Sequence record: MK524176.1
DNA: 64,000 nucleotides
From: Escherichia phage PHB11
Reading direction: 5' to 3' (one strand)
Shown: positions 1-64,000 of the stretch, one piece after another
How the letters are laid out: each line of letters opens with the position of its first letter
Position numbering within the stretch: the first letter of the stretch is position 1
The notes under the pieces: model-generated
What the model was told of the DNA's origin: nothing
The model's input: the letters and a program-made list of their open reading frames with translations, nothing else
Database searches by the model: none
Translations under genes and position numbers: made by a program

Positions 1-273
1 GTAGCCAAGATGGGAGATGAGAAGGTTGGTGGTGTTTATTTACGTAACTCTTCCAGATTCAAGTCTCTGAAAGCTGTTTATGATGACCTTGTTAAAAGCT
101 CTGTTTCAGGACTGCCCTATGCAGGTGGTATTAATCAGTGCGATATTGACATGCGTCGTCAAAATCCTTGCTCTGTCAAGAAATACACAGAATATGGTGA
201 TGCTGCCAGATACGAAGGCAGAGATTACTGCAACCGTGTTAATGGCGTATTTATTATCGAGCGAGATGAATAA
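1..273 (+). CDS. C-terminal fragment of a structural-module protein; 5' end lies upstream of the window
   Basis: Frame open from base 1 to the stop at 271-273 (listed ORF 10..273 is the in-window part); first of a same-strand run of tail genes; no motif recognised. Confidence 0.35.
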   Translation, partial: VAKMGDEKVGGVYLRNSSRFKSLKAVYDDLVKSSVSGLPYAGGINQCDIDMRRQNPCSVKKYTEYGDAARYEGRDYCNRVNGVFIIERDE

Positions 274-755
274 TGGTTAAAAGGGTTATTCACCCCGCTA
301 GAGCAAAATTAGTCGGGGCTATGAAGAACTTGCAAACGGCTAATGCTCAAGTTGGGTATTTTCGAGAACAAGGTCAACATAGCTCTGGTTTTTCTTATCC
401 TGCTTTAATGTATTTACAAGAAGTTATTGGGGTTCCTTCAGCTTCTGGTAAAGTATATCGTAGGTTGTTTGAAATCACTATGATGCTAAACAGACAGACC
501 TTGTTAGAGCAGACTAAGAAGAATCTATATAAGCAACTTAGCAGTCTCAACACAGACCCTTCAAATACCTTAGAAGCATTTGCAAAGAATGCTCAGAAGG
601 CAATTAAAAGAGGTTTTGGTAATTCTGCTATCCTCCCTCCTAACGCACCTTCCACAGTCAAGAAAAAAGGCTTTAATGCACCTCTTGTTGAGACAGGTGA
701 CTTAAGGGAGAACCTTGCTTATAAAATTTCTACTAAGAAGGGTATTAAAAAATGA
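273..755 (+). CDS. Hypothetical virion protein (head-tail joining or tail completion candidate, by position only)
   Basis: 160 aa ORF, start overlaps upstream stop (ATGA), packed in the late operon upstream of the sheath gene. Confidence 0.35.
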   Translation: MVKRVIHPARAKLVGAMKNLQTANAQVGYFREQGQHSSGFSYPALMYLQEVIGVPSASGKVYRRLFEITMMLNRQTLLEQTKKNLYKQLSSLNTDPSNTLEAFAKNAQKAIKRGFGNSAILPPNAPSTVKKKGFNAPLVETGDLRENLAYKISTKKGIKK

Positions 756-1153
756 GGCTCTTAAACAGACACAGCTTTATAGTAAAGCGTAAAGTCTCTG
801 AAGACGGTTATTATAATGATGATGGTGATTGGGTAGCTTCACAAGATATTGTAGAGGTTAACTGTAAAGGTAATATCCAGCCATATATCAAAGGTTCTGT
901 AAAGAATGGTACACAGATTGCTTTACCGGAAGGTATTAGGCTTACCGATACAAGAATCTTGTATACCACATATAAACTTAGAACTTCAGATGATGTAGAG
1001 TGGAATGAGTCTGATATTGTTATGATTGATGGTCATGAGTATGAAGTATTTATGACTATGGATTGGTCACAGCAATTAGCCCATACGTCCCATTATGAAT
1101 ATATCATTATTAGAAGGGATAAAATGAATGCAGTTAGAAACAGCAGAACTTGA
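752..1153 (+). CDS. Hypothetical virion protein
   Basis: 133 aa ORF with ATGA overlap to the upstream gene; late operon. Confidence 0.35.
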   Translation: MRLLNRHSFIVKRKVSEDGYYNDDGDWVASQDIVEVNCKGNIQPYIKGSVKNGTQIALPEGIRLTDTRILYTTYKLRTSDDVEWNESDIVMIDGHEYEVFMTMDWSQQLAHTSHYEYIIIRRDKMNAVRNSRT

Positions 1154-1727
1154 AAAAGGTCTAGTTAGAACCTTAGTGGATGTTATTGGTCACAGACTAG
1201 CTCGTGATAAGAATAATAGACCAAACGTAATTAGAGCTTACCCTTCTGATAACTCAAATGACAAAGGTTTAAAACCTGACCAGCCATTTATTACCGTATA
1301 TTGTCAAGATGCTGCAACACCTTATGGTTGGGTTCTTGATAAGTTTGTTGAGGATGATGTAGTTTGCTACAGAATTGCTTTTCAGATTCCAGTATTAATT
1401 ACGGTAAATGGTAAAGGTGCTCACAGTATTATGCTTGAGCTTAAACAACGATTAGAGATGAGTTCAGTCAGAGATTTAATTCTTGAAGAGACAGGAGCTA
1501 CAGTTCTAGATACTGGAGCTATCCCAAATGACTATACTTATCTTAATACAGATTTCGAAAATTCTGCACCTCTTGTTGTAACTCTTGTAAAAAATTCAGT
1601 CCTGAAAGATGAACGTGGAGGTATTATTGAACGTGTCATCGTTGATGGTGAATTAGTTTACGAAGAAGGACAAGAGCCACCAGAATATACTATCCATCTA
1701 GATGTAGACTCCAAAGGGGTAAAATAA
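1128..1727 (+). CDS. Hypothetical virion protein (tail completion candidate)
   Basis: 199 aa ORF immediately upstream of the putative sheath gene. Confidence 0.35.
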   Translation: MQLETAELEKGLVRTLVDVIGHRLARDKNNRPNVIRAYPSDNSNDKGLKPDQPFITVYCQDAATPYGWVLDKFVEDDVVCYRIAFQIPVLITVNGKGAHSIMLELKQRLEMSSVRDLILEETGATVLDTGAIPNDYTYLNTDFENSAPLVVTLVKNSVLKDERGGIIERVIVDGELVYEEGQEPPEYTIHLDVDSKGVK

Positions 1728-3080
1728 ATGTGGAATCCAATTGTTAATGTAGATATTACATTGAACACCGCAGGAACTACAAGAGAAGGTTTTGGGCTAC
1801 CACTATTTTTAGCTTCAACAGATAACTTTGAAGAAAGAGTCCGTGGTTACACTTCCTTAACTGAAGTTGCTGAAGATTTCGATGAAAATTCTGCTGCATA
1901 TAAGGCTGCTAAACAACTTTGGAGTCAGACTCCTAAAGTAACCCAGCTTTATATTGGTAGACGTGCTATGCAGTACACTGTATCAATTCCTGACTCTGTT
2001 AATGAAAGTACCGATTATTCTTTAACTGTAGCTGTGGGCGGTGGAGTTTCTCAACCATTCCAGTACACTTCACAGTCAAAAGATACTGCTGAGAAGGTGT
2101 TACAGCAGCTTAAAACACAGATTGAAGCTGACCCAACAGTTAAAGATAAGGTCACTGTCAATGTAACTGGTGCTGGCGGTTCAGCCACAATGGTAATCAC
2201 CAAAGCTGGTGTGAACGACTTCGTGAAGGTTACTTCTACAGCACAAACAGTGTCAATTGCAAGTACAACTGCTGACACAGCATCTACTGCTTTGGCAGCT
2301 ATTGAAGCTTATTCAACTGACTGGTATTTCATTGCAGCAGAAGACAGAACTCAACAGTTTGTCTTAGCAATGGCTTCTGAGATTCAAGCTCGCAAGAAGA
2401 TTTTCTTTACAGCTAACTCTGATGTAACAGCACTGCAAGGTACAGAATTAGCCAGTGCAAATGATGTTCCAGCACAACTTGCTAAGAATAAATACACTCG
2501 TACAGTTTGCTTGTGGCATCACACAGCAGCAGAAGACTATCCAGAAATGGCATACATTGCTTATGGTGCTCCATATGATGCAGGTTCAATTGCTTGGGGT
2601 AACGCACAGTTAACTGGTGTAGCTGCTTCTCTACAACCATCTAATCATAGACCTCTGACAAGTATTCAGAAGTCAGCTTTAGATGCACGTCACTGTAACT
2701 TTATTGACCTTGATGGTGGTGTTCCAGTGGTTCGTAGAGGGATTACTTCTGGTGGGGAATGGATTGATATCATCCGTGGTGTTGACTGGTTAGAATCAGA
2801 CCTGAAAACTTCTCTGAGAGACTTGCTAATTAATCAGAAGGGTGGTAAGATTACTTATGATGATACTGGTATTACCCGTATTCGTCAAGTCATTGAAACC
2901 TCTCTACAGAGAGCAGTCAACAGAAACTTCCTGTCATCTTACACAGTTAATGTTCCTAAAGCCTCTCAAGTTGCTTTAGCAGACAAGAAAGCTCGTATCC
3001 TGAAAGATGTTACCTTCTCAGGTATCTTAGCAGGGGCTATCTTGGATGTTGACTTGAAAGGTACAGTGGCTTACGAATAA
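1728..3080 (+). CDS. Putative tail sheath protein
   Basis: 450 aa; position directly upstream of a ~150 aa tube candidate, a frameshifted chaperone pair and the tape measure gene (P2/Mu-like contractile tail order). Confidence 0.5.
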   Translation: MWNPIVNVDITLNTAGTTREGFGLPLFLASTDNFEERVRGYTSLTEVAEDFDENSAAYKAAKQLWSQTPKVTQLYIGRRAMQYTVSIPDSVNESTDYSLTVAVGGGVSQPFQYTSQSKDTAEKVLQQLKTQIEADPTVKDKVTVNVTGAGGSATMVITKAGVNDFVKVTSTAQTVSIASTTADTASTALAAIEAYSTDWYFIAAEDRTQQFVLAMASEIQARKKIFFTANSDVTALQGTELASANDVPAQLAKNKYTRTVCLWHHTAAEDYPEMAYIAYGAPYDAGSIAWGNAQLTGVAASLQPSNHRPLTSIQKSALDARHCNFIDLDGGVPVVRRGITSGGEWIDIIRGVDWLESDLKTSLRDLLINQKGGKITYDDTGITRIRQVIETSLQRAVNRNFLSSYTVNVPKASQVALADKKARILKDVTFSGILAGAILDVDLKGTVAYE

Positions 3081-3095
3081 TAGAGGTAAATTGGA

Positions 3096-3542
3096 ATGGC
3101 TATGTATCAGCAATATTCCCCTAAAGACGTTGTATGTAGCTGGAATGGCATTGCTATTGAAGGCTTTGCTCCAGATTCATTCTTGCGTCTACAGAGAACA
3201 TCACCACTTATTACACCAGTTGTAGGTGCGGGTGGTCAGGTTGCTCTGACAAGAAATGCAGACAAGACAGGTACTATTGAGATTGAGCTAATGCAGACTT
3301 CTCTCTCTAATCAGATGCTTTCTGCAATTCAAGCTAAACAAGACAATATGGAACTTGAAGAAGATATCTCTTCTAACTTCGTAATCTACGACCCATCAGG
3401 CTCTGTTCTGGCAACTGGTATTAATGCTTGGTTGCAGGAACTACCGCAGATTGAACTTGGTCGTGACCAGAACTCTAAGACTTGGATTTTTGGTTGTGAG
3501 AAGCTAGACTACACTTCTACAATTCCAGCGTCAAGTGTTTAA
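3096..3542 (+). CDS. Putative tail tube protein
   Basis: 148 aa, between sheath candidate and chaperone pair; followed by an intrinsic terminator. Confidence 0.45.
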   Translation: MAMYQQYSPKDVVCSWNGIAIEGFAPDSFLRLQRTSPLITPVVGAGGQVALTRNADKTGTIEIELMQTSLSNQMLSAIQAKQDNMELEEDISSNFVIYDPSGSVLATGINAWLQELPQIELGRDQNSKTWIFGCEKLDYTSTIPASSV

Positions 3543-3554
3543 TAAATCCTATAA

Positions 3555-3588
3555 GGGGGAGACTTTAAAAGGTCTTCCCCTTTTTTGT
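3555..3588 (+). terminator. Intrinsic terminator after the tube gene
   Basis: GGGGGAGAC-TTTAAAA-GGTCTTCCCC hairpin followed by a T-run. Confidence 0.6.
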
Positions 3589-3615
3589 TTCTTTTAAAAG
3601 TATTAAGGAATCACA

Positions 3616-4014
3616 ATGAAAACAGAAGCTAGAGTAATTAATGGTAAGAAAGTAAATATCATTCTGCTTGGGGCAAGAGATGGTATTAAGATGTCTATGA
3701 AGTTGGGTAAAATTGTTGTTCCAACTTTTGCACAGATGCTATCAAGTCTGACTGATAAAGATAAGAAAGAAGTTCCAATGGTTCCATTTAAAGAACTTGT
3801 TGAGGCTTGTTTTGACAGAATTGAAGAAATTAACCTTGAAGAAATGGCTACCCTGCTATTTCAAGGGGCAACTGTTGATGACTTCCCACTTAATATTGAT
3901 ACATACTTCCAAGCAAACTATGGCGAATTTATTGATTACTTAGCATTTGCGCTGGAGGCAAACTTCGGAAGTTTTTTCGAAGCAAGCATTTTCAAAAGCC
4001 TAACTTCTCAGTAA
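3616..4014 (+). CDS. Tail assembly chaperone (gpG-like, zero-frame product)
   Basis: 132 aa ORF immediately upstream of the tape measure gene; contains slippery heptamer TTTTTTC near its 3' end. Confidence 0.5.
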   Translation: MKTEARVINGKKVNIILLGARDGIKMSMKLGKIVVPTFAQMLSSLTDKDKKEVPMVPFKELVEACFDRIEEINLEEMATLLFQGATVDDFPLNIDTYFQANYGEFIDYLAFALEANFGSFFEASIFKSLTSQ

Positions 4015-4255
4015 ACATGGGTAACACTCTACAGACACCACTAACTGATGCTGCTGTAGAGGCAACCTATGAAGAAGCAGACGAGATGAAATTTGTGCTT
4101 GCTATTTATGGTATGGAAGGGTGTAAAGAAACACTTGACCAACTCTTTGCTATGACATTCTCTGATTTATTATCATTGAGACAATTTCTTGAAATTCAGA
4201 GGTCGTATAAAGAGGAAATTGCTTACAACGAACTTAGAAGAGCAGGAAAAATGTA

Positions 4256-4256
<1 letters not shown>
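3616..4256 (+). CDS. Predicted G-T-like chaperone fusion made by -1 frameshifting at 3972-3978
   Basis: ORF 4017..4256 is in the -1 frame relative to 3616..4014 and that frame has no stop between the slip site and 4256. Confidence 0.45.
3972..3978 (+). other. Candidate -1 programmed ribosomal frameshift site (slippery heptamer T_TTT_TTC)
   Basis: In-frame X_XXY_YYZ heptamer; the -1 frame is open from 3978 through ORF 4017..4256. Confidence 0.5.
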
Positions 4257-9619
<5,363 letters not shown>

Positions 9620-9620
<1 letters not shown>

Positions 9621-11089
9621 TGGCAGGACTAACTACAACAGGATTACAAACTCTAAGATATCAGGAGATTTTTGATAATATCAAATCAAGACTTCTTAGA
9701 GATATTTCACCAAACCTTGACGTTTCTGAAGATAGTCAATTAGGACTCTTCCTAGCTTCAATTGCAAGGTCTTTAGCAGATACCCATGAGATTCTATCAG
9801 AAGTCTATGACGGTGGAACAATTGACAAGGCCGAAGGCTTTAACCTTGATGATATTACAGCTTTAAATGCTGTATATAGATATGTTGCTCAGGCAACAAG
9901 AGGTCAGGTAGAGTTTACTGGAACGACTGGTGCTACCATTCCTTCAACAACAAGACTAAGAAGTACTGCCGGAAATATCTTTTATCCAGTTAACAACATT
10001 ACCCTAACCCCATCATATTGTGTTGAAGCTGTCCTTGAAGTTAACTCTTTACGAACTGATGCAGATTATGTTATTATTATTGATAACGTCATTTTCTCAT
10101 ATAAACCAACCTCATCAGACACAATCACCACACTTCTAACAAAATTAGCAGAAGCTATTAATGGTGGTATTGTAGCAAAGGCAGAAGTCATTAATGATGG
10201 AGCATCATTAAGAGTCTATAAAGATGAGGGTGATATCATTGCCAGAACAAACCCTATGGTTGTCACTGCGACAACGTTTCTGACCTTTACAAAAATTACA
10301 ACTATTTCAGATGTAGTAGCTGAAGAGGTGGGTGCTACTCCTGCTTTGGCTGGTACACTTATTGAGATTGAGACAACTGTTGATGGCCTTGACAGTATTT
10401 ATAACAGGTATGACTTAACAACTGGTAGAAACGAAGAAACTGACACAGAACTTAGACAGAGATATTTAGAGTCCTTAGCAGTTACTGGTGTAGGAACTTT
10501 GGATGCAATTGTAGCTGCTGTTAAAAGAGTTCAAGGTGTCTCAGATGCTTCAGGTGTTGAAAATGATACTGAAGAGACAAACTCAGAAGGTCTTCCACCA
10601 AAATCTTTTAAGATTGTTGTAGTTGGTGGTCAAAATGATAATGTAGCTCAGGCAATCTGGGATACAAAGCCTGCTGGTATTAGGGCTTATGGCTCAATTT
10701 TTGGTACAGCCCACGATTTAGGTGGTTTGGCACATAATATTTATTTCAGCAGACCAACACCAAAATACGCATTTGTTAAGGTGTCTTACTCACTATATGA
10801 TGAAGAAAGCTTGACAATCCCTGAAGAGGATATCAGAGACAGTATTGTGCAAGGTATTAATGCCTACGGAAGAACTCTTAAGGTTGGTAATGATGTTATC
10901 CCTAACAGAATCTATGGACATATCTATGACGTAATTAAAGGTATTGAGATTAATGAAGTCAAGGTAGCATTATCAAACAGCCAATCAGTTCCACCTAGTG
11001 ACGGACAATATACTACAGGAAGAATTACTGTTGACGGTGACCAATATACTGTTTGGGAAAGTAGCCAGTATACCATCACTAAGGAGTAA
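9620..11089 (+). CDS. Putative baseplate J-like protein
   Basis: 489 aa ORF in canonical W-J-I order upstream of tail fibres. Confidence 0.45.
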
Positions 11090-11091
11090 TA

Positions 11092-11946
11092 ATGTTTGAA
11101 AAGATTGATAGTGTTTATTACAAAACACTTGATGAACGAACTGTAACACAGTTTAAAGATAAGTTTATCTACACAAGTATCTTGAAAGCAATCACTGATG
11201 AGTTACAAACATTAGAGGATGTTTGCTGGCAGATGCACACAGAGAGAAATATTAGGACGTCAGTAGGCCAACAACTTGATAATATTGGCTCACTGATTAA
11301 AGTTCCTAGACCTCTAGGTGCTGATGATGAAACATATAGAGCTATGCTTTATATCCAAATCTTCCTAAGACGCTCTGACACTACTCCAACATTCTTGCAA
11401 AAAGCAATTATGACACTATATGGTGCAACTTTCTCTCAGATTTTTGAGCATATTACTCCTAAGACTGGTGGTATCGTTATCCGTATTAACACCAGAAAAA
11501 ACGTTCTTGATGCTGCATACACGCTATCAAAGATTTCTGCAACAACAACTGGTTCTGCTGTTATCTTAAGAGATGTTACTTTAAAGGGGACTGCTTGGAC
11601 ACCTGTAGAGGTTGCTGATTCAGCACTTGCTATTGTTGATGATAAAGAGAACTGGTTCGTAACTGATGCTAACAGGGGTCTTGTTACAAATAACACTGGT
11701 GGCTCTCTGGAGTCCAACCTAGTAGGGAGTCTTGCAGATGCTGGTGTTATTGATGGTTACTTTAAGGTTGACAGAACAGCAAACTCACAGAGTGATGATT
11801 ACATGACTGTAGATAGGTCTAATAATAGTGGATATTTCATCGTTGGTAAAGAAGCTGTTGCAGGTGGTGCATACGGAATCATGGCTGAGGTTGCACAAAT
11901 TGTCAAAGGCAGAAAAGATAAATCACAACAAGAAGGAAATTCTTAA
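11092..11946 (+). CDS. Putative baseplate gpI-like protein
   Basis: 284 aa ORF between J-like gene and fibre genes. Confidence 0.4.
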
Positions 11947-12248
11947 TGGCAGTTTTAAATTGGTCTACAAATGAAGTGGATACTGATGGTAATCAGTTAA
12001 AAGTTTTACCACCACCGGAAATTCAAGAGACAGGTCTTTTAAAGGGTGAGCCTATGGGTAGACAGTGGTTCAACTATATTATCAACTACCTGCTGAATAA
12101 AGTAAACGGCACTGTTGGTGAAGTTCGCTCATATGCAACTGAGCAACCAGATTTAGTGGCTAATGGCTGGAATCTAATTAAGTCTGAGACAGGGACTGCA
12201 TCAACAAGCACAAGAAACCTTTACACATATGAATATGTAGGAGCTTAA
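11946..12248 (+). CDS. Hypothetical baseplate/fibre-associated protein
   Basis: 100 aa ORF, translationally coupled to neighbours. Confidence 0.35.
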
Positions 12249-12250
12249 TA

Positions 12251-13426
12251 ATGGCAGTAGGTGAAATTCAAATTAGTGCCTTGCCACAAGCGGCCTTACC
12301 AATTGATTTGAGTGATATCTTCCATCTTAAGCAAGGTGTTGAGGATAAAAGATGTACGCTTGAACAGTTGTTAGCACCTCACACATCTTTGAGGAATAAC
12401 CCTCATGGTGTAACTAAATCGCAAGTTGGTCTTGATAATGTTATTAACTCACTCCAATTGGTCGCAGCTAATAACTTGTCAGACATTGTAGATGTTGCTG
12501 AGGCAAGAGCAAATCTACAGATTATGTCGTCAGATGAAGTGAACAGTTTAATTCAGAGACATATCGACGACAAAAGTAACCCACACAATACAACGAAAGC
12601 ACAGGTAGGGTTAAGTAATGTTCAGAACTGGACAACATCCAACTTATACAATGAAGATGCTGATAAATATGCTACCGCGAGAGCAGTGAATAATCTATAC
12701 AAAGCTATCCAAGCATCATATCCAGTGGGGACTATTCATCTGTCTGTTAACTCTGCTAACCCATCCACTTACTTGCTTTGTGGAGGTACTTGGGAGTTGG
12801 TTTCTAAAGGTAGGGCGCTTGTTGGTTATGATACAGAAGCTAGACCTGTTGGTTCAACGTTCGGTTCTCAGACTGTAGCATTAACAAATAATAATTTACC
12901 AGCACACACCCACTCTATCTATTTAACAGGTGGTGGTCACACACACTCTGCAAGCGTATCTATCTCTAGTTTTGATTATGGTTCAAAAAGTACATCAACT
13001 TTTGATTACGGTACAAAAACGACTAATAGTGCTGGTGCTCACACTCACACGTTTAGCGGCACGACAAGTAATGATGGTAACCATAACCATAGAGTACCAC
13101 TGAGAGGTAATGATAGAAGTGGGGGGGATGCTATTACTGCATCTGCTTATGCTGGGGTTAATAATAATACGTATACTGATTTAGCAGGTGCTCACACCCA
13201 TAGCTTCTCAGGCACAACTGCATCATCTGGTGCTCATAACCATACTGTTGCAATTGGTGCTCATAGCCACACTGTTAATATTGGTTCACACAGTCATACG
13301 GGTGCTGTTACTGTCTCTAGCTCTGAACATACACACTCAGGAACATCTGGTTCTGTTGGTGGTGGTCAAGCTTTCAGTGTTGAGCAGCCATCTTTTGTCG
13401 TATATGTATGGCAGAGAACAGCTTAA
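12251..13426 (+). CDS. Tail fibre protein with His-rich (HxH) C-terminal tip
   Basis: C-terminal repeats AHTHTFSG, AHNHTV, AHSHTVNIGSHSHTG; C-terminus ...VWQRTA; N-terminus related to the next gene. Confidence 0.6.
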   Translation: MAVGEIQISALPQAALPIDLSDIFHLKQGVEDKRCTLEQLLAPHTSLRNNPHGVTKSQVGLDNVINSLQLVAANNLSDIVDVAEARANLQIMSSDEVNSLIQRHIDDKSNPHNTTKAQVGLSNVQNWTTSNLYNEDADKYATARAVNNLYKAIQASYPVGTIHLSVNSANPSTYLLCGGTWELVSKGRALVGYDTEARPVGSTFGSQTVALTNNNLPAHTHSIYLTGGGHTHSASVSISSFDYGSKSTSTFDYGTKTTNSAGAHTHTFSGTTSNDGNHNHRVPLRGNDRSGGDAITASAYAGVNNNTYTDLAGAHTHSFSGTTASSGAHNHTVAIGAHSHTVNIGSHSHTGAVTVSSSEHTHSGTSGSVGGGQAFSVEQPSFVVYVWQRTA

Positions 13427-13430
13427 TTTC

Positions 13431-13459
13431 TTTACAGGGGCTTTGTAGCCCCTTTTAAG
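13431..13459 (+). terminator. Hairpin with T-run between the two fibre genes
   Basis: CTTTACA-GGGGCTTTGTAGCCCC-TTTTAAG; same TTTACA + GGGGCTT...AAGCCCC unit as the early-region cassettes. Confidence 0.4.
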
Positions 13460-13472
13460 AGGAAAATTTATA

Positions 13473-15842
13473 ATGGCAGATTACAAATTGAGTCAATTAA
13501 ACTCAATCGACACAATTCGTTCAGAAGACCTATTGCACATCAGAGTTAAGAAAAGACCTGAAATGTTGGGTGACGAAGACCGTAGAATGACCTATCAAGA
13601 CTTCTTAGCTTCCTTCAAACTAGAAAGGTTTGTTCAGATTGCTGGGAGTACTATGGTTGGGGATTTAGGTATTGTCAAGTTACTTTACGGTGGCAAGGCT
13701 GTATTTGACCCAACAGATTCTTCTGAGATTACTATTGGGGATGTTTTAAAGACTTTTAAAATTAACGCAAATGGTCTTAAACTAACTATTGCAGATGCTT
13801 CAAGGTCGGCAACTGTTTATCATACTTTGAATAAGCCAAGCCCTAATGAGCTTGGGATGAGAACTAATGAAGAGAATGATGCAAGATATGCAAGGCTTGC
13901 TGTCACAAATAACTTCAGCATTAGGCAAGCAATCATAACTGATGGTGAGCAGTTAACTCTTAAGAAGGCAACCAATGCAGGTGCTTCATATATTCAAGGT
14001 AGAGATACTAATAACCAGCAAACTTGGTATGTTGGACAGGGAAATGCAAACAGCACTAATGTTTATTTGTACAATCATGCTACTGGTGCAATGTTAACCC
14101 TTGATGCAACAGCAGCATTTAATAAGTCACTTAGAATCACTGGACAAGTTCAACCTTCGGATTTCTCTAACTTAGATGCTAGATACTTCACTCAGACAGT
14201 TGCTAATCAGAGATTTGCACAGTTAGCTGGTAATAACACTTTTACAGGTGCTAATACATTTAATAACTATATCAGTGTGAACTCTAATGCTGCTGCTATC
14301 GTGCTAAAAAATAAGTCTGCTAATGAGTCTTTGTACATCCTAGCAAAAGATGTTGAAAACAATAATCTGTGGTTTATTGGTAAAGGTAGTGCAAATGACA
14401 ATATCACATTTTATGATTACAAGGGCAATACTTCTATTGTATTAAACTCGTCTGGTGCTGCATTCAGCAAGACTGTAAAAATCACTGGTCAAGTCCAACC
14501 TTCAGATTGGGCTAACATTGACTCTAGATATATTCCGGCAGATATTTTAAGCAATCTTGCTAAAATTAATGTAACTAACACATTTACCTCCCAGCAAATT
14601 ATCCAAGCAAATGGTGAAGCTATTAGGCTAAAAAACTCTTCTGAGAACTCACCATTGTATATCAGAGCACAGGACAACACTGGTGCTTATAGGTGGTATG
14701 TAGGTAATGGCTCGGGGAGTGATGATGTCACCATCCGCAATCACAAGACAGATTGTGAGGTTATCCTATCTAGTGTCGTTGCTATTAATAAAACATTAAG
14801 CATCACTGGTCAAGTTAAACCCTCAGATTTCTCTAACTTAGATGCTAGATATTACACGCAATCTACCGCAAACTCTAGGTATATGCTTGCTTACTCTTCT
14901 GGCAGTGGTACAGAGGTGGGTGAGAGTGATGGTATTGTTTGGAATGCTAAAACTGGTCTGTATAATGTGTATAATAAATCTGGTGGCTCAACACAGCTAG
15001 TCTACCATATGTATCAGGGTACAAGTTCTACACCATCTGCACAGTTTAAGTTTATCTACAGGAATGGTGGTATTTTTTACAGGACAGCACGAGATGGGTA
15101 TGGTTTTGAGCAGGCATGGGCTAAAATCTATACAGACCAAGATAAACCAACCCCTTCAGAGATTGGTGCGTACACTAAAGCTGAAACTGACCAGAAGATT
15201 GCAGAAGCGATTAGTGACTCTACAGACCTGAATAAAATCTATCCAGTAGGTATTGTGACGTGGTTTAACAGTAATGTTAACCCTAATACAGCACTTCCTG
15301 GGTTAACTTGGACGTACCTGAACAATGGTGTTGGTAGAACTATTAGAATTGCAGCAGCAAACGGTTCAGATGTTGCTACAACTGGTGGTTCAGATTCTGT
15401 AACACTATCTGTTGGTAACTTACCTTCACACACGCATAGTTTCTCTGCTACCACTTCATCATTTGATTATGGTACTAAGACGACAAATACGACTGGCAAC
15501 CATGCTCATGATAGAGGTAACATGGAAATTTCTGGTGTGTTTGGTTGGTTCAGAAGTGATAACGGTGCATTCTACACTGCTAGTGGTGCATTTGTGATGG
15601 GTGGTAGTCAGGCTTCGCATGGCTTCACAGGCTCTAACTTCACTTATGGTGCGCCTGTTGATTTCCACGCGTCAAGAACTTGGACAGGTGTAACCAACAC
15701 GACTGGTAACCACGCCCACAGTGTAGGTATTGGCGCTCACAGCCACACAGTTAGTGGTAACACAGGTGGTACTGGTTCTGGTTCAGCATTTAGTGTTACT
15801 AACCAGTTCTATAAGCTAATGGCTTGGGTAAGGACTGCTTAA
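13473..15842 (+). CDS. Tail fibre protein (long), paralogous to 12251..13426
   Basis: 789 aa; three internal repeats (...ITGQVQPSDFSNLDARY.../...ITGQVQPSDWANIDSRY.../...ITGQVKPSDFSNLDARY...); HxH motifs near C-terminus; ends ...AWVRTA. Confidence 0.6.
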   Translation: MADYKLSQLNSIDTIRSEDLLHIRVKKRPEMLGDEDRRMTYQDFLASFKLERFVQIAGSTMVGDLGIVKLLYGGKAVFDPTDSSEITIGDVLKTFKINANGLKLTIADASRSATVYHTLNKPSPNELGMRTNEENDARYARLAVTNNFSIRQAIITDGEQLTLKKATNAGASYIQGRDTNNQQTWYVGQGNANSTNVYLYNHATGAMLTLDATAAFNKSLRITGQVQPSDFSNLDARYFTQTVANQRFAQLAGNNTFTGANTFNNYISVNSNAAAIVLKNKSANESLYILAKDVENNNLWFIGKGSANDNITFYDYKGNTSIVLNSSGAAFSKTVKITGQVQPSDWANIDSRYIPADILSNLAKINVTNTFTSQQIIQANGEAIRLKNSSENSPLYIRAQDNTGAYRWYVGNGSGSDDVTIRNHKTDCEVILSSVVAINKTLSITGQVKPSDFSNLDARYYTQSTANSRYMLAYSSGSGTEVGESDGIVWNAKTGLYNVYNKSGGSTQLVYHMYQGTSSTPSAQFKFIYRNGGIFYRTARDGYGFEQAWAKIYTDQDKPTPSEIGAYTKAETDQKIAEAISDSTDLNKIYPVGIVTWFNSNVNPNTALPGLTWTYLNNGVGRTIRIAAANGSDVATTGGSDSVTLSVGNLPSHTHSFSATTSSFDYGTKTTNTTGNHAHDRGNMEISGVFGWFRSDNGAFYTASGAFVMGGSQASHGFTGSNFTYGAPVDFHASRTWTGVTNTTGNHAHSVGIGAHSHTVSGNTGGTGSGSAFSVTNQFYKLMAWVRTA

Positions 15843-15921
15843 TCCCTTGTTGACTGATTGTTAAGATGGTGTTAATATTCTTTATGGGTATTCTCACCAT
15901 CTTGGCTGATGAGGTGATTAA

Positions 15922-16119
15922 ATGCCTACAATCCTAGCAATTCTTCTAAAAAATCTAGGTAGCTTCTTCTGGAAACTCATTTTATCCCTTCTAAGTGAAT
16001 ACATGATTGAGAAAGTGTTCTTTAGGCTTGCAAGATACCTTGCGAGTAAAACAGACACACCTATTGATGATGAGTTCGTAGATAACTTAGAAAAAGCTTT
16101 TAAGGGGGAGAATAAATGA
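15922..16119 (+). CDS. Small membrane protein (unknown; holin-like topology not established)
   Basis: 65 aa with hydrophobic N-terminal segment ILAILLKNLGSFFWKLILSLL. Confidence 0.35.
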   Translation: MPTILAILLKNLGSFFWKLILSLLSEYMIEKVFFRLARYLASKTDTPIDDEFVDNLEKAFKGENK

Positions 16120-16487
16120 AGTGGCTAGAGGAAGCTTTTAAAAATAATATTGGTGCAATTGTAGTTGGTATTTTTAGTGTTATTGGGATGTACACCACCA
16201 TGCAAGTTTCGGATGGTAAACAAGAAGTGTCTATCACAACAAAGTTACAGCAGTTAGATAATTATTCCAAAAGTAATTATTCAGCTATTCGTGATTTACA
16301 GTCTGATATGAGGCTGCTTCAGCTAGGGATGGAGAACCAGAAAGTCCAGTTAGAGAATGTTAAGGGTGAGAACGCAAAACTTACTAAGACTCTTGATAAA
16401 TTCTCTGATAGTGTAAACAATCTGGCTCAATCAGTATCAGCCCTCCAAGCTATTACTGAAAAGAACACAAAGAATACTGAAAAGTAA
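16116..16487 (+). CDS. Membrane-anchored coiled-coil protein (unknown)
   Basis: N-terminal hydrophobic helix IGAIVVGIFSVIGMY followed by heptad-rich region. Confidence 0.35.
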   Translation: MKWLEEAFKNNIGAIVVGIFSVIGMYTTMQVSDGKQEVSITTKLQQLDNYSKSNYSAIRDLQSDMRLLQLGMENQKVQLENVKGENAKLTKTLDKFSDSVNNLAQSVSALQAITEKNTKNTEK

Positions 16488-16493
16488 AGTTTA

Positions 16494-16521
16494 AGGCTCC
16501 TTTTTACGGGAGCCTTTTTTG
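16494..16521. terminator. Intrinsic terminator at the convergent junction of the + late operon and the - strand block
   Basis: AGGCTCC-N8-GGAGCCT hairpin followed by TTTTTT on the + strand. Confidence 0.6.
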
Positions 16522-16523
16522 TT

Positions 16524-17423
16524 TTATTTACCTACTGACAAAGGTGCTTCAATCTTTCCTGCATGTTGATAGTTGCTAATACCACCAATAAAGTCACTTG
16601 CAGTGAGATGTTTTAAGTCACTTAAAGTGTTAAGTGGGATACCAATCTCAAAAGTTGGTGCATGGAACTCTTCATTGTTCATTAGTTCATAAACCTGCTT
16701 CATGTGGTTCTGATAAATCTGAGTATCTCCAAAGACACCTATCAAATATCGTGGAGTGTATCCAGTCATCTTACAAAGAACTTCCAGAATAAAACCATAA
16801 GATGCAATGTTAAACGGAAGTCCTAAAAAGGTGTCTACAGAACGCTGATACCATTGTAAGTCAACTTCACCCTCGTTAGTGATATAAATCTGAAACAGAA
16901 CATGACAAGGTGCTAGAGCCATTGAGTTTGCTGCAATATCTGCTGCATTCCAAGCATTAACAAGCATGTAACGGTCTGTGATATCACCCTTCATCTTCGT
17001 TACTAAGGTCTCTAACTGGTCTACAACACAACCATTATGACCTTCAAAGTTTCTCCACTGAACTCCATAGATTCTTCCACCTGCATCTTCTAACCAATCT
17101 TGTTCAGAAGAATAATTAGAGCTTAACCAACGTTTAAAATCATCTGACCAGATAGTCCAACGTTCTCCGTCATTTTCACCCCAAGTGCGGTAACGGAGTT
17201 CACCAAGCTTATTCTCACCATTCAGGAACCATAAAGCTTCTCCGATAACTTGCCGTGTAAACACCTGTTTAGATGTTAAGAGTGGGAAACCAGTTCGCAT
17301 ATCAAAACGAAACTGAGGTGGAGCAAATGCAGAGATAACATCTCCAGTTCGTGTGGTACGCAGTTCACCAACTGATAAAACATGGTTCAGGATATTTTTG
17401 TAACTCAAATCTGCTTGTGACAT
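16524..17423 (-). CDS. thyA: Thymidylate synthase
   Basis: ThyA-type active site MALAPCHVLFQIY and LGLPFNIAS (Asn retained, as in dUMP-specific enzymes); DHFR gene adjacent. Confidence 0.85.
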   Translation of the reverse strand: MSQADLSYKNILNHVLSVGELRTTRTGDVISAFAPPQFRFDMRTGFPLLTSKQVFTRQVIGEALWFLNGENKLGELRYRTWGENDGERWTIWSDDFKRWLSSNYSSEQDWLEDAGGRIYGVQWRNFEGHNGCVVDQLETLVTKMKGDITDRYMLVNAWNAADIAANSMALAPCHVLFQIYITNEGEVDLQWYQRSVDTFLGLPFNIASYGFILEVLCKMTGYTPRYLIGVFGDTQIYQNHMKQVYELMNNEEFHAPTFEIGIPLNTLSDLKHLTASDFIGGISNYQHAGKIEAPLSVGK

Positions 17424-17424
17424 A

Positions 17425-17970
17425 TCAAAAGTGCCCTTTTACTTGTGGAACATAAATTTCAAAAGTTGCTTTACCATCCTCTGATGGTTTTGACTGTACC
17501 TTTGTAAATACACGGTTATCATACAACTTTTCAAAGAAGTTTTCAAAAGGTAAATGAACAGTGGCCTCTTCAGTAACTTTATGGAAAACTGTATGGAACA
17601 CTACATCAGCATACGGTAAAGCATTGACAAGGACACCTGCACCACCAATTACAAAGACATCTTCATCAATAGAGCTATCAAGATACTTCAAAAATGCTCC
17701 AAATGACTCTTTACTGGCTTTAGCATACATTACCTCATCTTTGCCAAAGTCTATGCCTAAGTATGGTACAGAGTTTGTTAAGATGAGGTTTGCACGTTCT
17801 GGTAAGGGTTTACTACCCAGAGTCTTAAAAGTCTCATTCCCCATCACTACTAAGTTATTTTTAGTGAGTCTCTTAAACTCTTGCATATCCTGTTTATGTC
17901 GAGGCCACGGCATACCAGTTGGAGTACCAAACTCACCATTTTCACCACTTGCAAAGATTAGTTTAATCAT
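17425..17970 (-). CDS. frd: Dihydrofolate reductase
   Basis: 181 aa; MIKLIFA... N-terminus, GMPWP and VIGGAGVLVNALPYADVV blocks typical of phage/bacterial DHFR; coupled to thyA. Confidence 0.75.
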   Translation of the reverse strand: MIKLIFASGENGEFGTPTGMPWPRHKQDMQEFKRLTKNNLVVMGNETFKTLGSKPLPERANLILTNSVPYLGIDFGKDEVMYAKASKESFGAFLKYLDSSIDEDVFVIGGAGVLVNALPYADVVFHTVFHKVTEEATVHLPFENFFEKLYDNRVFTKVQSKPSEDGKATFEIYVPQVKGHF

Positions 17971-18227
17971 TTTATAAATCCTTTCTTAATAAACCAGTTG
18001 ATAACATTCTTCACAGCTTTATTGCTATGGTAGATTAAGTGTGGTGTAGGTTGGTATGAGCCATAGGCCCAGAATGATAGATGCTCACCACAACCAACAC
18101 ATGTAGTACTTTCTTCAGCTATATGACCATTAACAATCACATGAACTTCACCTTGCAAATCTGTACACCCACAATGTGGACAACGTATAGGTGTTCCATC
18201 AGACTCATAGCAGTGTTCAATTTTCAT
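17967..18227 (-). CDS. Small zinc-ribbon protein (unknown)
   Basis: CPHCGC ... CVGCGEH cysteine pairs. Confidence 0.4.
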   Translation of the reverse strand: MKIEHCYESDGTPIRCPHCGCTDLQGEVHVIVNGHIAEESTTCVGCGEHLSFWAYGSYQPTPHLIYHSNKAVKNVINWFIKKGFIK

Positions 18228-18743
18228 TTATTTAACCTCAAAAACTGGCTCAAGAGCCAATATAAAGTCTACACAGTCATCTTCTTCATCCAGAATACCA
18301 TCAAAGTTCTTAGGAACGAAGTCGAAGAGGCTCATAACAAAACAGTCAGAAGTAACCCTAATAGTGCCTCCCATATTCTCTACAGTCAACACTGTACGAC
18401 TTTCTTTTACCTCTCGCAGAAGATTGCTCACAAAGTCATCTAAGAAGTACTTCATCAGTGACTTAAAGCCTTTAGGGTAATCTGTACCAGAGTATGTTTC
18501 AATCTGAGGTACAAGCTTAACATTTATACTAGTCTTTGTTAAGAACGTGCTAGAGAACATGCTATCAGGTAATTTACAAACAATCTTTCCAGTGCCTTCA
18601 TGCTCAATCTCAACAAAACCAGCTTCATCACCACATGTAACTATTTTAAAAGATGCTTCATTCTCATACTGTGAAGCCATAAACTTTTTAAGCATCACTT
18701 TAAGGAAGTCTGCATGAGCATCTTGTAAGTAGATATCAATCAT
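18228..18743 (-). CDS. Hypothetical protein
   Basis: 171 aa ORF, translationally coupled in the - strand operon. Confidence 0.4.
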   Translation of the reverse strand: MIDIYLQDAHADFLKVMLKKFMASQYENEASFKIVTCGDEAGFVEIEHEGTGKIVCKLPDSMFSSTFLTKTSINVKLVPQIETYSGTDYPKGFKSLMKYFLDDFVSNLLREVKESRTVLTVENMGGTIRVTSDCFVMSLFDFVPKNFDGILDEEDDCVDFILALEPVFEVK

Positions 18744-18756
18744 AACTAATCACCTA

Positions 18757-19116
18757 TTATGGGAACAGACACTTAATGTCATCGTTTTTGAAAACGAAAC
18801 TTGTGTAGTTGTGACCATCAACATCCAGCCAAACAGCCTGAACATCTACACCATCAAGATTCTGGTAAAGCTCTTTGATGAAGTGGTCTTTTACAATCTG
18901 ACTGCTAGTTGTTTCCAGCTTAATGTTAGAGATTGCTGAACCTACAGCCATATAACCCATGACACGTTTCTTCTCAGTATGCTTAATCTTACCATCTTTG
19001 TAAGCCATAATGAGATTGGAAAGAATCTTCACACCATAATACTTTTCAAGGTGAGTCGGTACACCATAAAAACCTAATGCGAAGTTTTCAGAGTGGATAA
19101 TGTTTTCACGTTTCAT
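18757..19116 (-). CDS. Hypothetical protein
   Basis: 119 aa ORF directly downstream of the HTH gene. Confidence 0.4.
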   Translation of the reverse strand: MKRENIIHSENFALGFYGVPTHLEKYYGVKILSNLIMAYKDGKIKHTEKKRVMGYMAVGSAISNIKLETTSSQIVKDHFIKELYQNLDGVDVQAVWLDVDGHNYTSFVFKNDDIKCLFP

Positions 19117-19117
19117 A

Positions 19118-19417
19118 TTAATCTGCCAGCCTTAAATTAAAATTAACACCAAATTTTTCACATACTTCCAACATAAACTCAAGAGAGACATTACCAGTGA
19201 GATTAATTATGTTGGATACACGAGCCTGAGAGATACCACAAATTTTAGCAACTTGCTCTTGAGAAAGACCTCTGGATTTAATCTCTCTCTTAAAACGATG
19301 TGCAACGAAATCTCTCATTTCGTCTACATCCATTGGACAAATATAACTCTCCATTTCAGCCTCTCTGTCAGCCTCCCAACCATCTTGTGGAGCATAAGGG
19401 TCAAAAACCTCATTCAT
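19118..19417 (-). CDS. XRE-family helix-turn-helix DNA-binding protein
   Basis: HTH motif GLSQEQVAKICGISQARVSNIIN; start placed at internal Met (19417) that has an upstream GGAAGAAGAAAG SD-like sequence; the ORF track begins at 19447. Confidence 0.5.
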   Translation of the reverse strand: MNEVFDPYAPQDGWEADREAEMESYICPMDVDEMRDFVAHRFKREIKSRGLSQEQVAKICGISQARVSNIINLTGNVSLEFMLEVCEKFGVNFNLRLAD

Positions 19418-19622
19418 CTTTCTTCTTCCGTTTACGTGAAGTGTCAATCAATGAATCTATGTTTGTAGCCCTAACCTTTTCACGTTCATCGTTAAGATAA
19501 TCATCAAGAGCCTTCTCAATCTGTGAATCATCTTGACAGATAACTGTAAAGACTGTAAAGCCATCTGTATCATCAATTATCTTACCATAACCGCTTCTGG
19601 GATGTAACTTTTTAAGAGCCAT
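19410..19622 (-). CDS. Hypothetical small protein
   Basis: 70 aa ORF overlapping the HTH gene start. Confidence 0.3.
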   Translation of the reverse strand: MALKKLHPRSGYGKIIDDTDGFTVFTVICQDDSQIEKALDDYLNDEREKVRATNIDSLIDTSRKRKKKDE

Positions 19623-19623
19623 A

Positions 19624-20007
19624 TCAAATACCTGTGCAGCTTCTGTTTTCTAAGAAATACTCAACACCATACATAGCTTTTTGCATCAAATCTTCTTTAA
19701 ACTGAATACGATGATTAAGCATAGTCTGTACATCAATATCATCATGGTGCTTTTCTTTAATATTTGCAGATTGCAGGAAATACTCTCCAAGAACACGATA
19801 CTGATAGTCAGTTACCTTGTCAGTCATCTCTGTTAAAGACTCTTCAGAGATTGGTTTAAGTAACTCACCATTAGCCAAAGCAACACCTTTAACAATCTGA
19901 CAAGTGTCTTCTGGAACACCTGATAAGTCTACATTTGGAAGTTCTGTTGCATTGACTGGTAAATTCATTGCCATAACCATTGCAGCGGCTAATAAAACCT
20001 TTTTCAT
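19624..20007 (-). CDS. Secreted/periplasmic protein of unknown function
   Basis: N-terminal signal-peptide-like sequence MKKVLLAAAMVMAMNLPVNA. Confidence 0.45.
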   Translation of the reverse strand: MKKVLLAAAMVMAMNLPVNATELPNVDLSGVPEDTCQIVKGVALANGELLKPISEESLTEMTDKVTDYQYRVLGEYFLQSANIKEKHHDDIDVQTMLNHRIQFKEDLMQKAMYGVEYFLENRSCTGI

Positions 20008-20051
20008 AATAACCTCAAAGCTATATTAAATTTTGTATTACATTGAGTATA

Positions 20052-20080
20052 AAAATAGGCTATAACACCTGACTTGTCAA
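20052..20080 (-). promoter_or_regulatory. Sigma70-like promoter for the gene starting at 20007
   Basis: On the - strand: TTGACA, 17 bp spacer, TATTTT, about 45 nt upstream of the ATG. Confidence 0.4.
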
Positions 20081-20115
20081 CAGATTTTATAGCTTATTTG
20101 GCAGATTTTTTATAA

Positions 20116-20390
20116 GGCTACTGCCATCCTTCCATACATTACCTTACCTTACCTCACCTGACCTGACCTGACCCTACCTAACATTACCGTGCCACACCTC
20201 ACTTAAAAACCCTCTTAAAAGACTCTTAAGTGATGTAAGTCTCATTTTAATGTAGCTGAGACTAACTACCCATACCTGACCGAACATTACTAGGCCTTAC
20301 CAGACACTACAGAACAGGACAGCACCGCACCTTATTAAAAGACCCTGTTTAAAGACCTTTTAAAAAGGAGCCTCCGAAGAGGCTACCTAG
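20116..20390. repeat. Non-coding pentamer-periodic element E1 (copy 1 of 2)
   Basis: Starts GGCTACTGCCATCC; runs of NNACC pentamers (TTACC TTACC TTACC TCACC TGACC TGACC TGACC ...); conserved blocks C, B, A shared with 21519-21793; ends in GAGCCTC-CGAA-GAGGCTC hairpin. Confidence 0.7.
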
Positions 20391-20395
20391 TCAAC

Positions 20396-20836
20396 TTAGA
20401 AAGGTTTTCTACGTTGCTTGTTAATGTTAGCTTTCATAGCAGCTAAGTGGTTTTGCTGTTCAATCAGTCGTGAGCGTTCTTGATGGCTAAGTTCCATAGT
20501 GTTCACATTCTCAATAGCTTGAGTGGCTTGCTTTAAAGCTCGACCAATCTTACCAGACATTTTACGTTTTGCAATAGTTGCTTGATGTTTAGGTTCAACC
20601 ACACGATAACCAACACCCATTGAAGCAACCAGATAAATCTTCTCTTCTTTAAGAAGCTTCTCAATAAACTTCTCAAGTCGGTTTAGACGTGTAAGTGCAT
20701 AAGCCTTCATTTCATCTTCGTACTTAACAATGTCGCCTTGATAAGTTGGCTTCACAATACCTAAGAAGGTGTCCATCTCAGAATGTGATACAGTGTCACC
20801 GTAACTAAACTTTGCTGCTAATGCTTTTGTATTCAT
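20396..20836 (-). CDS. Hypothetical protein (cassette gene 2)
   Basis: 146 aa ORF, basic C-terminus; flanked by the E1/E2 repeat elements. Confidence 0.4.
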   Translation of the reverse strand: MNTKALAAKFSYGDTVSHSEMDTFLGIVKPTYQGDIVKYEDEMKAYALTRLNRLEKFIEKLLKEEKIYLVASMGVGYRVVEPKHQATIAKRKMSGKIGRALKQATQAIENVNTMELSHQERSRLIEQQNHLAAMKANINKQRRKPF

Positions 20837-20838
20837 AA

Positions 20839-21444
<606 letters not shown>

Positions 21445-21518
21445 TTAGTTGATTGTTAAGTTGTTTGTAAAGAACCCTCAACAGAAGACTCTTTAGAAAC
21501 TTGGTAGATTTTTAACGT

Positions 21519-21793
21519 GGCTACTACCATCCACCCATACCGTGCCACACCACACCGGACTATACCATGCCCAACCCTACTACACCAGACCTTATTAAAA
21601 GACCCTCTTAAAAGACCTTTTAAAAAGGTAAGTCTCATTTTAATGTAGTTGAGACTAACTACCCATACCTTACCGCACCGGACATTACCGGACCGCACAT
21701 CACCGCACCAAACCAAACATCACATTACCTGACCTCACCGCGCCTTACCATACCTCACTTAAAAACCCCTCTTAAAGATTCTTAAGTGATGCT
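21519..21793. repeat. Non-coding pentamer-periodic element E2 (copy 2 of 2)
   Basis: Starts GGCTACTACCATCC; NNACC pentamer runs (TTACC GCACC GGACA TTACC GGACC GCACA TCACC GCACC AAACC ...); same blocks as E1 but order A-B-...-C. Confidence 0.7.
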
Positions 21794-21821
21794 GGTGAGT
21801 ACCCGTTGGTTTATGCTGCTC

Positions 21822-21849
21822 AGTATACTCACCAAATTTTCTATGTCAA
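21822..21849 (-). promoter_or_regulatory. Sigma70-like promoter just downstream of the ligase stop, reading into E2 and the cassette
   Basis: On the - strand: TTGACA, 16 bp spacer, TATACT. Confidence 0.45.
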
Positions 21850-21855
21850 CAACTT

Positions 21856-22959
21856 TTATTCATAATCTCGTATAACGAGGCCAACAGGGAACTGTAAAGA
21901 ACCTTTACGAGTCATCTTCTGGAACTGAACCGTCAAAGGTTTCCCGATAAACTCTTCAGGATGTTCAGCAAGATACTGTTTCTTCTCATGAGTAGTCTTC
22001 CATGAGACATCTACAAAGACGTTAGGAAGAGTCTCTACAACGAACTTGCCATGACCACGCTTATCAGTCTTTACACCAGTCACTTTAAACTCTTCAGTGT
22101 GCATCTTCTTGTGCTTAATCAAGAAGTATGAACGGTGACAACACTCATAGAAGGAGTCTTCAGAGATTGAACGGTACATTGCACCTTCAAACTTGGCTTC
22201 AACCCACTTATCATGAGCTTCATCAAACTCTTCCCAAGAATTTACACGACGAGACTTAACAGGAACAACTTTACAGCCGTCTCTAAAGTCATTCAATGGT
22301 GAAGTCTCAATAATATCTCTACGCTCAGGCCACGTCTTAGTACTGTCACAGATATCATACCAGTAAAACTTGAGCAAGTGTCTGTCAGGATTGTCTTCAT
22401 TTTTAATCATGGAGACGATATCTTCTAAGTCCCACCCATGAGCATAAATCTCTCCATCAAATTCATCAACATCTTTGTGGAGCCTTAACATTGCCATAAT
22501 GTCAGGTATTAGTTCAGTAGGGATTTTATAAACAGTATTCTCACGAGAATATGCTGTAAACACACTACCAATACTCAAGTGTCTTGAAATCCTACAACGT
22601 ACACCATCAAGCTTCGGTTGAGCATCAGCAGGGAACTTCAGATACTTTGCATGACTAACCTTTGCAGCATCATGAGCAAGCTGTACACCTACCTTCTCAG
22701 TATTCTGTGCAGACTCTTTTGTGTAAGCATAGCCTTTGCGGTCAACTTGCTTTTTATACTTAGCAGCAACTTCAAAGAGAGCTTGCTGTTCAGCATTACG
22801 CTCATTCTTTTTACCGATGTTTTTAGGTTCTGCTGTATACTCTTCAAACATCATCTTGCCATTTTCTTTACCGTAGGTTGTAATAACTTTGTCACCTACA
22901 GCAACGCATGACCAGACGTTAAAAGAGCCGTCTTTATTTTGTTTGTACAGAATTGTCAT
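21856..22959 (-). CDS. ATP-dependent DNA ligase
   Basis: KxDG adenylation motif in ...AQPKLDGVRCRIS...; size (367 aa) typical of T7-type ligases. Confidence 0.75.
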   Translation of the reverse strand: MTILYKQNKDGSFNVWSCVAVGDKVITTYGKENGKMMFEEYTAEPKNIGKKNERNAEQQALFEVAAKYKKQVDRKGYAYTKESAQNTEKVGVQLAHDAAKVSHAKYLKFPADAQPKLDGVRCRISRHLSIGSVFTAYSRENTVYKIPTELIPDIMAMLRLHKDVDEFDGEIYAHGWDLEDIVSMIKNEDNPDRHLLKFYWYDICDSTKTWPERRDIIETSPLNDFRDGCKVVPVKSRRVNSWEEFDEAHDKWVEAKFEGAMYRSISEDSFYECCHRSYFLIKHKKMHTEEFKVTGVKTDKRGHGKFVVETLPNVFVDVSWKTTHEKKQYLAEHPEEFIGKPLTVQFQKMTRKGSLQFPVGLVIRDYE

Positions 22960-23162
22960 TTTCTCTTACCACCAATTTCTACGTCAATAACTTGAACATC
23001 ACCAGCAACATCAAACTTATGAATGATGCTTTCCACAGTGTAAGTCCAACCTTCGATGCGAACCAACTCACCTTCTCGTGGGACGATTGGGTTACGTTGA
23101 GCTACCGTTGTAGTGGAGTGAACAACATCATAACGGTAGATATAGTTTACTAAGACTTGCAT
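22956..23162 (-). CDS. Hypothetical small protein
   Basis: 68 aa ORF coupled to the ligase gene. Confidence 0.35.
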   Translation of the reverse strand: MQVLVNYIYRYDVVHSTTTVAQRNPIVPREGELVRIEGWTYTVESIIHKFDVAGDVQVIDVEIGGKRK

Positions 23163-23171
23163 ATCTTCACC

Positions 23172-23378
23172 TTAAAAGAATAAGTCAGATGCTTTTGGGT
23201 TTGTCTGTTCACGATAATCTAACTCTCTGTATGTTTTCAGATAGTGGGTAATTTGTGCAGGCAATTCATGGCTTTTAACATCTGAACGTAGTAGTTGCCA
23301 ATCAAAACCTTTACCGACTCTCCCATATAAACTAAATAATTTTACTTTGCTTTTCATTTTGGTATCCCCAATACTCAA
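23172..23378 (-). CDS. Hypothetical small protein
   Basis: 68 aa ORF. Confidence 0.3.
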   Translation of the reverse strand: MSIGDTKMKSKVKLFSLYGRVGKGFDWQLLRSDVKSHELPAQITHYLKTYRELDYREQTNPKASDLFF

Positions 23379-23587
23379 AAGTCAATACTGATACGTTCAC
23401 CCTTAAGAACACCTGTACGGTCTCTTGCAATCTTACCGTCAACGATAAGGATATGCGCGACCTTTAAAGCCTCACGATTAAAACCTTTTACGAACTTACT
23501 AGGCATCACCACAATAAGCATCTCTTGAATCAACTCTGGAGTGTAGCAATTATCGTGAAGTTGCTGAATAACGTCTGAAAGTGTCAT
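23375..23587 (-). CDS. Hypothetical small protein
   Basis: 70 aa ORF. Confidence 0.35.
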   Translation of the reverse strand: MTLSDVIQQLHDNCYTPELIQEMLIVVMPSKFVKGFNREALKVAHILIVDGKIARDRTGVLKGERISIDF

Positions 23588-23638
23588 ATAGCCTCCTATA
23601 TAAGATATTGTATAAGGTACTCTTCCATGAGCACCTTG

Positions 23639-24154
23639 TCAACTTAGTTTTGCAAACTCTCCGTGGAGTTTTATCGCAGCTTCACAGTAAGCTTTATGGG
23701 CCTCTTCTTCTGTTGTGTACGTCCCGATATGTATAGTCTTACCATTATGGCTAATCTGGGCTTTCCACTTACCAGACTTACTTCTACTTGTACCTTTTAA
23801 GTTTTTTGATGTTCTAGGTTGCCTCCTATTAGACATGTTCTGTTCTTTTGTGGCCTCTCTAAGATTGTCCCAAGCATTATTCAAACCGTTCCCGTCTTTG
23901 TGGTCAATATGATTGTCAGGCCACTTACCTGTCATCCAGAACCAAGCAATTCGGTGATTGCCTGTCCTGTATCCTAAAATCTGGGTTTGCATATACACAC
24001 CAGACCTTGTGCGCTTGATTGTACCAGCCTGTCTTCCAATCACCACCCTACTGCTATGTGGAGGTCTGCCAATCCAAGTCAAGACCCCTGTTTCGGGGTC
24101 GTAGTCTAACCAAGATTTTAACTGTTCATGTGTGAATCCACAATCTCTCATCAA
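23639..24154 (-). CDS. HNH homing endonuclease with AP2 DNA-binding domain
   Basis: HNH_3-type motif HIDHKDGNGLNNAWDNLREAT and AP2-like block GKWKAQISHNGKTIHIGTYTTEEEAHKAY; 4 nt overlap with the DNA polymerase gene. Confidence 0.7.
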   Translation of the reverse strand: MMRDCGFTHEQLKSWLDYDPETGVLTWIGRPPHSSRVVIGRQAGTIKRTRSGVYMQTQILGYRTGNHRIAWFWMTGKWPDNHIDHKDGNGLNNAWDNLREATKEQNMSNRRQPRTSKNLKGTSRSKSGKWKAQISHNGKTIHIGTYTTEEEAHKAYCEAAIKLHGEFAKLS

Positions 24155-26850
24155 TGTACCTCATACCACGATTTACCAACCTTACCAGTACCTGTAACAA
24201 GTGTTTCTTTCTTTAGTCCTAAGTTTTTAGAAGCTTGTCCATAATACCAATCAGTGACAGCTTTCACCTCTGCCGTCATACTTTCTGGGCATTCCCAACT
24301 CGTCTCATCGTGATAGGAGCACAATAAACGAGCACCTATAGCTGGTTTGCGACCGTTTAACTTCATCAAACCTTCGTCAATCATACGACGACAAGCGAGG
24401 TTAATTGCTTCATTCTGAATCTGGCTTTCCGAACCCATGAGCAAATAATTCAATAACTTATGTGGAGATTTACACCACAACCAAGCTCCAGCAACCTTTA
24501 CAAAACCCCCTTTAGAGATTGCAGCAGTCTTACCAAACACCTCTTCAAGTGCCTTTTTAGTCGCTTTGTAGTCAGCTTCCAAGTCATCTAGTAGCTTCTT
24601 AATCTTAGGCAAACGGATAAAGTAAGTCTGTTTAGTCAGTGCACCTTCCTGAGTAGTTGCAGCTTTAATTGTCTTAGCAAACTTCTCATCACCTGCACCA
24701 AACAGTAGTGCATAGATACCATTCTTAGCTTTCTTACGACCCTTGCTAATCTCATGAAGAAGGTTCTCATCCTGAGTAGCTCGACAAGTCAAGATATCCT
24801 GCTCATCATTCAAGCTAAAGTAAATACTATTCAGTGTGTGTGCATCAGTCCCTGAATAGACAACGTAAAGGTCATTCTCAGAGTCATAACGCAGATACTT
24901 GTCAACTTCTGGGTTAAGGTACTCATCAAAATGTTTGCAGTAATAGCGTCCATCTTCTTGACGAATAAACTCAATCTCTTCTTTACCTTGCGTTACCGCT
25001 TTGGTGAAGTCTTTGTCACCCATAAAGTTACAAAGGAGAACTAGCTGGGCTGAGTTCATGTCTACAGAGACAACGTTAGTACCTTCTTCACAAATCCACA
25101 CTGCCCTCATTGGCTCACCGTAAACAGCAGCACCAGAAGGTACGTTTACAATACCATACTGAGTCATACGTCCAGTAGAAGTACCAAACACCATTGCACC
25201 AGCACTAAGGCGACCATCAGGACGAATCTGGTTCAACCAACCTTTTTCATCATCTTTTGAGTTCTCAATAGTTCTGCGTCGGTGCATCAAAGTATAGTAT
25301 TTAGCAATCTTCTGTCCAAGCTCACCTTCAATCGTATCATAAGATGATTCAGTAAGTTTTGGTGAAGTACGGATTAAGCAAGGCTCAAGCAAATCTGTGT
25401 ACTTCTTCACAGACCAGTTATGCTCAATGTACTGGACACCTTCGTGTTCAACATAACTCAAGCCACATCGTTCAACCATCTCCTGCCACTTAGGATGCTT
25501 TGTAATCATCTTTTTGTTGTCTTTGAAACGACAAACTTTGACAGGACGACCGTCAGAGTCTTTCTTGTAGTTCCAGTCATCTGGAATCCAACCAACTGAT
25601 TTCAAGTAATCTTTAACAACTGCTACCTGAGTCATACGAGAAACTTCGAACTCAATTGGTGTATATGGTGCATCAATCAAACCTGTGTAGCGACTTGACT
25701 CAAGCTCAAAGTGGTTAACGACATGGCTGTTATAGTACTTCACAGTTTTAACTGTTTTTACTGGCTTCCAGTCTTTGCACTTCTTACCAATCTTTGCATT
25801 CAACTCATTGCAAATTGCACGAGCATCCTTCATTGCTACAAAACCTTCCTTGTACTCTTCACCAGTTACAGAGTTGGTTGGTGTATAGCAATTCCGCTTT
25901 TCAATGTTAAAAATCTTTGTAGTTGGCTTACCAAATGGCTTGATTTCGTATGTCTGCATCTCACCGTTACGTACCTGTTGACGATACTTTGTCTTAGGGT
26001 ACTTGGTAATTCTCTTCAGTCCATCTGCATGACCGAATGCTTCAACATACTCATTCCAAGCTTTTGCAAACTCTTCTCCAGTGACTTTACCTTTGGTCTT
26101 AATAGTTGGAGGAAGATGTGGTTCAACCTCTGAAGCAAGCTCATTAGTCAACTTGTCAAGTTCCTTTACATGGAACTCCATAAGCTCTTTATCAGCTTTC
26201 CAACCATTGATAGCTTGTTGACTCATCCAGAAAGATGTTTCTTTAGCTCGCATATAGGTTTCATAGGTATCTATGCCACACTTCTTTAGCTTGAGATATT
26301 CATTATCCAGTGCACGTTTAGTTTTGGCGTTAATACGGATATCTTCTACAACACGAGTGAAGATTTCTGCATTCCACACACCCCAATGTTCAATCTCTGG
26401 TTTACGTACACCAACACGAGCACCCCATGCTGCCAAGCCATGAGCACCTTTATAGCCCTTTGGAGTTGGTCTATCCATCCACTGAACACGAGACTGGATA
26501 AGAGAATCCTGAAAGAAATTACTCCACGGCTTACACTTTGGATTATCAAAGTTCCACAAATCAGGTGCAATGTGATTGAAAACCCACCAGTCATATCCCA
26601 GACCATTATGGATGCAAAGTCGTTTTGCCTTTAACGCAAACTCAACACCTTCACGCAAGCCACCCTTAATGTACTTGGTATACTTGTGACCGAGGATAGG
26701 CTCATCTGTAAAGACCCATACAGGTGGCTCTTCATCGTCAGATTTATAGTCTGCGAAAGCCATTACGTGCACTTTAGTGAACTCAAGGAGTAAACCATCA
26801 GTTTCTGTATCACCAACTAAATGTAAGTTTTTAAAATCTACGTTTTCCAT
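24151..26850 (-). CDS. DNA polymerase, family A (T7 gp5-like) with 3'-5' exonuclease domain
   Basis: Exo I VGDTETDG; motif A DMNSAQLVLL; motif B RKKAKNGIYALLFGAG; motif C SYHDE; start set at the Met preceded by GAGGGAG SD (ORF track begins at 26880). Confidence 0.85.
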   Translation of the reverse strand: MENVDFKNLHLVGDTETDGLLLEFTKVHVMAFADYKSDDEEPPVWVFTDEPILGHKYTKYIKGGLREGVEFALKAKRLCIHNGLGYDWWVFNHIAPDLWNFDNPKCKPWSNFFQDSLIQSRVQWMDRPTPKGYKGAHGLAAWGARVGVRKPEIEHWGVWNAEIFTRVVEDIRINAKTKRALDNEYLKLKKCGIDTYETYMRAKETSFWMSQQAINGWKADKELMEFHVKELDKLTNELASEVEPHLPPTIKTKGKVTGEEFAKAWNEYVEAFGHADGLKRITKYPKTKYRQQVRNGEMQTYEIKPFGKPTTKIFNIEKRNCYTPTNSVTGEEYKEGFVAMKDARAICNELNAKIGKKCKDWKPVKTVKTVKYYNSHVVNHFELESSRYTGLIDAPYTPIEFEVSRMTQVAVVKDYLKSVGWIPDDWNYKKDSDGRPVKVCRFKDNKKMITKHPKWQEMVERCGLSYVEHEGVQYIEHNWSVKKYTDLLEPCLIRTSPKLTESSYDTIEGELGQKIAKYYTLMHRRRTIENSKDDEKGWLNQIRPDGRLSAGAMVFGTSTGRMTQYGIVNVPSGAAVYGEPMRAVWICEEGTNVVSVDMNSAQLVLLCNFMGDKDFTKAVTQGKEEIEFIRQEDGRYYCKHFDEYLNPEVDKYLRYDSENDLYVVYSGTDAHTLNSIYFSLNDEQDILTCRATQDENLLHEISKGRKKAKNGIYALLFGAGDEKFAKTIKAATTQEGALTKQTYFIRLPKIKKLLDDLEADYKATKKALEEVFGKTAAISKGGFVKVAGAWLWCKSPHKLLNYLLMGSESQIQNEAINLACRRMIDEGLMKLNGRKPAIGARLLCSYHDETSWECPESMTAEVKAVTDWYYGQASKNLGLKKETLVTGTGKVGKSWYEVH

Positions 26851-26910
26851 TTTTACTCCCTCTAAAATCATTAACCCCATACATTACTGCAAAAAATTAT
26901 AAAAAGCAAG

Positions 26911-26940
26911 TTGACAATGTACTTGACAAGGTGTTAATCT
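26911..26940 (+). promoter_or_regulatory. Candidate rightward promoter(s) in the divergent pol / 27108 intergenic region
   Basis: Two TTGACA hexamers (26911-26916, 26923-26928) with only weak -10 candidates (TTAATC/TAATCT); a perfect TATAAT on the - strand at 26896-26901. Confidence 0.3.
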
Positions 26941-27107
26941 TTGCGAAGTGGGTTTTTACTTAAAAGGTTACTTAACAGTTTAACTATACAGATACTTTAA
27001 AACTCTTAAAAGATTATTTAATAGCTTTTAAAAAGCTTTAAAGTATAACGTATAGAATACGTTAAGATAAAAGATTAAAACTTAATAGTTACTTAAAAGA
27101 GGCTTAC

Positions 27108-27530
27108 ATGCAGAAAATGTTTGTTCACCCAGACATAGCTGACTTTGTTAGAGCTTTGCAGAAGTTGGAAGAACTTGACATTGCTGCTCAACGGGAATAT
27201 GCTCACCATCACAGGAGAATGGTTGATATACAACATGAAATAGAGTTGTCTGAAAACTATGAAGATGACTTAAAATGCTCTGTGTTTGAGCATATGAAAG
27301 ATGTTGCTACAGCGAGACGTAAAGCTAAAGACACAGTTGCTTTACTAGATTCTCTTAAAAAGAGGTTGCAAAGTGGTACAGACCTGTGTAATCTAGCGTC
27401 ACTGATTAACGATGTTGAAACTTCTTGGGATAGGCATTACTATCCACGTTCTGAAAAGACACTTGACTTTTCTTCATCTGAAAACTTAAAATGTTCTAGA
27501 AAGAAACTTAACCAACTGAGAGAGAAATAA
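27108..27530 (+). CDS. Hypothetical protein
   Basis: 140 aa ORF, first gene of the rightward operon. Confidence 0.4.
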   Translation: MQKMFVHPDIADFVRALQKLEELDIAAQREYAHHHRRMVDIQHEIELSENYEDDLKCSVFEHMKDVATARRKAKDTVALLDSLKKRLQSGTDLCNLASLINDVETSWDRHYYPRSEKTLDFSSSENLKCSRKKLNQLREK

Positions 27531-27531
27531 T

Positions 27532-28344
27532 ATGAATACTACTGTAGACCAGATGCTTGAAGAAAAAGGTATTGACGAAGCATTCTTAATCAATGCCGTA
27601 GAAAGCATGGCTATGATTCTTCGTGGAAACAACTACACAGAACAGTTTATGCCTGCAAGCTATAACTTGCCTAAAGACAAGTCTGATAACGGTGCTTTTG
27701 CAGAACAGGTTAATATGATGCTGTGTGATAAAACACTTGCTTTAGCATCTATCGTTGTAGGTGTTGATGCTCTTGCAGAGTTCATTTTCTATGAGATGCA
27801 GAAAAATGACTATATTGCCATGACCTTTGAAGAAAAAGACTCGCTACTGCTCTTAGGTTATGATGAGCTAGTTGACCTGTTAATCTCGTCAACGAGTGCT
27901 GTTATGGCTGCTCTTGAGAAGCGAATGGAAGAGAAGCTGTCACGGTATGAAAAACTTGATTGGGGTGTAGAAGAGTTAAACCCACGAATCAAAGAGATTA
28001 TCCAGCAAACTAAAGACTCTTTAGCAGAAGCCGTGAAAGATGATTCTGTAGCTGATGTAGAACCACTACAGGTTAAGGTTGCTCTGATGATTCCTGCTAT
28101 CTCTACAATGATGAATATCGTTGCACTAATCCAACTTTCTCAGATGTTGGGTGTAACCATTGAGTTCGTTGAGGAGATGACTGGTGGTGTCAGTATGCAA
28201 GCAATTAATGATGTTTTGGTAAACATTGGCGCTTCAATCATTGAAGAGAAGCTTCGCATTAACTTTGGTGACGATTTTGTGAAGCAAGTCTCAGATATGG
28301 CTGAAAAAGAGCAATCACAGATTACTAGTGACCAACTGCACTAA
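27532..28344 (+). CDS. Hypothetical acidic protein
   Basis: 270 aa ORF starting 2 nt after the upstream stop. Confidence 0.4.
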   Translation: MNTTVDQMLEEKGIDEAFLINAVESMAMILRGNNYTEQFMPASYNLPKDKSDNGAFAEQVNMMLCDKTLALASIVVGVDALAEFIFYEMQKNDYIAMTFEEKDSLLLLGYDELVDLLISSTSAVMAALEKRMEEKLSRYEKLDWGVEELNPRIKEIIQQTKDSLAEAVKDDSVADVEPLQVKVALMIPAISTMMNIVALIQLSQMLGVTIEFVEEMTGGVSMQAINDVLVNIGASIIEEKLRINFGDDFVKQVSDMAEKEQSQITSDQLH

Positions 28345-28361
28345 GTCTTTATAAATCTTAC

Positions 28362-28387
28362 AAGCCTCCTTAGTTGGGGGCTTTTTA
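28362..28387 (+). terminator. Intrinsic terminator
   Basis: AAGCCTCC-N6-GGGGGCTT hairpin followed by TTTTT. Confidence 0.5.
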
Positions 28388-28405
28388 GTAATTAAGGGAG
28401 ATAAA

Positions 28406-29149
28406 ATGAGTAATATTATTGCATTTACTGGAAAGGCACGTTCTGGAAAAGACACCTCATGTTCTATTGTTAAGAATATCTTAGAAGATGAGTATGGCTA
28501 CAATGTTGCAGTAATGGCCTATGCAGACAATCTTAAGCTATCTGCATCAAAGATATTTGACTTGACATGGAATGACCTGTACGGTGAAACTAAAGAGACT
28601 CCACAGGTCTTTGATTTATCATACTCTGAACTTATGACTAAAGTTACGGAAGCTATGGAGTTCACCTTCAGAGATGAACGTTACCATATGGACTTTAAGC
28701 TTATGTCAGAGTTAACCGGACGATTAATCATGGAACTTAAGAAGGTTGCTAAACCGACTCTATTGACACGTCTGGGATTTAGCAAAAAGTATAAATTCTC
28801 ATCAAGACAAATTCAACAGATTTGGGGCACTGAAGTAATCCGTAAAGTTATGGGTGACAAGTTCTGGTCTAAAGACCTTGAAAAAAGAATGGTAAACTTC
28901 TTTGACGTTTGCTCACTTAGGAATCAAGAAGGTGTTGTTTTAATCAGTGACTTAAGGTTTGACTCTGAAGCTGAGTGGCTGAGCAGATTTGCACACCAAA
29001 CTATTGAAGTAAAAAGAGACAATGTGGACAAGGTTTCATCACATGTTTCAGAAAATGGAATTTCTACCAAATATGCGCGTGACATTATCCATAATAATGG
29101 TACTCTTGAAGACCTTGAAAGCAAGCTAAGAGCTATCCTGAAAATTTAA
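28406..29149 (+). CDS. Deoxynucleoside monophosphate kinase (T4 gp1-like)
   Basis: P-loop FTGKARSGKDT and C-terminal HNNGTLEDLESKL resembling T4 dNMP kinase. Confidence 0.6.
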   Translation: MSNIIAFTGKARSGKDTSCSIVKNILEDEYGYNVAVMAYADNLKLSASKIFDLTWNDLYGETKETPQVFDLSYSELMTKVTEAMEFTFRDERYHMDFKLMSELTGRLIMELKKVAKPTLLTRLGFSKKYKFSSRQIQQIWGTEVIRKVMGDKFWSKDLEKRMVNFFDVCSLRNQEGVVLISDLRFDSEAEWLSRFAHQTIEVKRDNVDKVSSHVSENGISTKYARDIIHNNGTLEDLESKLRAILKI

Positions 29150-29157
29150 AAGAGAGA

Positions 29158-29358
29158 ATGAAGATGAGAGTAAAAGATAATTTTAAAGTTATTGACCATC
29201 GTTTAGTGGAACTCTCATCTCTTTCCAATGAGGTAATGATTGAACGTCTTAAGAGAGTTGAATCACGAAGGAAAGAGATTGCAGATGAAATTCATGAACT
29301 GGACAAGATTGAAAACGGATTGAAGGCAGAACTACAACGAAGAGGTGCTAATGTCTAA
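29158..29358 (+). CDS. Hypothetical coiled-coil protein
   Basis: 66 aa ORF. Confidence 0.35.
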   Translation: MKMRVKDNFKVIDHRLVELSSLSNEVMIERLKRVESRRKEIADEIHELDKIENGLKAELQRRGANV

Positions 29359-31336
29359 AGGTCGTAAATTGAAAGAGGCTGGTCAGTTTATTGGTCATTG
29401 TGCATGTCCACGTTGTGGTTCATCAGATGCTGGTTCAATCTACCATCATGACGATGATTCTTATTCGATGACTTGCTTTAGCTGTAACAAAGGTTTCCCA
29501 GAGTGGGATTTTGATAAAGGACAAATCGTGAGCACTTATTCTACTGGTTCAGATAATAAAAACCGTACTTTCCGTGGAATGGATTTAGACGATGTAAAAG
29601 AAAACCTAGAAGCAATGGACTTGAAAGACAGGAAGATTCCTGCAAAAGTTCTTGAACGCTTAGGTATCAAGGTTGACATTGACAGTGACGGCGAAATTGA
29701 CGCACATTTCTATCCAACTTACAAACGTAATGAAGATGGTAAGCTAGAGCACGTCGGTTATCGTGTACGTCACCGTTACCCAGAAGACCACCCAAAAGAA
29801 CATCTACGCGGTAAGTTAAAAGACTTTTCAGGTGGTGTTGGGGACATTAAAGGTGAACTGGCAATGTTCGGTTCATGGATTGCTCCAGAAGGCGGTAACC
29901 GTCTATTCATTTGGGAAGGTGAGATGGAATGTGCCACAGCAATCTACATGACTTCTCTGGCGATTAAAGATAAGTCTCGTCGTAAGAATTACTGTCACGT
30001 ATCTGTTCCATCAGGTGCAAACATTAAGTCTATCAAAGACAACTATCAGTACATTACATCATTTGATGAGATTTACTTGTGCTTTGATAACGATGAAGCA
30101 GGTGCTAAAGCTACCAAAGAAGCTGCTGGTATCCTACCTATTGAAAAGGTTCGTTTATTCCAGTATCCAGAAGGTGTAAAAGACCTTAACGAATGGTGGA
30201 CAAAGTTCTATAAAGAGAAAGACACAGTTCTGGAAGGATTTAAACAGCGTATCTACAACGCACCTCGTTACTGCCCTGCTGGTATCAAGAACTTCGCAGA
30301 TGGTTTTGAGGCAATGAAGAATCGTGGTCAGATTCCATTGATTCCTTTCCCAGAATCTTTCGGGGATTTGAACAGGTTGACTTATGGTGGTTACGGTTTA
30401 GGTGAGATTACAACTCTGGCAGCACCATCTTCAGTAGGTAAATCAGCATATACCCGTGAAATGATTTACACTGCTTGGAAGGAAACCGATTATAATATTG
30501 GTGTAATTCCTGTAGAAGATACCTATGAAGAGTTGATGGAGATGCTCTGTGCAATTCATCTAAGCAAGCAGATTTCTGAGATTCCTTATGATGAACGTGA
30601 TTGGGATGAATTGAAGGAAGCACACGCAGAACTATCTAAAGGTCGTCGTATCCATATCGTTGACCATCAAGGGGCAATTGACCAAGATAACCTACTGGAA
30701 TTTGTTGACTATCTTGTTAACAGTTTAGACTGTAAGATTATTATTCTTGACCCTATCACGTTAGCTCTGTCACGTTCAGATACGGATGAAGAGGAAGTTT
30801 TGTCTGAGCTATTGCGTCGTTGCAAACGCTACCAGTATGCACAGGTAAACGTATGTCACGTTCGTAAGAGTGCAGGTGGTCAGAAAGCTAACTCTGAAGG
30901 TGGAGATATCTCTGAAGAGGATATTAAGGGTTCTGGTGCATACTTCCAGATTTCCATGAACAACATTCTGTTAATGCGTAACAAGGTTGACCCAGACCCT
31001 GTTAAGAAAAACTTGACAAAAATCAAGTTAACTAAGTGTCGTCGTCATGGTAAGTCAACAGGTATTGCTGGTCATACTTGGTACAATCCAGATACAGGAC
31101 GTCTTATCAAAGCTTCTGGATGTGGTGTTGACATTGATGGTGCAGCAGAAAATATTCGTCAACAGTTTGGCATTGGTGAAGCTGAAGACCATTATGATGA
31201 CTCTTTACCTCATTATGAGGATGAAGTGTTTGACCGTGAGACTGGTGAAGTCTATACTGAAGAACAGCGTCAAAGCTCAACGATTCCGCCTGTATTAAGT
31301 GAGGATGCAGATGACTGCCCGTTTGAAACTGAGTGA
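29345..31336 (+). CDS. Bifunctional DNA primase-helicase (T7 gp4-like)
   Basis: N-terminal zinc ribbon CPRCGSS...CFSCNKG; Walker A APSSVGKS in a DnaB-like C-terminal domain. Confidence 0.8.
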   Translation: MLMSKGRKLKEAGQFIGHCACPRCGSSDAGSIYHHDDDSYSMTCFSCNKGFPEWDFDKGQIVSTYSTGSDNKNRTFRGMDLDDVKENLEAMDLKDRKIPAKVLERLGIKVDIDSDGEIDAHFYPTYKRNEDGKLEHVGYRVRHRYPEDHPKEHLRGKLKDFSGGVGDIKGELAMFGSWIAPEGGNRLFIWEGEMECATAIYMTSLAIKDKSRRKNYCHVSVPSGANIKSIKDNYQYITSFDEIYLCFDNDEAGAKATKEAAGILPIEKVRLFQYPEGVKDLNEWWTKFYKEKDTVLEGFKQRIYNAPRYCPAGIKNFADGFEAMKNRGQIPLIPFPESFGDLNRLTYGGYGLGEITTLAAPSSVGKSAYTREMIYTAWKETDYNIGVIPVEDTYEELMEMLCAIHLSKQISEIPYDERDWDELKEAHAELSKGRRIHIVDHQGAIDQDNLLEFVDYLVNSLDCKIIILDPITLALSRSDTDEEEVLSELLRRCKRYQYAQVNVCHVRKSAGGQKANSEGGDISEEDIKGSGAYFQISMNNILLMRNKVDPDPVKKNLTKIKLTKCRRHGKSTGIAGHTWYNPDTGRLIKASGCGVDIDGAAENIRQQFGIGEAEDHYDDSLPHYEDEVFDRETGEVYTEEQRQSSTIPPVLSEDADDCPFETE

Positions 31337-31592
31337 TAGTTATAAAAGAGAGGGGTTCATACCCTTCTTTGAAGAAAAAAGTTTAAATAAATTTCAGGAA
31401 GAGTGTTTGACAAAGATTGATAGGTTCTATAGAATGCTCCTCATGAAATGCGATGGTGAGGTTGCTATAAAAGAAGACTCCTACCAAAGCACGATTACAG
31501 TCATCATTACACTGCCTCAGCATAATATTAGTTGGCTGTTTATAATTAAAGAAAATGTGTTTGAATATCAAGTATATCGGAGAATATCATGA
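31299..31592 (+). CDS. Hypothetical protein
   Basis: 97 aa ORF overlapping the primase-helicase 3' end. Confidence 0.3.
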   Translation: MRMQMTARLKLSDSYKREGFIPFFEEKSLNKFQEECLTKIDRFYRMLLMKCDGEVAIKEDSYQSTITVIITLPQHNISWLFIIKENVFEYQVYRRIS

Positions 31593-31738
31593 AACACTCT
31601 AAAGCATTTGAAAAAGTTTTTGGGGATTCCTTAAAAGCCACTGCTGGCAAACCAGCAAAATACTATGAAGAGAAGCGTGTAAGAACTGGAAAAACTGCAC
31701 GCAAAGCAGCTTCTAAAGATAAGCACAACTTCCAGTAA
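31589..31738 (+). CDS. Small basic protein (not in ORF track, 49 aa)
   Basis: ATG at 31589 preceded by GGAGAA; translation MKHSKAFEKVFGDSLKATAGKPAKYYEEKRVRTGKTARKAASKDKHNFQ. Confidence 0.3.
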   Translation: MKHSKAFEKVFGDSLKATAGKPAKYYEEKRVRTGKTARKAASKDKHNFQ

Positions 31739-31745
31739 TTAATGT

Positions 31746-31774
31746 TTGACAATAGAGTATCAACAAATTAGAAT
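31746..31774 (+). promoter_or_regulatory. Near-consensus sigma70-type promoter upstream of the SSB-like gene
   Basis: TTGACA, 17 bp spacer, TAGAAT. Confidence 0.55.
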
Positions 31775-31810
31775 TGGTACTCTTCATAAATTGAGATAGA
31801 GGTTTAAATA

Positions 31811-32668
31811 ATGTCTAAAGTTGTTAAAATGAAAGCTCCGGTAGAGAAGTACAATGGTACTGAACGTCAAACTCTGCGTTACCTGCTGAAAGATGTTTGG
31901 TTTTATTACCTGAACACTTCACCACGTCCGGGAAAAGGTAAGTCCATTGATAAGAAATTCCCAGGAAAAGACTGCAACTACAGTGTTTCAATTCTGGCAG
32001 AAGACGGTAACAAGCTGTTTAAAGAATTTACTAAGTCTAAGAAAAACCCAGAAGGTTGGGATAAAGTTACTACTGAAGCGGTTGATGCAGACGACTTCGA
32101 AGAGAAGTTTGGTTGCAAACCACCATTTGAAGCAGACACTTACTACATCTTGAAAGTAAGTCGTGCAGCAGCTTATAAAGATGGTGCTGTGTGGACAGCT
32201 AAACAGTCATTCCCTGTAATGCTGATTGAAGAAGTAAATGGTAAGCGTGTAGCTGTTAAACAGCCGATGAAGAAAATCAAAGCTCAAGCATCTGATAAGC
32301 ATGAAGATGACAAGAACTATGATGTAATTCATCCAGATATTGCAGTTGGTAACGGTTCTTTTGGTAGTGTGATTCTTTCTACTCACTTCTACACCTTTGA
32401 GAACAATGTTCTGACAAAACCTATTCAGGAACAGTTTATCATTGATACTCTTGTACCTTACACTGGTGGTAACGGTGCTAATGGCGAACCTGAACTGGAT
32501 GAAGACGAACTGGCTATGCTTGGTCTTGATGGTGTTGAAGATAACGGTGAAATCACTGAAGAAGATGCAAAAGACCACAAACCTTCGAATGATTCTGATG
32601 ATGGTGACGATGAAGACTTGCCAGACCCAGATGACGAAGAAGATGAAGACTTCGATACAGAAGACTAA
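31811..32668 (+). CDS. Single-stranded DNA-binding protein (T7 gp2.5-like) candidate
   Basis: Highly acidic C-terminal tail ...DDEDLPDPDDEEDEDFDTED with aromatic residue; location in the replication module. Confidence 0.5.
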   Translation: MSKVVKMKAPVEKYNGTERQTLRYLLKDVWFYYLNTSPRPGKGKSIDKKFPGKDCNYSVSILAEDGNKLFKEFTKSKKNPEGWDKVTTEAVDADDFEEKFGCKPPFEADTYYILKVSRAAAYKDGAVWTAKQSFPVMLIEEVNGKRVAVKQPMKKIKAQASDKHEDDKNYDVIHPDIAVGNGSFGSVILSTHFYTFENNVLTKPIQEQFIIDTLVPYTGGNGANGEPELDEDELAMLGLDGVEDNGEITEEDAKDHKPSNDSDDGDDEDLPDPDDEEDEDFDTED

Positions 32669-32686
32669 TCTCTAAAAGTTACTTTA

Positions 32687-32715
32687 AAGCCCTGTACTTA
32701 GTATGGGGCTTTTTC
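32687..32715 (+). terminator. Intrinsic terminator
   Basis: AAGCCC-N13-GGGCTT hairpin followed by TTTTT. Confidence 0.5.
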
Positions 32716-32730
32716 ATATGGAGAGTCACA

Positions 32731-33771
32731 ATGGAGAAGTATACGCTAACAAAACTTCCCGATTCAGTTACACATGTCTTTATTGACTCTGACAGTATTG
32801 CCTATAAAGGTGCTTGTGTAGTTGAGAAAGCAAAATATAAATATGTCAATAAACTCACAGCAGAAGAATCTGAACCATTTGATAATGCAAAAGATGCCGC
32901 AAGATGGTTAGCAGACCAGAGAATCCTTGTAGAAGAGCTTGGCCTAGCATTTGATGAAGATGAATGGGAAAGACAGACTTGGAAAGAAGCTAAGAGTGAA
33001 AAAGAAGCTATCATGGCTACTCAGCAGGTTCTTCAGGAATGGCTTAAGGTTGTTGGTAAAGAAAGAACTTGGGTAGGTTACTTAACAGAGAAAGGTGTGC
33101 ATAAGCATAAAGACGTTAAAGGTCTTGAGCACCAATATCAAGGTAACCGTAAAGATGCTGTCACACCAACACACTTAGTTGCTTGTCGTGAATATCTCCT
33201 GTCAAGACCAGAGTTCAAACTCTTAAAGGGTGGCTTCGAAGCCGACTCAATCGTTATTGCTAAAGCTGAAAAGATGGGTAAGAAAGCTGCTCTTATGAGT
33301 ATTGACAAAGACCTTCGACAAGCTGAAGGTACTTATTGTATTGATATGACTTATGAAAAGTCACCACTAATTTTTATTGCTGATAATAATGTTGGTGATA
33401 TCTGGGATTGCCCTATCAAATCAAAACCAAAAGCTGCAAAAACAGTTGGTGTAGGTTTTAAATTCTTGTGTTATCAGGCTGTTGCTGGAGATAATGCAGA
33501 CAACTACTTCGGACTTAAAGGTGCTGGAAAAGTAGCTGTGATGAATGCTTTAGATGGTAAAGAGACTTATAAAGAGTGTCTTGATGCTATCTATGAACTC
33601 TATGCTAAAAAAGAGTCTTATACCTATGTATCATGGGATGGACAGACTGTTACCAAAACACCATTAGAGTTAATGGAACAGCATTTCTGGATAGCATATC
33701 AAGAGAGAAATCCAAAAGATAATTTCTCTTTTAAGAAATATAATTGGGAGCCGTGTATGAATGAAGATTAA
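32731..33771 (+). CDS. 5'-3' exonuclease (T7 gp6-like)
   Basis: Blocks VFIDSDSIAYKGA, MSIDKDLRQ and GDNADNYFGLKGAGKV matching the T7 gene 6 exonuclease pattern. Confidence 0.6.
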   Translation: MEKYTLTKLPDSVTHVFIDSDSIAYKGACVVEKAKYKYVNKLTAEESEPFDNAKDAARWLADQRILVEELGLAFDEDEWERQTWKEAKSEKEAIMATQQVLQEWLKVVGKERTWVGYLTEKGVHKHKDVKGLEHQYQGNRKDAVTPTHLVACREYLLSRPEFKLLKGGFEADSIVIAKAEKMGKKAALMSIDKDLRQAEGTYCIDMTYEKSPLIFIADNNVGDIWDCPIKSKPKAAKTVGVGFKFLCYQAVAGDNADNYFGLKGAGKVAVMNALDGKETYKECLDAIYELYAKKESYTYVSWDGQTVTKTPLELMEQHFWIAYQERNPKDNFSFKKYNWEPCMNED

Positions 33772-34258
33772 AGGATTTGGCAATTGCCCTACCTATGGTC
33801 ATTGGGTATCTTTATGTGGGGAAGTTGACCCCACTAAACATTTTGGTTTTGTCTATTTAGTACACTGTAAGAAGACCGGACAATATTATATCGGAAAGAA
33901 ACAGCTTAATAGTGTGACCAAAAGAAAAGTTGCTGGCAAGACTCGGAAGAAGGTAGTCACTAAGGAGAGTGATTGGGTGACTTATGAGACTTCTTCTGAG
34001 TATATTAAAAAAGATATTGAGAGCTTTGGAAAAGAATTTTTTGACTTTTACATTATCCAAACCTACTACACGAAAGGTGGTCTAGTTTATGGTGAAGCAA
34101 ACCTCCAACATAAATTCGATGTAATGACAAAAAGGATTGACTCTAAGCTCAGACTCTTCTACAATGCCAATATTGCAGCAATTAAGTTTATCACTAAAGA
34201 AACTTATGAAGATGCTGAAAAAAGAATCCATAAGGTAATGAAAGCAAATTGTGCTTGA
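33761..34258 (+). CDS. GIY-YIG-like (T5orf172-type) domain protein, possible nuclease
   Basis: N-terminal FGFVYLVHCKKTGQYYIGKK resembles the GIY...YIG motif pair; remainder unassigned. Confidence 0.35.
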   Translation: MKIKGFGNCPTYGHWVSLCGEVDPTKHFGFVYLVHCKKTGQYYIGKKQLNSVTKRKVAGKTRKKVVTKESDWVTYETSSEYIKKDIESFGKEFFDFYIIQTYYTKGGLVYGEANLQHKFDVMTKRIDSKLRLFYNANIAAIKFITKETYEDAEKRIHKVMKANCA

Positions 34259-34264
34259 TAACTA

Positions 34265-34510
34265 TTGAGAGAGAATAAAATGTTTAACAAAAGTAAAGCT
34301 GTGAGTCATGTAGCAAAGGTTGACAGCAAGATTGAAGAACTTGAGCGCATTCTTGCAAATGCCAGAGAGTCAATAATTAAAGAAGTTGAAGCTGTTGAAT
34401 CTCAAATGCAGCACCTAATGCTTAAACGTCAAGAGTTACGTGAGCATCTGGAATATATTGAAACACGAGAGCTAAAAGTTAACAGATTTTTAAGGAGTCC
34501 AAATGTTTAA
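34265..34510 (+). CDS. Hypothetical coiled-coil protein
   Basis: 81 aa ORF. Confidence 0.35.
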   Translation: MRENKMFNKSKAVSHVAKVDSKIEELERILANARESIIKEVEAVESQMQHLMLKRQELREHLEYIETRELKVNRFLRSPNV

Positions 34511-35258
34511 CTCAAGAGAATCAGTAAAAAACTGGAATCTTCGTTGCGGAAACACCCAAAAGCAACCTTACAGTGATGAGTATTGGGAATCTTTGAAATC
34601 CCAGTCTCTGTGTATGCTTGAAGAAGCGAAAGAGCTTGTAAAAGCAATTGAAGAGAAAGACCCCATTGAGACATTGGATGCTCAGGCAGATTTGCAATAT
34701 GTTCTTGACGGTCTAATTTATCTGTCACAACATGACCACAATGGCGCTATGGAAGCTGTTTGCCATAATAATGACCTGAAGTACACAGATGACTATGAAG
34801 AAGCTTTAAAACGTCTTGCAGATATTGAGAAGCGTACTGGTCAAGAGTGTATTATCAGAATGTCAGTAGTTGATGGTAAAGAGTGGTATGCGATTGTCCG
34901 TGCAGCAGATGGGAAGATTATGAAGCAATCAAATCTCCCTAAAGTACAGCTTGGTGAATACATTGTAGAGCTTGAAAGCCAAGAACTTTTTGTGGTAGTA
35001 TCTGAGACATGCGTTATCTGCAAAGGTATTGTAGGTAGCTTAAAGGATTTGGGTGTAGATGGTTTTGTAGAAGTTAATCCAATTACCTCTAAAGCAGATA
35101 AAGATTTCTGTAAAGAGAATGGACTATGGATTGCAGATATTGTCTACTACGATGGTGAGCAGTTCCATGTAACCTCATACCCGAAACTGAATTATGATGC
35201 TAATAACCTGAAGTGCTGGTTAAAAGGGGTTGGTTATGATGGATTCACAGAACATTAA
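34503..35258 (+). CDS. MazG-like nucleotide pyrophosphohydrolase domain protein (N-terminal third)
   Basis: EEAKELVKAIEE ... DAQADLQYVLDGLIYL resembles the MazG EExxE/ExxD helix pair; C-terminal 140 aa unassigned. Confidence 0.35.
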   Translation: MFNSRESVKNWNLRCGNTQKQPYSDEYWESLKSQSLCMLEEAKELVKAIEEKDPIETLDAQADLQYVLDGLIYLSQHDHNGAMEAVCHNNDLKYTDDYEEALKRLADIEKRTGQECIIRMSVVDGKEWYAIVRAADGKIMKQSNLPKVQLGEYIVELESQELFVVVSETCVICKGIVGSLKDLGVDGFVEVNPITSKADKDFCKENGLWIADIVYYDGEQFHVTSYPKLNYDANNLKCWLKGVGYDGFTEH

Positions 35259-35562
35259 TAAAGAAGGTGTGGCTCAGAAGAGCCACTTCTCAAACTACAA
35301 TATTTCTATGACGGTGTTTATGTATGACCCGTTACTTGAGAAGTATGGTGAGACTCCAGATACACTTCTGGATAATGAACAAGTTTTAAAAGCAGTCCTG
35401 TACAAATATGGGATTGATATTGAGAAAGAGTATTCCTTTGAAATCTGCCAACACAGAAATACTTTTGGTAAAGTTGTGATGGCTCCACTCTTCATGGGTG
35501 TAGAAAGAACTGACTATGGTTGGTTATATCTAAAAAGAAACTTGGAGAAATACCGTGTCTAA
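35230..35562 (+). CDS. Hypothetical protein
   Basis: 110 aa ORF. Confidence 0.3.
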   Translation: MVMMDSQNINKEGVAQKSHFSNYNISMTVFMYDPLLEKYGETPDTLLDNEQVLKAVLYKYGIDIEKEYSFEICQHRNTFGKVVMAPLFMGVERTDYGWLYLKRNLEKYRV

Positions 35563-35896
35563 AGCAAAAAAGTTATCTTATGATGACATTATCTCAGGTG
35601 CTAAGTTAGGTGTTGACAGTATCGGACAAGACGTTAAGCACGGAGACACAGTTATGTACTGTGATGACCGAAGAGGGAGAAGTGCAATCTTGTTTGGAAG
35701 AATTGTTTGCAAGATGCGAGGTAATTACGTTGTTGCAGACATGGATGTGAACGTTACACAAAAACTTGAAACACTTATGGATGATAATACATCATCATCA
35801 TGGTTCTTCCTGAATTGTATGCACACTTCTTCAGTCACAAAAGTAAGTGATAAGTTTTACGATATGTGGCAGAATGAGCAAATTTTCAAGATTTAA
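35555..35896 (+). CDS. Hypothetical protein
   Basis: 113 aa ORF followed by a terminator. Confidence 0.35.
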   Translation: MSKAKKLSYDDIISGAKLGVDSIGQDVKHGDTVMYCDDRRGRSAILFGRIVCKMRGNYVVADMDVNVTQKLETLMDDNTSSSWFFLNCMHTSSVTKVSDKFYDMWQNEQIFKI

Positions 35897-35902
35897 ACTA
35901 GT

Positions 35903-35925
35903 GAGCCTCTTCGGAGGCTCTTTTC
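35903..35925 (+). terminator. Intrinsic terminator upstream of nrdA
   Basis: GAGCCTC-TTCG-GAGGCTC hairpin followed by TTTT. Confidence 0.6.
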
Positions 35926-35942
35926 ATCTGTAGGATTCAAAA

Positions 35943-38177
35943 ATGATTAAGACAATTAAAAAATCAAACGGTACAGTAGTAAGCTTTGACCCAGAAAGAC
36001 TGAATAAGTGGGCATCATGGGCAGATAAGCGTGGAATTATCTGGTCAGAAGTCACTATGGAAGCCATGAAACGTGTCTATGAGGGTTGCACTACAAAAGA
36101 GATGCACCAAGCCATGATTGATGTTTGTGTTGATAAGCAAACTCAAGAGTACTCAGACATGGCTGGACGGCTACTTCTGGGAATTATCTACAAAGAAGCC
36201 TTTGGAGGCTTTACTAAGGTTCCTACGCTGGTTACCTTCGTTAAAAATATGGAGAGAGCAGGACTTTGGGAGAAGATGGACTATTCTCAGGAAGAGCTTG
36301 AATATCTGCAAGGGTACATTGTGCACTCAAAAGATATCTCTTATGGTTATGCAGTCCTGAAACAGTTCAGAGACAAGTATGGTATTCGTGATATCAAAAC
36401 GGGAAGACTTTTTGAGTCACCACAATTTATGTTTATGGGTATGGCTATGAAAGCCTTTGAGAAGCAACCAAAGCACCGTAGACTGCAAGATGTTATCAAG
36501 CTGTACACTTACCTATCTGACCTGAAGATTAATGCTCCTACACCTTATCTGAATGGTTTAAGAGCTACTAAATCGGGTTATGCGTCATGCTGTTTGATTA
36601 AGGCGAATGATACCGCTGAATCACTCGGTATTGCTGCAAAGGTTGCTTATGATATGACTACAAAGCAAGCTGGTATCGGGATGCTGATGGAGACTCGTAC
36701 TATTGGTGATGGTATCCGTCAAAATACTATTGAGCACATGGGTAAACTACCTTATTACAAGCTTGTACGTTCATCTGTAGAGGCAAACAAACAGAAGAGT
36801 CGTGGTGGTTCAGCTAACAACTTCTACACTGCTCTAGACCCACAGATTGAAGATTTACTGCGTTTGAAGCACCCTACAACGGTTCCTTCGAAACGTATTA
36901 ACGAGATGGACTACTCATTCGGCACAAATGATTATTTCTGGCAGTGTGTTCAATATGATACAGACTGGTTGCTTTTCTCTTACAAGGATGCACCAAAGCT
37001 CTATGACATGTTCTACACAGCATCTGCTGATGAGTTTGCTATGGCAGTTGGTCACGCAGTACATTCAGGTGTTAAGCACAGACGGGTGAAGGCTCGTGAA
37101 ATTGCTAAACTGTTTATCCAGCAGCGTTATGCAACAGGCCGTGTGTACCCATTCTTCACGAATAATGCAAACACACATACACCATTTAAAGAGCCTTTGA
37201 AGATGTCAAACCTTTGTATGGAAATTGTGTTGCCAGTGTACGGCTTTGAGAAAGAGACAGACCTTTACAGAGATGATGCTGTGAAAGAGGATGGTGAGGT
37301 AGCTCTTTGCTTCCTAGCTAGTTTGGTTGCAGGGAGAATTTCGGAAGATGAATACGCTGACGTTGCTTATTATGCTCTTGCAATGGTTGACTCCGTTATT
37401 GACCTTATGGATTATCCGTATCCGTCGATGCGCAACCATGTTCAGAAGCGTCGTTCTGTTGGTATTGGCCTTACAAATGTGGCTCATTACCTTGCAAAAA
37501 ATTACGTGAACTACTCTTCAAGAGCAGGTAAGACAAAGCTTCATGAGCTTGCTGAAATGCACTCTTACTACTTACACGAAGCTTCTTTAAGACTTGCTAA
37601 AGAACGTGGTGTACCTGAGTATATGCAGTTCACTAAGTATCCTGAAGGTTGGGTTCCTCCGAAGACAGCTAACAGGAAGATTGATGAGAAGCATGATGCA
37701 AAACTTCGTTATGATTGGGATGACTTAGCACAACGTATTAAAGAAAATGGTGGAATCCGTAACTCTGTATTAGAAGCTTACATGCCTAATGAGAGTTCTT
37801 CACTGGCAACTAATACGACAAATGGCTTGTATCCAATTCGTGACTTTATTTTAACTAAAAAGTCTGCAACTGGTAACGTACTGTTTATTGTTCCAGATTA
37901 CGAAGAGTTGAAGTATGTCTATGAAATTGCTTGGGATATTGACACCTTTGACCTGATTGATTGTTATGCAATTGTTCAAAAGTTCACTGGTCAAGCTATT
38001 TCTTCAGATTTCTATGTTGACTACGCAAAAGCTAAGAAGGTATCATTGGCTCAAGCTTTGAAGTACATGATTTATGCCAACTCAGTAGGTATGAAAACCA
38101 TGTACTACCTTAACAGTCGCATCGGTGTAGGTAAATCTGCACTACAAGATGCTTATTGCGAGGGTTGTGGTGTTTAG
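35943..38177 (+). CDS. nrdA: Ribonucleotide reductase class I large subunit
   Basis: N-terminal ATP-cone, active-site SNLCMEIVLP, tyrosine pair ...TMYYLN..., C-terminal cysteine pair CEGCGV. Confidence 0.85.
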   Translation: MIKTIKKSNGTVVSFDPERLNKWASWADKRGIIWSEVTMEAMKRVYEGCTTKEMHQAMIDVCVDKQTQEYSDMAGRLLLGIIYKEAFGGFTKVPTLVTFVKNMERAGLWEKMDYSQEELEYLQGYIVHSKDISYGYAVLKQFRDKYGIRDIKTGRLFESPQFMFMGMAMKAFEKQPKHRRLQDVIKLYTYLSDLKINAPTPYLNGLRATKSGYASCCLIKANDTAESLGIAAKVAYDMTTKQAGIGMLMETRTIGDGIRQNTIEHMGKLPYYKLVRSSVEANKQKSRGGSANNFYTALDPQIEDLLRLKHPTTVPSKRINEMDYSFGTNDYFWQCVQYDTDWLLFSYKDAPKLYDMFYTASADEFAMAVGHAVHSGVKHRRVKAREIAKLFIQQRYATGRVYPFFTNNANTHTPFKEPLKMSNLCMEIVLPVYGFEKETDLYRDDAVKEDGEVALCFLASLVAGRISEDEYADVAYYALAMVDSVIDLMDYPYPSMRNHVQKRRSVGIGLTNVAHYLAKNYVNYSSRAGKTKLHELAEMHSYYLHEASLRLAKERGVPEYMQFTKYPEGWVPPKTANRKIDEKHDAKLRYDWDDLAQRIKENGGIRNSVLEAYMPNESSSLATNTTNGLYPIRDFILTKKSATGNVLFIVPDYEELKYVYEIAWDIDTFDLIDCYAIVQKFTGQAISSDFYVDYAKAKKVSLAQALKYMIYANSVGMKTMYYLNSRIGVGKSALQDAYCEGCGV

Positions 38178-38232
38178 TTTTAATAACTATGAGGGTCGTA
38201 AAAGACCCTCTAAAATTAACTTTGGAGAAACT

Positions 38233-38490
38233 ATGAAAGACCTAATAGAAAAACATGAGAGACCAATATACTTGTTCTACAAACCCCGCAAAACATTATA
38301 CTACGTGAGCAGCACAGGCATCATGATAAAGCAGAATGATGACTTATGGGTAACTGGAGCCTCTTACATCTCTACAGCAGATGGTAAAATCTACGCAAGA
38401 CCTTACGAGATGTTCAATGAAGAAAATTGGGAAGTTTTAGACAGAAAACAAGCCTTAGAGATGATAAAGAAAGGAGAAATCACACTATGA
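38233..38490 (+). CDS. Hypothetical protein between nrdA and nrdB
   Basis: ATG at 38233 preceded by GGAGAA; the ORF track start at 38149 overlaps nrdA. Confidence 0.35.
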   Translation: MKDLIEKHERPIYLFYKPRKTLYYVSSTGIMIKQNDDLWVTGASYISTADGKIYARPYEMFNEENWEVLDRKQALEMIKKGEITL

Positions 38491-39560
38491 TTAACCAACA
38501 CCCAATCTTTTTAGGTGGTGAAAGAAAAACATTTGACTCCCTTAATAAACACTACCCAAAAATCTTTGAGCTATACAAACAACAAAAAGCGCAAGACTGG
38601 TCAGAAGATGAGTTCCCTTTTGAACAATCACGTCTTGATTTTGAGAGTGTGCCAGCATCAATGTCAGGTGTAATGCTTGAGATTCTTAAGTGGCAGTGGG
38701 AAGCAGATACCCAAGTTGCTAAGAGTTTAGCGTTTGCCTTTGCACCATTTATCTCTGATGACATTTATGCAACTGCAATTATGAAGCAGTCTGAGATTGA
38801 AAACCTACATGCTCTCACTTACTCGGAGATTGTAAGGCAATGTATTAAAAACCCTGAAACAATCTTAGATGAGATTAACCAGAATATTGCTGTGCAAGAC
38901 CGATTAAAAACTGTGAATCGTGTTCTTGAAGAATTGCTGGACGAAGGTATAAACTATCGGCTGAGTTATGTCCGTGACTCACTTCTGGACAAAGACCCTT
39001 TACACTTCCATAAAGTGATTTTAAAAGGTCTATTTGCAGTGACTGCACTTGAAGGTATATCTTTTATGGCATCCTTTGCGTGTACTTTTGCACTTGATGC
39101 TCAAGATAAATTTCAAGGTATTGCTCAAGCTGTCCAGAAGATTATGCTTGATGAAATCCTTCACACTAAAATTGATATTGAAGTTTTAAAAGAAACTTTA
39201 AGAGATGATGAGTGGCAAAAAGCTTTCCAACAAATTCTTCCAGAGATTAAAGTAATCTTAGATGAAGTAGTTGAAAGTGAAGAGAAATGGTCGTATTATA
39301 TCTTCTCCGAAGGACGTGCTGTAGTTGGGTTAAATACAAAGCTTCTTCATGAGTGGGTTTACTATAATGCTGCCCCACTGTATGATATGTTTGGCATTCC
39401 CAGAGATTTTGTAGCTCCTAAAGAACCACCTTTGAAGTATATGATTAAGAAGATGGAAATTGATAAAGAGCAGAATGCTAATCAGGAGCAACAGAACGGT
39501 GCGTATTTATTGAATACTGTTGTAGATGATTTGAATAGTGGATTTTTAGAGGTTCCTTAA
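38487..39560 (+). CDS. nrdB: Ribonucleotide reductase class I small subunit
   Basis: Di-iron/tyrosyl radical blocks SEIENLHALTYSE and DEILHT; start set at MINQHP (38487, AAAGGAGAAA upstream). Confidence 0.8.
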   Translation: MINQHPIFLGGERKTFDSLNKHYPKIFELYKQQKAQDWSEDEFPFEQSRLDFESVPASMSGVMLEILKWQWEADTQVAKSLAFAFAPFISDDIYATAIMKQSEIENLHALTYSEIVRQCIKNPETILDEINQNIAVQDRLKTVNRVLEELLDEGINYRLSYVRDSLLDKDPLHFHKVILKGLFAVTALEGISFMASFACTFALDAQDKFQGIAQAVQKIMLDEILHTKIDIEVLKETLRDDEWQKAFQQILPEIKVILDEVVESEEKWSYYIFSEGRAVVGLNTKLLHEWVYYNAAPLYDMFGIPRDFVAPKEPPLKYMIKKMEIDKEQNANQEQQNGAYLLNTVVDDLNSGFLEVP

Positions 39561-39802
39561 TGACTTATGTAATTTACTCCAAAACTGGATGCCCTCAGTG
39601 TGAGACTGCAAAGAATTTTGCAAAAGCTCGTGGTATTGACCATGTTGTAAGAATGTTGGGGCAGGATTATGAACTGTCAGACCTGATTGATATTGCACAG
39701 ATGCCAGTTCGTCAGATGCCATTCATCATGAAAACTGATGGTCAAAATCTAAAACCTGTTGGAACGCTACAGAATTTCATGGCAGAGGTGAATAATGCTT
39801 AA
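39560..39802 (+). CDS. Glutaredoxin/thioredoxin-like redoxin (RNR reductant candidate)
   Basis: CPQC active-site motif in an 80 aa protein directly after nrdB. Confidence 0.6.
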   Translation: MTYVIYSKTGCPQCETAKNFAKARGIDHVVRMLGQDYELSDLIDIAQMPVRQMPFIMKTDGQNLKPVGTLQNFMAEVNNA

Positions 39803-40001
39803 ACGCCTTTGGGAAGGCTTGGTTGTTGATGCACCAGCCATTGTGATTGGTATGCTTGTTGTTAACCTATTTACTGATTTTGAACAAGGTTCATTGTTTG
39901 GAGCCATGTTACTATGGGTTATCTTTGAAATATTAGAGATACAGCTAGGCATTACTGAAAAACTAAGAAAACTTGTTTCGAAGTTTTCTAAAAAGATTTA
40001 A
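39795..40001 (+). CDS. Small membrane protein
   Basis: Two hydrophobic segments (AIVIGMLVVNLF, AMLLWVIFEIL). Confidence 0.35.
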   Translation: MLKRLWEGLVVDAPAIVIGMLVVNLFTDFEQGSLFGAMLLWVIFEILEIQLGITEKLRKLVSKFSKKI

Positions 40002-40008
40002 AATGAAA

Positions 40009-40031
40009 AGGTCTCTTCGGAGACCTTTTTA
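40009..40031 (+). terminator. Intrinsic terminator upstream of nrdD
   Basis: AGGTCTC-TTCG-GAGACCT hairpin followed by TTTTT. Confidence 0.6.
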
Positions 40032-40049
40032 GCATGTAAAGGGGCAATA

Positions 40050-42194
40050 ATGAACAAAGTACAGATTATTAAAAAGAACGGCTCACTTGAAGAACCTGAT
40101 ATCAAAAAAGTTTTAGCAGCAGTAACTAAGTCAGCTAACAGAGTTGGGTATAAAGAACTCCCACCAGATGTTACCCAAGCTCTTGAGTCAGCATTTATGA
40201 GGATTCTGGTAAAGTCCACTAAGCAGAATAATTTGCTCATCTCGGTAAACGATATTCACAGTATTGTTGAAGGTGCTTTGGCAGAAGTCAATCACGAGAT
40301 TTATGAGTCTTACTCAACATACAGAAATTACCGTAAAGAGGTTGCTCAAAATTGGGATGAGCTTTACCAAAAGACTAAAGACACACTCTTCTTAGGTGAC
40401 CGTGAAAACGCTAACTTTGACAGTAGTTTAATTTCTACAAAAGGCTCAATTATTCGTGGTTACCTGACTAAAGAAATCTTTAAACAGTACCATTTAACAC
40501 CAGAGGAACTTGAAGCCATTGAAAAAGGGTTTATCTACATCCATGACTTAAGAGACCTAATTTTTGGTGGGATTAACTGTTGCCTGTTTGACATTGGTAG
40601 AGTACTGAAAGGTGGCTTTGAAATGTCTGGCATCGAATACTGTGAACCGAAGTCTGTACTGTCAGCCTTACAGGTTATCGGTGATGTAGTTCTTTCAGCA
40701 ACTGCACAGCAATTTGGTGGCTTTACTTTAGCAGAGATTGACAAGGTGCTTGTACCGTATGCTAAGAAGTCTCTACGCTATCATGCTGAGAAAGCAGCAT
40801 CTTACGGTATTCCTAAAGAACATTACCATAATTATGTCATGGAGCAGCTACAGATTGAATTAACTCAAGGTTTCCAGTCACTAGAGATGAAGCTAAATAC
40901 TGTACCTTGTAGCCGTGGTGATTTCGCATTCACAACTTTAACATTTGGTTTACTTGACTCAGACATGTCTAATGAAGACAACCGACTACAATACATGATT
41001 GCAAACACCATTCTTGATGTTCGCATGAATGGACAAGGTAAGAGCAAGAAGCCTGTTGTATTCCCTAAACTGGTTTATATTCATGACCAGAAGAGACACG
41101 ATGAGAATATCTGTCAAGGTCAACTGTACAGTAAAGCTATTGAGTGTTGCTCTAAAGCTATGTATCCAGATTTCTTAAGTGTATCTGGTCATGGTGCTGC
41201 AGCAGAGGCTTTTGAGCGTTCTGGCAAGGTAATTTCACCGATGGGTTGCAGAGCTTTCTTATCCCCATATTTTAACGAGAATGGAGAAGAGTTCTACGTT
41301 GGACGTGCTAACATTGGTGCTGTATCTTTGAACTTGCCAATGATTTACCAGTATTCTAAAGAGAATGGTTTAGATTTCTGGAAAGAGCTTGATAAGTACC
41401 TAGAGATGATTCGCAGCTTCCACAAGAAACGCTACGAAATGATTGCTAATATGCCAGCAAGCTCTAACCCTCTTGCATTCACACAAGGTGGTCTGTACAA
41501 AGGGACTAAGAAACCTACTGACAAGGTTGGTTGGGATATCGTGAAGTCTTTCACAGCTTCTTTTGGGGTTACTGCACTTGATGAGTTATCTGTTCTTGCT
41601 GAGGGTAAACGACTTCATGAAGTTGGAAGCTGTAGTTTTGCATACGATGTTCTGGCATACATTAACATGAAAACTGAAGAGTTTAAGAACGAAGATGGCT
41701 TCTTGTATGCGGTATATGGCACTCCAGCAGAGTCATTGTGTGGAACTCAGCTAAAACAGTTCAGAGATATGTTTGGCGTTATCAAAGGTGTTTCTGATAA
41801 GGAATATTTTACAAACAGTTTCCATATGAATGTTGCAGCAGATATCTCACCATTTGAGAAGCAGGACTTAGAAGAACCATTCTTCCATATCTGTAGAGGT
41901 GGTAGAATCCAGTATGTAAGGGTAGCTAACCCAGAAAACTTACCAGCACTTAAAAGTTGTATTACAAGAGGGATGTTGAAAGGTTTTTATCAGGGACTTA
42001 ACTTTGACTTAGCAATCTGTGAACATTGTGGTAACAGACCAAAGGCTGATGTTGAAGAATGTGAGGTTTGCCATTCACATGACATCTCTGTGATTAACAG
42101 GGTGTGTGGGTATCTTGGGTGGACTAAGATTAAAGGCGAATCCCGAATGAACGATGCAAAAATTGCTGAGATTCGTGATAGAGTCTCTATGTAA
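40050..42194 (+). CDS. nrdD: Anaerobic ribonucleotide reductase (class III)
   Basis: N-terminal ATP-cone, C-terminal zinc ribbon CEHCGN...CEVCH and glycyl-radical motif RVCGYLGW. Confidence 0.85.
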   Translation: MNKVQIIKKNGSLEEPDIKKVLAAVTKSANRVGYKELPPDVTQALESAFMRILVKSTKQNNLLISVNDIHSIVEGALAEVNHEIYESYSTYRNYRKEVAQNWDELYQKTKDTLFLGDRENANFDSSLISTKGSIIRGYLTKEIFKQYHLTPEELEAIEKGFIYIHDLRDLIFGGINCCLFDIGRVLKGGFEMSGIEYCEPKSVLSALQVIGDVVLSATAQQFGGFTLAEIDKVLVPYAKKSLRYHAEKAASYGIPKEHYHNYVMEQLQIELTQGFQSLEMKLNTVPCSRGDFAFTTLTFGLLDSDMSNEDNRLQYMIANTILDVRMNGQGKSKKPVVFPKLVYIHDQKRHDENICQGQLYSKAIECCSKAMYPDFLSVSGHGAAAEAFERSGKVISPMGCRAFLSPYFNENGEEFYVGRANIGAVSLNLPMIYQYSKENGLDFWKELDKYLEMIRSFHKKRYEMIANMPASSNPLAFTQGGLYKGTKKPTDKVGWDIVKSFTASFGVTALDELSVLAEGKRLHEVGSCSFAYDVLAYINMKTEEFKNEDGFLYAVYGTPAESLCGTQLKQFRDMFGVIKGVSDKEYFTNSFHMNVAADISPFEKQDLEEPFFHICRGGRIQYVRVANPENLPALKSCITRGMLKGFYQGLNFDLAICEHCGNRPKADVEECEVCHSHDISVINRVCGYLGWTKIKGESRMNDAKIAEIRDRVSM

Positions 42195-42349
42195 AACTTG
42201 ACAAGGTGGTGTGGGTCTTGATAGGCTTACATCACCTTTTTTTATTGGATGTTAGATATGGCAGAGAGTATTATTGGGTTGTTCATAGGTTCTGTCTTAC
42301 TAGGGTTCTTTTTAGGACTTTCTTATTGTGAATTGAGAGATAAGTTAAA

Positions 42350-42550
42350 ATGTTTAAAATATCAAAAACGTTGATATACATACTCCACATTCTAATCTTC
42401 TTCTTTGGGGTTAGTGTTATGGTATGGGGTTTTTCAGACCCACAATGGAGTTTATCATATCATGGACAAATGGATTTATGGTCATGCTTCAAACCATTTT
42501 TAGGGTTAGTTATAGCATTCAGTGCATTACCAACTAGGGTGAAATTATGA
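42350..42550 (+). CDS. Small membrane protein
   Basis: 66 aa with two hydrophobic segments. Confidence 0.3.
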   Translation: MFKISKTLIYILHILIFFFGVSVMVWGFSDPQWSLSYHGQMDLWSCFKPFLGLVIAFSALPTRVKL

Positions 42551-42942
42551 TTAAGTTGAACCAAAAACAGTTAGAGTGGATTAAAGACTACGCCTCAGAG
42601 TGTGGCTCTTGCGAAAAGAATCACGTAAAATACTCAACATTCCATACAATCTTCACATTGTACATCAGCGACAATGTTCTAAGTGATTCCGTGGAAGACG
42701 GTGTAGCGTTACCTAATGAGTTACTTGATAAACTAGCTGTAGTCACTGGAACTTGGTCTGAAGAAGACGGTCATGAATTATCTGATGATGTTGTCTTCTA
42801 CACTCTTGAAAACATCATGAATCCAGAGTACATTATGCTAATGACTTGTGCACAAGACTGTGTGCCATTACAAAACTTCATTAAAGAACACTGTGAAGAG
42901 TTTATTACTAAACAGGTTCCTTGTCAGGTAGTGTTTGAATAA
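42547..42942 (+). CDS. Hypothetical Cys-rich protein
   Basis: 131 aa ORF between nrdD and nrdG. Confidence 0.35.
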   Translation: MIKLNQKQLEWIKDYASECGSCEKNHVKYSTFHTIFTLYISDNVLSDSVEDGVALPNELLDKLAVVTGTWSEEDGHELSDDVVFYTLENIMNPEYIMLMTCAQDCVPLQNFIKEHCEEFITKQVPCQVVFE

Positions 42943-42977
42943 GTAAAACAATTAAATAATATTGGTGAGGTAACTAG

Positions 42978-43463
42978 ATGAATTACATGGAGATTCGACC
43001 ATTTGACACAGCTAATGGTGAAGGGGTTCGTGTAAGCCTCTTCGTAGCTGGCTGTAAACATCACTGTGAAGGCTGCTTTAACAGGGAGTCTTGGAAGTTT
43101 AATGCTGGTAAAGAGTTTACTTATGCAAACCTCTACGGCATCATCAAGTTAATGGATGATAATGCTATCAGTGGGCTGTCAATACTGGGTGGGGAGCCTC
43201 TGGATGACAGAAACATTCAAGAGGTCACCAACATATGCAAGCGTATTAAAACTGTTTATCCAGAAAAGTCTATATGGCTTTGGACAGGTTTTCAACTACA
43301 CGAAAAAATCCACTTAGATGTGATGAAATATGTTGACGTGGTAATTGATGGTAAGTATGATTCTTCTAAACCAACAGTTAAACCATACCGTGGCTCTGAT
43401 AACCAAAACCTCTGGAGAAAAGAATATGGGTGGCAAGGCGATTGTCAATGGCGAGCAGAATGA
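42978..43463 (+). CDS. nrdG: Anaerobic RNR activating enzyme (radical SAM)
   Basis: CxxxCxxC cluster CKHHCEGC near the N-terminus; position after nrdD. Confidence 0.75.
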   Translation: MNYMEIRPFDTANGEGVRVSLFVAGCKHHCEGCFNRESWKFNAGKEFTYANLYGIIKLMDDNAISGLSILGGEPLDDRNIQEVTNICKRIKTVYPEKSIWLWTGFQLHEKIHLDVMKYVDVVIDGKYDSSKPTVKPYRGSDNQNLWRKEYGWQGDCQWRAE

Positions 43464-43701
43464 TTATTCTGGCAAGTGGACTTATGACATCAACAAGTTA
43501 GATGCCTGGATTATTTATACAAGAGAAAAATTTGGTGCACATTCATTATGTGCTCTTGCAACGATTGTAAAGAATGTAACCTTTGTCATACACGAGTCAG
43601 ATAAATTTGGAGACTTCTACAGGATTCAAAACATGAGAGAGGGTATCACTCCAATAGGAATCACTGAAGAAGAACTTCATAAGTTCTGCATTAAACTTTA
43701 A
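43426..43701 (+). CDS. Hypothetical protein
   Basis: Internal Met with GGAGAA upstream; ORF track start at 43345 overlaps nrdG. Confidence 0.3.
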   Translation: MGGKAIVNGEQNDYSGKWTYDINKLDAWIIYTREKFGAHSLCALATIVKNVTFVIHESDKFGDFYRIQNMREGITPIGITEEELHKFCIKL

Positions 43702-43716
43702 TGAGAGAGACTAAAA

Positions 43717-43983
43717 ATGGGAATTTTAGGTAATATGAAGGCTGGCTTCTTGAAGGCACTGGCAAAAGCAGCAGCAATCATTTCTATGACTGGAAAGCAG
43801 GTTGGTGTAGATGCTTCAGCAGTTGCACAAGTTCTTGCAAGCCAAATTGAACAGCAGCCTTACATCCACGTAGGACGTGGGAAAGGTGGTAAAAAACAAT
43901 CACATCGACCAACTGGTGCAGCAGCAATTAAACGTGCAGCTAAAAAAGCTCGTAACCGTAAACGTAACAAGAAGGCTAAATAA
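43717..43983 (+). CDS. Small basic protein (possible nucleic-acid-binding)
   Basis: Lys/Arg-rich C-terminus ...RAAKKARNRKRNKKAK. Confidence 0.35.
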   Translation: MGILGNMKAGFLKALAKAAAIISMTGKQVGVDASAVAQVLASQIEQQPYIHVGRGKGGKKQSHRPTGAAAIKRAAKKARNRKRNKKAK

Positions 43984-43985
43984 TC

Positions 43986-44306
43986 ATGAGCAAAATTTAT
44001 AACACTCGTAAATTACAGATTTTCGTACTGTGCCAGTTTATGGCTAAAGAGTATAACTGCTACTATTGTGGTACAGGGTTCATTAGTGATAATGACGGCT
44101 CATATCTACCATTCAAAGAGGCTGTAAAACTCTTCAATGAAGAGAAAAGCTCTAAGAAAGATATTGAAAAGGTTAAGCTAACCTACAGCAAGAAAGATAA
44201 GAAGATTATCTGCCTAGATAACTTTGTAAAAGTTACTGGAGAAGCAAAAGAGTTTATGGATGAGAGTGAAATCTCATTCACAAGCATCTTGAAAGTAGCT
44301 CAGTAA
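43986..44306 (+). CDS. Hypothetical protein
   Basis: 106 aa ORF followed by a hairpin/T-run. Confidence 0.35.
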   Translation: MSKIYNTRKLQIFVLCQFMAKEYNCYYCGTGFISDNDGSYLPFKEAVKLFNEEKSSKKDIEKVKLTYSKKDKKIICLDNFVKVTGEAKEFMDESEISFTSILKVAQ

Positions 44307-44360
44307 ACAGATACTATAAGGGGACTGTAAAGGTTCCCTTTTTATTTTTATGGAGATACT

Positions 44361-44876
44361 ATGTACCTGTCAAACCTGAAACGTTCGGCTGCAATGTCAG
44401 TTCTAAGACTCAGCTTTGAGGAACGTCAAGAGTTCATTGACTCCCACCAATACGACCCTTCTAACTCAAACCACATGATTCTCTGGAATCGTGATAACTT
44501 CCGTGAAAGAGCACTTGTCCGTTATTACCCACACTACACAATAGATAACCTGTATGAATGGTGTGTCGTGAAGAACACTATTACAACACTGAACAATCTT
44601 TGCAGGTATACAGGTAAGCAAACATTCACACTAGGCCACCATAAACCTATTACAAAAGGTGGTGAGCATCACTGTGCGAACTGGTTTATCCAAACTAAAG
44701 CTGATAACCAGAAGCAAGGAGATAGACTTCTAAGCACCCCTAAGATGACCTATGAAGAACAAGAGAAATATATCAAAAATAATATGCCAGATGTGCTTGA
44801 CAACAACTATACAGATTTGGCAATATCTCTCCTGTTGAAGTACGAGACAGTTTATAGGGCAACTTACAATGGCTAA
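44361..44876 (+). CDS. HNH-like nuclease motif protein
   Basis: GHHKPITKGGEHHCANW resembles the HH-P-GG-N core of HNH nucleases; the downstream Cys/His part is not evident. Confidence 0.4.
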   Translation: MYLSNLKRSAAMSVLRLSFEERQEFIDSHQYDPSNSNHMILWNRDNFRERALVRYYPHYTIDNLYEWCVVKNTITTLNNLCRYTGKQTFTLGHHKPITKGGEHHCANWFIQTKADNQKQGDRLLSTPKMTYEEQEKYIKNNMPDVLDNNYTDLAISLLLKYETVYRATYNG

Positions 44877-45147
44877 AGAGAAGTGGGAGATTTTACCATT
44901 AGTGAGTGAAGGTGGTAACGGTTGTGAGATGTACATGATACGTGGTCATGTCCCAGAACCAATTGCACTTGAGATGGTAAACAATTTTACAGATGGTTCT
45001 TACAAAGATTTAGGAGAGCCAACTATAAAGCATCAATGGGTCAAACCTGTACCAGACAGCACAGGTAACTGTAGTGTACTTTATCACGTTGTAGACCCTG
45101 CAAAATGCAAATCTGCAATGGCAGTAACAAACGTAACTTTTGATTGA
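44869..45147 (+). CDS. Hypothetical protein
   Basis: 92 aa ORF coupled to the Prs-like gene. Confidence 0.35.
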   Translation: MAKEKWEILPLVSEGGNGCEMYMIRGHVPEPIALEMVNNFTDGSYKDLGEPTIKHQWVKPVPDSTGNCSVLYHVVDPAKCKSAMAVTNVTFD

Positions 45148-45158
45148 GAGAGAAAACT

Positions 45159-46040
45159 ATGAAAACATCTATCCGTGTTACAGTTCATTCACCAACTAAA
45201 GGGACTCATGAAGAAGAGTTTAACATCATCCAATTCCCTTCTGGTGAGATTGGTGGACACTTTTCACCAGAGTTTGTTGACTTCACTGCTTATGCAGCAT
45301 CATCTATCAACAATGTGATTATGATTGTAAAAGGTTATGATAAAGATACATTGTTTGCTGTGGCACTTGCTAAAGAGGCAGTGGACAACTTAGTACCTCA
45401 TAAGTTTGCTATGAAGACTGTCATCTTTTACTATTTACCAAATGCACGTTACGACCGTCACATGTTTAAAGGTGATGCAGCAGCTTTGAAAGTGTTTGCA
45501 CAACAGGTTAATGCAATGGGTTTTGATGCAGTTTGTGCAGTTGACCCTCACAGCTATGTACCAGATAACCTGTTTAACTGTTTCCAGAGTATTCCTCAAA
45601 AGGAAATTGCAGTCCACTATGCAAATGACCCACTGGTTGATTACTTAGTAGCCCCAGATGCAGGTGCTGCTAAGAAGATTGCAGAAACTGCTAAAGAGGT
45701 GGATAAACCATATATCACAATGTCTAAAGTACGTGACCTTAAGACTGGTGAAATTACTGGTATGCGAATCCTTGATGATGTTGATTTGACAGATAAAACC
45801 GTTATGATTCTTGATGATATCTGTGATGGAGGACGAACCTTCATAGAAGCAGCTAAACATCTTCGCGAAGCAGGTGCAAAACGTGTGGAACTGTACGTAA
45901 CACATGGTATCTTCTCTAAAGATGTTGAAAACCTTCTTGACAATGGTATTGACCACATCTACACTACAAACTCTTTAGGGGAAGCTAAAGACCGTGGATT
46001 AACACATTATAGTCAAGTTACTGTAGCAAACCTTGATTAA
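45159..46040 (+). CDS. Ribose-phosphate pyrophosphokinase (Prs) family protein; candidate ADP-ribose pyrophosphate synthetase (Adps-like)
   Basis: PRPP-binding loop VMILDDICDGGRT...AGAKRV...THGIFS typical of Prs; ATG 45159 with GAGAG upstream (track uses TTG at 45144). Confidence 0.65.
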   Translation: MKTSIRVTVHSPTKGTHEEEFNIIQFPSGEIGGHFSPEFVDFTAYAASSINNVIMIVKGYDKDTLFAVALAKEAVDNLVPHKFAMKTVIFYYLPNARYDRHMFKGDAAALKVFAQQVNAMGFDAVCAVDPHSYVPDNLFNCFQSIPQKEIAVHYANDPLVDYLVAPDAGAAKKIAETAKEVDKPYITMSKVRDLKTGEITGMRILDDVDLTDKTVMILDDICDGGRTFIEAAKHLREAGAKRVELYVTHGIFSKDVENLLDNGIDHIYTTNSLGEAKDRGLTHYSQVTVANLD

Positions 46041-46049
46041 AACTTTATA

Positions 46050-46070
46050 GGGGCTTTAAGCCCCATTTTG
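46050..46070 (+). terminator. Short hairpin between Prs-like and NAMPT-like genes (weak terminator/processing signal)
   Basis: GGGGCT-TTA-AGCCCC followed by ATTTTG. Confidence 0.3.
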
Positions 46071-46084
46071 AGAGAGATTAAAAG

Positions 46085-47866
46085 ATGACTAAATCACTTT
46101 ATGCAGTACCAGCAGGTTTAAACGCAGATGCTTACAAATCTGGTCACATTTACCAGTATCCTAGCGCAACAGAATACTTGATGTTCAACCTGACACCACG
46201 TAGTGATAAATGGTTTAACAGTCCTTTAGCAATTGACGGTGTGGTGGCTTTTGGTATTCAACGTTTTGTTAAAGACTACTTAATAGACCACTGGAACGCC
46301 ACCTTCTTCGAACGTGACAAAGAAGAAGCAATTGACGAAATCTTAGAAGTCATGAACGGTGTTCTGGGTAAAGATGCTATTGGCCGTGAACATTGGGAAG
46401 CACTTCACGACTTAGGTTATCTACCAGTTGAAGTATACGCTGTAGAAGAAGGCACAGTTGTTCCTATGCGTGTACCAATGATTGTCTTCCAGAACACTGT
46501 TTCAGGTTTCCATTGGGTAGCGGGGTATCTGGAAGATGCTTTCTCTGCTGAGATTTGGAAGGCTTGTACCATTGCAACTATTGCATTGCACTACAAACGT
46601 ATCTGTAAGAAGTGGTCTGACCTTACTTGTGATAACGACTTACATTTGCCTTATCAGTGCCATGACTTTGCTATGCGTGGTATGTCCGGCTTTACCGATG
46701 ACGCATTTAACGCTGTAGGCCACTTAACCAGCTTTAAAGGAACTGATAGCTTCCCTGCTGTATATACAGCTAAACGCATCTATGGACAGTCCTACCCAAT
46801 CTCTGATATTGGTAGCTCTGTACCAGCCACTGAGCACTCTGTAATGTGTGCAAACATTGCTTGGGAAGGTGGTAATGAGTTGATTGAAGAAGAAAGACGC
46901 TTTAAAGGTGAGTTACAGACCTTCCGTCGTTTCTTAACAGAAACTTACCCAACTGGTATTGCAAGTGTTGTTTCAGACACTTATAACTTTTGGAGAACTG
47001 TGTCAGAAATCTTACCAGCACTTCGTAAAGAGATTATGGAACGTGATGGCAAACTGGTCATTCGTCCTGACTCTGGCGACCCTGTACATATTGTCACAGG
47101 TTATAAAGCAATCCACTTAGAGTGTGCTAAAAAGGCTTATTACGAACACCTAAGCAAGCTGGAAGCCAGCGACACAATGCTGAATGCTGTTCTGAACATG
47201 AAGCTTGAAAACATCAACTATGGTATTGCTGGATGGCTACTGTCAGAAGGCTACGAAATGGTTGTTGACAGAGAAGACTTTGAAGTTGCTGATACAGTGC
47301 TGTTGAAAAATGCTTATATGGTTGGTTCTGCAAACGTTGTAACACGTCCTGTAGCAGAGATTGATGGGGCTATTAAGACCCTGTATAACATCTTTGGAGG
47401 GACTATCAACTCTAAAGGTTTTAAGGTACTGGATGAGCACATCGGCCTTATTTATGGTGACTCTATCACGTTGGAACGTGCAAACGAAATCCTTAAGCGT
47501 TTGTATGAAATGGGTTTTGCAAGCTCTAACGTAGTGTTTGGTGTAGGTTCTTACACTTACCAGTATATGACTCGTGACACCTTTGCATTTGCTGTCAAAG
47601 CAACTCTTGCAAGCATTGGTGGTAAAGAGATTATGCTTGCAAAAGACCCTAAAACAGATAGTGGTGTTAAGAAGTCTGCTTTTGGTGGTGTAGCACCTAT
47701 GTGGGATGGTGATAAGCTGAAAGCTGTAGATGGCTATGGATTCCAGAGCTTTGAAGATGTACTTGAGCATCCAGCTTGTGCTTTACGTTTAGTCTTTAGC
47801 GAATCTGAGCAGTTTGGCTACACAACTCTTGGTGATATTCGAAATAATATTGACAAGCAACTCTAA
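46085..47866 (+). CDS. Nicotinamide phosphoribosyltransferase (NAMPT) family protein; candidate Namat-like enzyme
   Basis: 593 aa with NAMPT signature block HLTSFKGTDSFPA and GDS-containing C-terminal region. Confidence 0.7.
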   Translation: MTKSLYAVPAGLNADAYKSGHIYQYPSATEYLMFNLTPRSDKWFNSPLAIDGVVAFGIQRFVKDYLIDHWNATFFERDKEEAIDEILEVMNGVLGKDAIGREHWEALHDLGYLPVEVYAVEEGTVVPMRVPMIVFQNTVSGFHWVAGYLEDAFSAEIWKACTIATIALHYKRICKKWSDLTCDNDLHLPYQCHDFAMRGMSGFTDDAFNAVGHLTSFKGTDSFPAVYTAKRIYGQSYPISDIGSSVPATEHSVMCANIAWEGGNELIEEERRFKGELQTFRRFLTETYPTGIASVVSDTYNFWRTVSEILPALRKEIMERDGKLVIRPDSGDPVHIVTGYKAIHLECAKKAYYEHLSKLEASDTMLNAVLNMKLENINYGIAGWLLSEGYEMVVDREDFEVADTVLLKNAYMVGSANVVTRPVAEIDGAIKTLYNIFGGTINSKGFKVLDEHIGLIYGDSITLERANEILKRLYEMGFASSNVVFGVGSYTYQYMTRDTFAFAVKATLASIGGKEIMLAKDPKTDSGVKKSAFGGVAPMWDGDKLKAVDGYGFQSFEDVLEHPACALRLVFSESEQFGYTTLGDIRNNIDKQL

Positions 47867-47880
47867 AAGTATATGATAAG

Positions 47881-47905
47881 AGGCTCCTACGGGAGCCTTT
47901 TTAAT
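47881..47905 (+). terminator. Intrinsic terminator
   Basis: AGGCTCC-TAC-GGGAGCCT hairpin followed by a T-run. Confidence 0.6.
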
Positions 47906-47919
47906 TTCTGGAGAAGATT

Positions 47920-48255
47920 ATGAAAATCAAAGAAATGAATATCAATATTGTCTTAGAAGAACGTTGGGAGAACATCAAGAAGCCTGAAAATGGTCATAAG
48001 TTCCTCAACAAAATCTTAGTAGCAGCTAAAGAAGAACTGACTGGCAAGGTTGCAGCAGCAATCACAATAAAGGTCTGTGTAAAAGGTCTTCCAGACAATC
48101 ACCAATTTGCACTTGACGAGTTTAAAGAAAGCTTCTACAATCCAAACAAACAGATGCTTGAAAGTAACTTTGCAGTATCTACAAGTATCGTCCATGACAG
48201 AAGCTTTATCCTTTACAAGAATATGAGAGGTGAGTCATGCAAGCATATTGGATAG
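47920..48255 (+). CDS. Hypothetical protein
   Basis: 111 aa ORF. Confidence 0.35.
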   Translation: MKIKEMNINIVLEERWENIKKPENGHKFLNKILVAAKEELTGKVAAAITIKVCVKGLPDNHQFALDEFKESFYNPNKQMLESNFAVSTSIVHDRSFILYKNMRGESCKHIG

Positions 48256-48414
48256 AAATTTTACTGTCACTTGGTAGTGTAGCAGTGTTTGTTTACCTTC
48301 TTTGCAAGTACTATGCAGAGCACAAAAAATGTGACTTCTGTAATGGAGAAGGTTATACAAGAGCAGGTTGTTGCCCTATGTGTGGTGGTTCTGGTAAAAT
48401 GTTTAATAAGTAAT
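48238..48414 (+). CDS. Small membrane zinc-ribbon protein (not in ORF track, 58 aa)
   Basis: MQAYWIEILLSLGSVAVFVYLLCKYYAEHKKCDFCNGEGYTRAGCCPMCGGSGKMFNK: hydrophobic helix plus CxxC...CxxC. Confidence 0.3.
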
Positions 48415-48441
48415 TTAACAGTAAACTAAGAGGAAAGTATT

Positions 48442-50808
48442 ATGCGCATGGTAAATGACCACGCAGAAGTGATTAAGAGTTCAACTTCTTTAGAGACATC
48501 TCAAGCACAGATTACAATGACACCTGAAATGTTCAGCCTTCTGAGTTCTGGTGTATATACCTTTAAAGAGCGAGCAGTAATTCGTGAACTGTCATGTAAC
48601 GCAGTAGATGCTCAGAAAGAAGCTGGAAAAGAGGACATCCCGTTCCATGTGCATTTACCTACTCGTTTTGAGCCTTACTTTGAAGTTCGTGATTTTGGAA
48701 CTGGATTGACTCATGATAAAGTTATGAGTTTGTATCTAAATTACGGGGCTTCTACGAAGAATGACTCTAATGATTACATTGGTGCAATGGGTATCGGTTC
48801 AAAATCTCCATTTGCAATCGCTCAGTCATTCACAGTATCTAGCTATGTTGATGGTGTTGTTAATAAGTACTCTGTTTACCTTGAGAATGGCATCCCTCAA
48901 GTAACTAAGCTGACCACCAACCCAACAAAAGAACCTAATGGTTTAGCTGTACGTGTAGCAGTTGCTGACCATCGTATTTCAAAGTTCTTTGAAGAAGCTG
49001 GTCACGTATACTCATACTTTGCTGTAAAACCAGAAAGTAATATCGAGTATGACGATGTATTAGCAGACATGAATGTCATTGCCCGTGAAGAAGGTGTTTA
49101 TGATGCCATGATTCACAAACAAAGCTGGCGTTCTAGTGGCAACAGGACAGAGTTTAATGTGGTGATGGGTAACATTGCCTACCCAGTTAACATGGAAGCA
49201 TTACTTGGTGATGATTTCTTCAAAGTCTTGCCAGAGTTTTTCCGTAGGAGCGTAGACCTTGTAAACATCTATATGCCTATTGGTTCAGTTGCTATTGCAG
49301 CTTCTCGTGAAGCATTGCAGATGAATGATACAACAAAAAATGTTATCATTGAGGCTACTAAAAAGATAACTGAAGCAATTACAAAGGATGTTATCAAGAA
49401 AGTTAATAGCCAACCTACACTCATGGATGCTGCACAGGCTTATGCTGAGTTACGTTTAAACTCACGAGAGATGTTTAATGCTGTGTGTCCAAAACTAGAG
49501 TGGGGAGGCGTTAAGCTTGATTCTTTGGAAGAAGAATTGCTAAACATTCGTCGTGGAATTATCTACGCAGAAGACGGCTCAGTTATCTATGAACGTGATG
49601 GTAAAGGTAATATTAAGGTTGATAGGAACGGAAACAATATCCCTAAAGTAGATTATCTTTATAATCCAGTTGCTTATGTTAAGTTCAACTCTTTAGAAAG
49701 TAAGATTCGTGCAACAGCACTTTCCTACACTCAAGAGGCAAGTATGTTCAATATCTTTGGCGCAATGCGTAAAAGTCAAATTGAACAGTTTTTGTTTGTT
49801 ATAAATGACCGTCGCAATAAAAATGGTACTGAGAAGACTGTAGGACGCAATCAGATTCTGCGTGGTGCATGTCGAGACTATGCCAGCGAGTCAAGTCTGT
49901 TTCACAGATACAATGGTATTGTCTTTGTATTCTCTAATGAGGAAGAGCTAGATGATTTAATCAATCTGCACAAACTTGATAAAAGCTTGTTAAAGATTGT
50001 GAAGATGTCTGATAAGGAACATCATTATCAGCGTAAAGAAGCTGTAAGAGGTGTTGTAAAACTTTGGAAAGCTGTTCCAGCAGAAGGTGTAGCTTCATAC
50101 AAAGAGGTGTCAGAAGACTTAGATACGATTGAGGAGCCTCAGCTTTATATTAAGGCAGTAGGCGACACAGTTGATGGCGAATGTTTTTGCTCATCTCCAG
50201 AAGATGTAGCTAAGTCAGTTGCCAATGTCATTGGAAAGACAGTATATGTTTTCCGAAAAGCAAATTGGAAAAAGATACCAGAAGACTGGATTGAAGTAGA
50301 TGAGAAGCTCTTGAACGACAGCTTAACTGATGTTCACTGGATTAATCATAACAGGTATATGACACGTATCTATATGAATGGTGTCCTAGACCTGACAAGC
50401 AGTTGGATTATTGCCAGAAACTTTACGTTCAATAACAGGAAGATTTCTCGTGGTTATTGCTATTCACGAGACACAAACAAAACTATCTTCTTAGAAGGTA
50501 ATGAAGATGCTGTTGAGGCAATGTTTGGTAAAATCCAATACGTTGCTGCACCGTTTGCATACACTTATACTGTTAGCAGGTTGCAAACTTTGAAAGAATG
50601 CCTTGACAATGATACAAAGCTGTACAAGAAAATCAAGAAAGCTGGTGACCGTATGGTCATTAAGGTGACAAACTATCTTTCAAAAAGAAAACAAGAAAAC
50701 TTCTTGCTTTCTCATTTAGATTGGAATAAAGTGTCACCCATCGAAGTGAGTAAGTTCTTAGGCTTTGATGTGAAGTGTGTTCCAGAAGGGACTACAATTT
50801 ACGATTAA
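48442..50808 (+). CDS. rIIA: rIIA-like protein with GHKL-type ATPase domain
   Basis: Bergerat-fold boxes RELSCNAVDA (N box), DFGTGL (G1), GAMGIGSKS (G2); followed by an rIIB homologue. Confidence 0.6.
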   Translation: MRMVNDHAEVIKSSTSLETSQAQITMTPEMFSLLSSGVYTFKERAVIRELSCNAVDAQKEAGKEDIPFHVHLPTRFEPYFEVRDFGTGLTHDKVMSLYLNYGASTKNDSNDYIGAMGIGSKSPFAIAQSFTVSSYVDGVVNKYSVYLENGIPQVTKLTTNPTKEPNGLAVRVAVADHRISKFFEEAGHVYSYFAVKPESNIEYDDVLADMNVIAREEGVYDAMIHKQSWRSSGNRTEFNVVMGNIAYPVNMEALLGDDFFKVLPEFFRRSVDLVNIYMPIGSVAIAASREALQMNDTTKNVIIEATKKITEAITKDVIKKVNSQPTLMDAAQAYAELRLNSREMFNAVCPKLEWGGVKLDSLEEELLNIRRGIIYAEDGSVIYERDGKGNIKVDRNGNNIPKVDYLYNPVAYVKFNSLESKIRATALSYTQEASMFNIFGAMRKSQIEQFLFVINDRRNKNGTEKTVGRNQILRGACRDYASESSLFHRYNGIVFVFSNEEELDDLINLHKLDKSLLKIVKMSDKEHHYQRKEAVRGVVKLWKAVPAEGVASYKEVSEDLDTIEEPQLYIKAVGDTVDGECFCSSPEDVAKSVANVIGKTVYVFRKANWKKIPEDWIEVDEKLLNDSLTDVHWINHNRYMTRIYMNGVLDLTSSWIIARNFTFNNRKISRGYCYSRDTNKTIFLEGNEDAVEAMFGKIQYVAAPFAYTYTVSRLQTLKECLDNDTKLYKKIKKAGDRMVIKVTNYLSKRKQENFLLSHLDWNKVSPIEVSKFLGFDVKCVPEGTTIYD

Positions 50809-50813
50809 AGTGT

Positions 50814-50843
50814 TTGACAAGGGGCTTCAAAGCCCCTTAAAAT
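50814..50843 (+). promoter_or_regulatory. Promoter-like element with a hairpin in the spacer, upstream of rIIB
   Basis: TTGACA, then AGGGGCTTCAAAGCCCC (GGGGCT/AGCCCC stem), then TAAAAT. Confidence 0.4.
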
Positions 50844-50887
50844 AGCCTCACAAAATAATTTATTAACTAACAAGAGAGAGTAATAAG

Positions 50888-51997
50888 ATGACTACTAAAA
50901 CTAAAGCACAGATTGACGCAGAAATTTACAAACTGGTTAAAGAAGGTAAGCTGACTAAAACAGCTATTGCACAGAAGTTCAATACTTCAACCCGTTCAGT
51001 TGGTCGTGCTGTAGAGCGCCATGAAGCAACCTTAAAGGGTAAGAAAAAGATAGCTTCTAAACCAGCTACGAAGACTTTGAAGCAAGTTGCTAAATCAGTT
51101 AAAAAGAAAACTGGAAAACCAGTTGAAAAGGCCGTTAAAGACACTGTACAAAAGGCTCCGGTAAATAAACTGCACGAAGCTATGCAGAAAGATAACAAGA
51201 TTGAGTACATGATTACTGGCGACTCTGTAATTATGACTTACGGTTCAGAATCTGAAATTGTTGAGTCTACTCATCCGAACTATCAAGAGATTGTAGTTCA
51301 TGTTGTGAAAGGTGAGTTCAAGAAAGCCTTTGAACTGATGAACATTCGTAAGTCTATCGAAAACTTTACTCAGGGTGCTATCACAATCAAAGGTGACAAG
51401 TTATTCTACGGTGCTGTTGAGATGCGTTCTACTCTGGTTGACCGTATCCTTCACATGATGAAGACTGGTGATAAAGGTTTTGAACGACTTGTAATGTTCT
51501 TCGAAAAACTGATGGAAAACCCATCTAAAGACTCTGTAGAACAACTTTGGGGATTTGTATCTCACCTTGATGTTGAAATTGATGAAGAAGGCTACATCAT
51601 TGGTTGGAAGAAAGCCTCTACTCGTGAAGGCAAGCTGGTTGACTCTCACACCTACAAAGTACCTAATGATTTGGGTAACATTGTAGAAATGCCACGTTGG
51701 ATGGTTGATAACAACCGTAACGTGACTTGCTCTCAGGGTCTTCATGTTGGTGCTTGGGACTATGTCCGTTGCTTCTCAGGTGATACAATTCTGAAGGTTC
51801 GTGTCCATCCACGAGATGTTGTATCTGTTCCAACTGATTACAACGATATGAAGATGCGTTCGTCCCGTTATGAAGTTGCAGCAATCGTTGATAATCAACG
51901 TAAAGTGCTGAAAGCATGGGACGGTAAGACTGAAGCTTTGCATGTCATCGTTGGCACTGCTGGTGAACTTATCTCTCAACGTAAGCGTGAAATCTAA
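50888..51997 (+). CDS. rIIB: rIIB-like protein
   Basis: Blocks KLFYGAVEMRSTLVDRIL and KVRVHPRDVVSVPTDYNDMKMRSSRYEV closely match my recollection of T4 rIIB. Confidence 0.7.
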   Translation: MTTKTKAQIDAEIYKLVKEGKLTKTAIAQKFNTSTRSVGRAVERHEATLKGKKKIASKPATKTLKQVAKSVKKKTGKPVEKAVKDTVQKAPVNKLHEAMQKDNKIEYMITGDSVIMTYGSESEIVESTHPNYQEIVVHVVKGEFKKAFELMNIRKSIENFTQGAITIKGDKLFYGAVEMRSTLVDRILHMMKTGDKGFERLVMFFEKLMENPSKDSVEQLWGFVSHLDVEIDEEGYIIGWKKASTREGKLVDSHTYKVPNDLGNIVEMPRWMVDNNRNVTCSQGLHVGAWDYVRCFSGDTILKVRVHPRDVVSVPTDYNDMKMRSSRYEVAAIVDNQRKVLKAWDGKTEALHVIVGTAGELISQRKREI

Positions 51998-52014
51998 TAA
52001 GTAATTTCTTAAAA

Positions 52015-52036
52015 GGCTGCTTCGGCGGCCTTTTTT
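52015..52036 (+). terminator. Intrinsic terminator after rIIB
   Basis: AGGCTGC-TTCG-GCGGCCT hairpin followed by TTTTTT; a TATAAT hexamer follows at 52061-52066. Confidence 0.55.
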
Positions 52037-52097
52037 ATTTGTATTTTGTGCAGAGTGCTGTATAATTGTTGTCACGATAAACTAAACAGGAGAACCA

Positions 52098-52646
52098 ATG
52101 AAGAAGTTGATTCTAGGTTTGTGCTTAATGTTTACAGCACACTTATCTTATGCAGTTGACTGCCCAGAGCTATCAATTAGCCAAAAAGTAAACATGTTAA
52201 AAGCTTACCAGTATGGTGAGAATAATATGGGTAAAGGTTGGGGTATCACTCTAGCTGCTATAGCCTTACAAGAGTCAGAGTTAGGTCTGAAGGTAGAGAA
52301 TAAAAAGACCCATGACTATGGTATCTTCCAGAATCACTTGAAGACTGTTGTAAAGCGTAACAAAATCAGTCCTAATGTGGCTAAAAAGAAACTCTTAAAA
52401 GACTTTGACTATGCTGCAAAGGAAACACACAAAGAGCTTGAGTTTTGGACTAAGGTACATGGTCAACCAAAGTCAAAGAAGACTTTACAAAAAGTTTTAG
52501 CGTCATATAATGCTGGGTATTCGTACAAAATCCCTAAAGCTAAGAAATACTCTCAAGATGTTTACAACAATATGAAAGTCATCGCTCAATGTGAATTTGC
52601 AACAAACATTTCTAAGGTAAACCATGAAAAAATTAAGAAAGTCTGA
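52098..52646 (+). CDS. Secreted lytic transglycosylase (SLT domain); endolysin candidate
   Basis: Signal peptide MKKLILGLCLMFTAHLSYA; SLT motifs ALQESELG, YGIFQ, SYNAGYSY. Confidence 0.6.
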   Translation: MKKLILGLCLMFTAHLSYAVDCPELSISQKVNMLKAYQYGENNMGKGWGITLAAIALQESELGLKVENKKTHDYGIFQNHLKTVVKRNKISPNVAKKKLLKDFDYAAKETHKELEFWTKVHGQPKSKKTLQKVLASYNAGYSYKIPKAKKYSQDVYNNMKVIAQCEFATNISKVNHEKIKKV

Positions 52647-53319
52647 TGAAGTCCTGTGCCATGCTTACGACTTGCACCCTCATGAGTTAGGTCTTGATTC
52701 CTGTGTATGGACTCCAGAACAGTGCAGAGATTTTGAAGATACTGCAAGAGAAGTTGTATGTTCACTTGAAGAGTTCCACACATCAGAACCAATTGTGAGC
52801 GTTGTGGACAAAGAGACTGGACAATCTATAGGTGTAAGACGTGACAGTTTAGTCATAGTCAATAAAGACCTTGTAGAAAAAGGTAACCTCATCTTAGCAG
52901 ACATTGATGGTGTTCTTACAAATTTTAATCACGAAGATTGCTCAACAGAATTGATTGATGGGTCATTTTCACAGTACACTAATTTGCTTGACTCTGTAAG
53001 AGCAAAACCAACGTATGTTTTCAATATTATTGATGCAATTGCTAACCATGCTGCCATTGGACTCTTGACAGCGAGGGGTGAATCTCAGAGAATACCTACT
53101 GAGATGTTTTTAAGGCATTACATAGAGCATGATTACATGCTTTTCATGCGTGGTTTTGGAACTAACTCTATAGATGCAGAAAGTTTGAAAGTGAGGATGA
53201 TTCAGTCTTGCATTCTTCCTTACTTTAATATAGTATGTTTTATAGAAGATACAGAGAAGAATGTTCAGAAGGTAAACAGAATCCTTCCGCACATTAAAAC
53301 TATGTTAGTAAAACATTGA
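52624..53319 (+). CDS. HAD-superfamily 5'(3')-deoxyribonucleotidase-like phosphatase
   Basis: Motif I LADIDGVLTNF (DxDGVLxxF) typical of NT5C/HAD nucleotidases. Confidence 0.45.
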   Translation: MKKLRKSDEVLCHAYDLHPHELGLDSCVWTPEQCRDFEDTAREVVCSLEEFHTSEPIVSVVDKETGQSIGVRRDSLVIVNKDLVEKGNLILADIDGVLTNFNHEDCSTELIDGSFSQYTNLLDSVRAKPTYVFNIIDAIANHAAIGLLTARGESQRIPTEMFLRHYIEHDYMLFMRGFGTNSIDAESLKVRMIQSCILPYFNIVCFIEDTEKNVQKVNRILPHIKTMLVKH

Positions 53320-53329
53320 GAGAAAACTT

Positions 53330-53794
53330 ATGAACAATATCATTACGGTAGCACTGGACGTTACGGCAAACAAATCTGAAGTAGTTCGTAACATTATCAA
53401 AAGCAACTTTGAGGGTAAAATCTTCCGTGCTGTCAATGTAAAAGCAGACGGTAACATCCGAGAGTATCGTGCTCTTCTGAATGTTAAGAAACACGTCAAA
53501 GGTGCTGGTTCAACGACTGCACACAAAGAAAACCTGATGACTATCTATGATATGGGTATGGCTTCAGAGTTAGGTGCTGAAGGTATCGTTAAAGAAGGTG
53601 CTCCGTATCGCTCTTTCAATCTGGAAACTGCTCTTATGCTTTCCTTTACAAGTGGTTCTAAAACAACTACTTATCTCTTTACTGATGCTGCAACGGTATC
53701 TGCTATCAAGGATAGCACCGTCAAAGCTGGGGTAGCTGCTGCTGCAAAAGCTTCTTCGATGGCTGCAAATGTCCTTGCTAAAGTCCTCGGTTAA
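53330..53794 (+). CDS. Hypothetical protein
   Basis: 154 aa ORF followed by a terminator. Confidence 0.35.
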   Translation: MNNIITVALDVTANKSEVVRNIIKSNFEGKIFRAVNVKADGNIREYRALLNVKKHVKGAGSTTAHKENLMTIYDMGMASELGAEGIVKEGAPYRSFNLETALMLSFTSGSKTTTYLFTDAATVSAIKDSTVKAGVAAAAKASSMAANVLAKVLG

Positions 53795-53805
53795 GGTTAA
53801 GATAC

Positions 53806-53829
53806 AGGCTCCTTCGGGAGCCTTTTTCA
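53806..53829 (+). terminator. Intrinsic terminator
   Basis: AGGCTCC-TTCG-GGAGCCT hairpin followed by TTTTT. Confidence 0.6.
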
Positions 53830-53846
53830 TTTCAGGAGATTGTTAA

Positions 53847-54194
53847 ATGACATTTAAAGAGTTCTGCCAAGCTACTTTCATAATTGTTTTCTTAGTTGGA
53901 GCAGGTGTCTGGGGAGGATACTCTTACAGAGACTACCAAGTTGCTGAAGCTGAGCTAAATAATGAGAAACTAATAAGTGTTGCTAAAGATGCTTATCAGG
54001 AAGGTTTAGCCACACTCAGCACCAATTACAAAAATGATTTGAAAGACGTGCTTGCTAAGAATAAGCACACAAAAGAGGTACTAACATATGAAAAGACTAA
54101 GCCAGAGTTTTATAATGTTTGTGTTACTGATAATTATGTCAGGGTGTTCAACGAACAAAGTGAACAGTACATTCAAAAACTCCCAAGTAAGTGA
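53847..54194 (+). CDS. Inner-membrane spanin (Rz-like) candidate
   Basis: N-terminal TM helix FIIVFLVGAGVWGGYSY followed by periplasmic coiled-coil; overlaps an out-of-frame lipoprotein ORF. Confidence 0.45.
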   Translation: MTFKEFCQATFIIVFLVGAGVWGGYSYRDYQVAEAELNNEKLISVAKDAYQEGLATLSTNYKNDLKDVLAKNKHTKEVLTYEKTKPEFYNVCVTDNYVRVFNEQSEQYIQKLPSK

Positions 54195-54357
54195 GGGTGA
54201 CAAGTACACTCAAGAAGAGTCAAGATTCACTGTCAAAGGTAATACTGGTAGTGATGTGGCAGCAGCCCTTGAGTTTTATCGTGATGGTTTTTACCAGTGC
54301 ACAATCAAAGCTAATAACCTTATTGACATGATTTTATTAGGGAACAAACAGCAATGA
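54088..54357 (+). CDS. Outer-membrane spanin (Rz1-like lipoprotein) candidate, overlapping the i-spanin gene
   Basis: Signal peptide with lipobox-like IIMSGC; start embedded in the 3' part of 53847..54194 in another frame. Confidence 0.45.
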   Translation: MKRLSQSFIMFVLLIIMSGCSTNKVNSTFKNSQVSEGDKYTQEESRFTVKGNTGSDVAAALEFYRDGFYQCTIKANNLIDMILLGNKQQ

Positions 54358-54623
54358 CAGAGAATGAAGACACTTTCTATGTAGAAGGGTACTTACTGCT
54401 ACCACGACCAAAAGAAACTTATATGCGGGTTGATTTCTCACCAACCATTATGGACAACGTGATGTGTCATATCTTTATGCAAGGTGTCACAGCACAGCTT
54501 AAGCATGTTGGTAAAGAGTGTAAAATAAAGGTTGACACTCATCCAGAAATCAAAGAGAATCACTACACATGGTTCTTACCAGACTCTAAAGAAATCTTAG
54601 CAGTTCTTAAAACGAGGAAGTGA
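54354..54623 (+). CDS. Hypothetical protein
   Basis: 89 aa ORF. Confidence 0.35.
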   Translation: MTENEDTFYVEGYLLLPRPKETYMRVDFSPTIMDNVMCHIFMQGVTAQLKHVGKECKIKVDTHPEIKENHYTWFLPDSKEILAVLKTRK

Positions 54624-54952
54624 CTATGCAGATTAACGGAAGAGATTTTGTAGCCGTTTACTACGAGAAAGATAAAGAAGTTGGCGTAGCACAAGTATCT
54701 TATGGCAATGGTAAGTGGTTGTATGGGACAATCGCAGTAGTTGGAACAAGAAGTGATACAAAAACTTTTAAAGATTGTGTTGACCTTCTTGAAGAATCCA
54801 TCCACAATCATTGGTGTCTGATATGGATGACTGACAACGAAGTGATAGAACGCTTCAAAAAGATTGGTATCAACATTGATAGTATTGAGCATGTTGATTT
54901 ATACGAACTAACTGAGAAGGTAAACTATGAGAGTAATACTAGCCAGAGATAA
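54620..54952 (+). CDS. Hypothetical protein
   Basis: 110 aa ORF. Confidence 0.35.
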   Translation: MTMQINGRDFVAVYYEKDKEVGVAQVSYGNGKWLYGTIAVVGTRSDTKTFKDCVDLLEESIHNHWCLIWMTDNEVIERFKKIGINIDSIEHVDLYELTEKVNYESNTSQR

Positions 54953-55160
54953 AAAGACCCGTAAGATTGTACGTTCAGCAGTATTCATAGGGAGAGATGA
55001 AGTCGTCCCGTTTGCAGGGGAAGATGTGCTAACTTATAAGAAGGGTTTAAAACGTAAATTCAGTGACCGTTTACGTGGCTTCATCTCTGAACCATTAGAA
55101 GATTTCAAAAGTCGCTGTGGCGAAGGCATCATCATTCAAGAGGCAATTATTCATGGCTGA
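54927..55160 (+). CDS. Hypothetical protein
   Basis: 77 aa ORF. Confidence 0.3.
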   Translation: MRVILARDKKTRKIVRSAVFIGRDEVVPFAGEDVLTYKKGLKRKFSDRLRGFISEPLEDFKSRCGEGIIIQEAIIHG

Positions 55161-55353
55161 TTTCTGCAAAGATTGTGCTATCGAAATGTTTGGACGTGAT
55201 ACAGGTGACTTAAAAGGTCTTATCACTGAAGATGACTTTAAAGCTGGTTATGCAATGCCAGTAATCTGTGAAGGTTGTGGATGTATCTGGGTAGACCACG
55301 AAGGACAGCGTGTAAAACCTTCAGAAGATAAAGAATCTTGGGAGAGATGTTAA
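55153..55353 (+). CDS. Small zinc-ribbon protein
   Basis: MADFCKDC...ICEGCGC; start at internal ATG with AAGAGG upstream (track start 55117). Confidence 0.3.
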   Translation: MADFCKDCAIEMFGRDTGDLKGLITEDDFKAGYAMPVICEGCGCIWVDHEGQRVKPSEDKESWERC

Positions 55354-56139
55354 ATGGGTATTGTAAAAATTATCAAAGGCAACATCTTTGACGCATTTGA
55401 TAAAGGTAAGTTTGATATCATTGGTCATGGTTGCAACTGTATGAATTTCATGGGTGCAGGTATTGCAGCAACTATTTCTAAGCGTTATCCAAAAGTATAT
55501 GATACTGATACAGAAGTTTACCTGTTTGCAGGTGGTATTCGTCACAAACCATGTGAAAATCTGCTAGGTAATTTCTCTGTAACACGTTTAAAACAAGGCC
55601 GTATAGCCAATCTTTACACCCAGCTTCATACCGGTAAAGATGCCCGATATAGTGCTTTAGAGTCATCTTTGAAACAGCTTAACAGATACTGTGAAGTTAA
55701 TCAGTTGAAGAAAGTTGGGTTACCTATGATTGGTGCAGGTATCGGTGGACTAGACCCTCAAGCCGTCACAGTTATCATTAATCAGGTGATGAAGAGTGTA
55801 GATGTTTACCTGTATGTCTATGAGACAGAGATGTACAACGAGTTACACTCAGGTTGGAAGAACTACTGTGAACCAGAATACTTTGCAGGTGTAGTAGTGT
55901 TCACTGATGATGCAGTTACCCTCTTCAGACGAAGAAAAGGCAAGATACATCAAAGTAACCCTCCGGTTGAAAAGATGTCTCTAAGTAACGCTCTAGTTAC
56001 CCACCTGTCGAAGAGCAATCACAGAATTGCAGTAACATTTGGCAGTGATGCAGATACATATATCTATGCAAGAACTGATGAGGATATCGAGACGGTCTTC
56101 TCTTCACCGGAAGTAACCTTCTTAGACGCAAAGAACTAA
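55354..56139 (+). CDS. Macro-domain protein (ADP-ribose binding/processing) with C-terminal extension
   Basis: Macro-like blocks IIKGNIFDA, DIIGHGCNCMNFMGAGIAATI and VGLPMIGAGIGGLDP. Confidence 0.55.
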   Translation: MGIVKIIKGNIFDAFDKGKFDIIGHGCNCMNFMGAGIAATISKRYPKVYDTDTEVYLFAGGIRHKPCENLLGNFSVTRLKQGRIANLYTQLHTGKDARYSALESSLKQLNRYCEVNQLKKVGLPMIGAGIGGLDPQAVTVIINQVMKSVDVYLYVYETEMYNELHSGWKNYCEPEYFAGVVVFTDDAVTLFRRRKGKIHQSNPPVEKMSLSNALVTHLSKSNHRIAVTFGSDADTYIYARTDEDIETVFSSPEVTFLDAKN

Positions 56140-56207
56140 GAAACTCTGTAGAATATTCACAATAGGTTAAGCCTTTCTTATCTGGTAAATTTTTCAGGTA
56201 AGGAGGG

Positions 56208-56406
56208 CTTTTTCATTTCAGGATTGTGCAGGTAGAGTTCTGGACAGAAATCTGTAGAGAAAATTTTGAACTCCAAAGAGAAAATTCATTTTCAAACTGT
56301 GCAGGTAATCTCCAAAGAGCTTTTTCATTTTCAAAACGTGCAGACCCCGCTCAGGTCGGGCAAGAAAAATCATTTTAGAATTGTGCAGGTAGGTGGGTGC
56401 AGGTGG
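56208..56406. repeat. Iteron-like direct repeat array in non-coding DNA
   Basis: Four to five copies of TTCATTT(T)CA-N4-5-TGTGCAGGTA (TGTGCAGGTA at 56225, 56298, 56382; degenerate CGTGCAGAC at 56337; GTGCAGGTG at 56397); adjacent 38-39 bp tandem pair starting CTCCAAAGAG at 56271 and 56310. Confidence 0.6.
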
Positions 56407-56568
56407 GGATGTCGCCATTTCTCACAAGGCTACCACATCTGAAAAGAAAAGTCAACAGAAAAATTTGTAGCGGATTGAAAAATAATTCTTGATTGTAGTT
56501 CTGTTTTGTGGTAGTCGCGTGCGCCCGTTTCATTACAGTTTTTGCAAAAAATATTTTTAAAATTCCTA

Positions 56569-56597
56569 TTGACTCTTTGAATATGGTTATCTAATAT
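56569..56597 (+). promoter_or_regulatory. Sigma70-like promoter for the first early gene
   Basis: TTGACT, 17 bp spacer, TAATAT, about 50 nt upstream of ATG 56648. Confidence 0.45.
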
Positions 56598-56647
56598 TTG
56601 CATCAGACGGGCAATCAAGCCCACTTCCTAAACTGGAGAATCAAAAA

Positions 56648-56854
56648 ATGCTTTACAGTCGTGAATTGATGGTTACAACTAACGTTAACACAAAGGTAAA
56701 ACGTTTTTATATGCAAGTGTGCGGCGCATGGCGTAGAATATCAGAAGCTGACTATTGCAACTATGTAGAAACGGCTATTAATTCTAATTGCTACCTTACA
56801 ATAAACACTAAGAAGTTTACAAGACAGACAGCAATTTACTACTACGATAAATAA
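56648..56854 (+). CDS. Small early-region protein, unknown
   Basis: 68 aa; TIR CCTAAACTGGAGAATCAAAAAATG. Confidence 0.4.
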   Translation: MLYSRELMVTTNVNTKVKRFYMQVCGAWRRISEADYCNYVETAINSNCYLTINTKKFTRQTAIYYYDK

Positions 56855-56945
56855 AAAAGTACTTTACAGGGGGCTTAAAAGCTGATATCTTAAGCCCCAG
56901 ATAAAGAGCTTTACTAAACTAACCCTTAAACTAGGAGATTCAAAA
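56855..56945 (+). promoter_or_regulatory. Early cassette, class A
   Basis: AAGTACTTTACA, hairpin GGGGCTTAA-N11-TTAAGCCCC (TTTACA-17-TATCTT overlaps it), AGATAAAGAGCTTTAC, TIR ...CTAGGAGATTCAAAAATG. Confidence 0.45.
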
Positions 56946-57326
56946 ATGGCTTATCGTGCACCTAAATTCATCAACAAAGACAACTTTCGCAACGCACTGG
57001 AGAAGTCACTTGATGAAAATTTTAAAGGTAATATTATCGTTGTTCACGCATTCAATTTTAAGTATGATGTAAACGGGAATAGAATCAACCATTACACAGC
57101 AACCATGTTAGATGGTACGCTATCAAGTGAAAAAGCTGTACTGAATGCACTTGCAGGACGTGGTAAAAACCTGATAAGATGCGATAAGAGACGTTATCAG
57201 GGTGGCGCATATGGTTATGATGATGCTGTTTATCATCTTGAAAATATGGGCTATTCAGTGGAAAAAGCTGGAGTGTCTCAAATAATCGGCAGTGACGGCT
57301 ATGTGACAATTTTCAAAATTAACTAA
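56946..57326 (+). CDS. Small early-region protein, unknown
   Basis: 126 aa ORF preceded by a class A cassette. Confidence 0.45.
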   Translation: MAYRAPKFINKDNFRNALEKSLDENFKGNIIVVHAFNFKYDVNGNRINHYTATMLDGTLSSEKAVLNALAGRGKNLIRCDKRRYQGGAYGYDDAVYHLENMGYSVEKAGVSQIIGSDGYVTIFKIN

Positions 57327-57414
57327 TAAAGTACTTTACAGGGGGCTTATAGTTCGATAAAGTAAGCCCCAGATAAAGAGCTTTACCACTAAATCCTAAA
57401 TTGGAGATTCAAAA
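57327..57414 (+). promoter_or_regulatory. Early cassette, class A
   Basis: TAAAGTACTTTA palindrome overlapping the upstream stop, GGGGCTTA...TAAGCCCC hairpin, conserved TIR. Confidence 0.45.
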
Positions 57415-57705
57415 ATGGCTATTATTAAAAACGTTGTAATTCCTGCAAAAACTCGTGATGACGCTCGCATCATGGCGAAAAAGTTAGGCGGGAAAGTGGT
57501 TGACAACGGAAAACAAACTGCTGTAAGGTGGAACGTGAAGGCGGATAAACAAATGAATTTAAAAAATTCACCAATAAACCTTTTTACATGTGTAAACACT
57601 ATCGGGAAAACGAATGTATACACTAAAAAGGCATATATCAGACGCATCGCCATGACGTCACCTATTCGCACAATGAGAAGTCATGCAAAGCTGAAAATTA
57701 AGTAA
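57415..57705 (+). CDS. Small early-region protein, unknown (basic)
   Basis: 96 aa ORF preceded by a class A cassette. Confidence 0.45.
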   Translation: MAIIKNVVIPAKTRDDARIMAKKLGGKVVDNGKQTAVRWNVKADKQMNLKNSPINLFTCVNTIGKTNVYTKKAYIRRIAMTSPIRTMRSHAKLKIK

Positions 57706-57795
57706 TAGAGTACTTTACAGGGGGCTTAAAAGCTGATATCTTAAGCCCCAGATAAAGAGCTTTACCACTCAATCCTTAAACTAGGAGATTCAAAA
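57706..57795 (+). promoter_or_regulatory. Early cassette, class A
   Basis: GAGTACTTTACA, GGGGCTTAA...TTAAGCCCC hairpin, conserved TIR. Confidence 0.45.
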
Positions 57796-58308
57796 ATGAA
57801 AACTGTAGACGCTACCTTTGAAGTTGTAAAAGAAAAATTTTCCATCATTTACGAAGCTGTCAATTGCTACGAAGCAAGCCATAATCTTGATAATTGGAAG
57901 TTTACAGATGACCATCAAGGCGGTGTGACTATTAAAAACCCCAACTGTCAGCGTAATGGATTTAAATATGCAATTCCTTTACATTACAGCCTTAAACAGC
58001 TTTCAATTGACTATGCAAAACAAGGCCGGGAAAATCCATCGAAAGAGGCTTACATCAGCTTACAGAAAGAACTAGAAAGAGATTTAGAGGCTTCAGAATA
58101 TAACATCGCCGCGAAAGTTGTAGATGCAAACGGTAGCACGGTTTTAGAGAGTTTTTATATTGGTTATGCTTTCGATTGGTGCTACAGTGACGGCGATGAT
58201 TTAGATGACAGACTAAAAGAGGAAGTGAACAACGCAGACGCAGAATCTGAAGTATTAGAACGCTTGGAAGCATTAAAAGATTCAGTGATGAATATCTTTA
58301 AGAACTAA
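57796..58308 (+). CDS. Small early-region protein, unknown (acidic C-terminus)
   Basis: 170 aa ORF preceded by a class A cassette. Confidence 0.45.
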   Translation: MKTVDATFEVVKEKFSIIYEAVNCYEASHNLDNWKFTDDHQGGVTIKNPNCQRNGFKYAIPLHYSLKQLSIDYAKQGRENPSKEAYISLQKELERDLEASEYNIAAKVVDANGSTVLESFYIGYAFDWCYSDGDDLDDRLKEEVNNADAESEVLERLEALKDSVMNIFKN

Positions 58309-58399
58309 ATAGATTTCTTTACACGGGGCTAACAAGCGGATATGATAGCCCCAGATAAAGAGATTTATCAAATTAACCCTTAAACTAGGAGATTCAAAA
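58309..58399 (+). promoter_or_regulatory. Early cassette, class A variant
   Basis: TTTACA, 17 bp spacer, TATGAT with compensating hairpin GGGGCTA...TAGCCCC; conserved TIR. Confidence 0.45.
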
Positions 58400-58696
58400 A
58401 TGAAATTATCAAATAAAGTTAGGGAAAACCTTAGCAAATTACTCAACAAAATTGATTTTATAGAGACATCAAGGAATAGTCATGATGTTATGGAATGGTT
58501 ACACGGCAAAATAAAAGGCCGTCGTGTAGTGATTTGCTTATGGAATAGTTGCAGGGAGTATAAAAAGCCTGTATTGCAAATTAATGTTTATGATGATACT
58601 TTTAAAAGTCCTGTAAAGTCTAAAAGCGATTTATTAGAATCCTATGAGATAACTGTAAATGGCAAAGTATCACGTAAAGAGGAAACACCATGTTAA
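58400..58696 (+). CDS. Small early-region protein, unknown
   Basis: 98 aa ORF preceded by a class A cassette. Confidence 0.45.
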   Translation: MKLSNKVRENLSKLLNKIDFIETSRNSHDVMEWLHGKIKGRRVVICLWNSCREYKKPVLQINVYDDTFKSPVKSKSDLLESYEITVNGKVSRKEETPC

Positions 58697-59022
58697 TGAC
58701 TGGTATCACTGCAATCATTGCCATTTTCGCGCTATATAAGGCATATAAAGCCTATAATCTAGCAAATAAGGCAATCACACAGCAAGTTAGCAATAACCTT
58801 GTAGAGAGCTTTCTAGGGCGTTTAAGTGATGAGCAAATAAAGCGGCTAGAGATGAGCTTCAGATATAAAGCGAAAACCTATCAGATAAGTGACATCTTCA
58901 AAGATGATTTCCAGTTAGTTGATGATTATAATTCTCTGATAAATGCTTTAAACATCAGTGACTTGAAAGACTATCACGCTGTAATTGTTCAAGAATTGAG
59001 CAAACGAAAACAAAGTGTTTGA
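58690..59022 (+). CDS. Small early-region protein, unknown
   Basis: 110 aa ORF overlapping the upstream stop; N-terminal hydrophobic helix. Confidence 0.4.
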   Translation: MLMTGITAIIAIFALYKAYKAYNLANKAITQQVSNNLVESFLGRLSDEQIKRLEMSFRYKAKTYQISDIFKDDFQLVDDYNSLINALNISDLKDYHAVIVQELSKRKQSV

Positions 59023-59113
59023 CACTGATTTTTAGATAGGTTAAATTACACATCAACGGGGAGGGGATGACCTTCCCCACTAAATAAAGTCCTTAAACTA
59101 GGAGATTCTAAAA
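59019..59113 (+). promoter_or_regulatory. Early cassette, class B (promoter, 5' UTR hairpin, TIR)
   Basis: TTGACA, 17 bp spacer, TAAATT, ATCAACGGGGAGGGGATGACCTTCCCC hairpin, ACTAAATAAAGTCCTTAAACTAGGAGATTCTAAAAATG. Confidence 0.5.
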
Positions 59114-59272
59114 ATGTTTTGTGCAGGTGATAAAGTTGTCTGGAATGATATAGATGACGGTTTATGTACGAAAGTTGTTGTTATCTTAGAAATTGATTAT
59201 ATCACTGGTGTTGCAACTGTAGCAGATAATGATATAATCTTTGATGTCTTAATTAGTGAACTGTCAAAATAA
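59114..59272 (+). CDS. Small early-region protein (not in ORF track, 52 aa)
   Basis: ATG right after a class B cassette; translation MFCAGDKVVWNDIDDGLCTKVVVILEIDYITGVATVADNDIIFDVLISELSK. Confidence 0.4.
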   Translation: MFCAGDKVVWNDIDDGLCTKVVVILEIDYITGVATVADNDIIFDVLISELSK

Positions 59273-59297
59273 AGTCCTTAAACTAGGAGATTCAAAA
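59273..59297 (+). promoter_or_regulatory. TIR-only module (no own promoter), operonic with 59114..59272
   Basis: AAAGTCCTTAAACTAGGAGATTCAAAAATG immediately after the upstream stop. Confidence 0.45.
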
Positions 59298-59570
59298 ATG
59301 TACACTACTAACAACGGTCGCACCTTAAATGCAACCCTACGCCACTATGTGAACGGTGTAATGCACTTCGAGGATTTACAAGCTGAACAGCACATTTTGG
59401 ATTGGCAACTTGCAGGATTCCAAAAAACTGCTACCGGATACGGGAAAAAGATTCCAACTAGCTGGAAAGTATACTACGAAGGCCGTTTGCGTAGAATTTA
59501 TCAAGATGTATGCGGCAATAGCGCATCAAGTTACATCATAGTAAAAGGCAAAAAGCTGCATTTAGCATAA
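59298..59570 (+). CDS. Small early-region protein, unknown
   Basis: Start set at MYTTNNG (59298); the track start 59256 reads through the conserved TIR. Confidence 0.45.
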   Translation: MYTTNNGRTLNATLRHYVNGVMHFEDLQAEQHILDWQLAGFQKTATGYGKKIPTSWKVYYEGRLRRIYQDVCGNSASSYIIVKGKKLHLA

Positions 59571-59655
59571 AGTACTTTACAAGGGGCTTATAAGTCTGTA
59601 CAGTAAGCCCCAGATAAAGAGCTTTACCACTAAATCCTAAATTGGAGATTCAAAA
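59571..59655 (+). promoter_or_regulatory. Early cassette, class A
   Basis: TAAAGTACTTTA palindrome, GGGGCTTA...TAAGCCCC hairpin, conserved TIR. Confidence 0.45.
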
Positions 59656-60060
59656 ATGGCTATTAATAATCGTGAGTTATCTATCTTAAAAGCACGTTTG
59701 ACCGTTAACCGGATTAATGTTATCACATCAGCAGCACCGGATGAAACACTGCAAAACATTATTGGGAAGATTCAAAGTGTTATCTTAGACGTTGAAAGCG
59801 TAAAAAACTCATTGGCTGACGTTGCAGCCGGTATCACGCTAGACGGTGCACAACATGAGATGGCCGACATGTTAGGCAAATCAAAGGTAATGAATAAAGA
59901 ATTAGACTTGAAAATGTTTCGATTTGCTGTTAAAGTGTGGCTATCCGTCGAGTATGACGCTAATTTTGCAATCGCTGATTTCTTTGCCACTTGGTTACAA
60001 CGTAACTTAACAAATCATGATTTCCGTGATGTCTGTGATGCAATCTACGCAGAACTTTAA
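59656..60060 (+). CDS. Small early-region protein, unknown
   Basis: 134 aa ORF preceded by a class A cassette. Confidence 0.45.
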   Translation: MAINNRELSILKARLTVNRINVITSAAPDETLQNIIGKIQSVILDVESVKNSLADVAAGITLDGAQHEMADMLGKSKVMNKELDLKMFRFAVKVWLSVEYDANFAIADFFATWLQRNLTNHDFRDVCDAIYAEL

Positions 60061-60160
60061 AAAGATGTTGACACTGATTTTTAGATAGATTAAATTACTC
60101 ATCAACGGGGAGGCAATAACCTCCCTACTAAATAAAGTCCTTAAACTAGGAGATTCTAAA
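60061..60160 (+). promoter_or_regulatory. Early cassette, class B
   Basis: TTGACA (60068-60073), 17 bp spacer, TAAATT, ATCAACGGGGAGG...CCTCCC hairpin, conserved TIR. Confidence 0.5.
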
Positions 60161-60358
60161 ATGGCTATTATTAACGGCTTAACCATTGAAACAACACACA
60201 TCAAAGATATCAAAGTTGGTGATGTAGTCCTTTCCCACGGCGTAGAAAAAACTGTCACTGCAAAGGATATCAAAGAGGATTCTTTCATGGGTAGAACTCT
60301 CTTCGGTGATTCTTATTGCTTAGGTTATCTTGCAGTTTTAAAAGTTGTCAAAAATTAA
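60161..60358 (+). CDS. Small early-region protein, unknown
   Basis: 65 aa ORF preceded by a class B cassette. Confidence 0.4.
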   Translation: MAIINGLTIETTHIKDIKVGDVVLSHGVEKTVTAKDIKEDSFMGRTLFGDSYCLGYLAVLKVVKN

Positions 60359-60450
60359 GTAATAAAGTACTTTACAAGGGGCTTAAAAAGTTGGTATCTT
60401 AAGCCCCAGATAAAGAGCTTTACACAGTCCTTAAACTAGGAGATTAAAAA
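60359..60450 (+). promoter_or_regulatory. Early cassette, class A
   Basis: TAAAGTACTTTACA, GGGGCTTAA...TTAAGCCCC hairpin, TIR variant CTAGGAGATTAAAAAATG. Confidence 0.45.
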
Positions 60451-60699
60451 ATGATGAATTATTTAAACATTCCCGACACTTGCAAACTGTTAACGCAACC
60501 AGAAAATTTAGGTAAGGCTTACCTATACCATATGCCAAATAATACGGCAAAAACTTATAGTTACACTGTTAACCGATTCACGGCATACGCTGCAAAAAAC
60601 GGTTACAAGGTTGTTACTCAAAAAGTAACACTGTTTACAACTGTTGAGGAACTCCCCACGGTTGCAGTTAAACTGATTTTTTCAAAGAAAACTAAATAG
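60451..60699 (+). CDS. Small early-region protein, unknown
   Basis: 82 aa ORF preceded by a class A cassette. Confidence 0.45.
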   Translation: MMNYLNIPDTCKLLTQPENLGKAYLYHMPNNTAKTYSYTVNRFTAYAAKNGYKVVTQKVTLFTTVEELPTVAVKLIFSKKTK

Positions 60700-60784
60700 A
60701 TTTCTTTACACGGGGTTATCAAGCTGATAAGATAGCCCCAGATAAAGAAATTTATCAAATAAATCCTAAACTGGAGATTCAAAA
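60700..60784 (+). promoter_or_regulatory. Early cassette, class A variant
   Basis: TTTACA, 17 bp spacer, TAAGAT with hairpin GGGGTTATC...GATAGCCCC; conserved TIR. Confidence 0.45.
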
Positions 60785-61327
60785 ATGAAATGTTTTCACG
60801 GTACTACTCAAGAAAACTTTATCAACCTGATTAATAACGGTGATAAACCATCAGGCGCATGGAATTGTTCTGATATGGATGGGAATTTTTACGTTTACCC
60901 AGAGAATAAAATCTATGGCGACGATGAGGAAGAAATAATCTTTGAAGGTATCCAGCAAGCTCTGGGCAATGCCACTATCACCGCAGCTTTTCAGATGAAA
61001 ACTCAAAACATTGTTATCTTGGAACTTGAGATTCCAGAAGATGAGCTAAACGATGATTATTCTTGTGATAATATGTCGAGCGTGGCAAGTTTTACAGAAT
61101 ATTTCGATTTAAATTGGATTAAAAAGGTTTACATCACTGAATTTAATGCTATGTATTCGCCTTTTTGTCTTCCTTCACTGGATAACCCAAATATGAATTA
61201 TCTTGATGAGACATTAGAACTACTTGCTAAAAGTGTTCAACAATCGGACAGTATTCAGGTTTTTTGTGACATCATGGACACACTAACGGAAAACATCGCA
61301 GAAGAGGATTTAAAGAGCTTTTTCTAA
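60785..61327 (+). CDS. Small early-region protein, unknown (acidic)
   Basis: 180 aa ORF preceded by a class A cassette. Confidence 0.45.
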   Translation: MKCFHGTTQENFINLINNGDKPSGAWNCSDMDGNFYVYPENKIYGDDEEEIIFEGIQQALGNATITAAFQMKTQNIVILELEIPEDELNDDYSCDNMSSVASFTEYFDLNWIKKVYITEFNAMYSPFCLPSLDNPNMNYLDETLELLAKSVQQSDSIQVFCDIMDTLTENIAEEDLKSFF

Positions 61328-61359
61328 AAACCTATGCAATCACATTATAAACACTATTC

Positions 61360-61380
61360 AGCCCCTTGTAGGGGCTTTTA
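61360..61380 (+). terminator. Intrinsic terminator inside the early array
   Basis: GCCCC-TTGTA-GGGGC hairpin followed by TTTT. Confidence 0.55.
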
Positions 61381-61393
61381 AGAGGCTTAAATC

Positions 61394-61627
61394 ATGCTTA
61401 CAACCGTTTATCTTATCCTTTCTATATGTAATGGTCATTCATGCGATTTTAAAGGGCTTGAAGAGTTTACAGGAAGTAAAGAAAATGCTATTCAAGTTTG
61501 CCAGATAGCGAGACAAGACTATCCCGCAAGTGATGATATTCAGTGTTACTTTAAGACAGAAGATGAAGACGGTATCTATTTTGACAGTGTAGATGGTCAA
61601 TATGAAATTATCATTGAAAAAGACTAG
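61394..61627 (+). CDS. Small early-region protein, unknown
   Basis: 77 aa ORF with AGAGG SD; lacks the conserved cassette. Confidence 0.4.
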   Translation: MLTTVYLILSICNGHSCDFKGLEEFTGSKENAIQVCQIARQDYPASDDIQCYFKTEDEDGIYFDSVDGQYEIIIEKD

Positions 61628-61716
61628 ACAAGCCTGATAAAAGTCTGTAAATTGTCAATCAACGGGAGGGATGACCTTCCCCACTAAATAAAGTCCTTAA
61701 ACTAGGAGATTCAAAA
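61625..61716 (+). promoter_or_regulatory. Early cassette, class B
   Basis: TAGACA, 17 bp spacer, TAAATT, ATCAACGGGAGGGATGACCTTCCCC hairpin, conserved TIR. Confidence 0.45.
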
Positions 61717-62058
61717 ATGGCTTATGTAACCGTAATTACCGATAAAGCTGGCGCATCTTGGTCAACTCAAGTAAGCGATAAGATGTCACCTATGCAGTGC
61801 CTAAAATACTTTGAGCAATGGAACAAAGGCGAGGAAACAAGCCCCTTTCAAGTAATGCAGATTATCCATACAGATAACGAAGGGAAGAAAACTGTTTTGA
61901 ATAGTGAGTACTACGCAACCAGATTTGAAACGAGAAGTAAAGCAATGAAGCTCTTACGTGAATCCGGTTATTCTCATATTGCCGCGCTAATCTGGGATGA
62001 CCTCCTAAAAAGTCAGCGTATCAGCTACGTAAAACCTGAAAAAATATTCATCAGCTAA
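61717..62058 (+). CDS. Small early-region protein, unknown
   Basis: 113 aa ORF preceded by a class B cassette. Confidence 0.45.
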   Translation: MAYVTVITDKAGASWSTQVSDKMSPMQCLKYFEQWNKGEETSPFQVMQIIHTDNEGKKTVLNSEYYATRFETRSKAMKLLRESGYSHIAALIWDDLLKSQRISYVKPEKIFIS

Positions 62059-62090
62059 TCAATAACTTACAAAAAACTTTTAAAAAAGTG

Positions 62091-62119
62091 TTGACAATAC
62101 CCCTTGACATTGGTAATGT
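62091..62119 (+). promoter_or_regulatory. Additional promoter-like element with tandem TTGACA boxes
   Basis: TTGACA at 62091 and 62104; TAATGT 17 bp after the first. Confidence 0.35.
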
Positions 62120-62187
62120 TGTTCGAGGGGGTTTATCTAAAAGGGATTCACTTAAAAGATTCTTTATAGATAAACTGAAAAAATTGC

Positions 62188-62278
62188 TTGCAATCAGATA
62201 TCAAAGCAAGTAAATTACTAATCAACGGGAGGGATGACCTCCCCACTAAGTAAAGTCCTTAAACTAGGAGATTCTAAA
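62188..62278 (+). promoter_or_regulatory. Early cassette, class B
   Basis: TTGCAA, 17 bp spacer, TAAATT, ATCAACGGGAGGGATGACCTCCCC hairpin, TIR ...CTAGGAGATTCTAAAATG. Confidence 0.45.
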
Positions 62279-62809
62279 ATGAACAAGTTCAAAGCTATCA
62301 ATTACATTCGTTCAAATAGTGTTATGTCAAAACCTGTTAAAGACACTTACGAATTCCGTTGCAATGGTGTACACTTCGCAACCATCACCAAATCAGAAAA
62401 CGGGGCTTATTACGTCCATCGCCGTAATGTTGCAACTGTTGTAGTCTCTCATTTTATGCAAGCTATCGCGGAATTATTACCGTTATTCTTAGAGATTTAT
62501 CTAGATGATTGTAAAAACGTTCACAATCACGTTAAAAACCTTTTAAATGGTTATAAAATGGCTTATGAACGTTCTATCAAGTCCTTGAACAAGTTCTATA
62601 AAGCCCCTGTAAATACCGTTTCAATGGCCTACGGTATAGGTGGCTGGACTGTTAACCTTTCTCTAGTGGAAGAAATCGAACTTTATGATTTACGTCCTAG
62701 CGGTTACTCTAAGACACTGGGAGAAGGTTTAACGTTCAATATCAAGAACTTAGAAAAAACTTTAAAAGATATTGAAAAAGATATTGACGAGACAATCAAA
62801 AATCTGTAA
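62279..62809 (+). CDS. Small early-region protein, unknown
   Basis: Start set at MNKFKAI (62279); the track start 62234 reads through the TIR. Confidence 0.45.
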   Translation: MNKFKAINYIRSNSVMSKPVKDTYEFRCNGVHFATITKSENGAYYVHRRNVATVVVSHFMQAIAELLPLFLEIYLDDCKNVHNHVKNLLNGYKMAYERSIKSLNKFYKAPVNTVSMAYGIGGWTVNLSLVEEIELYDLRPSGYSKTLGEGLTFNIKNLEKTLKDIEKDIDETIKNL

Positions 62810-62878
62810 ATTGTCAATCAACGGGGAGGGGATGACCTTCCCCACTAAGTAAAGCCCTTAAACTAGGAGATTCAAAAA
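62784..62878 (+). promoter_or_regulatory. Early cassette, class B; promoter embedded in the 3' end of the upstream gene
   Basis: TTGACG, 17 bp spacer, TAAATT (overlapping stop codon), ATCAACGGGGAGGGGATGACCTTCCCC hairpin, conserved TIR. Confidence 0.45.
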
Positions 62879-63127
62879 ATGGCAACTATCCGCGCAACTG
62901 TTAACGAATTTGGCTTCTACTCTCTGGATGTTAAATTTGACCTTGTAGGCACTAACAACGCCTTTGAAATGGTGAAAGGCCTTATCAGTCAGATAATCAA
63001 AGATTATAATCCTTCGGATGAGTTCTGGGAAGAAACAAAACAGGAAGTTTTTACGCATGGTCACACTTATTACTATTGGGGAGAAAAAATCGTCTCCTTG
63101 TACTACGATAAACAAGGTTGCAACTAA
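62879..63127 (+). CDS. Small early-region protein, unknown
   Basis: 82 aa ORF preceded by a class B cassette. Confidence 0.45.
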   Translation: MATIRATVNEFGFYSLDVKFDLVGTNNAFEMVKGLISQIIKDYNPSDEFWEETKQEVFTHGHTYYYWGEKIVSLYYDKQGCN

Positions 63128-63165
63128 TCAACGCAACGGGGCTAAATAGCCCCAGATACCTGAAC

Positions 63166-63191
63166 AGCCCCTATTTAAAGGGGCTTTTTTA
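63166..63191 (+). terminator. Intrinsic terminator closing the early array
   Basis: AGCCCCT-ATTTA-AAGGGGCT hairpin followed by TTTTTT. Confidence 0.6.
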
Positions 63192-63529
63192 CGTCTAGCG
63201 AATCCTTATACAATCCCTTTCCACCTCCTTTCTAGAATCTTATCAGACCTTAAAAAGCAATAACTCTATAGCTTACTCTATAGCCCCTTATCAAATCAAC
63301 TTAAATATAAGCCCATAACCCGAAAGGGAAGGGCAACCATTAATTGGTATTGTTACCAATCCCTAAAACGCTCTATAAAGCTCTATAACAGCCTTATCAA
63401 TCTAACTTAAGGGATTGCATTACCTCACCCTTAAAAGCCCTTTATAGAGCTTCCCAGAGCCTTAAAAGAATCTTATAAGGGTGTGAGCTTTATCATCTCG
63501 TTAGCTATCTTGTGAATAACTAAAAAGGG

Positions 63530-63994
63530 CTTGTTAGTGTCTTAAAAGTATGTTATAGGGGCTTAAAAGTTACTTTGAAGTAGCTTAAAAGTTACTTTGA
63601 AGTAGCTTAAAAGTTACGTAAATGCTAGCCCCCTTAACATTTTCTTAACAATTTCTTAACAAACCCTACATAGTTATGCTTTTAAGGCACTTGTTAGCAA
63701 CTTGTTAGCCCCTTGTTAAATCTCTGTTAATACCTCGTAAAAGCCTTGTAAGAGCCTTTGGCATAGCCTTTAAAGCCCCTGTAAAGCCCTATAAAGAGCT
63801 TTCTATATAGTTGGGGTGTAATTACTAGAAAGAGACTAAAAAGAGCTTATAAGGAGCTATAAAGGGCTTTTAAGAGGGCTATTTAAAAGGTCACTAAGAG
63901 GGAAAGGGAACGATAAGAAAAGAGATAGTGACCATGTTAACAGCTTGTTAAAAAGATTAAACACTTGTTAGGAACTTGTTAATTATCTTAACAA
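63530..63994. repeat. Cluster of CTTGTTA(R) motifs in both orientations in non-coding DNA
   Basis: CTTGTTAG/CTTGTTAA at 63530, 63690, 63701, 63712, 63944, 63964, 63975; inverted CTTAACAA at 63644, 63655, 63987. Confidence 0.6.
63561..63617. repeat. Tandem direct repeat, 22 bp unit, about 2.6 copies
   Basis: GCTTAAAAGTTACTTTGAAGTA at 63561 and 63583, partial copy at 63605. Confidence 0.7.
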
Positions 63995-64000
63995 AATAAC

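What the first reader, a model, noticed from the sequence alone, without database searches (positions are those of the whole stretch)
56855..60376. Perfect palindrome TAAAGTACTTTA overlapping stop codons in class A cassettes
In several class A cassettes the upstream gene's TAA stop is the first half of a 12 bp perfect palindrome TAAAGTACTTTA (e.g. 57324-57335, 59568-59579, 60356-60367; shorter AGTACT versions at 56859 and 57709). A palindrome fixed at the coding/non-coding junction is more constrained than a terminator needs. It could be a dimeric protein-binding site, or a nuclease or recombination site defining cassette borders.
Basis: seen in the sequence. Interest (0 to 1): 0.4.

Follow-up and report, generated by a model that had tools for sequence, protein, structure and literature searches.

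The report
Palindrome inside phage early promoter cassettes
The 12-base palindrome is where a stop codon, an A-rich stretch and the -35 box of a host-type early promoter overlap in a repeated cassette of a Felix O1-like phage; it also forms one strand of a conserved RNA hairpin, so it is probably not a protein or nuclease site of its own.

Summary
The window is a Felixounavirus (Felix O1-like) genome. TAAAGTACTTTA occurs exactly three times (57327, 59568, 60363; 0.02 expected), always in a ~100-bp intergenic cassette repeated between small early ORFs. The right half, CTTTA(CA), is the invariant -35 box of a sigma-70 promoter: TTTACA-N17/18-TAnnnT in 102 of 103 distinct cassettes. The left half, TAA-AG, is the upstream gene's stop or back-up stop followed by an A-tract.

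The 12-mer is also the 5' strand of the basal helix of a two-tier hairpin. Its partner is TAAAGAGCTTTA, 47 nt downstream. The upper GC stem encloses the -10 box. This hairpin is kept across four Ounavirinae genera, with compensatory changes and 147 G·U against 4 A·C pairs, which points to sense-strand RNA.

Palindromic symmetry itself shows no compensation. The exact palindrome is present in 53/75 Felixounavirus-type cassettes, 7/45 GGGGTT-type and 0/8 Kolesnikvirus-type.

Gene gains and losses between relatives break at the cassettes. The closest known element is the PeSL (promoter-early stem-loop) cassette of T4-like phages. I file this as a new member of that kind, with an extra basal helix. 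Promoter activity and the hairpin's role are inferred, not shown. Interest is modest.

The parts
57327..57338 (+). Exact palindrome TAAAGTACTTTA. It consists of a second in-frame TAA, an A-tract, then C plus the first 4 nt of the -35 box. It is the 5' strand of the basal helix.
59568..59579 (+). Exact palindrome. Its TAA is the real stop of ORF 59298-59570. It is the 5' strand of the basal helix.
60363..60374 (+). Exact palindrome, starting 5 nt after the real stop (60356-58). It is the 5' strand of the basal helix.
56856..56912 (+). Cassette 1 two-tier hairpin. The 5' arm is AAAAGTACTTTA, the promoter is TTTACA-17-TATCTT at 56863-56891, and the 3' arm is TAAAGAGCTTTA at 56902-56913.
   Evidence: (dG -21.0, z -3.6)
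57327..57385 (+). Cassette 2 two-tier hairpin. The promoter is TTTACA-17-TAAAGT at 57335-57363, the predicted +1 is about 57370/71, and the 3' arm is 57374-57385.
   Evidence: (dG -22.4, z -4.2)
57706..57764 (+). Cassette 3 two-tier hairpin. The 5' arm is TAGAGTACTTTA, the promoter is TTTACA-17-TATCTT at 57714-57742, and the 3' arm is 57753-57764.
   Evidence: (dG -23.9)
58309..58368 (+). Cassette 4 (subclass 2). Its arms are non-palindromic: ATAGATTTCTTTA pairs with TAAAGAGATTTAT in a continuous 13-bp basal helix. The promoter is TTTACA-17-TATGAT at 58318-58346.
   Evidence: dG -24.8, z -6.8
59568..59626 (+). Cassette 5 two-tier hairpin. The promoter is TTTACA-17-TACAGT at 59576-59604 and the 3' arm is 59615-59626.
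   Evidence: (dG -21.6)
60363..60422 (+). Cassette 6 two-tier hairpin. The promoter is TTTACA-18-TATCTT at 60371-60400 and the 3' arm is 60411-60422.
   Evidence: (dG -21.0)
60696..60755 (+). Cassette 7 (subclass 2, non-palindromic arms). The stop TAG at 60697-99 is nt 1-3 of the 12-mer equivalent. The promoter is TTTACA-17-TAAGAT at 60705-60733.
   Evidence: dG -25.1, z -8.0

Best explanation
The 12-mer is not a separate element. It is the place where several signals of a compact 'promoter-early stem-loop' cassette overlap.

Shown from sequence and comparison:
- Nt 1-3 (TAA or TAG) are the stop or back-up stop of the upstream small ORF.
- Nt 8-12 (CTTTA) are C plus the first four bases of an invariant -35 box, TTTACA. 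It is followed after 17-18 bp by TAnnnT, often preceded by TG.
- The whole 12-mer pairs with TAAAGAGCTTTA, 47 nt downstream, to form the basal helix of a two-tier hairpin. The hairpin has a 3x3 internal loop and an upper GGGGCTTA/TAAGCCCC stem whose loop carries the -10 box.
- This hairpin is conserved with compensatory and sense-strand G·U changes across Felixounavirus, Mooglevirus, Suspvirus and Kolesnikvirus.
- The cassettes sit at the points where relatives gain or lose single ORFs.

Inferred:
- Host sigma-70 RNA polymerase starts about 7 nt after TAnnnT, at the A of CAGATAAAG. Each small ORF would then have its own early promoter.
- The A-tract at -42 to -40 acts like a proximal UP subsite.
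- The hairpin forms only in read-through RNA from upstream. There it insulates neighbouring cistrons, as a 3'-end stabiliser or RNase III-type processing site, and perhaps as a weak attenuator.
- The palindromic look of the 5' arm is a by-product. An A-run (stop plus UP-like tract) faces the T-run of the TTTACA -35 variant, and concerted evolution of the repeats within Felixounavirus fixed GTAC in the middle.
- About 100 bp of homology between cassettes lets homologous recombination shuffle the ORFs.
For: Promoter.
- TTTACA is invariant, and TAnnnT is present in 102 of 103 distinct cassettes, at spacer 17 (98) or 18 (4). Only T1, A2 and T6 of the hexamer are fixed. TG sits at -15/-14 in 56 of the 102.
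- In Felix O1, ORFs 16 and 20, directly downstream of the same 57-bp repeat, are maximally expressed at 5 min (PMC3185647).
- Upstream of the -35 box, AAAG plus 3 nt also precedes TTGACA at the rIIB promoter and a class B promoter, where no palindrome results. In Erwinia phage M7, AAAGAGCTTTACA and AAAGCATTGCAA occur without any 3' partner arm.

Hairpin.
- All seven cassettes in the window fold into the same shape, with dG -21 to -25 kcal/mol and z -3.4 to -8. Cassettes from the other genera fold the same way.
- On 103 distinct cassettes, 97.4% of cells pair. The G-C to U-A double change occurs in 12 cells, against 2.0±1.3 in shuffles (0 of 500 shuffles reach it).
- With Kolesnikvirus added, further double changes appear at basal pair 1 and at upper pairs 3, 7, 8 and 9.
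- Non-Watson-Crick pairs are 147 G·U against 4 A·C on the sense strand.

Palindrome is incidental.
- There is no compensation within the 12-mer, and the score equals the shuffles.
- The exact palindrome is found in 53/75 Felixounavirus-type, 7/45 GGGGTT-type and 0/8 Kolesnikvirus-type cassettes.
- Position 7, the unpaired base of the helix, varies A/G/T/C.

Stop codon. Nt 1-3 are the true stop in 61 of 135 contexts and a tandem in-frame stop in 34. Position 3 varies only between A and G, giving TAA or TAG.

Module borders. All flanked ORFs are of unknown function.

Precedent. PeSLs of RB49/phi1 have the same layout and were shown to act as strong promoters and to block read-through (PMC2839356).
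Against: - No transcript mapping exists for these phages in the searchable literature. Promoter use, the start site and the fate of read-through RNA are therefore inferred.
- Compensatory evidence in the basal helix rests on few positions, and cassette copies are related by descent and gene conversion, so the counts are not independent events.
- My collection patterns fixed the 3'-arm bases TAAAGA. Five basal pairs therefore could not vary, and say nothing for or against pairing.
- That the left half is exactly the complement of the -35 flank in most cassettes of three genera is more coincidence than the promoter-plus-stop argument fully explains. AAAGnnCTTT is kept in both arms even in Kolesnikvirus, which a 5-2-5 protein site would also predict.
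- The hairpin has no U-tract, so a terminator role like that reported for RB49 PeSLs is doubtful. The RNase III idea has no direct support.
Confidence: 0.7

Rival explanations
1. Operator model. TAAAGnnCTTTA is a 5-2-5 inverted repeat bound by a dimeric phage or host regulator. Each subclass-1 cassette carries two such sites, one over the -35 box and one at about +4 to +15, so binding would shut off early promoters.
For: All 8 occurrences of TAAAGNNCTTTA in 64 kb lie in five cassettes, against 0.22 expected. AAAGnnCTTT is kept in both arms in all genera. Early shut-off in these phages is unexplained. A TAAAGAGCT-like motif also clusters in the non-coding region at 63.4-63.9 kb.
Against: - Subclass-2 cassettes and TAAATTGC variants lose the half-sites but keep the promoter and the hairpin. 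Their changes are matched in the other arm of the same cassette, as pairing predicts, not as binding predicts.
- The strong G·U against A·C asymmetry is not expected for a duplex-DNA site.
- The site centres are 47 bp apart, about 4.5 helical turns, which is poor phasing for cooperative binding.
- No DNA-binding domain was found in the early ORFs I scanned.
Confidence: 0.12
2. The 12-mer is the recognition or cleavage site of a site-specific nuclease or recombinase that excises and inserts ORF cassettes.
For: The motif marks the 5' edge of every subclass-1 cassette, and cassettes are the indel boundaries between relatives. PeSL authors speculated about a stem-loop-specific recombination protein.
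Against: - Breakpoints lie at both edges of the cassettes and at class B cassettes that lack the 12-mer. Overlapping HSPs indicate crossovers within ~100 bp of homology.
- Subclass-2 and sister-genus cassettes shuffle without the palindrome.
- No integrase or homing-nuclease domain was seen in the ORFs scanned. Only the early region was scanned.
Confidence: 0.05
3. The hairpin, with the 12-mer as its base, is mainly a transcription terminator or attenuator for upstream transcription, as reported for RB49 PeSL stem-loops.
For: The RB49 PeSL211/210 stem-loop reduced lacZ expression about as much as rrnB T1. The rIIB promoter here has a GC hairpin in its spacer followed by TTAAAAT. Promoter-coupled terminators are reported to be widespread.
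Against: There is no U-tract after either stem (AGAUAAAG..., CCACUAAA...). None of the seven hairpins is called terminator-like, whereas canonical terminators occur elsewhere in the same region.
Confidence: 0.2
4. DNA cruciform or single-stranded DNA hairpin used at the DNA level, for example a hairpin promoter as in phage N4 or a replication signal.
For: The long inverted repeat surrounds the promoter. G·T pairs are tolerated in single-stranded DNA.
Against: The 10-12-nt loop, the 3x3 internal loop and the mismatches make cruciform extrusion unfavourable (general knowledge). The conservation pattern of -35, spacer and -10 is that of an ordinary duplex sigma-70 promoter. The phage is reported to lack its own RNA polymerase.
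Confidence: 0.03

Closest known systems
PeSL (promoter-early stem-loop) regulatory cassettes of T4-like phages RB49/phi1, PST/T4 and nt-1/KVP40 (Arbiol et al. 2010, PMC2839356; Comeau et al. 2014, PMC4122927)
   Same: - A repeated ~100-bp intergenic unit.
- The upstream stop codon lies in an AT-rich tract just before the -35 box.
- A sigma-70-type -35/N17/-10 promoter. The PST/T4 type is TTTACW-N17-TAYWAT, the same -35 as here.
- A GGGG...CCCC stem-loop with G-T pairs lying between or over the -35 and -10 boxes.
- A conserved Shine-Dalgarno sequence and ATG at the 3' end.
- Flanks small ORFs of unknown function in a variable region.
- Indels between relatives break at the cassettes.
   Different: - The host lineage is Ounavirinae, not T4-like.
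- blastn found no related cassette outside Ounavirinae-type records, so this looks like an analogue, not a demonstrable homologue.
- There is an additional AU-rich basal helix pairing the stop/-35 region with +4 to +15 of the transcript. This is not part of the PeSL features in the passages I read; I could not see the figures.
- There is no U-tract.
- Promoter activity, read-through block and mini-circles are untested here.
Promoter-coupled terminators in bacteria (Fletcher et al. 2026, bioRxiv 10.64898/2026.08.19.745784)
   Same: The same DNA serves the RNA hairpin of the upstream unit and the promoter of the downstream unit. The stem-loop DNA overlaps the -35 box and spacer.
   Different: In that case the terminator T-tract sits just upstream of the -10 box, with the termination site about 10 bp before the start site. 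Here the -10 box is inside the hairpin loop and there is no T-tract. Only the rIIB promoter at 50814-50843 resembles their layout.
RNase III processing hairpins between early genes of phage T7 (established knowledge, not tested here)
   Same: Intergenic position in an early polycistronic region. About 20 bp of stem interrupted by an internal loop. Repeated at several gene junctions.
   Different: No cleavage data exist here. T7 sites do not contain promoters. The resemblance is structural only.
Dimeric repressor operators (for example lambdoid operators overlapping -35/-10)
   Same: A short palindrome overlapping a -35 box, with a second similar site downstream of the start.
   Different: Symmetry is neither conserved nor compensated. 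The substitutions follow RNA pairing rules. No cognate DNA-binding protein was identified.

Membership tests
PeSL-type cassette | Repeated conserved intergenic motif of ~100 bp between tandem small ORFs | tested here: met
   Seven class A copies lie at 56.85-60.8 kb. More than 100 distinct copies were found in relatives.
PeSL-type cassette | Sigma-70-like early promoter (-35, ~17 bp, -10) with an AT-rich tract upstream that holds the upstream stop codon | tested here: met
   TTTACA-N17/18-TAnnnT is present in 102 of 103 cassettes. In 134 of 135 contexts the stop lies within the first 3 nt of the 12-mer or at most 7 nt upstream.
PeSL-type cassette | Stable stem-loop with a polyG/polyC stem, placed between or over the -35 and -10 boxes, with G-T pairs | tested here: met
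   The GGGGCTTA...TAAGCCCC stem starts 0-1 nt after the -35 box and encloses the -10 box. G·U occurs in 41 of 103 cassettes at pair 25-46.
PeSL-type cassette | Shine-Dalgarno sequence and start codon at the 3' end | tested here: met
   CCTTAAACTAGGAGATTCAAAAATG or a close variant is present in every copy.
PeSL-type cassette | Associated with ORFs of unknown function in a variable region, with indels between relatives breaking at the cassettes | tested here: met
   Ten of ten flanked ORFs match only PHROGs of unknown function. 140 of 166 breakpoints lie outside coding interiors. Overlapping HSPs are seen at cassettes.
PeSL-type cassette | Experimentally shown promoter strength, block of read-through, and mini-circle formation | not testable with these tools
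   The only indirect support is that Felix O1 ORFs 16 and 20 peak at 5 min.
PeSL-type cassette | Occurs in T4-like myoviruses; sequence homology to the described PeSLs | tested here: not met
   The phage belongs to Ounavirinae. blastn of the cassette hit only Ounavirinae-type records. I therefore file it as an analogue or new member of the kind, not as a homologue.
Intrinsic (Rho-independent) terminator | GC-rich hairpin immediately followed by a U/T-tract | tested here: not met
   No class A hairpin appears in the terminator-like list. The tails are AGATAAAG and CCACTAAA.
Palindromic operator or restriction-like site | Two-fold symmetry maintained in evolution (both halves conserved or changing together) | tested here: not met
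   No change on both sides is seen, and the score equals the shuffles. The perfect palindrome is found in 53/75, 7/45 and 0/8 cassettes by lineage.
Palindromic operator or restriction-like site | A cognate DNA-binding protein or nuclease binds or cuts the site | not testable with these tools
   No DNA-binding or nuclease domain was found in the early ORFs scanned.
RNase III processing site (T7-type) | About two turns of double-stranded RNA, often with an internal loop, in a polycistronic transcript | tested here: met
   The stems are 11-13 bp plus 7-9 bp, separated by a 3x3 loop.
RNase III processing site (T7-type) | Cleavage dependent on rnc in vivo or in vitro | not testable with these tools
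   No data exist.

The most novel reading that the evidence does not exclude
The two-tier hairpin is a dedicated RNA processing signal, for RNase III or a phage factor. Cleavage in or next to the 3x3 loop of read-through RNA would give a downstream mRNA whose 5' end nearly coincides with the primary start of the embedded promoter. Every small early ORF would then be expressed from the same leader whether its RNA is made by initiation or by processing. The near two-fold symmetry of the basal helix (TAAAGnnCTTTA on both strands) would be selected for recognition by a dimeric double-stranded-RNA or DNA binding protein.
Probability: 0.15. Interest if true: 0.55.

Novelty: new member of a known kind. 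Interest (0 to 1): 0.3.

Why it matters
The analysis gives the Felix O1 group a concrete map of early promoters. The Felix O1 genome paper listed this repeat only as a direct repeat and stated that it was unknown how transcription passes the many terminators and how timing is controlled.

It also shows that the PeSL design, which combines a promoter, an RNA hairpin and a recombination handle in ~100 bp, exists outside T4-like phages. That supports the idea that such cassettes are a general way for virulent phages to shuffle accessory early genes.

The cassettes are also compact strong-promoter and insulator parts that could be useful in phage engineering.

For the scan, the lesson is that a perfect palindrome in a repeat family can arise from overlapping promoter and RNA-structure constraints.

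Tried and rejected
- Chance. Rejected: 3 copies against 0.02 expected. The copies are paralogous, however.
- Terminator. No T-tract, and the hairpins are not called by the scan.
- Symmetry selection. Tested directly and not found.
- Direct-repeat or 'degraded second -35' origin of the 3' arm. The variant arms match better as reverse complements than as direct copies: 10/12 against 7/12 for subclass 2. G5>T goes with C8'>A rather than with position 5'.
- Universal AAAGT upstream element. Only partly true. It is present at the rIIB promoter and some class B promoters, but many class B copies have other A/T-rich tracts.
- RegB-like nuclease acting on the conserved GGAG. The Mordin annotation suggests RegB similarity for the 182-aa ORF, but Pfam gave only a sub-threshold SLT match. 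Dropped.
- Rfam. No family matches the cassettes.
- Literature searches for transcript maps of Felix O1-like phages found none.
- Restriction-site reading (GTAC/AGTACT). No evidence, and the core 8-mer is not enriched.

Full report
**Context.** The region matches Felix O1-like myoviruses (Felixounavirus). The best hit is Escherichia phage vB_EcoM_Shy at 97% identity, and 250 phage records match. In the window, rIIA (48442-50808) and rIIB (50888-51997) are followed by a run of small same-strand ORFs up to about 63.1 kb. Between these ORFs lie two families of repeated intergenic cassettes. The finding concerns 'class A', which has seven copies with TTTACA at 56863, 57335, 57714, 58318, 59576, 60371 and 60705.

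**Observation.**
- TAAAGTACTTTA occurs exactly three times, at 57327, 59568 and 60363, against 0.02 expected.
- One-mismatch versions lie at 56855 and 57706.
- All copies are inside class A cassettes, so the count reflects a repeat family rather than three independent events. The core 8-mer is not enriched.
- The claim that the TAA is the stop codon holds for one of the three (59568). At 57327 it is a second in-frame stop, and at 60363 the stop is 5 nt upstream.
- Family-wide, nt 1-3 are the true stop in 61 of 135 contexts and a tandem stop in 34. In all but one of the rest the stop lies 1-7 nt upstream. Position 3 varies only between A and G, which gives TAA or TAG.

**What the right half is.** CTTTA runs into TTTACA. 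After 17 or 18 bp comes TAnnnT in every window copy. The same holds in 102 of 103 distinct cassettes collected from GenBank relatives and IMG/VR contigs. Within the hexamer only T1, A2 and T6 are fixed, and TG precedes it in 56 cases. This is the conservation signature of a sigma-70 -10 box, not that of a hairpin loop. In Felix O1 the same 57-bp repeat lies upstream of genes 16 and 20, which are maximally expressed 5 min after infection. The promoter is therefore well supported by sequence, but its activity is inferred.

**What the whole 12-mer is.**
- Folded as RNA, all seven cassettes give one architecture: a basal helix of 11-13 bp, a 3x3 internal loop, an upper GC-rich stem of 7-9 bp starting 0-1 nt after the -35 box, and a 10-12-nt loop that carries the -10 box.
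- In subclass 1 the 5' strand of the basal helix is exactly the 12-mer, and the 3' strand is TAAAGAGCTTTA, 47 nt downstream. Free energies are -21 to -25 kcal/mol and z-scores -3.4 to -8.
- All eight TAAAGNNCTTTA sites in 64 kb are these arms.
- Two window cassettes (58309-58368 and 60696-60755) have non-palindromic arms, ATAGATTTCTTTA with TAAAGAGATTTAT, yet they form an even better 13-bp basal helix.

**Comparative test.**
- On 103 distinct cassettes, 97.4% of cells pair in the two-tier structure.
- The G-C pair at arm position 5/8' is replaced by U-A in 12 cassettes, against 2.0±1.3 in shuffles (0 of 500).
- The same alignment scored for pairing within the 12-mer shows no change on both sides and is indistinguishable from shuffles. 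When the left half varies, the -35 half never follows. The distant 3' arm follows instead.
- Adding Erwinia/Salmonella Kolesnikvirus cassettes gives further double changes: basal pair 1 (T-A to A-T), upper pair 3 (GGGG/CCCC to GGTG/CACC), upper pair 7 (T-A to A-T in 23 cassettes), and several pair types at upper pairs 8 and 9. The fold is the same.
- Non-Watson-Crick pairs are 147 G·U against 4 A·C on the sense strand. This favours selection on the sense transcript rather than on duplex DNA.
- The perfect palindrome is present in 53/75 Felixounavirus-type, 7/45 GGGGTT-type and 0/8 Kolesnikvirus-type cassettes. The central A (position 7) is the one unpaired base of the helix and varies A/G/T/C.
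- Caveats: copies are related by descent and gene conversion, and my search patterns fixed six bases of the 3' arm. The invariant pairs are therefore uninformative, and the counts are not independent events.

**Why the left half is TAAAG.** Part of the answer is the stop or back-up stop (TAA/TAG). Part is an A-tract at about -42 to -40, where a proximal UP subsite would lie (established knowledge of UP elements; not tested here). AAAG plus 3 nt also precedes TTGACA at the rIIB promoter and one class B promoter, where no palindrome results. Erwinia phage M7 has AAAGAGCTTTACA and AAAGCATTGCAA promoters without a 3' partner arm. An A-run facing the T-run of the TTTACA -35 variant makes a palindrome likely. 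Some coincidence remains unexplained, and AAAGnnCTTT is kept in both arms in all genera. I therefore keep a 5-2-5 protein site as a minor rival.

**Cassette borders.** I aligned 56400-63300 to 26 related loci. Of 166 alignment breakpoints, 140 fall outside coding interiors, although 71% of the region is coding interior. Adjacent HSPs overlap by about 100 nt in the subject, exactly over a cassette. This shows loss or gain of single ORFs by cassette-to-cassette recombination; for example, ORF 57415-57705 is absent in L082, L018 and L128. Breakpoints occur at both cassette edges and at class B cassettes that lack the 12-mer. The homology block, not the palindrome, is therefore the plausible recombination substrate. 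All ten flanked ORFs scanned belong to PHROGs of unknown function.

**Mechanism.**
- Shown: overlapping stop, -35 box and hairpin arm; conservation of promoter and hairpin; module boundaries at cassettes.
- Inferred: host RNA polymerase initiates at about the A of CAGATAAAG. Transcripts from the cassette's own promoter would then contain only the 3' arm, while read-through transcripts from upstream contain the full hairpin.
- There is no U-tract, and the scan calls none of these hairpins terminator-like, although canonical terminators exist nearby.
- I therefore favour an RNA-level insulator (3'-end stabiliser or RNase III-type processing site) over an intrinsic terminator. This step is unproven.

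**Comparison with known systems.**
- The layout matches PeSLs of T4-like phages almost feature for feature: upstream stop in an AT-rich tract, a sigma-70-type promoter (TTTACW-N17-TAYWAT in the T4/PST type), a GGGG...CCCC stem-loop between or over the boxes with G-T pairs, a Shine-Dalgarno sequence and ATG, association with ORFans, and indels at the cassettes.
- It differs in lineage (Ounavirinae), in having no detectable sequence homology, in the extra basal helix, and in the absence of experimental tests.
- The Felix O1 genome paper reported the repeat only as a direct repeat and left early promoters unidentified.
- Promoter-coupled terminators are a looser analogue.
- Rfam has no matching family.

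**Verdict.** The palindrome is real and non-random. It is best explained as a by-product of overlapping signals in a PeSL-like cassette. I rate it a new member of a known kind, with modest interest.

Noticed in passing
window 59019-59116, 60068-60164, 61625-61720, 62208-62282, 62807-62881: A second cassette family ('class B') with a different layout. The promoter is TTGACA-N17-TAAATT. About 10 nt further on comes a GGGGAGGG...CCTTCCCC hairpin that would sit at the 5' end of the transcript, followed by the same Shine-Dalgarno/ATG block. Relatives annotate these hairpins as terminators, although they lack a T-run.
   Followed up: partly
window 50814-50843: The rIIB promoter is TTGACA-N18-TAAAAT, with a GGGGCTT-ca-AAGCCCC hairpin inside the spacer followed by TTAAAAT. 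This looks like a promoter-coupled terminator between rIIA and rIIB. It is conserved, with compensatory loop and stem variants, in relatives.
   Followed up: partly
window 56205-56390 (non-coding gap 56140-56647): Four spaced copies of a ~25-34-nt repeat (TTTTCATTTTCAAAnnGTGCAGG) lie after a strong terminator (56169-56210). Similar repeats (TTTTTCATTTTCAATTTGTGCATAG) occur at the equivalent place in Erwinia phage M7 (L004 7497-7957). They could be iteron-like or regulator-binding sites; their function is unknown.
   Followed up: no
window 56540-56598: The first promoter of the small-ORF cluster has a textbook full UP element (AAAAAATATTTTTAAAATTCCTA) ahead of TTGACT-N17-TAATAT. It is conserved in relatives and is probably the strongest early promoter of the region.
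   Followed up: no
window 63190-64000 (runs off the window end): A long non-coding region after the terminator at 63166-63190. It is dense in short repeats: three 22-bp tandem units at 63544-63617 containing AAAGTTACTTT, many CTTGTTA(G/A) motifs, and seven TA(A/T)AG(A/G)GCT-like motifs including an exact TAAAGAGCT at 63792. The last motif resembles the 3' arm of the class A cassette. This might be a regulatory, origin or terminal-repeat region.
   Followed up: partly
window 55354-56139 (+): The 261-aa ORF carries a Macro domain (Pfam E 3e-7, above the cut-off). One relative annotates it as a possible RNase III inhibitor (YmdB-like). This would be of interest if the cassette hairpins are RNase III substrates.
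   Followed up: partly
window 52098-52646 (+): The 182-aa ORF is annotated in phage Mordin as similar to T4 RegB endoribonuclease. Pfam gives only a sub-threshold SLT (lysozyme-like) match here. Every cassette has GGAG in its Shine-Dalgarno sequence, which is the RegB target in T4, so the idea is worth a proper test.
   Followed up: partly
L002 (Citrobacter phage Mordin) 8494-8610: A tandem duplication of the class A cassette with a 56-bp period. The second copy lacks the AAAGTAC left half. This looks like a footprint of unequal recombination between cassettes.
   Followed up: no

Follow-up and report, generated by a model that had tools for sequence, protein, structure and literature searches.

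We place positions 63128–64000 of the window (the whole 64,000-nt stretch of Escherichia phage PHB11 DNA analysed here, MK524176.1) by homology at the right-hand end of a Felix O1-like genome of the genus Felixounavirus, and consider the region probably to be the concatemer junction and pac-like packaging region of a phage with short direct terminal repeats (DTRs) of the T7 type. On comparison with relatives, about 500 bp of unique, non-coding right-arm DNA (63128–63627), comprising a terminator, a conserved core and an 11/22-bp tandem array, appears to lead directly into the initial 373 bp (63628–64000) of a DTR of ~580–615 bp. The terminal duplication in PHB11 itself is predicted from relatives with mapped ends, and no second copy of the region, representing the other genome end, occurs within the 64-kb window. 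DTRs of Felix O1-like phages are already documented, and PHB11 adds another such repeat, an element of the kind expected in a short-DTR phage that does not overturn current understanding. The published accounts consulted give the existence and length of these repeats; an internal phased TGTTAA/G array, the boundary words and the right-arm core described here are absent from them.

Position of the terminal repeat and its boundaries

The region was matched in 255 phage records and at least 80% covered in 220 of them, which argues against an assembly artefact. As originally predicted, it is free of genes, with no ORF of at least 60 aa overlapping 63128–64000, and in relatives the corresponding gap of ~1.65 kb between convergent gene blocks holds the DTR and lacks a conserved gene. 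The DTR accounts for this large gap in each of the eight Felix O1-like relatives studied closely, most of whose records have an arbitrary start point and leave the repeat unannotated.

A packaging site or terminal-repeat boundary had been one of the functions proposed for the region, and homology to six relatives whose termini are mapped or annotated (Ro111lw, D4 and H12 (PhageTerm), ZX4221, HP1 and UAB_Phi87) indeed puts the left DTR boundary inside it, between 63627 and 63628. The left boundary word, …GTTACGTAAATGCTA/GCCCCCTTAACA… (a slash marks the cut), is matched exactly in PHB11 at 63613–63639. Four records (ZX4221, D4, H12 and Ro111lw) begin at the base aligned to 63628, and Citrobacter phage HP1 (Mooglevirus) has a repeat_region with the same limits that starts at the same base, while exact repeats are found at both record ends in ZX4221 (591 bp) and D4 (581 bp). 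The right boundary word, …GTTAAGGGCTACC/AAGCAGATATACA, is present in 8/8 aligned Felix O1-like relatives as well as in ZX4221, D4, H12 and Ro111lw, and the right boundary of the PHB11 repeat would be expected ~190–250 bp past the window end. The two boundary words of Ro111lw are 613 bp apart, equal to the 613-bp DTR assigned by PhageTerm (PMC6454146), and those of UAB_Phi87 are 614 bp apart, 6 bp off the 608 bp obtained experimentally by Bal31 digestion and run-off sequencing (PMC4837284). Short direct terminal repeats have also been reported for D4, H12 and I14.1 (PMC11737134) and inferred for Felix O1 itself (PMC3185647). A DTR start at 63628 would thereby fix the physical right end of the PHB11 genome.

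PHB11 resembles the mapped Felix O1-like DTRs in its left boundary word, in the location of the site between convergent gene blocks, in its word arrays and in 87–97% identity across the DTR part; it differs in that its termini are placed by homology, with the first 373 bp of the repeat lying in the window. Both boundary words are kept in Felixounavirus, Suspvirus and Mooglevirus, and the DTR DNA is still 76–78% identical to that of Suspvirus and Mooglevirus relatives, whereas a flanking protein is only 49–55% identical in Mooglevirus. Erwinia phage Pistou (Kolesnikvirus), which was absent from the BLAST searches made for the region and for the flanking protein, shares only the outer right word, AAGCAGATATACA, in identical form; in Erwinia phages the gap was located by gene order, since the flanking protein is not conserved there. 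With both boundaries fixed, DTR lengths range from 559 to 623 bp in Felix O1-like relatives and from 439 to 623 bp overall, suggesting that the ends are set by sequence and not by measured distance. The two cut sites are related by an inverted symmetry that is imperfect, being offset by 2 nt; seen in three genera but only weakly in Pistou, it was rejected as a strict rule for the subfamily.

Word arrays of the repeat and the right arm

Features of the PHB11 genome-end region, in window coordinates (a slash marks the predicted cut)
Feature	Position	Strand	Evidence or distribution
Two hairpins closing the rightmost operon: GGGGCT…AGCCCC (63138–63153); intrinsic terminator stem (63166–63185) with T-run to 63191	63138–63191	+	Kept in 8 relatives
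Highly conserved non-coding core	63250–63540		Alignments of relatives
22-nt palindromic cassette AATTGGTATTGTTACCAATCCC, 7-bp arms, TTGTTA over the centre (63350–63355)	63341–63362		Presence/absence polymorphism
ATGTTATAGGGGC, inverted partner of the first 13 nt of the predicted terminal repeat (63628–63640)	63550–63562	+	DNA folds, z ~ -2.7; word in 7/9 phages
11/22-bp tandem array (GCTTAAAAGTT/ACTTTGAAGTA)n ending in ACGTAAATGCTA, reaching exactly to the predicted cut	63561–63627	+	Copy number differs by 11-bp steps among relatives
Predicted left DTR boundary and hence cleavage/nick site, …GTTACGTAAATGCTA/GCCCCCTTAACATTTTC…	63627–63628		Boundary word identical in the PHB11 window and relatives
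First 373 bp of the DTR, by homology	63628–64000		76–97% identical to DTRs of 8 relatives
Three inverted DTR words (CTTAACA, i.e. TGTTAAG on the minus strand), 11-bp spacing, at the left repeat edge	63633–63662	-	Present in all relatives, 5 copies in Si3
Four direct TGTTA(A/G) sites (CTTGTTAG, CTTGTTAG, CTTGTTAA, CTGTTAA), 11-bp spacing	63689–63731	+	
Central part of the repeat: CTDDWAAG-type words CGTAAAAG, CTTGTAAG, CTTTAAAG, CTGTAAAG, CTATAAAG, CTTATAAG, CTTTTAAG; zero TGTTAR sites	63733–63900		
35-aa ORF, longest in the region, not a gene	63857–63964	-	Stops/frameshifts in 6/8 relatives
Second TGTTA(A/G) cluster: ATGTTAAC, CTTGTTAA, CTTGTTAG, CTTGTTAA, inverted CTTAACAA	63935–63994		Array runs on past the window in relatives

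Short words are strongly over-represented in the region compared with the remainder of the window, bearing out the original description of it as repeat-dense, and the dominant word of the repeat part is TGTTA(A/G). Thirteen of its 14 sites in the region fall in 63628–64000 and one in 63128–63627, four inverted copies (CTTAACA) included, against a window mean of 0.8 per 373 bp and a maximum of 4 in any other 373-bp stretch. The predicted recurrence of CTTGTTA(R) in both orientations, with at least 10 copies, therefore holds for this core only: the longer CTTGTTA occurs seven times in 63530–63981, always on the plus strand, where ~0.12 copies would be expected from the rest of the window. Complete DTRs contain 20–24 TGTTA(A/G) sites in Felix O1-like relatives and 16 in Pistou. 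The sites are positionally conserved in 8/8 relatives while the spacers between them vary, and neighbouring sites are 11 bp apart in 89 of 181 cases, the remaining spacings being mostly 20, 22, 31 or 44 bp. In the three Felix O1-like relatives tested, the phase statistic R at 10.4 bp was 0.77–0.82, a value matched by 0–1 of 500 random placements, and the array fills the terminal repeat exactly, ending at its boundaries. By analogy with known packaging sites, phasing of this kind on the helix suggests that protein binds cooperatively or that the DNA is wrapped.

A scan of viral contigs found TGTTAAG arrays also in the non-coding DNA of a few unrelated contigs, just upstream of the first gene in one (L099) and ~4 kb upstream of a terminase gene in another (L090). 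Most matches to the scan pattern, TGTTAAG(N4)TGTTAAG, were single chance ones and few were true arrays, making it unfit as a census of the family. Phased arrays of an 11-bp unit may also come from replication slippage, without selection on phase.

The right arm opens with the terminator that had been proposed at 63166–63191, and its stem and T-run lie in a stable fold (-28.4 kcal/mol for 63125–63200, z = -4.8). The core that follows contains a direct repeat (ACTCTATAGC, two copies at 63263–63284), two copies of GCTCTATAAA at 63370–63388 with an inverted partner at 63440–63449, and a 21-bp near-palindrome, CCTTAAAAGAATCTTATAAGG (63460–63480), that is invariant in 9/9 phages from three genera. 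The inverted copies expected near 63371 and 63441 thus recur here as CTCTATAAAG at 63371 and its partner, and the predicted palindrome, ATTGGTATTGTTACCAAT, was likewise found at 63343–63360, within the cassette listed in the table. At this site the cassette is present in PHB11 and HMD-P10, occurs as a variant in SUSP2 and is missing in six other relatives; elsewhere, one copy lies in the right-unique part of ZX4221 and an exact copy within the DTRs of UAB_Phi87, SUSP2 and Ro111lw.

Beyond the core, ATGTTATAGGGGC and the first 13 nt of the terminal repeat form two arms that flank the tandem array on either side. The 22-bp tandem repeat noted originally at 63561–63617 (2.6 copies, 100% identity) is part of this 11-bp array, whose copy number varies by 11-bp steps among relatives, so that the distance from TATGTTAT to the cut equals 57 + 11n in 8/9 phages having the word. 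CTTAAAAG is present in eight copies in the region, with six on the plus strand against 0.17 expected. Its enrichment is not peculiar to this stretch, since the word is over-represented elsewhere in the window too (31 copies in total where 5.4 would be expected).

Alternative functions for the arrays

A replication origin, in which a phage initiator would use the TGTTAR and CTTAAAAG arrays as iterons and the terminal location would be secondary, is an unlikely alternative, albeit one that could coexist with packaging. In some phages an origin is found near a packaging signal. The many phased and positionally conserved short direct repeats are of iteron type, in keeping with the origin first suggested for the region, and one DnaA-box-like word, TTATTCACA (63511–63519, minus strand), lies within a conserved block. 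The other expected parts of an origin failed to appear: the AT-rich unwinding element is absent (maximum AT over 40 bp of 0.775, below the window 99th percentile of 0.78), as is an IHF site, and the DnaA box is a single weak match found under relaxed settings and not kept in all relatives. The flanking genes contain no recognisable initiator, helicase-loader or DNA-binding domain; their matches are confined to PHROGs of unknown function, with none in Pfam, and so they offer no candidate for a protein that binds the arrays. An array that fits the terminal repeat exactly, stopping at its boundaries, is better explained by a function at the genome ends.

Such a function need not be packaging. Were the arrays to serve instead in protecting the ends or in DNA entry, a phage or host protein bound to them would guard the ends from RecBCD or control ejection or circularisation, and the arrays are well placed for this role, because arrays that fill the DTR stand at both ends of the virion DNA. 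The orientation bias, with inverted copies at the left edge, and the similar TGTTAAG arrays in the non-coding DNA of unrelated viral contigs (L099 and L090) point the same way. We nevertheless regard this explanation as improbable, as conserved, sequence-defined boundaries point to cutting and not to protection, the flanking genes yield no candidate binding protein, and neither a Chi-like sequence nor another known end-protection signal was seen in the region.

Regulation of early or late expression from this site, whether by a promoter or operator cluster or by a non-coding RNA gene, is highly improbable, despite the operator-like look of the invariant near-palindrome CCTTAAAAGAATCTTATAAGG, the recurrence of CTTAAAAG and ATAAAGAGCTT in other intergenic regions of the window and folding energies below those of shuffled sequences in 63252–63672: the site follows a terminator, has terminators at either side and is flanked by gene blocks that converge on it, leaving no gene that could be driven from it, and sigma-70-like matches are at chance level (one weak match in the region; 3 found against 2.6 expected), which counts against the promoter/operator cluster first listed among the options. 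In the gap of the relative nataliec, 11 such matches against 6.4 ± 2.3 expected were all weak (9/12). Inverted copies of words account for the low folding energies, and a novel structured RNA in the core (63250–63540) was rejected after RNAalifold on the alignment of relatives returned a covariation term of +1.33 with one compensatory pair in 48. A known RNA family was excluded by an Rfam search of the region with no match at E up to 1, and a protein gene by a longest ORF of 35 aa that is broken in relatives, where annotation of the region is inconsistent; no conserved ORF spans it. A literature search turned up no mapped transcription start sites for the genus, and nothing on the region is reported in the searched passages of the PhageMaP/Bas63 preprint.

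Packaging systems and a proposed mechanism

A packaging junction, our preferred reading of the region, invites comparison first with T7. The T7 DTR comprises bases 1–160, a repeat that the T7 record leaves unannotated, and we found at least 12 C[CA]TAAAG words at 13-bp spacing directly after it. In the layout of the T7/T3 junction, the 160-bp DTR lies between heptamer arrays (SRL/SRR) together with a pac region; plasmids with the junction and an origin are packaged (Chung & Hinkle 1990, as cited in PMC13236587), and pausing occurs at the T7 concatemer junction (PMC3276506). PHB11 shares with T7 a short, exact and non-permuted DTR (in PHB11, by homology) with adjoining arrays of short words, which are A-rich and in this case of the CTTAAAAG/CTWTAAAG type, an inverted repeat or hairpin adjoining a boundary, and the apparent need for the repeat to be duplicated during maturation, which is inferred for both. 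In contrast, the two lack sequence homology, the DTR here is ~4 times longer, and the Felix O1-type repeat is itself filled by a second word, TGTTAR, at a ~10.4-bp phase. Promoters for a phage RNA polymerase are a T7 trait, and the ACTCTATAG words found here resemble the T7 promoter core only superficially. The T7 mechanism employs pausing of that polymerase, which Felix O1-like phages presumably lack. These phages are not known to encode a single-subunit RNA polymerase of the T7 type, and if they do lack one, the step that T7 couples to transcription would not apply to them.

Packaging sites built of repeated words are also familiar from P1 pac (TGATCA/G hexamers on both sides of the cut), SPP1 pacL/pacR and the lambda cosB R sites, all bound by a small terminase or pacase. 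As in those sites, multiple 6–7-bp words in both orientations surround a defined cut, in this case a predicted one. The established sites, however, serve headful or cos packaging and contain few sites (3–7), whereas the element described here has ~20 candidate sites across the whole repeat and two sequence-defined cuts ~600 bp apart.

Building on these parallels, we propose a mechanism of end formation that takes the DTR identified by homology as its starting point. In replicating concatemers, the region would form the left half of the junction that joins two genome copies. The packaging enzyme or a partner nickase would recognise sequence-defined sites at both DTR boundaries, with a putative cut signal, 5'-TGCTW/G(N2-4)CCCTTAACA, on opposite strands, the left one at 63623–63639 and the right one beyond the window. 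Staggered nicks followed by strand-displacement synthesis, as in the T7 model, could then duplicate the repeat and leave a copy at both ends of each packaged genome. The 20–24 TGTTA(A/G) sites per DTR would lie on one helix face (~10.4-bp period) and most probably provide a lattice on which a phage DNA-binding protein assembles cooperatively, the small terminase subunit being the prime candidate; the bound protein would mark the junction and organise cutting. Packaging probably takes its direction from an asymmetric 'pac' part made up of the conserved core of the right arm and the CTTAAAAG-type array.

Felix O1-like phages are widely used in typing, detection and biocontrol of Salmonella and E. 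coli. The boundary words, the TGTTAR lattice and the right-arm core are concrete candidate cis-elements for studies of packaging, and could inform efforts to build packageable vectors or to engineer phages. Far more speculatively, a phased lattice of ~20 TGTTAA/G sites across the Ounavirinae, combined with a lineage-specific right-arm array, might represent a new type of nucleoprotein complex for packaging or organising genome ends, with cut sites that are inverted copies of one nicking signal (5'-TGCTW/G…CCCTTAACA); the occurrence of the same arrays close to terminase genes or beside a sigma-factor-like gene, in viral contigs unrelated to these phages, might then point to a widespread and unrecognised DNA-binding module. 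The right-arm word in this reading would differ between lineages, being of the CTTAAAAG type in Felix O1-like phages and CTTCTAAR in Erwinia phages.

Genome end and terminal repeat

Several relatives of PHB11 have records that run from one physical genome end to the other, with an exact repeat at both record ends of 591 bp in ZX4221 and 581 bp in D4; PhageTerm was used to set the ends of D4, H12 and I14.1 (PMC11737134). Alignment A1 places the first base of the direct terminal repeat (DTR) of ZX4221 and D4 at window 63628, at a left boundary (…GTTACGTAAATGCTA|GCCCCCTTAACATTTTC…) that is identical in the window. The records of H12 and Ro111lw begin at the equivalent base, Citrobacter phage HP1 (Mooglevirus) carries an annotated repeat_region with the same limits, and the right DTR limit reads …GTTAAGGGCTACC|AAGCAGATATACA in all these end-mapped or annotated relatives. 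The distance between the two boundary words was 613 bp in Ro111lw, exactly the published DTR length (PMC6454146), and 614 bp in UAB_Phi87, compared with 608 bp by Bal31 digestion and run-off sequencing (PMC4837284), two independent checks that support the boundaries. Homology with mapped termini shows that the genome's right end lies in the region at 63128–64000 and that a short, exact DTR has its left boundary there, in agreement with the terminal-repeat-boundary or packaging-site option of the original prediction. Positions 63128–63627 are therefore unique non-coding DNA of the right arm and 63628–64000 the first 373 bp of the DTR, which is predicted by homology to run ~190–250 bp beyond the window end. 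No second copy of the region was found within the window, and we thus infer the terminal duplication in this phage.

As anticipated, the region holds no open reading frame (ORF) of ≥60 aa; the longest is 35 aa. A protein-coding gene is excluded and a structured RNA, the other competing reading raised at the outset, is not supported. Two hairpins lie directly 3′ of the last gene, the second being a typical intrinsic terminator (stem 63166–63185 plus T-run), as first proposed. The region was matched by 255 phage records, nearly all Felixounavirus or sister genera, and at least 80% of it was covered in 220 of them. In relatives, a gene-free gap of ~1.65 kb begins with this region, and annotations by different laboratories agree on no consistent gene in it. 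Rightward genes stop on one side of this gap and leftward genes on the other, and transcription therefore converges on the region.

A phased TGTTAR lattice

Short DTRs of ~600 bp are documented for Felix O1-like phages, but their internal architecture (a phased lattice of TGTTA(A/G), hereafter TGTTAR, boundary words and an invariant right-arm core) is not described in that literature (PMC3185647, PMC4837284, PMC6454146, PMC11737134). These three features are testable cis-elements, of modest specialist interest.

Word excess in the region was far beyond chance. The rest of the window predicts 0.12 copies of CTTGTTA, and seven were found; CTTAAAAG occurred six times on the + strand (0.17 expected). 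TGTTAR had 13 sites in 63628–64000, whereas the window averages 0.8 per 373 bp and every other 373-bp stretch of the 64 kb has at most four. The exact 7-mer lies on the + strand only, so its reported occurrence in both orientations is true only of the core TGTTAR, with four inverted copies (CTTAACA). The 22-bp tandem repeat (63561–63617, 2.6 copies, 100% identity), the 18-nt palindrome (63343–63360) and the inverted pair CTCTATAAAG/CTTTATAGAG were found where they had originally been placed. CTTAAAAG is also enriched window-wide (31 copies versus 5.4 expected, e.g. 13452(−), 20214, 21607, 26959–27099, 52008, 61375(−)), with many copies intergenic and adjoining hairpins or ribosome-binding sites; it is therefore, unlike TGTTAR, not specific to the region, and its excess may be compositional or mark a word with a regulatory role in these phages.

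The DTR part was 76–97% identical to eight relatives from three genera, equalling or exceeding the identity of neighbouring genes; against Mooglevirus, DTR DNA retained 76–78% identity, compared with just 49–55% for the first left-arm protein. Felix O1-like relatives carry 20–24 TGTTAR sites per DTR; most lie on the + strand, three to five are inverted and sit at the left DTR edge, and right-arm unique DNA has 0–1. Positions were conserved in 8/8 relatives while the 4–5-nt spacers varied, a combination that would be expected of protein-binding sites. Of 181 spacings between neighbouring sites, 89 were 11 bp and almost all others 9–10, 20, 22, 31 or 44 bp; the best period was 10.4 bp, with a resultant of 0.77–0.82 that 0–1 of 500 random placements reached. 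Copy number differs by entire units of 11 bp, as in Si3, with five CTTAACATTTT units, and HMD-P10, in which one CTTGTTAGCNN unit is missing.

The distant Erwinia phage Pistou (Kolesnikvirus) appeared in none of the BLAST searches. Its layout is that of the Felix O1-like phages, with a 1.4-kb gap between convergent gene blocks and 17 copies of TGTTAA (0.64 expected). Its outer right boundary word, AAGCAGATATACA, is exactly conserved, its left boundary (…GGTTA|GCCACTTTTACATTTCGTTAACAA) is recognisable and its predicted DTR is 439 bp long; in its right arm, CTTCTAAR (9–12 copies, 11-bp spacing) replaces CTTAAAAG. What the subfamily conserves is thus a design with two arrays, the word TGTTAAG and the context of the cut sites, but not DTR length, and both ends are therefore sequence-defined.

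Right arm and boundary symmetry

The right-arm core (~63250–63540), 3′ of the terminator, was very well conserved over three genera, with AATAACTCTATAGC and a near-palindrome invariant (table below), and is broken by small palindromic cassettes present in some relatives and absent in others. The array abutting the cut differs among relatives by 11-bp steps. When single-stranded, the ATGTTATAGGGGC and GCCCCCTTAACAT arms pair and enclose this array (DNA folds, z about −2.7). In relatives, the same word recurs as ATGTTAAGGGC 4 nt ahead of the right DTR boundary, and both boundaries carry, on opposite strands, the common signal 5′-TGCTW|G(N2–4)CCCTTAACA; an offset of 2 nt makes this symmetry imperfect, and it is weak in Pistou.

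Features of the terminal region and related elements (window positions unless a locus is named)
Feature	Position	Strand	Remark
Last gene before the gene-free stretch	62879–63127
Invariant 21-bp near-palindrome CCTTAAAAGAATCTTATAAGG	63460–63480		Alignments of relatives
DnaA-box-like word TTATTCACA, single	63511–63519	−	Inside conserved block ATCTTGTGAAT
ATGTTATAGGGGC	63550–63562		Inverted partner of first 13 DTR nt
11/22-bp array (GCTTAAAAGTT/ACTTTGAAGTA)	~63561 exactly to cut
GCCCCCTTAACAT	63628–63640		First 13 nt of DTR
Longest ORF, 35 aa	63857–63964	−	ORF scan
Cassette AATTGGTATTGTTACCAATCCC	63341–63362; L007 2121–2138; L013 2162–2179; L021 363–380		L007, L013, L021: loci from relatives
TGTTAA(G) arrays	L099 ~7180–7640; L022 ~6070–6500; L090 ~596–1000; L118 ~4180–4600		IMG/VR viral contigs

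Two alternative locations were seen for the 22-nt palindromic cassette AATTGGTATTGTTACCAATCCC. The window, ZX4221 and HMD-P10 have it in the right arm, and UAB_Phi87, SUSP2 and Ro111lw inside the terminal repeat. Several further relatives have it at neither site, and its behaviour is that of a small mobile or duplicated element restricted to the region. A second palindromic family (GATTCGATAGAATCTATC-like, 26–60 nt), with no member in the window, is scattered through relatives' right-arm non-coding DNA, in the terminator loop (loci L012/L013) and at the equivalents of ~63530 (L001/L007) and ~63232 (L012/L014).

Proposed packaging role and alternatives

In T7-type phages, the products of replication are concatemers in which each junction has a single DTR copy, and we infer the same here. 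The nicking enzyme, a terminase or nickase, would act at the two occurrences of 5′-TGCTW|G in the shared signal, on the + strand at 63627|63628 and on the − strand at the right boundary. Synthesis from both 3′ ends would then duplicate the DTR to either side, leaving a full repeat at each genome end. The TGTTAR sites, a lattice along a single face of the helix, would be bound cooperatively by a phage protein, the small terminase being the obvious candidate, and so mark the junction; the asymmetric right-arm core and array would form a pac element setting packaging direction. T7 offers the closest analogy: its left end starts with the DTR (bases 1–160), and C[CA]TAAAG, present at least 12 times with a spacing of 13 bp, follows immediately. 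In T7, cloning the junction together with an origin is reported to be enough for packaging (Chung & Hinkle 1990, cited in PMC13236587).

A replication origin with iterons, another option of the original prediction, is less likely but could coexist with the packaging role. The region has no AT-rich element or IHF site, its one DnaA-like box (TTATTCACA) is weak and only partly conserved in relatives, no recognisable initiator lies nearby, and the array coincides with the terminal repeat itself. End protection or DNA entry is conceivable, without specific support. The region is in no position to drive a gene and its sigma-70-like matches are as numerous as chance gives, which makes the suggested promoter or operator cluster unlikely. 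Returning to packaging, we consider it rather unlikely that the lattice defines a packaging or end-organising complex of an undescribed type, with a word that recurs in unrelated phages too.

Elsewhere in the window, an intergenic repeat (…TACTTTACAGGGGGCTTAAAAGCTGATATCTTAAGCCCCAGATAAAGAGCTT…) occurs at 56860–56925 and 57711–57776, has the words CTTAAAAG and ATAAAGAGCTT in common with the terminal region, and corresponds to the 57-bp direct repeats reported in Felix O1 (PMC3185647). An intergenic module of ~70–110 nt (hairpin plus …TAAACTAGGAGATTCAAAAAATG) at 62200–62283 and 62771–62890 precedes several small rightmost genes; relatives have more copies upstream, and in nataliec most of the last ~eight genes are immediately preceded by one.

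Dense TGTTAA(G)/TTAACA arrays (10–13 sites per 600 bp, non-coding, in blocks of both orientations) also occur in unrelated viral contigs from IMG/VR. In L099, a promoter-like site and a sigma-factor-like gene (phrog_5767) come directly downstream of the array. A gene of the same family is near the L022 array, and the L090 array is ~4 kb upstream of terminase and portal genes. Finally, GU169904.1, a 147-kb record named Staphylococcus phage SA1, holds Felix O1-like sequence (137082–137627 and elsewhere), including the region and flanking gene, and may be mixed or mislabelled.
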